The notes under the pieces were generated by a model. It had not been told where the DNA came from. It worked only from the letters and a program-made list of their open reading frames with translations, and did not search any database. DNA of 64,000 bases, taken from assembly GCA_012295275.1 (NCBI GenBank), contig CM022666.1, forward strand, positions 6,572,001 to 6,636,000, given 5' to 3'. The translations under genes were made by a program, and so were the position numbers. How positions within the stretch are numbered: the first letter of the stretch is position 1; each line of letters begins with the position of its first letter. Source of the stretch: Chrysomallon squamiferum. Taxonomy: Eukaryota > Animalia > Mollusca. Positions 1 to 64,000 of the stretch are shown in pieces.

Positions 1-746
1 TAGCAATACTGTATGAATTAACTGTTATTTGAATTCATAGAAGGAAAAAAAAATGTCCTTGAAAAGGTTGTGTTTTTCTCACTTTCCAAAACATGCTGGA
101 AATAACCATCAAAATGTCCAGTTATCTGTTCAAATGAAATTTGAAAATAATAAAAGACTTAATTTAAGAGTGAATTTAATAAATAGTTTCTTTATCTGAA
201 AAATCCAAGCTTTACAAAGTGATCTTTCTCTGTATACGTCATCAAATTCTGCATCCAATAACGAACCTAGCCAAAATCACAATTTCTTTTTTTACTATCA
301 GTCAAAGTGGATACATTCATCATTTCATGGGCCAATCAGTAAACAGAATATTAGTAAAAAAAAAAAACTATGAAGTTATTGGAAAACAGTTTCATTTCTA
401 AAAACAGAAAACAGAAAATATCAATATTATGATAGGTGGAAACAACATATGCTTTTCTATTTATGGAAATTAAACATTTTAGAAACATTTCGTTTTTACT
501 GATATAAAATCTAGCTTGGCACAACTTGCTGTTGCCAATGATTATCACCTTTATGTACAAAATTTTGAAACCAAAGACATTTCAATTTTTTTTGGTTTTT
601 TTAAATGCACTAACAAAAAATAATAAAAAATAAAAAATAAGAAAGAAAGAAAGAAAGCAGAGAGAGAGAAACAAAAAGAAATGTTAAATGAAAAAATGTA
701 TTCTGCATCAGTTAATTATGAAATATTTAATGTAATTAATTAATAA

Positions 747-938
747 CTAGTCTTTCTTCAGACGGGGACTTGTCATGCGGTAGATGATGCTCTCCCTTCC
801 TGGATCCATGTACCAGATTCCATAGGCAACAGCGTACACAGCAACAGCCAGGAGAATCATTAACCAGAGGACGATGTTGAAGACAGGGGCAAATAAATCT
901 GTATAGTTTTCGGCAAGGTTTTGAGGCAGACTTTGTGT
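747..938 (-). CDS. ATP6AP2: ATP6AP2 exon 8 (TM helix, cytosolic tail, stop)
   Basis: tag acceptor 941-939; TQSLPQNLAENYTDLFAPVFNIVLWLMILLAVAVYAVAYGIWYMDPGRESIIYRMTSPRLKKD*; TAG at 749-747. Confidence 0.97.
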   Translation of the reverse strand, partial: TQSLPQNLAENYTDLFAPVFNIVLWLMILLAVAVYAVAYGIWYMDPGRESIIYRMTSPRLKKD

Positions 939-1150
939 CTAAGATTTAAATAATAAAAAAAAAAAAAAAAAAAAAACAATATAGTACATGTAAAGAATAC
1001 TGTGAAATAAAATTTAAAAAAAATCTATTTAATGATAATTTTAATTATGTTTCACTTGGTTAGTTAAATTATTCTGTTCATAATTAGGTAAAAGCTTTAA
1101 ATCAGGTTCTGGGAATGAAATTATTTTAATAATAATAATAATAATAATAA

Positions 1151-1185
<35 letters not shown>

Positions 1186-4100
1186 TGATTCATCTTGCTA
1201 TATTAATAGCCCAGAAAACAAATTTGTGTTTGAAATTAAAAAACAATGGGAATGTGAAACGTGATAGAAAAATGTAATTCTTGTAAATGTTTTTTTTTTT
1301 TTGTTATGATCAGTGAAGACATTTTTATGCTGGAAATATGTGTAATTAAAGCAGATTAGAACAGAATAGATATCGAATGAAAATTGAATTAATCTGAACT
1401 GAACTGAAATGAACTGAACTGAACTGAATTAAATATTAACCCCCCCTAAGTACATTTGGTATTATTATCTTAAAATGTAAAAAAAAAAATTAAAAAAAAA
1501 ACAAACAAACAAACAACACTTACAGTATTTGGTGCTGACATTGGTGCTAGTGTTGATGCTGATGTTGATGCTGATGTTGGGTCTGATGATGCCATAAGGC
1601 TTCTCACTTTTCGAGAATGACCTTTCCGGGAAGTTGTCAAGAAAACTTCAAACACCACATTATCCTTGTACAGTGATTTCAAATCATCTCTCATCTGCAA
1701 CAGAAAATATATGTATAATTCCTAGAAATGATTGTTAACTATTTTTCTCTTTTAAAAAAAACAATAATAATAATACCAGTAATTATAAAAAGGAATAAAA
1801 AGGATTCTTATCTCGATTTATTTTTCACTGAAGATTGTTGATAATGTAATTGAGATTTGTTTCCACTGAATTTTTTTATTTTTTTATCTACAGTAAAGTT
1901 TATTTAACACTCTTTAATAAAAAAAAAAATTTGTCAGTATAGGCATCAAAGATTCCTATTATTTAGATTAAATATAATTATTTGAATAACACTGTGTAAT
2001 ATACTTTGTACACTGATAGAAAAAAACAAAAAACAATGTATATAATTCATACATTTTTCCTTTTATTACTATGGTTATGCTACTTAATTATCAGCAAAGA
2101 TTGATCCCCTGAAATCAACATGATAGTTAACTGTGTACAGGTGAAAATATCAGTCAAAAGGACATTTATTAAATAAATTGCTATATATTTTTGTATTCTT
2201 ACTGAATGAATGAAATCAGTCAACATTTGTTTCGCATCTTCTGTCTGTGCAGAATGGGGTCCATGTTTGTCTACAACAGATTTGAAACCAGTCATTGTGA
2301 ATGAAAGCAAGTCTGGACTTTTGCCTTTGACCATCTTAGGATTCTTCAGCATCTAAAAAAAAAAACATTCACATTATAATAGTATATAAATGAATGCAGA
2401 TTTGAAAATGTTTCAGCTGGATTATAACTTCAAATTCCAAAGAATATTTTTACTAGTTTATAACAAAAAAAAAAATATATATATATATATATTTATATTA
2501 TTTTCAGACTATAAATATTTTAATAAATTCAAACATTTCTGCCACCACTTTTGAAAAGTTCCAAATTTGGACATTTTTATTATAGAATGGTCAAAATAAA
2601 CTGTTTTTAGATTATATGGATTGAACACTCGTTAAATTCATTAAACATAACATCACAGCAATTCAAGCTACACAAATTTTTACCACTGCCCCTGAACAAA
2701 TTCAGACTGTTTTGCAGAGCTCCTGTTTTTCAATTAGCAGTAAATACATTTTTTATGTTTCTACCCATACACAGGAATAAATATACAATTTCTGTAACAA
2801 ACCAGACATGAGGCACCAGTTAGAACAGGAATTATCCAAAATGGACACAAGAAAAAGAATGATTAGTTGATCAATCCTGATTATTGAAGTATTAAATAAA
2901 AGCATGACCAATTTTAAAATATTTAAATTGGGTCTAAGTGTGAAATTTAAAAAAAAGTATAGATCCATTGAAATCACTGGTCTGAAAAGTGGTTGATGTG
3001 ACTAACCAAGGGACTGAAATGACTAGGGGTTAAAAGAGAATCATTAAATACCGGAGACTATTATGAAAATGATTATACCAGTACAAGAAACTTGTGATTA
3101 AAATCATTAATATGATTTTTGGTCTTTTTATATTTTTAGATATTATCAATGTTTATCAATCTTTAAATAGACAAATTTATTACTCATATTAATTTTTATT
3201 TTTTTATTTTACAAGCTTTGAGGTTTGATAATATATCAAGGACTCCACAAAGAGGGGCTGATGGTTTAAAAAGTTTGGCAATTCCAGACTTAAATTGTCA
3301 TTTCATTCACTGTAACAAAAAAAAAAAAAAAAAACACTTACTGTTTGAATTACGTCACTTATCATCTGCATCTCGCCCATGAAGGTCATGTCAGAGTTCA
3401 AGGACATGTTTAGTGAACCAGATCTCAGTTTCTGTATAACAGAATCTGGGTCAAAGAGTCTATCTTTGACCTGGCGCAGTGAACTGGGAAGTTTTTTGAA
3501 AAGCTGGTTCTCTGTCTGCATGTCAAACATCTGAAAAATAGTAAAACATTGGTGAATAGCAAAATATACAAAATATACTAAATATGTATGTATAAAACAT
3601 TAAAACATGGTGAGTAGCAAAATATACAAAATATTAAAACATGAATCAAAAATACTAAATATGTATAAAAATATTAAAACTGAATATGTAAAGCAAAATA
3701 TAATACTAAATACAAACATGATATAAAATGTATAAACTGAATATGTAAAGCTAAAGACAAACCAAGTGTTTTTAATTATGAAAGGTACAGATTTAACTTT
3801 TCGTATTTTGGAGATTGAAACATTTGTTAAAGTTAATGTATTATAGTGTGGAGATAAGCACATTTATATTAAAATGTATGAAGATGTGAAGTGAAGTGTA
3901 TTAGTACGTATATTAAAATATATGAAAATATGTGTATAAATAATTATATTGAAATGTATGAAAATATGGAGACTGTGTGTTAATAATTATATTGAAATGT
4001 ATGAAAATATGGAGACTGTGTGTTAATAATTAAATGTATTGGAGATTGTAAATATATTGAAATGTATGAAAATATGGAGACTGTGTATTAATAATTACAT

Positions 4101-6183
4101 TGAAATGTATGAAAATATGGAGACTGTGTATTAATAATTACATTGAAATGTATGAAAATATGGAGACTGTGTATTAATAATTATGTTAAGAAGTTAAAAA
4201 GTACGATAATATTCTAAATAAGTTCAAATGTACAGTAATGTGAAAATCATATAATTATGTTAAAATGTATGACAATGTGGGGAGAGTGTAATTAGATTAA
4301 AATATCTGACAATGTGCATTTAGAAAACAGACATTTTTTTTTTTTAGATAAAGGAACAAGTTATTATAGAATATATGGCACACATACAAATAACTTGAGA
4401 AATTTGTTGTAAAAAAGAACAAAGTTAAACCTAGTCGAACCATAATGAAATTAAAAAAAAAAATAATATTATAAAATAAAATAAATAAATAATAAAATGA
4501 AATAAAATAAAATATAAAATAAAATATAAAATAAAACTTACCTTATTATCTGTAAGAAGATCTAACAGAAGAGGGTCTTGGTCAAGAAACGTTCTCTGAA
4601 TTGAATTCCTGACATTCTCCATATTGAAAAACGGCAAATCCTGAAAATAAAAATAATTTTATCTAGACTGTCGTTATAATATAACTGCAAGTGTTCTGTC
4701 ACAATACAACCAATGTAAATGACTACATTGATACACTATTAATTATTTTTCTACATAATTTTCGTGGGATCCCAAAAACTAATTTTTTTTCGAAACTGAT
4801 GAACCCTCAATCCATGTAAACTGATTCATTTATTTGTTAATACATGTACATTAATATAATCCACAGTTTTAGTTTCTAAATATTTTTATGCAGAACTCTC
4901 TTTAGCTAGCTAAGGAATGTGGAACTTTAATTAGGAATTGTCCATACATGACTGAAACAAGATTCCTCAAGGGAGTCTGGCATTAAGGAGGTTCCCTTCT
5001 CTCCTCCCCAGGTAATGCTGAAACTTCTTTATCTGACTTCTCAGTCAAGTAATGTATCTTGGAGAACACAATTAAAGGGTGAGTGTTGGAACATACGTTA
5101 ACAGAGGTGTGACAGTGGAAATTAAAACTTACATCCATCATAGGAAATTTAGCTTTATTTTTGAGATCCAAGGGTTTGTCTCCAAGACTTTCGTGTAATT
5201 CTACGGTTAACATCACATTTGCTTTTGGTCTCTTGAACACTGTTTTATGAACCATGCCTTGCCAATCTAGATCCTGAAAAAATTAAAACAAATAAAGATA
5301 ATTCTGAAACTGAAGACTTTATTTTATGAAATGACAGGCAGAAAAGGAAATATTTTAAATTTTGTAAATTATTAAAAATAATTGATACATTATAAACCTG
5401 CATAACAAATATGTCTATAATGACTTGTGTTATGAAATTATTTCAATCACTGAAGCATATAAACAGAACTTTTATTTTCAGTTCTACAAAATGTTGACAA
5501 ATTTTTGTGAAACACCTGTAACAAACATGCACATGCACAAAAACAAAGAACATGTTAACAATCCATCATTCTGAAATTTCAAATCAGTTTTTCTCATTTT
5601 ACAAAACATGATTAATTTTGTATACTGTTTGGTCATTTCATGTGGAACCATCCATCAGAATTACACTGCAGTCTTCTACTGCAATAGCTGTTTATATACA
5701 GATGTTTACTGGAGACCATGTTTTGTGGATAATGTCCAATTAAACCATTTGCTAAAACTTTTCTACCAAAATTAATACATAAATTAAATTTCATTTACAG
5801 TCTAATGTGCAGGTCTTAAGCTTACAGTGCAGAACTCAGCTTTGTTTAATTATAAAAAAACAAAATTTCACCTTCTGAGAGCCAACACCCAGTGTGTTAG
5901 CAACCAGACCTGGCAACTGACTCGTCTGTAACCGTGACGACTGCTGCTGGAATGTCACGTATTGCGGAGCATGCATAACTACCAGTTGCTGTACTGCAGA
6001 TCCAACTGACAGAATACCTGAGAAATAAAATAAAATAAAATAAAATAAAATAAAATAAAATAAAATAAAATAAAATAAAATAAAATAAAATAAAATTTCA
6101 ATAAATAAATAATTATAAATAAGTATAGAATAATAATAAATAAGTAAATAAATAAATAAATATCAACAACAGCAATAATAATC

Positions 6184-6218
<35 letters not shown>

Positions 6219-7309
6219 TATAATAATAAAAAAAATAATAATAATGAATACGTATTAATGGTTAAAGTATAATATATTTTCCTTTTAGCGAATCTCCTGG
6301 TGTTTATAAAATCAGAGTGAGGTTTCTGCTCTGCTCAGTATGACACTACACTTTTGAATGCATCTGTTGAAAAATATTCTGTTAAATATTTTATTCTTCA
6401 TAGTATATTTAGTTAAACTTAAATAGAAGTATATTACATATAAATCTGGATTATTATTCTGCTATTTATCTTTATGAAAGATAAAATAGATGTATATATT
6501 TTCAAACAAAATGAATAATAAATACATTTAATAAAAACAAAAAGACACTGCATATAATATATAATTTTTAAACAATATAACAGAACAATATTAAAAAAGA
6601 TGATGATGATGAACAGGAATAATTTATTCAGGTTTATATGTTCAACATAAGTGTGATTTAAAAATAAATTACAGTATTGTTTGGCATTGAAAAATACACT
6701 GATGCATTATTGTACATTCCAGTTAATATCAATTTCAACAGTTTTCAAACATACATTGTCTTACTCTTACAACATGTAATAAATAACAATAAAACTAGAA
6801 GACACTTTGCAAAAAGAAAAGAAGAAAAATAAATCTGAATATATGATTAACAAATATGATATGAATTTATCGAAAATGATGAACTTCAATGTTTGAAATT
6901 AAATACATTAAATACTAATTTTAATTTTATACAGTATGACTATCATGACACTACGTATAATATGCATTTTATTTTAAAATTACATAACTGATATTGTGTT
7001 GCTTTAAACAAATAATACTGGTTGGAAAATTAAATATTTTATTTTTGTTTGATATTTGCTAATGACTGATAAATGCATGCTTATGAAACTAAACGATCAG
7101 ACCTGATTATAATTTTTACACTCATGCAACACCGACATATTAAAATTCTTTTAAAGAGAGGCATTATTTAGTACGCGAATTTATTCTGTTAAATAATAAC
7201 ATCAACAGGAACTCACAAAAGTTCATACCACTTAACAATCCATACCTGATATTAATAAAACAGAAAACATCCTATACAAGGAAATCTTAACAGACCGGAC
7301 AGGCACCAT
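747..7309 (-). CDS. ATP6AP2: V-ATPase accessory protein 2 / (pro)renin receptor, complete 8-exon gene, about 383 aa
   Basis: Coding exons 7309-7246, 6017-5872, 5273-5133, 4640-4542, 3530-3342, 2352-2203, 1694-1524 and 938-747. All have GT..YAG borders and consistent phases (1,0,0,0,0,0,0). The protein has a signal peptide, DLDWQG..FKRPKANV (human DLSWPG..FHRPRATV), a furin site RKVR, and a TM segment plus tail NLAENY..VFNIVLWLMI..WYMDPGRESIIYRMTSPRLKKD matching the ATP6AP2 C-terminus. Confidence 0.97.
1524..1694 (-). CDS. ATP6AP2: ATP6AP2 exon 7 (furin site RKVR, Ser/Thr linker)
   Basis: cag acceptor 1697-1695, gtaagt donor; MRDDLKSLYKDNVVFEV..SRKVRSLM..; 171 nt. Confidence 0.95.
2203..2352 (-). 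CDS. ATP6AP2: ATP6AP2 exon 6
   Basis: tag acceptor, gtaaga donor; ..KSPDLLSFTMTGF..DAKQMLTDFIHS; 150 nt. Confidence 0.95.
3342..3530 (-). CDS. ATP6AP2: ATP6AP2 exon 5
   Basis: cag acceptor, gtaagt donor; ..SLRQVKDRLF..GSLN..DMTFMGEMQMISDVIQT; 189 nt. Confidence 0.95.
3860..4310. repeat. 43-bp intronic minisatellite in ATP6AP2 intron 4
   Basis: Unit ATTGAAATGTATGAAAATATGGAGACTGTGTRTTAATAATTAY starts at 3948, 3991, 4056, 4099 and 4142, with degenerate copies on both flanks. Confidence 0.9.
4542..4640 (-). CDS. ATP6AP2: ATP6AP2 exon 4
   Basis: cag acceptor, gtaagt donor; DLPFFNMENVRNSIQRTFLDQDPLLLDLLTDNK; 99 nt. Confidence 0.94.
5133..5273 (-). CDS. ATP6AP2: ATP6AP2 exon 3
   Basis: cag acceptor, gtaagt donor; DLDWQGMVHKTVFKRPKANVMLTV..; 141 nt. 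Confidence 0.95.
5872..6017 (-). CDS. ATP6AP2: ATP6AP2 exon 2
   Basis: cag acceptor 6020-6018, AAG|gtgaaa donor; GILSVGSAVQQLVVMHAPQYVTF..LPGLVANTLGVGSQK; 146 nt, phase 1 in and phase 0 out. Confidence 0.93.
7246..7309 (-). CDS. ATP6AP2: ATP6AP2 exon 1 (start codon, signal peptide)
   Basis: aagATGg context; MVPVRSVKISLYRMFSVLLIS+G; CAG|gtatgg donor whose phase 1 matches exon 2. Confidence 0.85.
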
Positions 7310-7318
7310 CTTGGATGA

Positions 7319-7326
7319 TCATGTGA
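7319..7326. promoter_or_regulatory. M-box (TCATGTGA), MiT/TFE-type site next to the ATP6AP2 start
   Basis: TCATGTGA lies 10-17 nt upstream of the ATG. V-ATPase genes are established MITF/TFEB targets. Confidence 0.55.
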
Positions 7327-8039
7327 TATAAAACGACGAATAACTCCAAAGTATTTTCTCGTTGCAGTTCTTTCCCTTGAGCCATAATTAAATGAAATAA
7401 AACGCACTTTACGTAAAGTTCTTCAACTTAAACCAAAAAGCAAATTTTCAAATTTTATATCTGTTTTAAGTAGATCACTTCAACTGATCATATACTAAAT
7501 TAATTACAACATTATTTTAAAGTATGAATACTGAAATTAGGTACTCAAAAGTAATTTTCTATTTTTCCTACTGCTCGGAAGACAACTACAAAACAAAAAC
7601 AAAACAAACAAAATTTTGGAAGAAGAAGTTTTTTATAATTATATTACCATTTTCATATTTCCAATGGCATTAGTTACCAACGAACACACCAAGAGCATAA
7701 AAAAATGCGAGAAAATTGTTTGTTTGAATGTGACCTAAATTTTATTAGATGTTGTCATGTGCTCGTGATATGATGAAATGAGATAACGAAATGATATGAG
7801 ATAACAATGAATGAAATACGTGCTGTATGTGTTATGCAGAAGAAAAAAAGAGAACGAACAGAGAAAAAGAAATAAAGAACAAAAGACTAAGGAAAAAACA
7901 CGGGAAAATAAAGAAAATAAAAGTAATTTTAAAAAACTCTGCGTTTTCTATTGTCACTGACCCTGATGTACATTTCCAGTACAAACATTTTCTCTGCATG
8001 ATGTTTGAGGAGGATCGTGCTGAACGAATTTCATGTTAG

Positions 8040-8096
8040 GTCACGTGATTTATTTTTACAATATAAATAAGTGAAAGTTACCCAGTGTAGTCACTT
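8040..8096 (+). promoter_or_regulatory. Core promoter of the secreted peptide gene: E-box, TATA box, Inr-like element
   Basis: GTCACGTGA 8040-8048, TATAAATA 8062-8069, TCACTT 8091-8096 about 30 nt after the TATA box. Confidence 0.65.
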
Positions 8097-8155
8097 CATC
8101 GTCTTCCAGTGTTTTGTGCCAGTCATTCGAAGTGTTGAGAAATTGTTTTGTTCCA
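8092..8155 (+). other. Non-coding first exon (5' UTR) of the secreted peptide gene
   Basis: gtaagc donor at 8156; intron ends at ttttccag 8306; caaaATG follows at 8311. The 5' end is approximate. Confidence 0.65.
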
Positions 8156-8310
8156 GTAAGCATTAATATATATTTTATTTATTTATATTTTTTGTTTGTT
8201 TTTTGTTTGATAGTTCGATTATTCTCCTCTTCTTTCACATTAATTCTTTTACATTTAATTTTAATATAAAGAATCAAAATAACTGAATAAATTTATATTT
8301 TTCCAGCAAA

Positions 8311-8992
8311 ATGAGGACCACGTATTTCTTGGTACTCCTGCTGGCCTTGACCTTGGTTCCTGAAAACGTGGACGGCTGGTTCTTCCGATCCGTGCGAAGA
8401 ATTCGCGTCAATCCGTATCACACACTTGGTTGTATGGCGGCCTGTAAGTGGGCCAGGAGCTGGGCATGCAAAGGTGTGCAAGAGGAAGAGAGGACTGGAC
8501 GTACGTGTTCCTCCAGCAGAGGTATTTGCTAGATATTTAGCTTTTCTCCACAATTTAAATTTTAAAAAATGTAATCGGCACGCGGTAAGATTGTTCATGA
8601 ACAACCATATATATTGAAAATGTATTTTGAATTTTGAGGATGCTGACGATGTCGCTGCTTTGAAAGAATTGGATTTCGATGGAGATGGTTTTGCTGATCT
8701 GAATGAAATCGCTGCAGCATCGGGTCTGAAGCCCACAAACGTGGTTCAGATGAAAAAATTCCACGCTGCAGATGGCGATGGTGACGGCAAACTGAACGCA
8801 GCTGAATTGGACGATTTCAACTTCGTCGATAAAGATGAACGTAAGTAGAAAAAGAGAAACGCGTTTAGATCTTAAGTTTACTCGAATAAATGAGAAATTG
8901 AAACTGATAACGATTTTTTTTTTCTTGCAGTTGTTGAAGCCGTCGATGAAGATGGAGCTGATGACGCTGGAGACGATGACGTCGTACATTAA
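8311..8992 (+). CDS. Secreted cationic Cys-rich peptide precursor with acidic two-EF-hand C-terminal domain (putative antimicrobial peptide precursor); frameshifted in this sequence, possibly a pseudogene
   Basis: Exons 8311-8521, 8639-8840 and 8931-8992. Signal peptide MRTTYFLVLLLALTLVPENVDG; peptide WFFRSVRRIRVNPYHTLGCMAACKWARSWACK[frameshift]VC; KRKR; EF loops DFDGDGFADLNE and DGDGDGKLNAAE; acidic tail ending DDDVVH*. Donors gtattt 8522 and gtaagt 8841; acceptors gag 8638 and cag 8930. About 157-158 aa once repaired. Confidence 0.8.
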
Positions 8993-9035
8993 AATACTTG
9001 TACTTGTAAAAGAAAATACTGGGATAAAAAGGTTT

Positions 9036-9041
9036 AATAAA
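9036..9041 (+). terminator. Polyadenylation signal of the peptide gene
   Basis: AATAAA about 45 nt after the TAA stop, followed by T-rich sequence. Confidence 0.7.
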
Positions 9042-9864
9042 ATGTACAAAAATTTCTTCTATGTATTTTTTATTTAAAAAACGGTACCATTTTGGTATTA
9101 ACATTATACATTTATAATCAAACGTCGTTCGCCACAAAATCTAGACAATCCTGATTTGGTTTCGAGAAATCAATTGCTAGAAATTGATTTGTTCTAATTT
9201 ATAGCAATTTATTGCGTGTGTTTGTCTATGCGTGGTTTTTTTATAAGTGTTGTGTGTTATTGTGTATGTGCTTTTCTGTTGTTTTTTTTTTTTTTTTTGG
9301 CTTTGTGTTTGAATGTATTTTTGTGCGTGTGGTTTTTTGTTTGAGTATGTTTGTCTATGCGTGTGTTTGTGTTGGTATGTATTTATATGTATGTTACTGT
9401 GTTTTTGCATTTGTGTGTACTCGTGTTTGTGTTTGTGTTTTTTTTTTTTTGTTGTATTTTTATGTTTGCGTGTTCGTGTTTGCATTTCGATTACTTTGAA
9501 TACAGTTGCGAACAAATAATTAAAGTAATCAACTACTGTCGGCTACCTAGTTATTTATCGGAATAACGTCACTGCTTTGACGTCACTTTTATACCGAGAT
9601 ATCGGACGTCACTGAAAGCACCAACGACTATCGTAATGTTAACATGTCTACCTGTGTTTTCTATTTCTTGAATTGCTCAAACCCAATCTAAATCTCGTAC
9701 ACTTTATTTCAAATTTCAATCTAAAATATTTTGTAAACATTGTGTTCCTTCAATGCCTGGCTATATATTTGAATGTAGGACGCTGTTTCTCGTAAAATAC
9801 GTTTAAAATTATAATTTGAAGAGTTATAGCTTATAGACGTAAAGGCCTTTCTTTCTTTTTTTAT

Positions 9865-9901
<37 letters not shown>

Positions 9902-10848
9902 GAAGAACGTATTTAATAAATAACATATATTTGCATTATACAAAGATTGATTTAGCATAATAAATTTAATCTCATTTCTATCATAATCCAGTTTCAACTC
10001 CTTTTACTTATTTTGTTTTATTATGTTTTATTTTTACATTGCTGTCAGTTATGTGGTTGTTTCTTAAGGGTTTTATTTTTGAGATAATAGTAGTAGAATA
10101 AGTAATACTGGAGATGGTGGTGGTGGTGGTGGTGGTGGTGGTAGTAGTAGTAGTAGTAGTTGCAGTTGTTCTAGTAGTTGTAGTAATTGTAGTAACTGTT
10201 GTTTTTTAGATCAACTGAAAAATTAAGCATTTGTTATTTACAAACTGCTTGATACTACTTCACTAGAGAAGACAAACGAAATATATGACATTAATGTGGT
10301 CGTCGTCATTATCATCATCATGAACGTCAAAATTATCGTTGTCGTTGTCGTCGTCGTCGTCGTAGCTTTAAACACCTAACTACAGTCAATTATAAAATAA
10401 ATTGGAATAACTTTGTATTATTCACTATAATACAGTGTGTTTGCGCATGTCTCTGTGTACGTGTGTGTGTTAGTGTGTGTGTAAACCATCATTGTTTTAA
10501 TGACATTTGATAACAATAAACACAATTATCGTCTTCTAGGTTTCATTTTATAGATAAACCCATGTAGTTGCCTTTCAGCAAAACATAATTCGTTAAATTT
10601 TAACGATCTGATGAAGATAGATGGGCTTGTTATTTAATCAATATAATGTGATCACAGAAATTTTTCGACTGAATTTTCATTAATTAAACTTCGATATTCC
10701 GAAAGTTTTTATTTGTATTACACAAGGTTGAAAAATGAGATTAAATTTATTAAGCTATCGTAATCCTGTTTCACTGCTTTTAGATCATTTAGTTCAATTT
10801 AAAATTTAATTTTAACTCTTTGTATGTGTATGTGTGTGTATGTATGTG

Positions 10849-10884
<36 letters not shown>

Positions 10885-11310
10885 TATATTGTAAATAGAA
10901 GAGAGCCAAGCGTCAAATTGTTTTGTTACAAAGTTTTGAATGAAACCACATTTTATTTAGCTTGGGATTATATTTTGTATCGGATGAATCTCTAGTTAAA
11001 CGTCTATGTACTGATTCCTATGAATTAAATTGATTTATTATGTTAGCCATCTACACATTTTTATTTATTTATCATAAAATATAATAATAAGGAAAAAAAA
11101 GAAGATTAAGAGAAAGTAGAAAAAAGGAAAAAGAAAAAAAGAAAAAAGAAAATAAAAGAAATAAAAGATCGATAATAGGTAATAAACCCGTCAACTGTTT
11201 CATCTGAGATTAATTCACCTCATAAAATAGTTTTTATCGTCACTGGATAAAGCTTGTGACAGTCACAAATACATTGTCGTTTAATATTTTATAAATTTAT
11301 TAGAAGCAGC

Positions 11311-11446
11311 TATGGAATAAAAATGCTTAAATCGTTATTTCATCGTGTAATTATAAATATTTAATGCAGAAGTATGGAATAAAAATGCTTAAATCGTTAT
11401 TTCATCGTGTAATTATAAATATTTAATGCAGAAGTATGGAATAAAA
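11311..11446. repeat. 62-bp tandem duplication (2.2 copies)
   Basis: Identical units beginning TATGGAATAAAAATGCTTAAATCG at 11311 and 11373, with a partial third at 11435. Confidence 0.92.
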
Positions 11447-11539
11447 TAAGATCTAAATGTAGGTATGTGTATATATAATCTTTTTAAATGCCAGTGTAAC
11501 GTTCACTGTAAATATTTAGTGAATTCTCGTTAAAATGTA

Positions 11540-11586
<47 letters not shown>

Positions 11587-11650
11587 CAGTGAATTATTCT
11601 TATTTATTTGAATTCATTAAATAATTAACTTATTATTATTATTATTTTTA

Positions 11651-11710
<60 letters not shown>

Positions 11711-12501
11711 TTTTTGGCCATTATGTATATTTTTTGTTATGTTAATAACAGAACTTATTTAGTCTTGAAATTTATACATCCCATAATAAAGACGTCGGAT
11801 TTTTTAATCCCGTGTTGGAATGAACTCTATTTTAATTAATTCAGTGCCAAAATATCCGTGTCACATTACAAGTAGTCCAATATACTTCAAGTAGGTCATT
11901 TGTCATCGTGCATGAATAGTTAGTTGTATTACCACAACGCCAACGAATATTTCGAGTAGTTTATTCCATTTGTACATTAATTTATACAGTTCATAATTAA
12001 AGAACAATACAGAAAATAAATACATTATCAGGACATAACACTTCACAAACCACAAAGTAATGAAATAAATACACAATAACAAACGATTTCAGACCGCCAT
12101 GATTTTAGTCTCGATTGACCGAATCTCGTGTTTTTATTATATTTCAGGTTAGGAAAAAAAAAAAAAAAAATAATAATAAAGGCTAAACAAGATTATTTGT
12201 CCTCAGTTCAGAAAAATTGTTTTCAAATATAAAAACATTTTTTATTCGTTTGTTTGATTCTGTTAAAATTATTTAGAAATAAAATAATGTCCAGATTTTA
12301 TTTATTTTAAACAGATAACGTGTTCAGATAAATAGCATCTATCGCATTTTTCGATAAAACATCTTAAACGGACATATCACAGCTTTCCATTTAAATATTG
12401 CGCTAAATGCAGCAGGTATTTAAAGAGTATTGAAATAAAAAATATAAAATAAATAAATAAATAAATGTTTGAATGAGGGAATGAATGAATGAATGAATGA
12501 A

Positions 12502-12566
<65 letters not shown>

Positions 12567-12768
12567 TTAAAAGGGAGGTAATGCCAATTCAGCTTATCTT
12601 AACAATACTGAAGTATTACATCCGCTTGTCCTTAAGAAGTAATAATTAGTTACTAGTTTCGAATATCAAATACCAAAGTATGTATAGTTTTGTAACATAT
12701 ATATATGCTTATTTTTTTCCCCTTTCTTAGATTTGTAATTAATGGTCCTTTTTTTCATTTTAGATATT

Positions 12769-12809
<41 letters not shown>

Positions 12810-13881
12810 TATATATATAGTTATATACTGCACTTAATGAAAATATTATACGAGAAGGAAGATTCTGCTACGTTACCTTACTATGACGTAGATTTTCGTT
12901 TCCCACGTCATATATTAATGACGTTGGTCTTCTGTGTTCTAGCTAGCATTTCACAGAAACATTACGTCACAAACAAATTACACAACGAAATATTAAATAT
13001 ATGATTTATATATACAAATACTAAACAGCTACGGTATTATTCCACATAGTACAGTAAAATACAACAGTATAATAAACAGTCCTGCTACTGACAAACGTTG
13101 AACACTTTTTCTAAAGAAAATATTTATTTTTTGCAGTTCTGATGTCACGGACAAAATATGTTGGTGAGAATCTGTTAACTTCATGTTTTCTTCGCTTTTT
13201 TATTTCATGCTGAATAAAACTAATTGTAGAATGGCCTTCGTACGACTGAAATAATTCATTGGTAAAACTTCCTTTATACTGAGATTACGTCATACAGGTC
13301 ACGAGGTTGCTTTTTCCTTAAAGAAAAATATGTCACATGATTTTTATTGGAGCACGTTTTTTCACTATTTGTCAATCTGTGGGAACATCGTTTGACATTT
13401 AAAATATTAGTTACAGCCATAATTTACATCATTTCCACTCTGAAATATCCGAGATGCATTTCATAAAATAAGTAAAACAAAAAAATCACAAAAGTATCTG
13501 AACACGGAAAACCTGTACAGATCTTGTGGCAAATACGTATCTGCACATGAAAAATCTGTACAGGCCTGGTGGCAAATACATTTAAGATAATGTCCGTGAT
13601 GCACTAAAGATGTCATATGAGAAATATCTGAACAGTAAAATAGCCACAGTATATAACATTGTGCAGATTATCCCTAACACATAAGTAGAGCTCAAAACAT
13701 GAGACATTCGTAATATCAACATTGTAGGATAATTGCAAATCATTACGAGACAGTATGTGAGACAAAATGTGTGTCTTCCATAAAAGGATTCAGATTCGTA
13801 AGATCCGCTAACTTCTAAATCGTACCATAACTGAAACGCCGTTTATACCTGAAATTGTTTTCTTAACATAACCCTGATTTG

Positions 13882-14837
13882 TCAGACGAAGAAACTTTGC
13901 TGTTGGACTTTATTCTTAATCGGCTTTGGAGGAACTGGCGGAGGTATTTTCAGAATGGTCGAAGAAACCACTGGAGACATTTTGTCAAAGTTTGATGTCG
14001 TCTGATTGCCGACGACTTCAAGCAACACTGAATTTCCATCGTGGTCCGTCGTCTGCCATCTGTTGTCAGATATGGGTTTACAGATGTTTGGAAACAGTGG
14101 AACAAGATGGCCGACGTCTGAGACCTTAAACTGCAGCGTAACAGAGTCGAGGAGTTTCGGTTTGTTCCCGTTGGGAAGTCTTTTTAAAGCAAATTGAACG
14201 TCATAGTGGATTTGTGAATGCACAACGAACATGCAGAAATCTGGTCTCTTCAGATCCGCGTCGATACCCAGAATTAACTTATAGAATTCCAAAGTGTCGT
14301 CCCAGTTCTCCGCACTGGCGTATACCACAATTCTTATATGTTCCTTCCCATAATGCACTTGTCTAACCGCCCACAGCGGAAGATCCTCCGACGTGTAATA
14401 AAACTCCTGAGAATTGTACGGGTACGGATTGAGTGTGCCGTTTTTCAAATGTTCCGAATGGTGAAACTTCCACGGACATTTCTCGAAATGATGCCTGGCC
14501 GCCTGGATTCGCTCGCAGCCGAGCATCCCTTCTTCGTGGAGGAAAACAATCACAGCAATGCTGGGAATAACGTCCGGGTTGGTGATTCCACTTCGGTCGC
14601 GCTCGCATCCCGACTCTCTCTCGATGATCTTGAAGAGATGCATGTCGGGATCGATCCAGTTGATGACGGGTTGGAACATGTCGTACAGCGGCAGGATCTC
14701 GTGGGTGTCTGCGAAGAACTGGATGGAGATTCTGTTGGGGTCGTTCTGCGACAAGGAGTCGGTGTCTGATCCTGACAGGCTGGCGTTCTCGCTCTCCGTC
14801 TCAGATCTCGTGGAACTCATGGAGGAGATGCTGCTGC
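13882..14837 (-). CDS. FAM124: FAM124-family protein, main coding exon
   Basis: The 312-aa ORF has family motifs PSIAVIVFLHEE, PWKFHHSE, PLWAVRQVHYGKEHIR, EFYKLILG and WQTTDHDGN, and ends FFV. The ttttcatttacag acceptor at 14840-14838 extends the frame upstream of the ORF Met (xSSISSM). Confidence 0.92.
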
Positions 14838-15804
14838 CTGTAAATGAAAAACAAAATACGTGAATAAATAATGAAACTATTTTTTTTTTTTTTTTTAAAG
14901 AGAATTTTCCTAATCAAGCAAGTATGCTTGCGCTGATTTCAGTTAGAAAAGGACTTTCTTCTTATTCTTCTTTTTTTTTAAAATTCTAATTTTATCATGA
15001 AAATTAAAGTAGCAAGAGGATTATTTATCCGACAAGGTTTGGAAAGGAGATGATCAGGATTTCTGAATTCTCTGGCATTCCGAACCGAAGTTTTTAATGC
15101 ACACTTAAAATATAAAACAAATAGTAAAGAAAAAACTGTAATTAACATATACAAACTAATACACTTGTAAAACAGTTCTGTGGAAGCCTTGGTAAACAGT
15201 CTGGTACCTGAACAGTCATGAACATATATAATATTTCATTTGCTTGTTAATTCATAGTCAGCTAACAGAATATGAAAGATATGAATATGAAACAATATCA
15301 AAGATGTGTAGATTATGAGTTATTTTATATATTTATTATTGTCTTTTTATACAGTTTATACACTGATATAAATAATAAAGAGATTAAAATATCCTAATCA
15401 GTTTACTCTGAAGATAATAATAACTAATAAATAATAATAATAATAATAATAAATAATAATAATAATAATAATAAATAAATAATAATAATAATAAAATAAA
15501 TAAAATAAACAAATAAATAAATGAAAATAAAAATAACAGTAAACTAAAGAAATGGTGTTTATTTATGTATTCAAAACATTTTAGCATTTTAAGGGAAAAT
15601 TATTTCAAAATGACTAATAGATTCCATTCAATCAACAAACAAAAAATATAAAAGAAAAAATTATACAAGCTTTCATCTTCTAATCACAGATGTAAAACAT
15701 ATGTGACAAATTAAACCAAATATCTGTCTGTATTCTCTCCACTTAAAACAATTAAACAATCTACACTGTATTTAGACACGTAGTTTCAGAAAACAATATC
15801 TTAC

Positions 15805-16010
15805 TTTTTCTTGCGGTAAGTCTGAGGAACTATTTTCAATTTAGAAACATGACTGTCTTTGTTAATTTTTGTTAACCGGGCATTGTAAATGTGTTTATTA
15901 AAGATTACGAGGAAGGCCAAATAAAAATGTACAGAGTAATGAAGAAACAAAGAGTCCATTTACAACCACTTTGCGAAAAATAACTGTAAGATAATGGAGT
16001 CGCCTTTATA
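15805..16010 (-). promoter_or_regulatory. Candidate alternative proximal promoter and non-coding first exon of FAM124
   Basis: TATAAAG from 16010, CAGTT at about 15985, and a gtaaga donor at 15804. Confidence 0.3.
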
Positions 16011-16272
16011 GGTGGGCCATTCATGTATTTCTGAAAGCAGTTTGTAATGTTTAATTTTGAGGCAGTTAAAACGAAATTAAAGAAATGAAATGTTTTGCAG
16101 ATGTTGTTTATACGTTTTTGTGAGATCGAGTTATTATCAATTGAAGGAAATAAACGTGGTTGTGTGTGTGTGTATTAGTTATCAAAACTGATTTCCCTTT
16201 AAACTGAATCTTTGTTGAATGTACTCGAATTTTCTTGACTTACTTAAGAAGGTCTTCTACAACACTAGAGGT

Positions 16273-16304
<32 letters not shown>

Positions 16305-16371
16305 CGAAAATATCTTTCACTGAATTCTTCTGTATAAAATTCGTTAAAACAACAAAAGTACAACCTTTAAT

Positions 16372-16442
<71 letters not shown>

Positions 16443-17357
16443 ATGCACGCATTAAGTATATATATATATAGGTATTCTGAGAGCTTCAGAAGATTCAATA
16501 AAATATTCTAATGACGTGACGTTCAACCTAGTGGGTCCTGGCTAACTAATGGTGGAATCATGTTACAGTAAACATGCTTCAGTTGTTATACTCGAATCAT
16601 TTAAACGAGGTGCGTGACTGAGTGTATGCTAGAGTGTCCAGCGCTGACCACAAGCTTGTCGATCTTCAAATAAAACCTGGCGGGCAGTGGAACGGTCAAC
16701 ATGGTCACAATAAGATTCACCAAAAGTGAAAACAAAAATCCATAGTGTGATTAAAGTTTGTTCAATATCGGTCCTTTGGTGGAAGAACAATTTCGTGTCT
16801 TTTTTGTTCAAATAAAAAGTAAATAAATATATATTTTTTTGCAGACAAAGAGAGAAAGGGAGAAAAAAGAAAAACTAATATGATGAGGAAGAAAGAAAAA
16901 AATGAAGATGAAGATAAATAAATAAAAATAATGAAAAAACAAGAAACACAAAATAAATAAAAGAAGAATAAATTTTATTTCTGTTCTCTATAACATATTA
17001 ATATGGACTGAAAAAAATCATATGTACGCGTGTACTCACGCGTGCGGGTTTAGTATTTATGTGTGTGTGTGTGTGTATGTGTGTCTGTGTGTGCATGTGT
17101 GTGTGTTATAATTATGTTCAGGTAAATATGGTTTAACAATCTACATCTACGCCTACATAATTTCTAATATCTATAAGACAACAATATCATTGGTACTTGA
17201 CAGGATATTTTGTGAGCTCAAAACAATTTTCCTGTTTAAAACAAATTACGTTGAATGACATTTATCCTCATCATACGTTCTGAGCTACCAAGTGCAAGAT
17301 TTTCTTATGCATGTTGATCAGCTTAGAAATAATACAGTAATATCTTACAGATTAACA

Positions 17358-17430
17358 CTGGTAGGTAGTGGTTTCGAATCCCAGCGTGGGCTCAAGTCCT
17401 AATCGATAACTGATGGGTGATTTTTAAGAG
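17358..17430 (+). mobile_element. tRNA-derived SINE head fragment
   Basis: CTGGTAGGTAGTGGTTTCGAATCCCAG contains a Pol III B-box-like motif; no cloverleaf can be folded. Confidence 0.45.
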
Positions 17431-17946
17431 TCGAAGATGAAACACAAATAAATGTATTCGTGCGTAGACAAACGTGTGAATGTATCTACTTAGGAATGAA
17501 TGTCCTCTGTCTTATGTACGTCTGAGTAGACTCTATACGTAGACAATATTCAAAACGCATTGACTACGGAACAAAGTCCATTCACGACTGATGAACCCGT
17601 CAGATGCCGCTGACGAGACTCGAACGTGTGGCATCCATTCGCGGATGACAATACCGCTCGGCTATCAAGACAACTGCATATGTATATGTATATTTGTATA
17701 AGGATATGCCAGTGTCCATGTTTTTGTATGTGCATGTGTTTGTGTTTGTGTTTGTTTCTGTATATGTATATGTATATGCCTGTATTAGTATATACTTATT
17801 TATATATAAATCTTAACAGGTATTAACTATGAACATAAAACTAGCGGACTTGGCAGTGTTTGTAATAAAGAAACAATGCAGTATTATGCAGGACACTGAC
17901 ACAGAATATTGTTTGCCAGAGAGGATTGCACTTGTAATACTCTTAA

Positions 17947-18177
17947 CAGGATCAGATACAAAGCCGTATTACACCCACCTCTGTATTGTATCACCAAGGT
18001 CAGGCTAGAATCAGTTACGTTATTTTAGGACAAAACTAGACAGTCCAAAACAAAATATTTTGTCTACACATTTAGAAATAATCCCGATATTTAGAGAAAT
18101 AGAAATGTTTTTTTATTATTATTTTTGTCTTGATCATCTTTTTCTTTTCTTTCTTTTTTTTCTAGTGGGTGGACAGT

Positions 18178-18232
<55 letters not shown>

Positions 18233-18350
18233 GAAACGACAGAAAAAAAGATAGACATTTACGCAGACAAACGAAGAGGTAGATCGACGAACAAATTAAA
18301 TGAAAAAAAAAAAAAAAAATCGGAGACAGAGAGAAAGAGAGAGACAGAGA
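17947..18350 (+). repeat. Dispersed ~400-bp repeat, copy 1
   Basis: Shares ACAAAGCCGTATTACACCCACCTCTGTATT..CAAGGTCAGGCTAGAATCAGTTA..GTAGATCGA with 25872-26330. Confidence 0.9.
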
Positions 18351-18706
18351 GACTCCGTTTTCATTTATTTGTTTTCTTAATTTTATTAAACTGTGTAATC
18401 GTTTCGGTTTGGTTATTACAAGACAATTTTGTTAATGTTTCAATTAAATAAAGGTATCAGATTTACTTGCATTTTCATTATCGGTTACCGTTCAGTTCGT
18501 TCAAAACTGCAATTAAATACAGAGACTCGAACTTGCTGCCATTGTTTCCCGCAGTTAAATAATCCCCATGCACATACAGACCTGCTGGAATTGGATAGAT
18601 AGTGCAGCAATCAAATGCATCTAATTTCCGTTTGCTTTTAAAACATTAATCAATGAATATGTTTTAAGGAAATTCTAATCTTTTTTTTTTTTACCTTTTT
18701 TTATTA

Positions 18707-18742
<36 letters not shown>

Positions 18743-18987
18743 TTATCGGTTACCAAATGATTTTGTGAGAAGTGTATTAAAGTGGAAACCTGATTCTAAT
18801 GGCTGTTAAAAAGCTTTTGTTTGCTATGTCTGTCTGTCTATGTGTCTGTTTATTTTCCTATCTGTCTATCTATCTATCTATATGTCTGTCTGTCTGTCTA
18901 TCTGGCTATCGATCTACCTATCTATCTACCTATCCATCTACATGTCTGAATGTATGTATTTCTATCTCTGTTATCCATCCTCGCGTC

Positions 18988-19034
<47 letters not shown>

Positions 19035-20409
19035 AAGGGTTTCAAGTAATTATATAAGAAAACACAAAAGAACTATTCGAATGCTTTTCTTCATTGTTTT
19101 CAAAAGAGGGGGCGGTTCCATCCTGTATTTACCCCCACATTGATTTCTGATCCTGATAAACCTCTAACACGACAAAGTCCTGAGACCTTTCAACAACATC
19201 TCTTGGTCTAATATCGAAGGCGTTTTGTCATCTCATAAGTATTGCTTGATTTCAGCAGTCATACTGCGAATGACAATTATCCGAATGAAAGCTTCTAAAC
19301 TGTTGAGAATCAATTATATCACACAAAGATGGTTAATATGCAGACAATGTGGTGCAGTTATCAAGGCCAAACTTGGTAGTTTTGATGTTTATGTACATTA
19401 TGTAGGCAAACCTGTGTATGAGAGCTATTCAAGCAAACAAGCAAAAGTGACTACCATATAATAAAATGTAGGTGAATTTTTGGTTAGTGTAGTGTGGCCC
19501 TGGAAGCAGGTTTTATCACACACAGACACACGCACATACATATATATACACATATATATATAGAAACAATCATACATACGACCTAACATACAATCCTACA
19601 TACATACATACATACATACGTACGTACATATATATACGTACATACAAACACACACACATATACATACATACTACATACATACATACATGCATACATACAT
19701 ACATATATACATATGTACGTATATAAGAATATTTGTCAGAACACTTTTTCTTCTATATCTGTTTTCTTTTTTCTTGATGACAAAACGATCAAAAGACAAT
19801 ATTTCCTTAGAAAATGAATTCTTATATAATAGAGGAACATTATAAAGAAAGATCTTGAACATTGATGCATCAGTTTGTGTATCTTTCTTAAAGCACGTCA
19901 TACAAATCATAAGCTCCACCCATTCTTAACACCTCATTTATATAAAGAGATATTATGTTTATTAAATATCCAACCACAAATACGTGGCCTGTTTACTTGG
20001 AGAATTGTCCGAAAATATTTTATGAATACTTAATGTCCAAGAATTTAATATGACCTAATGAAAGAGAATTCAGAACGACACTATTTTTTTTTTTTTTCTA
20101 AATTAAAAATAAATAAATAAAAATTACTAAATATTTGTCTTTCTTTGCTTTCATTTGGTTTTCTTTTATGTTTCTTCTTATTTTATTGTATTTTTTTTTT
20201 TTTTTACAAAACAGCTCCAATGTAGGTGTCTAAAATTATCAAGGAAAGTAACCGACTCTTTTGTTGTTGAAGTTTAAAAAAATGCATTATCAGCAAAGTA
20301 TATTGAAAATTTCCATTAAAAAAAAAAAAAAAAAATCGATTTAAAAAGAAAAGGAAATGTAAATAGTATATTCATCGGAAATAAATTCATTCAAATCTAG
20401 GTTACTCAC

Positions 20410-20434
20410 CTTTTTGCATTTTTGTGTCAACCAT
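20410..20434 (-). CDS. FAM124: Probable first coding exon of FAM124 (MVDTKMQK-G)
   Basis: AAG|gtgagt donor at 20409; phase 1 matches the 14837 acceptor, giving MVDTKMQKGSSISSMSS.. (326 aa). There is an in-frame TAA upstream, and the second ATG sits in a cacaaaaATG context. Confidence 0.65.
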
Positions 20435-20589
20435 CCAAACAACAGTAACCCATTATGAAGAAAAGAAAGAAGGAAAATTTCGACCGACAATTATAATAAT
20501 ATATACTGACGATGTATGACGTACTGTGCATGCTACAGATATGAAACACCTTACTAACAATGTGTACGGTCAGTAACAAAACTCTGCAA

Positions 20590-20622
20590 ATATACTGTAA
20601 CATGTTCTTACAGGTTTTTATA
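20590..20622 (-). promoter_or_regulatory. Candidate TATA promoter of FAM124
   Basis: TATAAAAA 20622-20615, with CAGT (Inr-like) at about 20596. Confidence 0.4.
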
Positions 20623-21763
20623 GGTATATGTTTTGTTGACATTGTTGATTACACTTCATCGCCTCAGACCTGACTGTGACAAAGGACAAATTTCTAACGC
20701 CGATATAACTTACGAAAACAGCGTGCTCACGTTAATTATATACCTTGTTAATCAAAGGTATACATGTGAAAGTAAGGAGGTGGTTTGGACAGGTGTTTTG
20801 AATGTTTGTTGTTGTTGTTGTTGTTGTTGTTGATTGTGGCGTTGTTGCAGTGGTTTTGTTAGTTGCTCCTTTTCTTTATAATAATAACAGTAATAGTGGT
20901 AGTAATAGAAGTAGTAGACGTTATGGTAGTTGCAGTAATAATGTAGTAGTACTAGTTGTAGTAGTTGTTGTAGTAGTAGTAGTAGTATCAGTGATAATGT
21001 TAGTTCTCTTGGCAAAAATACTGTAATAGTAACGGATGTAGTAATGGAAAGTTCATTTTTTGCTTTTATATCTTTTAAAAAGAATACAAATTTTAAGAAG
21101 AATAAATTAGAAAAGATATGTTTTTATTTTAATATATTTGAAAAGTTTTGATATTCGAAATGGCAGTCTAATACCTTCCCGTTTTTTTTAATTTCAACGC
21201 ATAGTAAATTTGACGTAAAATTGCAACGCAAATACTGAGGTCTCGACTTTTTCCGAAGTATTCGTTATACATTAGACGAACAGGTCCGAAATGTATCGAA
21301 TACTCAGTTCCTCGCATACAACAGATTATTTATGTAATTGACGAAAGGTTGCGAAATGTATCGATTACTCTTGACGGATTACGACTTCAGCCGTAGAAGG
21401 GATTGACGCAATAAAAAGTATCCCAAGTGTAAATTGAGACATCTAAATATCTTTTTCAAACAGTCTCCTCCTTATTCTAGGAAATGCAAGACACTTCTCT
21501 CAGGCAAATGCCGGACGAGGCAAGCAGAGACCAGGAAAATACTGCATTGAACTTGTTTTTATTGAGATCGCTAGGGTCTTAGTACTTGGGTGCAAACACG
21601 ACTTCTCCAGAGGTGCAAAACTGCATCTAAACACAACGAAGGCCAGTATTAAGCTCTGAAAAACATCAAGTTAAACTGCAGATGACGTCATGTCATGGTG
21701 GACAGCAGGCAAAGGAAGCTGATTTTTTTTCTTTTTTCTGATGTTTAATACATTATTTTTATT

Positions 21764-21796
<33 letters not shown>

Positions 21797-23959
21797 TTTT
21801 TTTTTTTTTTTTTTTATAAGCCAGTCATTTGCATTGTATAAGACGATAAATAAGTTGTCTTGATTACTGTAACTTGTAATCACATTACAAATCACTAAAA
21901 CGAAACTGTAACATTTCGTGGACACATGTATATTTACACATTTACATTCGAGAAAGATCGCTGGTTATCGGCTGCAGTCTAGTGTGTGACGTCAGATAAC
22001 AATCTCAACACCCAGTTTAGTTTTCTGTGATCACCACATCAAAAAAATATATTATTTTTCTTTCTGTTATTATTGATTTTTATCATTTACTCTACCCGAA
22101 AATAAACACGTTAATCACTGTTTTTTTTGAGTGAACTAAGTACTGCGATTATTTCCACCTGATTTTACGTATCAGACTACTACAGCGCCATCAAAGAAGT
22201 TTGATAAACTCTAACTGCAGTTAAGCAAACATGCTGGGACAGCAAAGAAGGATGAGCTCAATTTAACAATGCTAATAGGTTGTGAATAATTTTATTACAA
22301 GCGAGTCGAATAGGGCTGGACTAGCTGTCGCCAAACGGACAATATTGCTAATCAAAACAAAATACTGAATAGAAGTTCATCTGATAAGCATGCAGTTCAG
22401 ATAATAAACATTGTTGTCACATAGTATCACGTTCGAAGATCGATGCGTGACCGAAAGGATACAGGAAAAAAAAAAATTTCCTTGATTTTAAGATTAAAAA
22501 AACCCATTAATTTTTTACTACACCCCTTTAAAAACACGCACGCACACAGAGTATAATACATACATAAAACACTTTTTAAAAATAATAACGAAATTCCAAA
22601 CAGTTGAAAATCAAAAAAGAACGAAAACGATTACTTGTAATAGGTGATAAATCTTTTCTGATAATAAAGTATAACAATAACATAAAAACCACGAAAATAT
22701 CTTAACCATTCTACTTCTAATAGAGGTGGGGAAAAAAAAGAAAAAAAAAGAAAAAAAACAACAATAAACAACTTTTCCAGGAACTGAGTATTTCTTTTAT
22801 GCCAGATGTTTAAAATATCGACCTTTTTGCACCAAGATCGTTTCTGACAAGCCACGGTTTCAATCAACTCTGCTGTTTTCGATACACTTTCAAACCAATC
22901 AGCTTTTAATGTAAAGTGTATTAGCACTACGCTCGCAGCAAAGTCTTGCTATCAACAAACAACACTGCGGTACTCGTTAAAGAATGGAGGAAAACAAAAA
23001 CTGTTTCCTTTAACGCAAACAACAGACGGTATGCATAACAACGTGTCATCAGTCAGTTAATCGGCTTAACTTCCTTGATCTGTAGCAGTTTCAACAAATT
23101 AAAACAGTTTGTACAAACACTCTCTTTTCAACTCTGTGTGTCCGCGCAGGAAGGAAGTCAGTTTGTTGAGAACGAGACTACAAACAAAAAAACGACAATC
23201 GAGGTTTTTAAGAAAAAAGAAGTAAAACGTAAAGAAATAAAGAAGTAAAACTTTAAAACACTACCTTCAAAATAGAATCCAAATAAAAATCTAATTTGTT
23301 TGTTTGTTTTTTTTTTCAGTCGAGAAATATTTTAATTACTACATGATAATGATGATGTTGAATTATAATAATACTGATTTCTCTGTTTCTCTAGAACGTC
23401 CATGTCTCTTGGTTTCAATTCAGGGATCAAGCGCCACAAGTGTGAGGGTTCTTATTTCCCGTTCCACCCAGTGTTTCCCTCTGTATTATCAAAAATCATA
23501 ATTTATTTTTTATTTTTTATCTAAGGGAAGTACAAATTAAAGTAGCTTTGTTGATTACTGATAAAAGTTTGTGTCTGTGCGTGTATGTGTGTGTGTGTCT
23601 GTCTGTCTGTCTCTCTCTGTCTCTCATTATTAAATTATTATTATTATTTTATTGTTGTTGTTGTTGTTGTTTTCTCACGACGTAGTAATTTACGTTAAGA
23701 AATTATACTATGCTGATACAGAAATGCTAAAACCCTGTTTCTTGTTAATGTGAAATTTGTTCTGTCGTTACTGGCGCGTGATGAATTTGACCGGCATACT
23801 CCATGTTGTTTCGGAGAATTTCCAAAAGATTAAACAGCAAACAGCGAACACTGTTTATAAACGAAAATTCATTCTTTTTCACATCGCGTTGTAAGCAGGA
23901 ATCTGTAATGTTGGAGATGAAGGTTGCTGGGAACCAGTAGAGGGAACGAGTATAGATAG

Positions 23960-24068
<109 letters not shown>

Positions 24069-25871
24069 TGATAATAACTTATCCATTCATCAATTATGTT
24101 TATGATTTTGTTTTAATTTGTGTGATTGCTTTTTGTTTTCTCTTTATGATCTAAAAACAAAATAAAAACTTGATGATGTAAAGAAGAACGATCATAGCGA
24201 ATTACGCAGACTCGTTGATACAGCATTGGTCGTGAGGTTATGGTTAAACAAGGAAAACAAACTAAATCCCAACTAGATGAGAGAAAAAAACCCACAAAAA
24301 ATGATAAAACACATGCAATGTTTTCTTACTCTCATGCAAAGAATATTTCACAAGTCAACACTAATGTCGTCATTTAATATTGTCAAGAGAAATAACTGAC
24401 TCTTCTGTAGCTGAAGTTAAAAAAAAAAAAACAAGAGAAGCGTTATCAAGGTTCATCTCATCAAAATAAAAACGCTTTTAACCCAAATTTAATTGCTTCA
24501 TTTGTACACAAGATCTGCTTGTGTGAGGCGTTCAGTTTCTATTTGTGCATATTACACACAAAAAACCCACGAAAAGTGAAAACGTTACTCAAGGAAAAAC
24601 GATCTGGTTGATAATACTTTGTTAACAGCCCTCCAAACAAGGACACGTTTGACACCTGTAAGGACGTTTAGCAGTACGGTTAATTGCTAATGGTCAATTA
24701 AATTAATGTGACTGCATACAATGAATGTTTCCTAAATACACAAACGAAGTGTAGATATTCTACACGAAGTCTGAAATCACACTCGAACAGGAATGAGTGA
24801 CTTTCATAGACTTGTTGATTACGAGGTTGCAGTCACAATCGAAGAACAAACAGCGATAAAAGCTTGTTTAAATTGAAGTCATTTTTTTTAAATTTGGATC
24901 TGTTGAGAAACTGGAGGACAAGACGTGAACGACAACACATCGACCGAAGGTGTAAAATGCAATACAAATACTGTAATGACGTAATCACCTCTTTTAACAT
25001 TAACACTGGCGTGATGAGGAAATACGACTTGGCTGTGTTAATATGAACGTAATATCAAAAGTGACTTTAATCGTCAATATTACGTCACGCATATATTAAA
25101 TACGTGTTCAATGTCGCCACTGGGTGCATAGTTTGTAATAAAGATATCTTAATACAGTGTTTTAAAATTATATTTATGTTGTATAATGTTGATCCTTAGT
25201 ATTTGTACTAACTATACAGTTTCACAGTACTAATGAAATAAATACCTTAATCTAAAGATATGTAAGAAATAAATAAATAATAAATAAATAAATAAATAAA
25301 TAAATAAAGATATATAAAAAAATTTAAAATTAAACAATTAAAAATAAACTTTGTCTAATAAATAATAATAATAATAATAATAAAAGGTTTTCGGCAGAAC
25401 TCGGTTGAAATGGGTAAGAATCCTAAAATATTTTCGAATAAAATTCTCAAAATTCTCTTAAATCAGGATATGTTCTGAAGAAGAAGAAGAAAAGAAAAAA
25501 AATGAAACGAAAAAGAAAAAGAAAAGTTAAGTTTCTCTTAAATTATTATTTTCAAATTATTAATTTTTTCAGGGTCGTTTTAAATTTAATTAATTAACTT
25601 GTGTTACTAGTATAATAAATGAGATATAAACTTCCGATGTTTTTACAAAGTTTAAATATTTATTAACACCATTAACATCTTTTAACAAACGGAGGTAGTT
25701 TTTTGGCATCAGCACAGACAATATTAATCTACGTTTATTATTATTATTAATTTTATCATTATTAGTGTTGACGTAACAGGCAATGAAGGCAGCCAGAATT
25801 GACAAGATGATAATCAATAATAATAATAGTGATAATATTAACAATAATAACAAAAACAACATTAACAATAA

Positions 25872-26337
<466 letters not shown>

Positions 26338-26800
26338 CTATGTTTCAGAAATGCCGCTTGTCAAATCTTCAAACACATACTTTCTGTTCACCACAGCCTG
26401 TGCTCTCCATGTCTTTATTTAATAAGCACATTTCTACTAATAAATACAACAAGTGAACGATAAGCGTAGCAAAACTATTAATTGACTAACAACCTTGTGT
26501 GTGGAATCGCGATACAAAAACAAATTGCAAACTACGTCAACAACATGTAGGATTTTGCAACAACACGAGAACGTGAAATTTAAATTAAATATTTATGTAA
26601 TTTACTGATCTACTGACAGTAAATACATACTGACAAGAAAAACAAAAGAACGTTGGAAATACAGTCAATAAAAAAAAAAAGAATGTTAGAGCAACAACAA
26701 TTAATCGTGACATTTAAATTAAATATTTATATAATTAATTAAAGTTTGGCCAAAAAAATAATAAATAAAATAAAAATAAAAATAAATAATAATAATAATA

Positions 26801-26850
<50 letters not shown>

Positions 26851-28491
26851 TAATAATATTTCAAAATTAATAAAAATATTTTAAATTGGATTGTTGTGTT
26901 TATGATGTTTGTCCTAAAATAAAACAAAACAAAAACCATCACAAATTACATTGTTGTTATTATTGTTATTACATGACATCTTGTCATTTCTGGTAGGATC
27001 ATAGAACATAACAAAACAAGGATCTAATGAATGAAACGTATTTGACATATCTCGACCACAATGATGTAAAATGTCCAGTGTGCGTGTCAACGTAAATCAA
27101 ATTCTTTACAGCTGCTTAACAAGATTCAATACATTTTCCTACACACTTCCCAAACAAAGGTAAAGAACAAAATGTTATAGCACTGATGGCAAATATTCGT
27201 ATTTGTTACCAAGCCATGACATAAATCGCAGTGTATCCCCAAGATCTCTTGTTAAAATTTTCAAATTGGTTTGACGTCATTTCCTTGCGATTATTAAATA
27301 CAGCTGCAATTGGAAGCCGTAATCAGAATATGGAAATACATGTAATAAATGAATTAATTAATGATGTGAGTGTGTATGTGTTTGTTTGTGTGTGTGTGTT
27401 TATGTATATATGTGTGTATAATGGGTAAAGTTTAGCATCAACAAGAATCAGCTGTCAAAATCTTTGGTTTTTCAAATCATCAGTCATTGTCAGTAATGAC
27501 ATAATCATGTTTGTTTCTATAAATTAAAACTATCATCAATATTGAAGTGATCTTGAGCCATCAATCATCGTCAACACTGACATTATCATGACGATTATTT
27601 ATAGAAAATTAAAATTAAATTGCAATATTGCAATGATCTTGAGCATGATTGTCGTCAGTATTATTATCGAAACCCATTATCATCATGATCATTTTGGAAG
27701 CCTACTGTTTTAATTGTAACATTATTAAAACAAAAAAAACTGTTACGCATTAGAACATTTAATATTCTTCATTCCTTGAACAAACAAACAGTATCTAACA
27801 TCTTGAAGATTAATGTAAAATATAGAAAAAACGTCAATCCAAACAGTTTTATTTTTCTGTTTACATTTCGCTGTTAATTGGGATTCTTCAAACTGGAGCA
27901 AGGACAGTTGAAATGTATTTTGTTTCAAGACGGTCATATATTTAACATGTGGACCAGTCAAATAAGATATTAATATAGAAACTGAAACCATGTCGTTACA
28001 TCGAAACATCTCGCAGTTAGGTGTGAATAAACGTTTTGATTGGTCTTCGTTCTTTAGCAAATGTTTTTAGTTTAAATAACGCACGGTCTGATTGGTTTAG
28101 GTTTTACGAATCAACTTGGCCATTGGTCAATATTTATAACCAGCTGAACGCAAATGAGACAACTGAATTGAAAATGAGAAGAAAGTAAATGTTAAAGAAT
28201 AGAAACAAAAGAAAAAAGAAAAAAAAAATAAAGGGAATCGAAAAAAAAAATCATAAAAATATTTCAAGGTTGAAAATGATATTTAATCATCTGCATAAAC
28301 ATAAATGGCCAACGGGTTCGCTTGAACACACTAAGTGACGTAATAACTTTCAAGTAACATTAATCTGCAGGTCAAGTGAAAACACACAGGAATTTAATTA
28401 GTATGAAAAAAGATGGCGAGCAATTTTTTTGTTAATTCAGAGTAACCGTAAATGAAAAATCAAATTAGGCAAACACACACACACACACACA

Positions 28492-28530
<39 letters not shown>

Positions 28531-28804
28531 ACAATGAGACACACATACACACAAAATTATAATGACGATGATAATGGTGAAAATGATGATGAGAATGACA
28601 ATGATAATGATGTTGATGATAGTGCAATTTATTACTTTGTGATAATTTATTATGCTGATAAATAAAAATAAAAAGCGCTAAACAGACAATAAAAAAAATT
28701 AAAAAACTAATTTGCCTTGTTCGCCTGTTCACAAAATTATAACCATCTTGGGCTTAGTTTTTCTTCTTCATCTAAATTTAAAGACCTTGACGACTTACAT
28801 AGTT

Positions 28805-28901
<97 letters not shown>

Positions 28902-29474
28902 TTAATAATAATAATTATCTAAGAATTTTCTCATTCATTTTATATATTGGGTTTAGATTATATATGACGATGTATATAGTCGTAGTGTATCGTAATGCAC
29001 TACAAATAGGAGTTTCAATGGATGGTCATGCATTTGCATGGATAGTTCCTAAGCTTCTCGTTAAAAGTCAGAATCACTTTACCTCTAAGAAAGGTGTCAG
29101 GTATAATGTCATGTAATGTTGCAGTTAATTTGCAAATACGACTCATACACTTAAGTGTTCAAAATCTAATTATTTTCGTGTGCTCGGAAATGTCCCTCAG
29201 CTTTCTTTCATCAAATGGAAAACAAATTAAATAATCTATCGCCCGCGTCCTTGGATCAATATTGTCATTATATAACAAGTCGATAGGTTTCTCGCACTAA
29301 TTGCAATTGAGAAAGATTTTAAAATAACTTATTTCGATACTTTGTAACACACAAATTGATCAAATTAATACCAGCACTAAAGATTTTATATCAGGTGTAG
29401 ATATGTCGACGAATCTGTTAAAAAGATTTAGGTATTAAATTCCTTGACACTAATGAATTCTTAACTGAAATAAC

Positions 29475-29558
<84 letters not shown>

Positions 29559-30029
29559 TAGCTCTCATTAGTTCTTTCTACAACAACCTTTTCTATGTTT
29601 GTTATTTCAGTATGATGTCAGATTACACGACTTTGGCACTGACGTCGTTAACACCAACTGGGGTGTCGTAACGGTGTAGTTGTCTCAGCTGGCGCAAAAT
29701 CCAAGGAAGCGAGCGTTTGAGTTTGTTCCTCTGAACAAACCAACACAGGATTTTAACACATCGATAACAAACAGAGAAACAAAGCGAATCCAAAACAAGT
29801 GTGGGAGAAAGCGGCATTTTACAGAATTGTTCCAAAGGGCGTAGCCAGCTTTTACAGGATGTGCAAAATGGCACAAAACAAAGATACTTCCTGGTTCATA
29901 GGTGCAGAAAGGCGAGTCTGATGTTTAGATTTATCTCACACAGAAATATCACATTCAGTTTGTGGAATGGAGCCTTATGAAATAAACTTAACAAGCCATA
30001 TTCAGTTGTGTCTCTCCCACGTTACAAAC

Positions 30030-30169
<140 letters not shown>

Positions 30170-30729
30170 TACAAAATGATATGGAATCCAGTTCTACTTC
30201 TAAATGTACTCACCATCGTGTGATGATGACGATGACGTCGTGATACTGCCTCTTCGAGATCTGAAAAAGTACAATAAACAAATAAATAAATAAATTCCAA
30301 TGTATTTTATATTATCTTCTAGAATTCAAATGTATTTTAGATTATTTTCTAGAAAGAAGGTTAGAACATGCAATACATTTTGAGGCACAGATTTGATTAA
30401 CAAAATGAAAAATTCACCGAAGATCGTTTTTAATGAGTTAAATATTCTTAAAAAACAAAGATCAACTCTCACTAAATGTAAGTTTCGAAAAAGTGGGTTT
30501 AATGGCTTCCAATCTTGTCATGTAGAAATAAAATTAAATTCTTAATAATATAATTTAATAATGCTGGAGGCGATGAGTAATGATGATGAGGAAGAGGAGG
30601 GTAATGGTAATGGTGATGACTGCAATTATAATAATGAAAATAATACAATAATATGAATAAATAACCACAGCAAATCTCTTTGATCTGAACATGACCTCCA
30701 GCAAACCCTTCAAACACACACACAAACAT

Positions 30730-31060
30730 GTGCGCGCTGACGTCACAGGCGTCAAACCATCTCAGACACAGACACACATGAATGCACGCGTGCACACGTC
30801 CACGCACGTGCACGTCAAAGAGCAAATCTAGGAATGCGAGGGGAGGTAATCGATATTGTATTGTTTGACACAACGCGGACCGCACTGTGCTACAGTCGCG
30901 GCACTGACTGACGGCTTCATTAGCTGGACATTGAGGCGTTAATGACCAAGGTGAGTCTGCGGACAGGTATCCAATATACATGCGACCACTTATCGGCTGT
31001 ACACCTGAACAAAGTCCATTACATCCGGGTCAGTTGACGCACGTTCTAGAACGTTCTCTT
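30730..31060 (+). promoter_or_regulatory. CpG-rich promoter-like island with CRE, MRE/HRE cores, a heat-shock element and a consensus splice donor
   Basis: TGACGTCA 30738-30745; TGCRCNC three times; CACGTG/CACGT cluster 30790-30815; AAG|GTGAGT at 30950/30951; gTTCtaGAAcgTTCt 31043-31057. Confidence 0.55.
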
Positions 31061-31330
31061 GTCGCACGGTCCAGTGACTGGTCAAACAAACAGAAGCTTA
31101 GCGCAGCCAGTCGACTGGTACTTCTATTTTGCATTTGCATTATACTGCTGCACAGATCAGCGGCGCAGCAAAGTGGAAACATCGATCATCGGGGGCCATA
31201 TTTAAATAAAAAACTATTTTGTTTGATCGTAATGTTGGTCTGTTGGAGGTTTCATGTTTGTTATGGAATAAAAGCATAATCATGCAATGGGGACATATTT
31301 TGATTTGGCACAGTTTTTAACAATTGTGCG

Positions 31331-31387
<57 letters not shown>

Positions 31388-31819
31388 CTCGGCAGCACAT
31401 TAAAATAATAATGATAATAATATTACAAAGGTAAACATTACATTCAAGCGGGACAAACCCAGTGGGGGGTGTCAACTGTTTAACAAGTAAACATATACTT
31501 GTAGTTAACAATACAACAACTAAGTTATTCATGTTTTAATTCTCCCAACATAATCCACGCATGTATAGCTGAGTGGATGTGACAAGTTGAAGGTTACTGA
31601 AATACACGTCTAGATAAACAGAGGATTAACGGCGGATAAAAGGATTATCCTGTGACATTTACAACAGATCTGTTAAACTAGATTTATAATACTATCCTAC
31701 GGTGACATTTTCTTGTTTTCATTTTTATAAATTCTTAATTCAGTTACCCATCAGAAGTTCTGAATGGCTGGGAATGCTAGAAAATAGTTTTTGAAGTCTC
31801 TTTTCAAAATCAGCTTCAG

Positions 31820-32300
31820 GACTAGCAGTAACCTATTTGAGCCCTATAACAGTATAATATATGTCGATAGCGAAAGAGGTATTTATGACATTGTCATTTA
31901 ATACCAAATAAACTAGATCGTATATCAGTACAGAACTTACAACAGTTTATAAAATAACATTCAGGCAGTCACATGACTAAAAGTAACCCATTTGAACTAG
32001 ATAAAAGTGTTTTGTAAATTAATAATGGAAACTGTTTTTAAGCACAATGTCATTTAACTGCTAATAAAACAGTTAGTATATTAATACAGAACTTACAATA
32101 TTTTAATCTTAAAAAAAAAAAAACACTTACGCTGTCACGAAACTATTAGTAACGCGTTTGAGCCTTATAAAATATGTTTATAACCGGAATACATGCTGGA
32201 TAAAAGTTTGTTATAAATGAATAACGGAATAGTTGCTTATGCTATTGTCATTTGATACCTAATAAAGAACCAATATACAGCTTAAAATAGTTTAATCTGA
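31820..32300. repeat. Degenerate tandem repeat, three copies of about 155-170 bp
   Basis: Recurring ACTA..AGTAAC...TTTGA, TGTCATTT and TACAGAACTTACAA blocks; units start near 31820, 31975 and 32141. Confidence 0.75.
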
Positions 32301-33771
32301 GAAAATAACTCAAAGGCCTAGCACTCTAAACTGACACAAAACTGAACCCAAAGTCTGTGTTATGACAGGAATATAGAAACAATTTCCGAATGGAAATAAG
32401 CTAAATATTACTCAGCACACTTCTCTCCCCACTCTGTATGAAACTCGTGTCACGGTATAAAGAGCTTGAGCACCAGACAGTGAACGAAGTTTCAGACGTC
32501 ATTTAAACAACTCTTTTAAATTCTTCCGTGTTAATTTGCGCACCTCAGTTACAGAAATTGCAGACATTAATGTCGAATAACTGTGAGGACCAGCCACAAA
32601 AACTCTCTGCAAAATACACTGAAATATTTATATTTATTTTCAGCCCATTCTTCCAGTTCTTGTTCATGCATCATTTGAACTATTTTCCGTTCTACCCAAT
32701 TTGTATGTGGTCGTGATGTTTGCTTTTTTTTATTATTCTACCCAATTCATCAACGTCCATGTATTCTGGTCTCTTTTTATTCAACCATTTATGCATATAG
32801 TTGTTATATTTCATGGAAGAACCATACATAAGCTAAAAAAAATGAAGGTATCTTCTATACCTCGCGAAAGCGGCAATTATCTTTTATCTGTTAAGTCATA
32901 ATCACATAAAGAAAAACACAATTACATTACACACTGTACATAGAGAAATGTGTTGAGTTTCATTAAACGTTCATTTATTCATTCTTTCATCAAAGTAAAT
33001 ATGGACTAGCATTTCCCTTTTCATTAGCTTTACGATTATTTGTCATGAAATCATTTTGTGTCGGGGAATAGATAAACGACATCTGAACCGGCTTCTTTAT
33101 GTTCACTGATTGAAGTAATGCATCAAGTCTGTCAACGTTAACACATTAGAAAACATTCTTTGGTATCGAATTACTTAAATATCATATATAGCGTTAATGC
33201 TAACAAAACAAGCTAACAATGGTACGCAATAACGTAAAACACAACTGTTAAAAAAAAAAAAGTAATTTGTAAAGGGGAAAAACAGGAAGTGATAGCGTGT
33301 TCACGTGACTCAGTGCAATAATGGCGTGTCCCTCAGCGGTGTGACCTTCTGTCATTATTTAAACCCAGGTGCGCTGGTACAGGTATTTCACACGTTACAA
33401 TGTAGCGAACAGAGTAACTATTGTCTTGGGAATATTAATGCTGCAATAAAGACGGCGCGTGCCATATGGCAGAGATGAAAACTGGGATACGACAGATTTT
33501 AATCAGCCGTTCAAAAGTCAGGCGACACGCTGCGAGAAATGAGAGCGAGGACGCACGTGTTTTACGAAAATGACAGAAATGATTTTTATGGTTTCATATT
33601 TAAGATGGTTTACCTTTAATAATGTAATTTAATAGCACCAATATATAATTATTATCAACTGATTTTAGCTAATAATACAGTTAAGAATACCATCAAATGA
33701 AGCCTATTATATATTATTGAATGAAGTTTAATTATCACTTTGTGTTTGTCTGTCTGTCTGTGTGTGTGTGA

Positions 33772-33814
<43 letters not shown>

Positions 33815-34333
33815 ATCAAACGACTTTGAACTGTTTGTATAATATTTCCCCACATACTAGCAATGTTTATCTCTTTACATATAAAATATTATCAAGTAAT
33901 GTTTAATTAATAGTTATTGAAAATTATAATAATACATACAAACATACATACATACATACTCACACACATACATACACAAATAAATATGTACACACATACA
34001 TACATTACAGAATGACGTGTAACACAGTTTTGGTTTTGGAAGATACGGTTCATATCCTAATGGACAAACTGGAAAACAAGTAATTAGGCTATTGCAAAAT
34101 ATTACCTGTAGCCTTTGAAGTTTATCCAACAGGTTAATTATTAACATATGAACATGGCGACATATGGTTTAGTGGACTACAGGAGAAACTTGATATCGCT
34201 GTAATATTATATCTCGCGTTTTAATATCCACTACAGATAGTTATCTGAAAATTACAAAGCTCAGATTGCTTTTTTGGTTAATGAAAGAGAATATTGATTG
34301 TAAATAGAATGAATACAGAGGCAATGACACACA

Positions 34334-34450
<117 letters not shown>

Positions 34451-35303
34451 TGTCTGCATTCGTGCGTGGTATATGCATTAGTGTAGGTCTGGGACCTACA
34501 GAAAAATAAATTGGCAGCGTTTGAAATAAAAATATTACAATAAGAGCATTCATTCTATGGTTGTAAAGAACCTTACAAAATAACGTTATATTAATAACTT
34601 TCACATTTTAGTACTCCTAACAATTATACGCTATTTTTGTGTATGACCTATTGATTCTCTTGTATGTTTTATTTTCGTACGTACAAAACATGAACGAAGA
34701 TGTGTGCAAAATAATCGACAATTAACAACAAACATTTCGTGCCAGTACACTCGTGTCAGGGAGGTGCCATCCACAAAACCATCATCAAACTGAAATTAGT
34801 GTCACGCCAGATAGAGCATAGACTGGTTCTTGTTACGCGAATCCACGTCTAACACGTTTGTGACAAGTGTCACAGTCTATTAAAAACCGCAAACGACGAC
34901 AAAGGTGTTAGATGCGTGCAAATTTTCGGAACATTCGTAAATAAATGCTATCATTTCGACATTTGCTTGAGCTGGAACAAAGCAAGGGCTGGAAAAGGAG
35001 TGAAACGGTCACCCATGCTTGATCTGCTTCTTTCACTGGAAAGTGGACTGGGCGGTGAATTGGCGCTGCAGTCCATGTTTGTCGAGAGATTTTCTTTTCT
35101 TGTTATTTGAATTAAATTTCCTTGCCAGAAAATGACCTGAGGATGCTTTTGTCGCGTTTAGCCAGAGCGAAGCCCCCAGCTAAGATGACCGCAGGGTGTC
35201 AAAATAGCAATCAGTGATCATTTAACATACACCACTAGAATCGTACACTCCAGTTCAAGTTTGTGTTCCCCACGCATTTCTTATTATAATCATCTGATCA
35301 AAA

Positions 35304-35447
<144 letters not shown>

Positions 35448-36580
35448 ACATAAGATTGGGTTGTGTATGTCAGAGAAAAATATATACATGTTTATATTCA
35501 AAATATTTAGAAATGGTTTACAAGGTTTTTACAGTATTTACAAACAATATTCAAAGTGCTGTCAATTTACTGCGAAATATTTGTTTCACTAATTCATCAA
35601 CAGAATGATATTTTGGAATAGGAGGGGGATATTATAAAATCTTTATATCTGTTAATGTAAATGGACTTATATTATGACAGAGTATTAATCAAAATACATT
35701 TCTATTGTATATTATGATATAGTGTGATGCAAAGTTAAGTAGGTTAAAATGATTCGAATTGATACGCGTTTGTTTTGCTTCCAGCTGACGTCAAACCTGT
35801 GTAATCACCATGGTAATTTACTCACGTCATAATATGATGGCGAGTAATTCGAATACGTTAACGAATGAAGAAATATTTATTTTTTAATCACAACTCCATA
35901 CATTTTATACTTACCGAGTTGTAATAAATAATAAAAAAAATTTATATACAGCTTCCCGTAACGGGGGAGCATGTCTTTACACTGGTCGTTGATAAACCAG
36001 CACTGACTAGAACGGGAAATAGTCGTTGAAAATAAAACAACAAAAAGCTTAAAACTATTAATTTGCATTCATTACTGTTTGTCGTGTACTATTCTTTTAC
36101 GAAAACCACCGATTTAAAAATCCGAATATCACGAAATTAAGTTAACTTCCGGTATGTGTTTTTTGGGTGGGCAAACGAGCGAATGCAAAGAAATGAGAGG
36201 TGTTAAGTTTTGTGCCAAATACATTGTCTGCTTTGAAGACCTGCGAAGTGACGCAGTTGTAGCCACAGCTTAAAGATTTAGATGTGGGTGTTGCTGGGAT
36301 TACCGATAATCTGTGTTTATTCTGACAAACCGTGTCCGTATAACAATTGATTCTTATTACTCGTCTATCTTACTTTTTCCTGTTTCGCCAAAATGACTTT
36401 TTTCTTGTTTCCTTTTCCCGATATAGTTGTTGTTTTGGTTTTTTTTTTTAATATATTAGTTTTATTTTGTATTTAATATATAAATATTTTCTTTCTTTCT
36501 TTTCAGTGCTATAGTTTTATTTCGACAATAATCGCGAATAATATTAATACCATTTCATTCTTCTTCCCTTAACACACCCA

Positions 36581-36631
<51 letters not shown>

Positions 36632-36755
36632 ACACACGCACACACACACACACAAACACACCCGCACACACACACTTTCAGTAACAGGCGTACACACATA
36701 TACCAGACATACACTGAAGTAAATTATCATACCCATGTGCATCACCATCATCATC

Positions 36756-36800
<45 letters not shown>

Positions 36801-37121
36801 ATTATTAACATTATTAACATTATAATTTTCACCATATTAACCACCGTTTTGCATTATTCAAGATACATCATCATTTTCTGTTCTTAACGTCATCTATACT
36901 CTTTCATATAATACATACACGCACTTATAACCTTCGTTAAAATGTAAAAGGTTAGGGGCCGAAACAAGAATCGTGCAGACCAGTTGTTTGTGTTTAATCA
37001 TAATTAGCACATCTTATGGTGCTAATCTGCTACGACACCATCGAGATTAACAACGTCTTCTGCTTCGGCGTCGTGATTACGGCTCCCATGGCTAACACTG
37101 GCGGGGAATTAACGCTTCCGG

Positions 37122-37165
37122 TGTGACGTTATTCATCAAATCTGTGACGTTATTCATCAAATCTG
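37122..37165. repeat. 21-bp perfect tandem duplication
   Basis: TGTGACGTTATTCATCAAATC twice. Confidence 0.95.
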
Positions 37166-38644
37166 CACGTGGTAATCTGCAAACACGTATGTGTTAATAG
37201 ATAAACAAACTGCGAAGTTCAGAAGTTCGTCTGTGTTAATAAAAGGTTGTGTGTACTGGTCAGTCTTGGTCCATTTTGACCAAAGGTGAGTGAGTGATGT
37301 GTACTGACGGTAAACAATATAATTTTATGCAGACAGAAACAATATATAGACATATGCATCTATTTATCTCTGTTTATATATCGATATCTATCTATCTATC
37401 TATCTATCTTTTTATCTTTTTATACACTATTTCTGTCAAATCTCATGGAATCTTAAGGAATTATCTCTCCCCACCCCCACTCATTTGTCTGTCCGTCTGT
37501 CTTTCTCGTTTCTTAAAAATCAAGACTGACGTAGCAGTTACGAGAAAATTCCTTGAACACATTTAATTTTCTCCTTTCCGTTTGTATATTTTTTCGTTTC
37601 ACTTTTTTCTTTTTCCTCTTCTTTCTTTCTTTCTTTTCTTCTTCTTCTTATTCCTATTTTTTTTTTTTTTCCCTCTCCTTTTGGTCAAGGCGTAATATTT
37701 GACCTCATTCCAACTTTACAATCCTGCACAGGTTGTGAAGGCACATTGCTGCATTTCTCGGGTTTCACGAAATCTGGCGAATGTCACTCCCTCTCGAGAA
37801 AATGAGGATCTTCATATTTCCTCCATTGATCCTCCCGTGATTCGACAGCACGAGCAAGAACCTCACTGGAAAAAATGCAGTGACTTCGCCATCGCTACAT
37901 AACTGGAAGAAAGTCGATGTGGTAAACGAAACAACGAAAACGTCAGCAAACACAGTCTACTACCGCTATTCTGTTTCCGATAGTTAGCAATTTTCGACCA
38001 AGGGAGAGGATTAAAAATGGACTTACAAGAATTTCTCGATTGTTCCATTTATTCCTTTTCAAGCTAAATATAGGCCTACAACGAAGTTAAATTTTAAATT
38101 ACAACATGATAGTCATAGTTTAAAAAATATATATATATTATCAACATCGTTTATTTTATTTTATTATTATTGGCAGTTTATTTTATTTTATTTTAATTTA
38201 ATAAACAACAGAAATTTGATGGAAGTATTTGGTTTGTAATACAATATCAGTATGAAACCTTTAACACTGTAAAAACATTTATTATAAACTCCATTGTCAT
38301 ATTTTTTGAAATGACGACAAGCTATCTTTAAAAGGTTAATGGATATTTTTATAACCGCGCCTAACTTGTAGCGTAATATAACTGACAGCTTTTTCAAAAT
38401 TTTTCTCGTGACTATAAAAGTTTATTTTATCGATATTTATAAAACAATGAATAGTTTAGAAGTGTCAACATAACAAAACTCATTTCAAAATGAAGGTCTC
38501 TGTCAGAAATATTTTTTATTATTCATGATTGTTTTGGGGTTTTTTGGTTTTTGGGTGTGTTACGGAACGATCAATATTTATTTATGTATGTATTTATTTA
38601 CTAGTTAGATTAATGTTTTTGTTGAAATTATTATTATTATTATT

Positions 38645-38688
<44 letters not shown>

Positions 38689-41600
38689 TGTTATAAGCAG
38701 AAGTAGGAATGTCAGCAGCAGCTGTAGTAGTTGTAAAAGTAGTAACAGTAGTGGCGGTGTTGTTTATGATGATGGTAGTGGTGATATTTGTTTTTCGTTC
38801 AAGTACAGAGTACGTCTTCTATTAGGCGTCAACAAAAAGATGATGATGATGATGATGAAATAATAATATATTATGACTGAAAATGGAAACATGAAGTACA
38901 ACCAGTAAAGAAGTATTTACAAAATGAACCAGTACAGTTCCCGAACGTAACTCGTATGTAAATTTGTCCTGTAACGATTTAAGCCGAAATAACTTCAACT
39001 ATACGAATAGAGTAGCAGATTCTACTTTGTGAAAATACGGATTATTGGATGTTTGAGTTTAGATTGTTTTCCTAAAACTATATTTATTTTGAGTATTTGT
39101 GGGTTATTTAGAGAACTGAATAAAAGCATTTTTTTTTTTTTTTCTATGAATCGGTTCTGATATCAAATGATAATGCGTGTTTATAGAATTTTTAAAATAG
39201 CGAGTTGTCTCTGCGAGCTGGATAAATCTGAAATAAAACACTCGGTGCTTTGTTTTTATAATCCTCCTACTTTCGAAACATTTCAAGCTATGAGTTTAAA
39301 TAGAAAATATTTTATGAAAATGACAATTCCCGTCTATATTTAGGTGAACTGTCAGTCTTGAGAATGAAACCTTATAACCCTGTGCTTCCTGTATGCTATA
39401 AATACTTGTCCGTGATATATGTAATGTTATAAGAAAAAATAAAATTTCGAGTGTTAAAGCTATCAGGCCAAATTTTAATTAAACTGAACTAAAATGAAAC
39501 AGATATTTCCGATGTATCTATCATTATAGTGTTATAAATGTCACCTAAGACGTTGTTCAGTGAAGATTGACTGTTCTTTGTTTAGCTTACTAAAAAAATC
39601 AGCTTCGATTTACATTCCATGGTTGCATAGTATACGTTACATACAACTTGATTATTGATAAAATTTACATAATATCACAATAGCTAATCTGACCTCAGGG
39701 AAAAAAAAAGAAAATCGTCTTTGAATTAATCAAAATGTCTTGTAGCATACTGAGTACTTGTTGAAATCGATATGACCTGTTCTTACTTTCATGTGGTGGA
39801 TATTGTGTTTTTGATTCCGATGTCGGTTCTAAGCAACAGCTAGCTACCTGGGTTATTTACGCACAGAGTATTATGAAATGTTTCCTCTGTAAATCTATCG
39901 TGTTTTGTTTCACTTGTATTCAGGCCGAAGATATAAATAATACGAGGATATGTAATATTCAGTTACGGTTAATGTTGAAATGCTAAATTTCAGTGTGAAG
40001 ACTCATCCTTTGTACTTATAAATTTTATAATATTATTGTTTCGCTCATTGATATGACTATTCTTCTTATTTATTTATTTATTATTACTGTTATTATTATT
40101 ACTATTATTATTATTACTGTTATTATTATTACTATTATTATTATTACTTTTATTATTATTACTTTTATTATTATTGTTTTTATTACTATTATTTATTTAT
40201 TTATTTATTTGCTCCCTAATGTTTACGCTATATATCTGCATGTCTTTTGTTGTGGGGTGATATTTGTATAATGCTTTTCTTCTTTTTCATCGAAGCACTT
40301 CTACAGCAATAATTTATTTGTCTGCGCTACAGTTTCTCTTCAATATTTCATCAGTTTGTTCCTGCATGCAGTTACAAATCATGCTTATCTTACAATAATC
40401 TAGATCGTCTTTAAAAATCTGTATTTAATTTATACATTAATGGTTCAAAAACAGATCGGAAACAAACTGATAGGTTTGCGTCTCGCTAACAAACAATTCC
40501 ACGGAGTCGTTACCAGGATTGGATCGTGCTACCTGTCAGCCGAAATTCCAACTGATTAAGATATACGATGGCTGGTCATGTGTAGTTTTGTCCGATCGTT
40601 TCCTCAGTTAAAAGACATACTATAGCAGGCGTGACCATTCACTGACCAACCATTCACTGCCCACACAAACAAACAAACAAATAAAAAAAGAGGTTTAATA
40701 TTTACTATCGGACAACGAAAGGTGGGGAGCCTTGTTAGTTTAACCGTAAACTGAGACTACGGTCCGAGTTTGCTGGACAAAGATAATTAAATTGACTTAA
40801 AACCTCCATCAAAGAAACATTATCTAGGGCAGTAAACGTAGACTGGTCGCGGTGTTTGTGTTAAGGTCCTCTGTCTATAGATAACGACACGTGAGGCGCA
40901 ACCGGGTCGGGATTTGGTTAAGTCCTGAAAGAACGTGAGTAAACTGGACACGATCATGCTGCCTGACAATGACCCGTTGTGCTCCGGGGTTGGTAGGTAA
41001 ACACAGATTATGGGCGGATTTCTTAATGACGACAGAGTTCACGTGGGGATTTTCTTCTGATATTTTGCTGAGGTGCAGACGCAAGTTTAGGATCGACTAC
41101 TATTAAAGACTGGTTGTATTTGAGTTTCAGCTTCCTTGACGCATTGGCTGCATGAATTTGGCTTTTCGACCAAACTCGATCATGCAGTGGTGTTTGCCAG
41201 TCATTTAATATTACGTTTATTATTTCTGCGTCTATTTGGTTGAGTCATACTAGACTTTAAGTCTGATATGTTATGAGATCGCTTATCGGTTCCAGAACCC
41301 ATTCATTCAGAACTAAACTAAGATATCTAAAACACTACTACTGCTACTAAATCCGTCTATTAACGTTACTAACTTTCTAACACAGTAACATTGCTTTGAC
41401 GGCTTTCAGAACAGGGTTCACAAGTCAGATGTTGTAAAAATGTCAGTGCATGAAAAAAAGTGTTTCAAACTGAATGATTCAAAGACACTGCTTTCAGTGT
41501 AATTTTTATTTCGCAGCTCTTAACACACACAGTTCTCATTTAACGTTTACACATGGACATCCACATGATTATATGCCGACACAAACATACAGAATACACA

Positions 41601-42255
41601 AATACATATTATAAACAAAAACACAGGCTTTTTACTTATCAGCTTCGTTTACACATTCTCTGATATCTCTTTCATTAACTGAACTTCTTCACCTTTTCTT
41701 CTTTAAAGTTTAGTTATCAAAATAAATGTAATATGCATCAGTTATTTCAACATCGTTTTAAGATTCACAAACACACTAACAACATGAAAGTCTACAGTGC
41801 AAACCAGATCTGTACAATACAATCAAAGGTTGTTTTTAAAGGGTTTTCTTTTCTCCTTCTTCTTTTTTTTATTTCTTGTTTTCTTAAAAGATTAATACAT
41901 TCCTTAATGACGATCATTTTCTTATTGGTCTGACCTCTCTTTATCAAAATATTTGTCCGCTCATTGAAGTTCATTGCAAATAAACATTCACAAACATAGA
42001 AACTGAGGAACAAAAATAACTCATCAAATTTAAGTACATAAGAAAACAAATGTTAAAAAAAAAGAGAGAGTAAATTTTCGAATCGCATTGTTTCTCGAGA
42101 TGTAAATTTATCGCAAATCACAAATAACCCATCGCATTTAAGTGCACAACATAACAGAGGTTAAAAAAAAAATAAATAAATAAATAAAAGTTTCCAATCG
42201 CCATGTTTTTCGAGATATAGATTCAAGTCAAACAGATCAATGGCTATTTTCAGCC

Positions 42256-43003
42256 TGGTATGTTCACTGTACACCACGAGTGTTTTTTATACTTAGCTGC
42301 AGACTTTAAACGATTACTGCTCGTTGTATATGCACACATATTTACATACACCTGAGATATCTCTTTGGACAGCATTTGTTTTAAAATATTTGACACTAAG
42401 AGTTAAATACCGTGATGTACTGGTGTTTTGAGAGAGGCTAGACAGACAGACAGACAGGACGCCCGAAAGACATGATTCAGCGGTCTTGACATTTGAAACA
42501 TATTCATCAGGGATTCTAAAGAAGACATCTTCTGCCAAGAGGGTGTCTTTTGGCAATGAATTGACAATAGCGCAGTTGATGTTATGTCATACATATTTAA
42601 CATGTTCATACCCCAAAGATTCACGTTTGATATGCAGTCTATTACAGTCTTGCTCGAAATATTCTGTTTGTGACTCCTACAGTGCAGGTCGTTTTATGTA
42701 TGCTATTTTGTTTACGGCTGTGGCTATAAATGATTTATTTATTCATGAGAGTACTAGCGATTAGATCCACAGACATTTAAATTTTGTTTACATATATTAA
42801 GGTTTTCAACCTTCCACGTGTCGGTACAGGATTTGTCATTGTGGTCAATATATTACAGTACTTGACTCTTAGAGTCGAATATTTTAAAACAAATGTCATC
42901 CAAAGAGACGACTCAGGTGTATGTAAATATGTTATATATCACCATATAACAGCTGATCAAAAATGTACATACGTTGTGAGTTGTGTCATAGTGAACTGAT
43001 CAG
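42256..43003. mobile_element. Non-autonomous TIR element (MITE/foldback-like)
   Basis: Inverted arms at 42336-42422 and 42846-42932, with weaker inverted similarity extending to about 42256 and 43003; no coding capacity. Confidence 0.7.
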
Positions 43004-43075
43004 TATTATGAATTAATGAGAGAAGCGGGATAAAGACATAAGGAAAAAGTAAAATTTATAATGAGAGAGAGCGAT

Positions 43076-43187
<112 letters not shown>

Positions 43188-43529
43188 ATCAATAACAAGT
43201 AAACTTGATATATATTTTCCTTTCATACCTAGTTTAAAATAACGATAAAGTAAGCATAACGATAATCTGAAGACCAAACAAATGTTTCTAACACTTACTG
43301 TAAGCATGATAAAAATACATTCTGCTGGATTAACTGAAAACTGTTATTAGGAACATGGTATCTGAACATAGTACAGAAGTAGCTGAGATTTAATAAGTGC
43401 AATATATTTTTGTTGATTACGTCATACAACGAAGGAAAAACGAAAGATTTACAAATGGACAATAATGGTTATGTCTGTATTATTAATAAAATTCTTATTT
43501 ATTTTCTTTTTAATTGGTGTCACTGACTG

Positions 43530-43601
<72 letters not shown>

Positions 43602-44453
43602 ATATCTAGACATCACTCCATGTAAATTTTGCTAAACAGACTCCTAGGTAATTTCGGATAAGATTTTTTTGTCTTCTTTTATGTTATAACCATCACACAA
43701 ACATTACAAATACACTGCAGACAGTTAATACATGTGACAAAAGAAAAACTAACATACTTGATCCGCGAGAATCAGTCCCAGATAAATCTTTGCATTGTTT
43801 TCGTTTGTTCATAAGACAACGAGCTTGCTCGTAAATGCAGAGCGTAACTGGGGTGTCTAGAACGCTCCATGGACGATCATACACCACCCTCTTTTCAACT
43901 AGTTAGTTTATTTATTTATATTTATTATCCTAATAAAAATAATCAGTTTTCGTCTTCGCAGTTAAATGTAACACAGTGATATGGGTTCCCCTCTCTGAAC
44001 CGTAGGACGCGTCTCTGAAATAAGACTTTAATTCGTAATAGTTCTAGCGTTGATTCACGTATTACCGTGTAGCGCTCTTTGTCACGTAGTTTTGAACTAA
44101 TTTCGTCCTATTCGAATTGTATCGACGTTGTATAAGTTATGTTTACACGAACGTATTATAACATATTTTCCACTTAACATTCGTGGGTATTTTTAACATC
44201 ACGATTATGTTCATGAATCATTGTATTTTTTGTGAACTGAATTGCATAACGTTATCAGTATGGTTTTGTTCTTTATTTTAAATACTTTTCTTTCTTTTAT
44301 TCATTCATTCTCCCTGTCTGCCTCTTTCACCTCTCTCTTTCATTTTCTCTTTCTTTCTGTCTCTTTCTCTCATTCAGTTATTCTTTCTGTCTGCCTTTTA
44401 TTTCTTTCATTGTCTTTTCTTTCTCTCTGTATCATTCAGTCATTCTCTATGAT

Positions 44454-44552
<99 letters not shown>

Positions 44553-44978
44553 GTTTTTATTTTATTGTTCGAGAATCTAGTTCACTATAAAATCCCTTCC
44601 CATTAAAACACTACAGCATACTTCTATATCATATTACACTGATAAATTTCAGCTTTAGTTAATAAATAACATTGTAAACAAAAAACAATATTTCAATTAT
44701 TTTAGCCATTTCTGGACGGAAAAACAAAACCATAGCTCCTCATTTATCCTCTCCACACCCTTTTCCTATCTCTTATCTCTGTGTTATAATAATATGTTTA
44801 GCAGTCTGTCTATCGAAAGACACCTATGCTAAAAGCAATTACAAAGTCCATAATCTATTTATAACTTCAGGATTGAATATTTATTGAAATGTGCATTATT
44901 TAGTAAACCAGCAAAATTAATCAGAACAAAATAATAATAATAATAATAAGGAAAAGATCCTCACAATTAATTTTAAAG

Positions 44979-45018
<40 letters not shown>

Positions 45019-45595
45019 AGAGAGATTGCTTATCGTTTGTGTGTATATATACAAATATAGTTACTTACTTTATGGTTAAGCACTTGGCTTAAGCTAAAGC
45101 CACATATGGCCTCTTGTGACGTATTAAATGACATAATTAAAGAGAAAGTATATTGATAGCGGTTATCGAAGTATATTAATGTCGCAGATTCGTTGATATA
45201 TTTGTTATATAACAAACCTCGAGTATTGTTCATGTCGTTACGACAGTAATTTATTGTAATGTATATGCCAGGTTAAAGATTTCTTACATTCTCTCGCTAA
45301 TCCAGAAATAAATAGAGATGATAAATTTAACTAACAGTGTTTGTCTAGGTAAGTGACTTTCTTTGTCTGTCTATTTAGCTATCTATTTGTTCATTTTTTT
45401 TTTCTCTCTCTCACACACTGAAAGACAGAGGGAAACACAGAGAGAGATAATTTTTATAATGGCAAAGAATATAATAATTTATCAGCATACATCTAACAAA
45501 AATTTACATGCAAAAAACAACTATTTAAAAAATATTTATTATTATTGTTATTGTTGTTGTTGTTGTTGTTATTACTACTGTTGTTGTTCTTACTA

Positions 45596-45657
<62 letters not shown>

Positions 45658-46725
45658 TATATTATCGTTATTTCAAAGTCAACCACATAAGTAATCTGGA
45701 ACAACCCTCATTGTATAACAGTAAACTCCATTATAAAAGACGACTGCACACCAAACAAAGAGTCCAACAGTAAAGTCTGTTATTACAGACCACAGAAAAT
45801 TCACAATTCATGCTCTGATAATCAGACAACGTGTGCGACATGTGCCAGAAACAGCAAATTGAAATTCACGTACATTTAGCCACACTGTTGAACACACAAT
45901 ACCGTATACCAAAAGCGATGACAAGTGACATGTTTAATAAACAGAATCATTTCAATACGCCGTGACCGGAGCTTTGTATTCACGTCCAAGTTTGACGTTT
46001 AGTACCACATGTAGAATTAAAAGAAATAAAAAAAAAAAAGATCGTACTAAGTCAGCGAAATAGTCTTTGTAATTTGGAATCTTGTACCGGTAGCGAACCG
46101 ATTTGTTCAACCTTTAATTTCGGGGGCACCGACAAGATGATAAAAAGTACTGTATTAGGTTCGTGCTGGTTCGTGTATCTTCGTAAACAGCCGACTGCCG
46201 GTGATGACAATAACTGTACCCAGTGGTCTAATAATCGTATCTTCACTAACAAAGTGATGCCTTCAGCCGTATCATTGGCAAAGGTGAATCTTAATTCACT
46301 CTTCTTTAGTACGTTTTCTTTAGTCAGGGTTACAAACAACAGATTAAATGAAGACTGAGTTAAAAAGAAAACAAATAATTATTACGGGCGGGTCAAAATT
46401 ACCAAGGGGCGTATGCTGTCATTATGCACCTTATTATACAAAGCCATTAAATTCAGTTCTTGTAATCATATAAAGTTATGAATGCGAAATGGGGTAACCT
46501 AGTTCATTTTGCGTGTTTTAAATAGTTTGTATTTCTGTTTTTCCATCTCATTCAGTTGTTTTAATTTTAAAATATAAAAAAAAAAAGTTATTGTTTAACA
46601 AATAGAGTGAGCTAGTTATATTAATATTCGTATGTAGAATTTATAAACAAAACTGAAAGAGGAATGAATATGGGACATTCCTATACAGGGAGAAAGGAGA
46701 AACAAAAAGATGACTCCGAGATATG

Positions 46726-46805
<80 letters not shown>

Positions 46806-47587
46806 TTAAGACATACAAATTCTATTCTTTAATTTTGTCATTTTTGAAATCATTAGAAGATTAGTACTTGTAAAAGATTAGTAAAAATGTTTGGAATGTT
46901 ACATAATTCTTAAACGCTCAGTTAAAACACCGGAAAACTTGTATTAATTTTACCTTATAGGCTTGATCAGATATATAATACATTATTGAAGCCTGTGATA
47001 CAACGCTATAATCAACCATCACATTCATCTTACACATACTAAAAGCTCACACACATGTCATGTACGTATAACTCAAAAGCATGGAATGTCCACTAGAGAC
47101 AGCATTAGTATGTTAAAGAGTTAAAGAGAATATGATAGTCATACGCTTTCCCAATTAGTTCTAGACAAAATCCAGCAGCCGAAAGTCATTCAAAATGCCT
47201 ACCAATTTCGTGGGATAAGACTTAACGGTTAAACCAACGAGACTTGTAGAAACTACTTCAGTACAAAGTCAAGCATTTTAAACTCTTTGACCTTTCCGTT
47301 GCTTTTTCGTCTGCACCCTTTGACAAGGACAGTTAATGGACCTGTCAAATACAACCAATCGGCGTTGGCGTTTAATCTAGTATCTACATAATTATCCAAT
47401 TAAGCGACAGGTTGTATCTGACATTGTGGAAATTGTTTTCATTTCGCTGACGCGTATTATACATTAATGATTCGCGGAGAATGCCAATAATTATATTATT
47501 GTAGCCAGTTAAAAATATGATTTTTATTTGATAAATTATATATTAGAACAAGTGTTATTATGTTAAAGCAATAAATACTGGATTATT

Positions 47588-47624
<37 letters not shown>

Positions 47625-47746
47625 TTTTTATTTATTTATTTTATATATTTTATTTTATTACTACTATTATTACTGTTATTGTTATTGTAGTTGTTGTTGT
47701 TATTATTAACATTATCATTATTATTATTATTATTATTCACAAAATT

Positions 47747-47837
<91 letters not shown>

Positions 47838-48320
47838 TGTCGGTCAATACGCTGAAGACTTGCATTTCTTTTATAAGTATAATCACCCAGTTCAAAACCC
47901 ATTGAAAGTTTTATAGCGATTTTCCGGGTCAGCTGGTTTATTTCCCATAATTAGTTCCTGAACTTTTCTATTTGATATTTCATTATCACAATCGCTGTCC
48001 GAATATTTTAGGCGCGCGTGCAGTTTCGCGAACTGTGTGATCGATAGACGTCAGATTGTAATAAATCATATTTTGGGAAAATCAATTATTTGGATTAATG
48101 AAATTGATATGTGCGACAGTTGTTACGACGGTGAAGGTGATGATGACGGTATTAAAAATGGTTGTGGAAATGATATGTTGTTGTTGTTGATGTTGGTGGT
48201 GATGATGATTATGGAATCAAGGATATAAAGAGCATTTGTTTATTTTCATATTTCTGAAAAAGATTTATCAAATATACCAGTTGCATGAATAATACAAGTT
48301 AATAATAGCGAGTTCGAGTT

Positions 48321-48413
<93 letters not shown>

Positions 48414-48879
48414 ATTGTCGGTATAATTTAGAAAGAAACACACATTCTGCTTTACACACTTCCTGAGATTTTTTTTACTTTTTTTTTGTTTTACTTTTTT
48501 TTTTGAATTCACTTATCAAGCATTTGAAAAGCACGAAAATCAAATAAAACAAGGATCTACGAGTACTTATAAACTCTAACTTTGTTATCAATCACTCGTC
48601 AAGTATTTGCTGTTTGTTCAGCTCTGAGATCAGGAAAATTCAATATGGCTACCTCCCACATTTACGATTGTATCGGTGGCGCTCCACGCACGAAATGTTT
48701 CAGACGACATAACGGTTTATTTTAAGAAGTGACCCGATCTAATCACACGGTGACAGGTTCTGAGATTGTGTGTCGAAACTCTAAAATGACTTGTTGTTAC
48801 TGATAAGCTTCAGGCGTATAAGATAAAAATCTGAAACTTTCTCAGTGTGTCTCTCGTCAGTACATGTACAGACCTGTGC

Positions 48880-49040
<161 letters not shown>

Positions 49041-50513
49041 ATATCACATTTGTTTTTATTTTTTAAAAGCGAATCTATTTAATGTCACACTGGTGGAATG
49101 ACATAACTGTTAAATAATAGCAATTAAAAAGAGTGAGAAAAAACATGTTTTGGTTCGTAGGAATGTCTTGTTTTGAACTGGTTTTTGTTATGTTTATATA
49201 CGCAAACACTGGCTATAACCGATATTGCTTTGATGTTTTACAAACAGAGAGGAATGTGAAAATAATAGATTGTGACAGACATTTGATAACAACAACGTCC
49301 TTTGGGAATAACTCATTTATCTTCCCGTGATCGGTATGTATCTGAGGGGGGGAGGATCAGAGAAAGGTGTAAGTGAGGAACAGACAAGTATATGATAAGA
49401 AACACTGATAGGTATACAGATAGACAAACAGAAAGACAGACAAAAGGTATTGATAGATAAACAGATACTGACAGAAAGCATGCAGGAAAACTTACATGCC
49501 ACCAGACAGACGGACAAATAGATATTTCTAGATTATAATTATACAGAAATGAATAACAGGTAATATGAATATTAAGGTCCTGGTTTTGAACACTGAAAGA
49601 TAATGGATTAAATGAATGTGGGAGAGACAGAGACTGTGAGAAAGAAAGACAGTCACATCATACCAAATTCGTGATCGTTGAAGTATTTTTTTTTTTATTT
49701 TTATTTTTTATTTAATATAACATTTCTTACCAACCTAGTAGTGCATTCCTCTTGTTATGTCATAAAAAAAATCTTGAAAATCGGAAGGGCCATAATTCGG
49801 AAAAAAAAGCTAAATAAAGAAAGGAATTTTTTCAGTTTCGACAGGAATTTTATTGACGCTCTCCAGAGCACCCACCCACACCTTTAAACACACATTATCT
49901 TTTGTTTCTCGGGTCAAGGGTCATTTTATGAACTTTGGAAGCAAACAGGAAGTGGATATTGTAAATATGAGGGCACTGGTCACTGTTTAATTCATGTTGT
50001 AATAGCGCGTTAATTTAAGCCTGAGAAAATGTGCTTTCTGGTGCAGAAAATACCTTGATATAAGCTTGGTAGAACACGAGATGAGCCAGGCTTATGATAT
50101 CGAACCATTTTTGTCTTAAGAGTGGTCTTAATATTTGAGTTAATGTCTTAAAATCAGGATACAGTTTGTGTCTGGTTTTTGACCACGTGGAAAACCAACA
50201 AAAATAAGCTACATACGACAGTGATGAAACATTTTGGACAGAAAACTTCCTTATTTGGAACTAACATGTAATTTAAGAGATTTAAACATTTAATTCTGTA
50301 GTGGTAAAGAAAATAAATAAATAAAAAAAAGTACTAATCCAGAGTTATTTCTAAAATTATAGTATTTGCATAATTTTCGAAAATACCTGTAAAAGTGTTT
50401 TAGAAAATGTTTTCTTTTCTTTATTTGCGTGATTGTGGATGAGTCCTTTTTATTTTGAAAGCATATTTTAAACATATTTTGCATTTACAACATCCTCATT
50501 GTCGGTGTTAAAT

Positions 50514-50582
<69 letters not shown>

Positions 50583-52811
50583 AATAATAATAATAATAAT
50601 AAGTAGAAGAAGAACACAAGGAGAAAAAATAACTATTAATCAATTTAAAGCTACATGGCTAGTCCAACGACCTTGTAAGTATACGCATGCGCAATTAATC
50701 ATTTCAAACGTTCAGCATCTTTCGTCTGCCAAACTGTCTACAGTATATGCCCCGGAATCGTCAAAATCTCACAAAGGTTACTCAATACATATCTACATTA
50801 AATAACAACGTCTTAAAGAGAGTTACGTTATCTCCAAGTCTGAACCCTTTGATAATTTGCTTACGCTTCTTTTCAAGTGCGCTGTCTTTTGATAATGCGC
50901 ATTTATGATCTTCAAACTTCATTTTCAAGTGCACGATCCTGTATGATCTGTTTTTTTTTTTTTTTTTTACAAACCAGAACCTTGAGGAAGTAATCTTCTT
51001 CTTGGCAGGTAAGATGCAATCAGTAGTAATATAAATATCAAACACTGGAACAAGTCAAAGTAGACGGATAACCAAAGCAAATACGTCAAGTAAGGTTTCG
51101 TAAGCGAGCCGATTACAAACGTTTTGATTTATCCATGAATCTGTATGATTCGCTCAGCAGGGGAGCGGTGCGTCCTTGAAACAGTGTATCAACAGAGGTT
51201 TAACCTACATGATGTAACAACAGCAACAACAACAATAATAATAATAATAATAATGATAAAAACAACAACACCATCAACAACAATAACGATAACAACAACA
51301 AATTATCAATAATAATAAATAATGATTATAATAATAAAAGTATATTATTATTCTTGTTGTTTTTGAAAGCTTTGTTCTCGCTATTGATTTTTTATTGATT
51401 TTTTAAAAACATTTTTAACAATTTTGAACAGTAAAAAGTGTTGGTGAGGTTGCTGCAGTAATGATAATGGTGATGATTATAAACGGTAGTAATAATACTG
51501 ATGATAACAATAATGACAGTAATGATTATTGTTACTTTCATTAGCAAATGCATCTATTTTTCTTAAATATTATTTGGGTTTCTTTTTTCTTTCCTATTTT
51601 AGATAATCAATGACTGTTATTCATTTGAAAAAAAAGTAGTTGTATATTCGTTTCTTTTTTCCAGTCATTCATTTCTTCTTTCTTTCATTCGTCATTTTTT
51701 CCTTCGTTTTTTCCTACTTTCATTCGATTACTATATCCCATCATTCGCGAAAACTCTACAGAAATGTATTGCATTCCACACACACACAAGTGTCATTAAC
51801 GTCATACCGCTGTCAATATACAAGCCAGGTATGAAGTTACCGTCGCAGAAAAACTAGCAAGTGTACTTCGATGGCAATAAACTTCAAAATTATTGCGATA
51901 AACAACCGGAAGTAATAAAATACTAAGCGCTCGTGAATACGCGAAGAAATGCTTCACGTTATCGATACTTTAAAAGGAAGTATGCATGAATGTCGTCTGC
52001 TGAGGTGATATAGACTCAACGTGATGGACATAATAAAACAAGTGCAACTCTGGGGTTTGAGTGACTGTAGTTCCGTTAATTTTGACATGTCTAAATCCTA
52101 TTTCTAATAATAATAATAAAAGAAAGAAAGAAAGAAAGAAAGAAATAGTGAGTGAAATAATAAATACAGACGCGTATAAAAACTGAGATTAATTATGTAA
52201 CTCATATACGTACATACACATACATACACGATGCACACGCAAGCATAAATGTATACACATACAAAATCGTAGGGATCCAAATGTTGTTATTATTATTGTT
52301 GCTATTCGGTTAATTACTGTCTATTATTAATTTAATTTCTTATTAATGATTCTATATTTAATTATTATTATTAACTTTCACATTTCCCCCCTAGCAAACA
52401 TCAATATTACGTAGAGTTCTAATTAAGACATTTTTTAAAAAACATTATGATTCATGGATACATTAAAAAATTATCTTTGGCCTGGGGGAAGATCAAAACA
52501 GCAGCTGCTTGTAATTACGTCATTTTGTTTTAATTACAGTCTGACGTAATCACGTAATTAATACAATGCTTCAGTTTTCAGAATTTCATTAACATGTTTC
52601 ACGCAGTAAAGCAATGTTTCAAATTTAATACACTAAGTCTTCGATTACGAAAATTGTATTATTTTATTTCTCTAATATTAAAAATGAAGTTTCAAAAAAT
52701 AAAATTAGCGATAATTAGTTTATAATATATAATAATAACAGATATGACGTTTCAAATTTAAAAGTTAATATAATTTATTTATTTATTTAATTATTTTATT
52801 TATTTATTTGA

Positions 52812-52869
<58 letters not shown>

Positions 52870-54326
52870 TTAGATAATAATATGAAGTACAATATTTCAG
52901 TTACAGAAATATACAGATTATTTTCAAATTTAGAACATTTCCATTAAATATAGTTTCATATTCCAAACATAAGTAATCTGGAAAAAAAGTCTGATTATAC
53001 TAATTAATATGTTGAGACGAGCAACATAAATATTGTTGAGTATATTTGTATAGGAAGCAATACTAGTATAAATTTTATATTTTGTTGGTAAAAGGAAATT
53101 TTCATACCGAAATTCTTAAGTATAGAAATCAATAATATTATTTTAAATGTTCTTTTTCTTTCCTATCTAATTTTCTACTCATACATGTTACCTACTTTCC
53201 CAGACTTCAGAAATACTTAAACAGCCCTAATACCAACATTGGCAGCCTATCAATTATTCATTTGACTTTTTTCGTTCAAGGTCTTCATTACTTTTTGAAG
53301 ACGTTAACCTTAAACAAACATTTGAAAAAAAAAAAAAAAAAAAAAAACGATGATTTTGACAATATTGACATTTACCTTAAAAAAGAAGAAGAACAACAAA
53401 AAAATATCTTTAAAAAGACTATGATATTGACAATATTGACATATGAATTTGAAAATCAGAAATGGCTTACATGAAACATTGAAATTTATGTTTCTTTTTA
53501 AAAATTATTTGTCTTTATGCTCACACACCACATTGAAAAATACGTTTCTTTTCACATTTCATTTATCTCTCAGTTTATTCTTTCAAGTACACAAGACTCG
53601 CAAGCATTACAAGATAAATTCGAAAAACCGACAAACCGTGTGACAAAAAAATATTTACTTTTTGATTTACGAGGTGATGTCAGTCTTCAGACACTGGTTT
53701 CGAAAACGTAACAGATACAGTGATATTTAAAACTGGCCCAGAACAACACATAGTATCAAATACGTATGTTTTAAAAAGTTCGTACATATTATCCATGGCT
53801 ACTTATCTACATTCACATACAGACATACATACACACCAACACACGCATATACACGTATACATACACAAACACACATAGATATATAGACATAATATATATA
53901 CGTACATATATAAAGACAGATACTCACCTACATATAAAAATACCTACATATATGCATAAATTCATACATAAACATGTCATTTTAAATAATTATTTATCAT
54001 AAATGACAGTATCTGCAACAAAAAAAAAAAAAAAAAAAATAAAATAAAAGGTTATATTATTTTAATTTATTTCACTACATTAATAAGGTCTAGACTAGAC
54101 AATAAATTCAACAAGTTTGACAGATACCGGGTTCATATCCGAGTACGTTATGGGATATCGTGCTCACCTTTATCTCTCAAAATTGTCAACTCAGCAAAAC
54201 TATTCTTGCTTGTGTGCTTCGAATACTGTTTTTATACTAGAAGAGCTATCGTATGTATACGTACGTGTACGTATGTTTCTGAGTTTGCATGCTGAACCGA
54301 TTGAAGCAATGAGTAAGATTATAGAT

Positions 54327-54415
<89 letters not shown>

Positions 54416-54515
54416 ACATTCGTAGATAACGAAACAGAAACACTGATACTGATGGAGAGAAGAAAAAAGTACGGGAGAAAGAGAAAGAAAGAGAGCATAA
54501 AAAGAAGAAACAGAT

Positions 54516-54548
<33 letters not shown>

Positions 54549-54763
54549 AACAGCAACCACAACAACAAAAGAAATAAAAATAAAAATAAAATAAAATAAT
54601 AGAAACAAAGATAAGATAAAAGAAGAAGAAACGCTCGTCTCAACTTGAACTCTGTGTGTACACAGTTCTGTTTAACTAATACGTGGATTATTTCTGGTAT
54701 CGATCGTGTAATTAGCAGCGCTGTGGCATAAACAAAGACCGCAATAATCTCGTGTCATCAGAG

Positions 54764-54821
54764 GTCACGTGACTAGCCCGCAACACGTGCTACTTTTGTG
54801 CTCGGTGATTAACATCACGTG
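54764..54821. promoter_or_regulatory. Cluster of three CACGTG E-boxes including a perfect GTCACGTGAC
   Basis: CACGTG at 54766, 54784 and 54816. Confidence 0.6.
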
Positions 54822-55035
54822 AGTTAACATATACGAAGATCGATTTCAAAAATATACAAATAACAGTCATCAACGTGCAGTGATTGCATCATCAGATGTT
54901 AACGCCGTGGTTAAACAGTGTTTATTCTGTTTTTTATATCATAATTGTTGTTGTTGTCACTGTCGCCGTCATTGTTTTTGTTACTGTTATTGTATTATTA
55001 GTAATTGTTGTTGCTGTTGTTGCTTATTATTATTA

Positions 55036-55090
<55 letters not shown>

Positions 55091-55900
55091 TGGTTATTGT
55101 TATTTTTATTATTGTTGTGGTTAATGTTGTTGTCGTTGCTGCTGCTGCTGCTGCTAGTAAAAACGCGTAAAAATAACAACATTTTATTATATCACTATTT
55201 AAAAAAAGGAACTGATTTGATTTCATTCGTTTCTTTTATGAATGTTTCGGCGTACCCGAATGGAGCATGTAACACTATTATGTTATTGTTCTTCTGTTTT
55301 TCTTTTTGTTTCATTATCCATAAATAATTAATTTACTTTCACACCTTTATTATTTCCAGTACAATACAACATATACAATACAAATATAATGATACCAGAC
55401 AGCATCGTATCTATCTTTGCTTCTTCTTCTTCTTTTTTTTTTCTTCCCTCCCGTTAACTCAAAGGTTGGGCCTTTTAAAACTGGATTATCGGTTCTCGTA
55501 CCTTCGGCTCGCTTCGCACTTTGAACGGTCTTGACACGATTTGATATTGCTGAGTGAACAAAAACCAGTTTATATTTAGACTTTCGGAGAAGAAACGTGT
55601 TAACGTATTATCAATTATTTAATCACTGAAATGACACGGGTCCCAGGAGGACCGGGATACCAGAGCTGTTTCAGAAATAGGTGAGAGTCTCTCTCTCTCT
55701 CTCTCTGTCTCTGTGTCAGTCGATTTTAGCGGATCTAAGGTGAGATGGCAGGTTGAGAAAACTGCCTTTGGCTTCTGAGGGATAATTAACAAACTGTCAC
55801 CTCCCTCCAGCAAGGTGTGGTTCTTTCCTCGCTCGACTGGTGTTAAATTATAACATGGGCAATTATTATTTTTAATTTTTTTTTTTTATCTTATCCGTTC

Positions 55901-56001
<101 letters not shown>

Positions 56002-56371
56002 ACGAACACATAGCCACATGCACTCATCAGTTATTCACATACTAATTAGTAAAACGTATAATATTACCGAGATAAACAACCTCACCTTGCCCTGCCCATA
56101 ATTCATCATGCCTGAATAATTAAAACATTAATATATATATATGTCTCAGCTTGACTCAAGAGTATTAGGAAATCAGATCTTGTTACTCTTATTACGAAAC
56201 AGCTAATATCTGCATAATTAGAAATAATATCTATACTTTACATAGGAAAAAAAATTATATTAACAGAAAACACTCTGACATATACTGTAAATAAATGAAC
56301 GTATGTACGTATGTATGTGTAATTAAGATTGTATGTACAAGTGCATCCATGTGTATGTATGTGTGTGTGTC

Positions 56372-56404
<33 letters not shown>

Positions 56405-56752
56405 GAGTGAGTGTGTATAAATATGAGTACGCACGTTTGTATGCATAACTGTATGTTTGTAAACAGGCCTCTATATGTGTGTATTACAGTTTAATATGTT
56501 TATGGCAGTAAGTAGTTGTTTTTGGAATCCAGTTTAAAACTCTGTGTAAAACAAATAATATTTTAAATTTATTGTAAACGTCAGCTTCATTGTCGTCGTT
56601 GCTGGTTTTGTTTAACGCTTCACCGTGGATTTACTGGTTTTTGAATTGCTCTGACATCTTAGCAAGCCATGCAGAATACTGCTATTCATTATATCTACAT
56701 TTCTGTGAAGATCATTATTATAATTTCAAATTATTATTTTTTTTAAGAATTC

Positions 56753-56790
<38 letters not shown>

Positions 56791-57201
56791 ACAGATTTAA
56801 AGAAAAAGAAAATGTAGAAACGAAAGAATTAGTTTTTTTTTTTTTTTTGCAAATTTCTCGTTGGAAATGATTTCGGCAAACACTAGAAAGAGCGCAAAAG
56901 GAGTTTTTTTTATTCCCGGCCTTTTATAAACCTCTGACACACACGGATTGACAGGTAATCTCCCATGTTTATTTAGAACATACCTGTATTCAGTCCCGGC
57001 CATTATCAATACAGAATTAGATCTTTAAATAGTCGAAGAAAAAGAAGTGGTACACATTCGTTCACTTCTTTCAAAGTGGCCCGGCACCAACCCGCTATTG
57101 AGCGCCACTCGACAAGGCACTGGTACAGTGTCGCCATTTTGAAGTACTCTAACAAGCGCTAATTGAAAAGAGAGTAAAGTTTAGTGAACTAGTTTATTCC
57201 A

Positions 57202-57262
<61 letters not shown>

Positions 57263-57265
57263 TGA

Positions 57266-57331
<66 letters not shown>

Positions 57332-57523
57332 TGTTAACTTTTGCGTTTTGCGTTTTGCCTGTTTATCCGTTTGGCCACCTGTGCAAATTGTGAATTAAGT
57401 ATTTAATAGATTTACGTGTATAATTTGCAAAATGTATAATGATAATTATTGTATCTTACTGTTCCTATTTCGTTAAGAATAAATAGCCTAATACATAATA
57501 CATACATACATACATACATACAT

Positions 57524-57566
<43 letters not shown>

Positions 57567-58028
57567 TATATGCATACATACATACATACACACATACATA
57601 CATATATGCATTCATACATACAAACATACCATTTTATGTATTATATTTGTGTATGTATGCTCTCACACACACACCAACAGATGTAAAACTGCACACACTT
57701 ATATATAAGATAATAACAAGTTACAAATGATAACGTAAAACCGATAATTCAACACCGTCAGCGTCATCCTCATCAGTATAACAGAGAGTGCCATCTACAG
57801 ATTCCGAACTGAAAGGTTAAAACAAACACCGTTTTCTCTAAATTACCCTGAGACACGTCATCAACGGCAACGCTGACGACACTGGCACAATTACAGATGC
57901 TATGCCTAGAGGCGACGTCGATGGTGTTGTAATTTGACACAATCATTCATAATTAATGATATAATTAACATCGCTTCGGCGGCGATTTTCCAAAGAGCTG
58001 TTGCAAATAGAAAATGTTCTCGTGAGTT

Positions 58029-58082
58029 TGATTTTTACATAAGTAGACATGATATATATAATGTCTACTCATGTAAAAATCA
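58029..58082. repeat. Near-perfect inverted repeat (22-bp stem, 10-nt loop)
   Basis: TGATTTTTACATAAGTAGACAT-gatatatata-ATGTCTACTCATGTAAAAATCA, one mismatch. Confidence 0.92.
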
Positions 58083-58124
58083 TAAATATATATTTAGACT
58101 GATATAGAGTGATATACCATAATC

Positions 58125-58162
<38 letters not shown>

Positions 58163-58256
58163 CTATTATTTTCGCCCATTGCTTGGATACGATACTATTT
58201 AGATTTTTAAAATAATATACAACAACTCACACAGCCACACACATACCATATATATA

Positions 58257-58351
<95 letters not shown>

Positions 58352-59005
58352 TTTGTCTGTGTGAAGATACTCAAATGTTAATAATGGAAAAGTCCAAGAT
58401 AGAATTATAAAGAGAAAAACAAAAACGAAAATAAGTCTACTTTGAAAAACAGCTCTATTTTTCGGCCCAAAACGTGACATCCGAACAAAACATGTAACGC
58501 GAGATAACGTCAAAAGATCAAAATATTAAAAGATTTAACGCATTCTGTGTTTATTTCATATAAACCTAACACCACTGCCTATATGCACCTGTTATTTAGA
58601 CACCTATTTTTGTTTGTTAATGTGTTGTTACGCTCATACCACGTTCCCACTCTGACAACGTGTTGACGTTATCCATATTGCTCACGTAGAAACAAAATGG
58701 TGAAATCAAGGCTGTCGATTCTCGTTAATACTAATCTAAGCTCTGATTTAAACCTAAGCAAGTGCGATTATCTTTATCCGATGGTTTAAGACCGGGCGTT
58801 CCGAGCGGTGAGTAACCGAAGTGGTTATCGTGGATGTGGTGGTAGTGGTAGTAGTAGTAGTAGTAGAAATAGTAGAAGTAGTAGTAGTAGAGATGATGTT
58901 GATAGGAGTATGTGTTGTAATGGTTAACGAAGTAGTAGTAGTAACAATAGCAGTTGGTATAGTTGTAACAGTAGTAGGTGTTGATGTTTATGAAAGGAAG
59001 ATAAT

Positions 59006-59069
<64 letters not shown>

Positions 59070-59094
59070 ATCTCACTCCATCTTTTTTCTGCTT

Positions 59095-59124
59095 GGGTGT
59101 CGTTAAACATTCATTCATTCATTC
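59095..59124 (+). mobile_element. SINE 3' tail remnant
   Basis: GGGTGTCGTTAAA followed by (CATT)n resembles gastropod SINE tails as I recall them; not verified by search. Confidence 0.4.
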
Positions 59125-60505
59125 TTTTTATCCACCCCTTTTTCCCTCAATTCTTTCTTTCTCTCTAACACATGGCTGTAACACAATAACGTAATAATGA
59201 TAATAACTGAACAACATTATCCTTAACCGCCACCTTTTTTTTTTTTGTTTGTTTTCTTCTCTTTTACCCTTTTACTGTTTTTTTTTTTTTTTTTTTTTAT
59301 TTATGCAATACCATAACAATAATCGTTTATCTAAATCGCCTTACCTGTAATCCCAGAACGGATAAGTTTTCTGACATCCACTGGCTTTTTTCTGGCCGTA
59401 ATTCCTTTGCAGGTAAGTTTCCATTTTCACGGTGTAAGGTAAGCGTCTTTTATCGCGAAGTTTACGGTTTAATCCTTGGTCGTCAGACTCGGTTTTGACA
59501 ACCCAACGAAGACTGACATAAATTAGATATTTGATGTCGAAACGTTTATGGCTGAAATTGCTATCCTTGAAGCCAGTAAGAAAAACAGAAATAAACAAAT
59601 GTCGTAGTTTATCCAGAGAACACAATTTTTTTCATCATTCTTTTTTTTTTTTTTTTTTTTTTTAATTATGTATTCAACCACATCTAGCAGAATTATAAAA
59701 TACTTGAAAGTATCCTTATGAGGTATTCTTGTTACTGTTGGTGCCAGAATCTAATACTGTCTGTTTCAGTAAAACACAAAAAAAAAAAAAAAAAAAAAAA
59801 ATCTTGACTTTAAGATTTTCTTCTTCCTTCTCTTATATATTTCTGTTTTAGACAAATGTCACGAGATTTAACGAATTAAAAATTCACCTACGATTTCCAC
59901 CTGCATAATATAAATGTTAATCCATATATATATCTGTTTATAAGTGTAATCTCAGCCCATTCGGAATTGAGAGTATTATATACACACAGTAGTTTTTACA
60001 GACTGCCAAATGTCTTTACCACCAGTTTCATACCCGTACACTACTTCTGTCACAATAAATTTCCAGATATGTAAGAACGAAAATAAATAACAGTATCCGA
60101 ACTCGTAAATCCACAGTAATTATACAGAATGACTGTTCCAACACCTTTTTGCGTAACTAATGTCAAACCCCTCCGAGAGAGAACAATTTCTTGTGTACTA
60201 GGCTAGGTCCAATAAGCGACGGTTTATACCACTGAAATGTCCAATAGCGAAGTTGTACACACTGGAAAAAGTTGTAGCGTATCGCCGCGTTTTTGTCGTC
60301 TGCTCTGTCACAGTTGTATTTCACCTGTGGCGGTTATTGACGAAGAGTAACCCGAATACTACGTCACGAAATAATCGATAACGGTTTAGCGAGCGGGCCA
60401 AGGGCAGCTACTCCGCGTGTGAATTGTTCTTCACAGTTCCATGCGTAAAAGTGAAAACAAAAAGGACCTGTTCTAGAACTGACGTTTTGCTATTGTAGAC
60501 ACTGT

Positions 60506-60569
<64 letters not shown>

Positions 60570-60570
60570 T

Positions 60571-60621
<51 letters not shown>

Positions 60622-60728
60622 TGCTTGTTTTTAAATTATTTTATGTGTACTGTGATTTGTTTATAGATGTTTGTGCATATCTGTTTCTGTTTTGTTTTGG
60701 TACTGCATATCCAAAATATTAGAAGACT

Positions 60729-60806
<78 letters not shown>

Positions 60807-61681
60807 TAAATAATATGTACTAAGATATGCAGACACTTGAAACATTTTTCACATGGAATGAAAATGTAATTTTCAAACATTAGATAAAACAGTTCTCCAG
60901 TTATAAATTAGTATCTATTATTATTTTTTATTGACATTTCTTCTTCTTCTTCTTCTTCTTCTTCTTCTTCTGCCTTCTTCTTCTTCTCCTTCTTCATTTT
61001 CTTCATTACTGATATCTTCTTTACAAATATTACAATGTATACGAAGCGTAGTCTTTATCTAGTTCGGTAATGAATAATTCTATAGCGACAGGGTTGCCCA
61101 CCCTTGAAGAAAGAGGCCACCAGTAACAACTAAAAAAAAAAACCCACTTGACTGATTTCATTTAAACAACGATTAAAAAACCCCAGTATAAACAAAAGTA
61201 ATTACTCAAAGACGTCGATTAATTGTCGGCCATAATTAATAAAGACTTCAGACAGTTAATGGCGTGAGAATATTAATCCGACAAAGAAATGAGTATACAT
61301 CTAATCTTGACCCAGACAAGTGGTGTGGAGGGATAATAACTTGTAGCCCCGGGGTGTCTAGTTACACTGCTTGGTTGAGAAGTACAGAACGGCGGGTGTC
61401 CTCCTGTGTTTTCGGCTAATACGGATTAGTTTGGCGTTATTAACGGTTATCTGGCAGACAGAGATAATATTCCGATGTGTGTGCAGACGAGATTTCGGCT
61501 GAATTGATAAACTGGGCGGAATCTTCAGTTTTGTTTCCAGTTGTTCTCTGTTTAGTTGTGTCATGTTGTCTGAAATGTATGTTTGTTTACGAGTCTGAAG
61601 TTTTAAAGTATATATGTGATAAAAATTTTATTAACTTTCTTAATTTAATCTCAATTTTTCTATATTCTGTATTCGTAATTT

Positions 61682-61808
<127 letters not shown>

Positions 61809-62159
61809 CGTGTAAATTAGCAACGACAACAAAACAAATTTACATGTAAATTAGTTAATGGACTACAGATATGTTGGAAAAGAATCAAAAGTATTTGCAT
61901 GTTAATCAATTAATGAAGTATTCATAACATAAAACAAATAAATTATGTTCCATTATAACTCAAATTTGGGGGTTTTTTTTGTTTTGTTGTTGTTGTTTGT
62001 TTTTGATTTTGTTTGTTTGTTTTTTTTTTTTTTTTTTTTTTTTTTGTTTTTGATTTTGTTTGTTTGTTTTTTGTTTTTTTTATAACTTTTTTTAAAGAAA
62101 GTAACATCCGTTTCTCCGAAAGTAAAAAACCCAACAAAAACAACCTCTATCTTAGTTTG

Positions 62160-62455
62160 AGAACTCTCTCCAACAGAGTATTAGATCAAATCTCCTCAGT
62201 GGTGGTAACGAGGCTTTCCACTTTCCAACCTGTGCTTCCCGCTTGATTTATAAAAGACTGTAATACTGTCATACTGACTATGGGAAGGTGTGTATTAAAA
62301 AAATAATGCTGCTAACTGATAAGAGTAGATCTTTAGAACAGTGACTTCGAGTCCTTTCTCTGACTTGTCTGTGTTTTATATAAACGTGAGTAAGACACCC
62401 AGTAACTGTTTATAATTAGATACAGTGACGTGTTGTTAAGTAAATAATTCATTAA
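62160..62455 (+). mobile_element. Old degenerate gastropod-type SINE
   Basis: Ordered blocks TTCCAACCTGTGC..TATGGGAAGGTGTGTATTAAAA..TGCTGCTAA..AAGAGTAG..GACACCCAGTAAC..GTGTTGTTAA resemble a common gastropod tRNA-SINE body recalled from memory; needs a Dfam/Repbase check. Confidence 0.5.
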
Positions 62456-62748
62456 CGTATTCTCCATAAGTCAATAATATTAAATGATTAAAAATTATTT
62501 TAAGAATAAAGAAGAAGAGAAATAAGTATTTCATAATATATGTGATGTAGAAGTATATGGAAATATAAGTAACATAAATTTACCGAATTATGATAATCTT
62601 TCCATGTTATATGATATAAAGCAATGTAATGAAATAATTACGTTAAAATTGTCAAGGGACGCAATTATTTAAATGATAATTTGACTCAGTGTTAAGATGC
62701 ACAGAGTTATTTCCCTTATTGTTTAAACATTATTTCTTTATTTCTTTA

Positions 62749-62825
<77 letters not shown>

Positions 62826-63042
62826 TTCATTCATTTCTTTCAGTAGGATACAAACTGAAATTTATTATATTATACTGAACAGTACTATGCTATACTATAC
62901 TATATAATAAAATATGAAATCATTCTGTATATTATAATACTGTACTGTGGTATGCTATACAATACCATTCTATACTATATAATAAAATATGAACAGAATT
63001 CTGAGGATTTAGAATGGTATGGCATTCATAAAAAAAATATAT

Positions 63043-63136
<94 letters not shown>

Positions 63137-63932
63137 TAGTATCTATATCTATACATCTATTCATGAAGATGATGAAAAAGATTTGATATACTATTAAATA
63201 GACTTAGTGTAATTTACAATGAACATGGATAAATGCATTTGAATCTTAAACCTAAAATATTGTTCTAGCAACATTATACAAGTTATAATATCAGTGTACC
63301 AGAATAACCCTAACCATTGTCTTGTTTGCCAGCATGGAGTTCTCATGCTAGTAGTCCAGAATTTTCCTTGATGATATAATTTTGTCCAGTGGTCTCCCAG
63401 GAATAATACTGAGAATGTTAGCTGTAACAAAGGCAGCCATTTTTCAAAATGGTGTCCATAAAATCTTTATTTGGATGACATTTTACTACTTCAAATAAAT
63501 TTATTCATAGCAGCACAGACGATTTGATGGTATGTTTTCTTAGAGTATCGTCCTGGGAATATTTTAGGACTGGTGGTACCTCCAAATTATGATATCACTT
63601 AGTAGCTACAGTGATTTGGAGGGAGGGATTTGGAGGGAGGGTGGGTCAAAAACACAATATTATTATTTCACACAAAGAAATAATTAGTTAATAAAATAGT
63701 CTTACATGAGCAATTAAAGTAATTTTAGCAGTTTCTCTGGATTGACAGTTTTGGTGTGTAAAGAATAATGATTTTATGATCATTTTCAAAAATGGCAGCC
63801 ATTGGTTTCTAACAGTGCCAGCCTCTTTCATGTAAATCAGTATATGGATTTCATTTCATTGGCTATTCCTAATAAAAACAAGTTTTTGTATAATAATAAT
63901 ACAAATAACAGTAATAATAATAATAATAAGAA

Positions 63933-63963
<31 letters not shown>

Positions 63964-64000
63964 AAGAAGAAATAAATTAAAATTTGATACAAAGTGTATT

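Follow-up and report, generated by a model that had tools for sequence, protein, structure and literature searches.

A conserved cationic four-cysteine peptide encoded ahead of an acidic EF-hand region in Chrysomallon squamiferum, a candidate host-defence family

Does the reading frame that opens with an ATG at position 8311 belong to a working gene, and what could be the role of the small basic peptide that it places in front of an acidic EF-hand region? The frame lies in a 64-kb stretch of Chrysomallon squamiferum DNA, analysed here over its whole length and referred to as the window. A sequence-only reading had proposed a new host-defence family, an antimicrobial or toxin-like helical hairpin held inactive by an anionic pro-domain. 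We compared the locus with contigs of seven public runs (of 13 listed), which cannot reveal expression level or tissue, and with sequence and structure databases and the literature.

Gene structure and reading frame

The gene is compact and has four exons on the forward strand. A putative TATA-like box, identified by pattern match, is located at 8062 to 8068, upstream of the first exon. The 5' untranslated exon (8102 to 8155, the start being a lower bound) is joined to position 8307 by one RNA contig of run X9, across an intron with GT/AG ends (intron 1, 8156 to 8306). Exon 2 contains the codons for a predicted signal peptide (8311 to 8376), the predicted mature peptide (8377 to 8479, with one extra base near 8470 in the window), the KRKR site (8480 to 8491) and, based on the sequence and the RNA contigs, the start of the acidic pro-region (8492 to 8521). 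Intron 2 (8522 to 8638) is in phase 0 and runs from GT to a GAG acceptor. Exon 3 (8639 to 8840) encodes the EF-hand pair, with loop 1 at 8672 to 8707 and loop 2 at 8771 to 8806, and is separated by intron 3 (8841 to 8930, GT..AG) from the coding part of exon 4 (8931 to 8992), which encodes an Asp/Glu-rich tail and ends with the stop codon. An AATAAA motif at 9036 to 9041 is the likely polyadenylation signal, and an RNA contig extends to 9016.

The joints 8521/8639 and 8840/8931, at GT..AG ends, were seen in RNA contigs of both RNA runs and were absent from the contigs of the examined DNA runs. The gene is spliced and transcribed. The GAG acceptor of intron 2 (8636 to 8638) is of an uncommon type and is confirmed by the RNA joints. 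No second copy of the gene was found elsewhere in the 64-kb window, nor did either of two patterns tried reveal a kappaB-like site in the 1.1 kb upstream. The gene is flanked by microsatellites and a 62-base tandem repeat (6023 to 6250, 10115 to 10194, 11311 to 11478, and 11542 to 12827), and an open frame of 343 amino acids with a FAM124 domain (13882 to 14913, reverse strand; Pfam E value, 3.8e-74) appears to be an exon of an ordinary neighbouring gene.

In the window sequence, the frame of the ATG at 8311 shifts near 8470, and the KRKR codons fall in another frame. Base 8470 is missing in contigs of all seven runs, with depths without the base of 5371/5500 in X2, 424/424 in X9, 408/713 in X8, 205/325 in X1, 1605/2601 in X3, 153/249 in X4, and 4.2/4.2 in X10; the remaining depth at 8470 is partly that of contigs clipped at 8471 to 8473. 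The extra base sits in a run of three A, and an X2 contig that enters the window copy's own intron carries one gap and no further mismatch, 8470 being the sole gap listed there. Since all seven runs have contigs lacking the base, and since the contig reaching this copy's own intron otherwise matches, the shift in frame most likely reflects an error of assembly. That the window copy is instead a frameshifted pseudogene among otherwise intact family copies would account for the out-of-frame sequence and for the Asn codon at 8410 to 8412, a minority form missing from five of the seven runs. However, the X2 contig, the position of the extra base within a short A run, and spliced RNA contigs that are 98% to 100% like exon 3 of the window copy all speak against this reading, which we consider highly improbable.

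Codon 8410 to 8412 is also variable in its own right: it specifies Asn in the window and Ser in most of the depth of all seven runs, as in several copies of Gigantopelta aegis, and the Asn form was found only in X1 and X3. Run X10 (organism B) yielded one contig, of depth 4.2, which matches 8342 to 8496 with only two differences, both common to organism A; it could represent a second species, a mislabelled sample or carry-over.

The precursor and its relatives

The leader encoded at 8311 to 8376 is hydrophobic and ends in V-D-G, with the small residues at positions -1 and -3 kept in the homologues, so that the 22-residue signal peptide proposed earlier, predicted by eye, is upheld. The predicted mature peptide has 34 residues, including 7 Arg/Lys, 3 Trp, 4 Cys and no Asp or Glu, exactly the composition first described; of the earlier length of 34 to 35 residues with an optional Gly, the shorter form stands and the Gly is removed by the reads and by every homologue. 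The pI is 10.3, the net charge is +7, and the helical hydrophobic moment over the first residues is 0.60 to 0.62 (calculated for protein P0005). The peptide is thus short, net positive, amphipathic and predicted to be secreted, as expected of cationic host-defence peptides.

The cysteines are spaced Cx3C-x7-Cx2C in all 24 stored proteins that contain the peptide, and a second Cx3C, as in the motif Cx3C-x7-Cx3C after which the family was initially named, occurs in none of them. These 24 proteins represent nine distinct peptides and are not independent, because cluster members and isoforms are among them. The KRKR site is present in 23 of the 24 and is reduced to KR in the remaining one; the homologue P0017 has the KR site and a charge of only +5. 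The expectation that homologues would share the cysteine and KRKR layout is therefore borne out. An amidation Gly preceding the basic site is absent from every homologue. The strict furin motif is R-X-K/R-R, with Arg at P4. KRKR has Lys at P4 and fails this motif, whereas it agrees with the general dibasic rule for convertases; the previous assignment to furin or a proprotein convertase holds in the latter, broader sense. Internal R-X-X-R motifs at residues 4 to 10 could offer a route to a shorter mature form. A search of the six frames of the 64-kb window for a signal followed by an acid-free stretch with the Cx3C-x7-C pattern returned a single occurrence, which, together with homologues at E values down to 3e-27, shows that the layout did not arise by chance.

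The region after KRKR comprises 97 residues, 29 of them Asp/Glu and 7 Arg/Lys (net charge, -22), and contains two canonical 12-residue EF-hand loops, 33 residues apart (Pfam EF-hand_1 E value, 8.7e-7), confirming the Asp/Glu-rich region of about 97 residues with two such loops that was seen at the outset. In both loops, positions 1, 3 and 5 are Asp or Asn, position 6 is Gly and position 12 is Glu; among 11 sequences, Gly6 was found in 20 of 22 loops, and Asp1 and Glu12 were found in all 22. The pair is related in sequence to calmodulin-type lobes (PDB matches at E values of 6e-10 to 3e-6). Near 8780, similarity to the window resumes in DNA contigs of other copies after uncharacterised sequence, and the corresponding Gly of loop 2 is where several single-exon ENA proteins cease to be similar; other copies may have an intron near 8780 that the window copy lacks.

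With the first 55 residues as the query, nine of the 35 candidates were homologues, namely, seven G. aegis RefSeq models and two ENA proteins (best E value, 3e-27). Two profile searches, in which 45 of 5643 and 36 of 3520 candidates matched, extended the family by more proteins from G. aegis and ENA and otherwise reached only generic EF-hand proteins. Searched exhaustively with HMMER, these 55 residues had 11 matches, five of which were family members. Five others (P0049 to P0054 less P0017) were set aside as long, multi-stretch proteins, P0051 being a repeat. The ENA proteins resemble single exons read into introns and the point at which they start or end coincides with an exon boundary of the window gene. 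Named homologues were found only in G. aegis, a chemosymbiotic vent snail with intracellular symbionts, and no other named mollusc was among the matches of these searches, which were word-seeded or used the peptide alone, so that remote relatives of the EF-hand part may escape them. None of the 139 candidate metagenome contigs and none of 51 viral contigs carried a related locus. Two of 134 genome contigs were considered and rejected as chance matches: one (L001) matches over 11 residues only, in a frame with stop codons, and the other (L002) is a short match at the end of the signal.

Pfam gave nothing significant for the peptide, PDB sequences gave no match to the peptide profile at an E value of <=10, and the ESM Atlas had no usable match for residues 1 to 64. 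Whole-protein matches in the ESM Atlas were all below 0.9 and were mostly to EF-hand clusters; 4 of the 10 among those listed are molluscan and serve as leads only. A description of the family was not found in the literature searched by motif, locus identifier and topic, a body that mostly excludes subscription journals. Blank database searches do not prove novelty, and the family is apparently undescribed and lineage-restricted, in keeping with the first impression that it is not a named one.

When the window protein was compared with eight full-length G. aegis copies, the identity was 0.94 for the peptide (first 31 residues), 0.75 for the signal, 0.56 for the EF-hand pair and 0.39 for the linker. 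In the EF-hand pair, the window and G. aegis copies are 52% to 60% identical, and the G. aegis copies are 62% to 92% identical to one another, as is likely if the window derives from a distinct but related snail. Residues W1, F2, F3, R7, R8, I9, R10, H15, C19, C23, W25, W29, C31 and C34 are invariant in eight distinct peptides. A divergent paralogue, represented by X3 and X4 contigs, shows 21 listed differences across 28 codons of the peptide; nine codons have synonymous changes only and six have amino acid changes, and all Cys, Trp and basic positions are kept. The dN/dS ratio against this paralogue is ~0.14 (Fisher P value, 2e-4; one pair, 28 codons, the last six being unscored). In these comparisons the peptide is thus strongly conserved, under purifying selection, and the most conserved part of the precursor.

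The sequence-only reading had looked for a hypervariable peptide on a conserved pro-domain. In the main subfamily the relation is reversed (0.94 versus 0.56), and the idea survives only in three G. aegis paralogues, where a signal of the same type and a basic site accompany a different short cargo. The cargo is a short, Trp-rich linear peptide in P0013 and in P0033/P0067 and a three-Cys peptide in P0019/P0065; the EF-hand pair is kept in P0013 and P0065. Because these three paralogues carry other cargo while the main peptide is conserved, the scaffold is modular and its main cargo nearly constant. A tree of the EF-hand region had support for two of eight branches and does not give the order of the cargo swaps. 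In the G. aegis models P0016/P0068 and P0004 the peptide is cut short or the tail is shifted; these may be pseudogenes or annotation errors.

The family is apparently present in multiple copies. In G. aegis, about nine gene models include the peptide, spread over at least four contigs. In run X2, a single 128-base contig covering 8360 to 8488 has a depth of 2379, versus 89 to 229 for copy-specific pieces, and the signal codons are covered by 10 to 11 different contigs and parts of the EF-hand exon by 8 to 10; X3 and X4 show the same depth pattern with lower ratios. Depth is not a copy number, and contigs drop rare variants, so these values do no more than suggest that C. squamiferum has some 10 or more nearly identical copies coding for the peptide. 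Many copies appear to be identical over the peptide, even at synonymous sites, while their flanks differ. Gene conversion restricted to the cargo codons is possible and would produce such a pattern of peptide identity with divergent flanks.

An AlphaFold2 prediction based on eight aligned peptides placed helices at residues 2 to 10, 13 to 26 and 30 to 33, with a mean pLDDT of 69.5 and values of ~80 over residues 21 to 30, the N-terminal helix being amphipathic (moment, 0.6). This model, of moderate confidence, is compatible with a short helix-turn-helix in which C19-C34 and C23-C31 would form nested disulfides, and it is in line with the helical hairpin suggested before. The peptide model had no Foldseek matches in the PDB, and its best VIA match (Z score, 3.2) was to generic helices. 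Prediction of a complex between the peptide and the EF-hand domain (residues 23 to 56 with 62 to 150 of P0005) scored 0.02, which counts neither for nor against binding, and a model of the full precursor (pLDDT, 51.8) was left unused.

Candidate functions

We lean, by somewhat more than even chances, towards a new lineage-restricted host-defence peptide family in which a candidate antimicrobial cargo is carried by an EF-hand scaffold. The precursor would enter the secretory pathway and lose its signal after Gly22, and a convertase would cut at KRKR, with the basic residues subsequently trimmed. The freed 34-residue peptide, with its charge of +7, has a predicted fold of helix-turn-helix type, tied by disulfides, and its amphipathic N-terminal helix may bind anionic microbial surfaces, and the anionic tail (-22) could bind Ca2+, neutralise the peptide and aid its packing in secretory granules. 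Many gene copies with almost the same cargo would be fitting for a product required in large amounts. In favour of this reading are the charge and amphipathicity of the peptide, its conservation, a layout in common with the precursor of a proven mollusc antimicrobial (mytimycin), the apparent number of copies and the modular cargo. No sign of a venom or toxin role was found. Antimicrobial and toxin peptides usually evolve fast. The near-invariance of the mature peptide, judged from the aligned copies, is the reverse of this behaviour and so counts against a defence role; it could as readily be that of a receptor ligand. Further points against defence are that P0065 has an alternative cargo that is not cationic, that no kappaB-like site was seen upstream with the two patterns, that P0017 has a lower charge and only KR, that the internal R-X-X-R motifs could shorten the mature form, and that EF-hands are on record in secreted mollusc shell proteins and in a gastropod neuropeptide precursor. 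A more specific version of the host-defence reading would be a vent-snail-specific family, amplified for dosage and gene-converted over the peptide codons, that polices intracellular symbionts, with a reusable EF-hand carrier keeping its cargoes inactive until the convertase cut. Legume NCR peptides and the peptides of aphid bacteriocytes are symbiont-controlling analogues. The RNA runs do not favour symbiont control, as they are labelled metatranscriptomic with no tissue given, and we regard this version as unlikely.

The conservation that sits poorly with defence would be expected of a neuropeptide, hormone or pheromone that is cut from an EF-hand prohormone and recognised by a conserved host receptor. 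The peptide is much more conserved than its carrier and under purifying selection, the cleavage site is of the convertase type, and a terrestrial-snail gene for presumed neuropeptides together with an EF-hand is on record by its title. However, all homologues lack the amidation Gly, the charge is +7, and a ligand acting at low dose would seldom need what are apparently many near-identical copies. Neuropeptide families are usually phylum-wide, and the failure of both word-seeded and exhaustive searches to find relatives in other molluscs therefore counts against a signalling role, which we hold to be improbable. The invariance of H15, C19, C23, C31 and C34 could also be read as that of metal ligands rather than disulfide partners, in a secreted metal- or sulfide-binding module for vent fluids. 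CxxC is a common metal-binding motif, and a vent snail is the sole source of named homologues, a restriction that may reflect mere ancestry. Yet cysteines of the secretory pathway are usually oxidised, and the invariant WFF and RRIR would be left unexplained; such a module seems very unlikely. A precursor of shell, periostracum, sclerite or mucus matrix, in which Ca2+ or further cations would be handled by the acidic EF-hand part and an organic layer would take up the Cys/Trp/Arg peptide by cross-linking, has in its favour that molluscan hard parts contain EF-hand proteins, such as Lottia EFCB1/2, abalone SMP5, and, in the parts of those reports available, the shell and sclerite proteomes of peltospirids, where EF-hand domains are documented. 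However, no protein of Lottia, abalone or a bivalve was retrieved at E values of <=1e-4 or <=0.05, and it is the EF-hand part that drifts (0.56), not the peptide (0.94). Abalone SMP5, as far as its published account was available, has a 16-residue signal and EF-hands from residue 36, with no Cys-peptide described (PMC10741955). The matrix reading is rather unlikely.

If the host-defence reading holds, the family would provide one short, synthesisable candidate effector hidden behind "EF-hand/calmodulin-like" labels. Few gastropod antimicrobial peptides are listed in the accessible sections of a recent review, and the main text of the G. aegis genome paper, in the portion available, discusses symbiont control by way of lectins, pattern-recognition receptors and lysosomes and does not contain the words "antimicrobial" or "EF-hand." Since the animal lives in seawater, its cationic peptide might also tolerate salt. 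The nearly invariant cargo and the natural cargo swaps make the role of the pro-domain directly testable.

Comparison with known systems

The literature used for comparison, in excerpts, also included PMC7895826, PMC5549309, PMC11871041, PMC8398477, PMC12466427 and bioRxiv 2020.09.23.308304. The gastropod precursor of Bogdanov 1998, reportedly neuronal and combining neuropeptides with an EF-hand region, is similar as far as its title goes. Lottia EFCB1 and EFCB2 (PMC4094399) and abalone SMP5 are likewise EF-hand proteins of small size and acidic character that have a signal, and in Lottia several genes encode them, but the parts of those reports available describe no conserved cationic Cys-peptide or KRKR, and none of these proteins was retrieved as a homologue.

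Among four-cysteine peptides, plant alpha-hairpinins were named in the initial reading on account of their spacing. According to the available text of PMC11591084, they have the motif CX3C-X4-20-CX3C and derive from vicilin-like or multi-module precursors that have no EF-hand. Like them, the present peptide is short, has four Cys, would be released from a larger precursor and is modelled, with moderate confidence, as a helix-loop-helix. It differs in that its second pair is CX2C, which invalidates the spacing argument, and in that its precursor combines a single peptide with an EF-hand pair. With CX3C-X7-CX2C in 24 of 24 homologues, identity with the alpha-hairpinins was rejected. The ascidian turgencins are similarly cationic, Met-containing peptides of a marine invertebrate, with nested disulfides and a tendency towards helix-loop-helix, whereas they have six Cys and an amidated C-terminus and show no sequence match; their precursor is not characterised in the portion of PMC7024374 available.

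The closest parallel in layout, and one that the sequence-only reading had already drawn, is provided by the mytimycins, antifungal peptides of Mytilus that form a multi-gene family. As described in the accessible part of PMC8004829, the mytimycin precursor consists of a 23-residue signal, a 54-residue peptide with 12 Cys, a dibasic site, and an anionic EF-hand extension of unknown role. The corresponding four parts, among them a Cys-rich peptide, follow one another in the same order here, again in a multi-gene family of a mollusc, and the parallel is sustained by that description. Mytimycin was not retrieved in any homologue search, and the likeness rests on the described layout. The peptides differ, with 54 residues and 12 Cys there versus 34 residues and 4 Cys here, as does the part that is conserved: the EF-hand is called highly conserved in that report, while here it is the peptide. 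The C. squamiferum precursor resembles mytimycin in layout and is no mytimycin, and with it molluscs would have a second example of a peptide carried by an EF-hand pro-domain.
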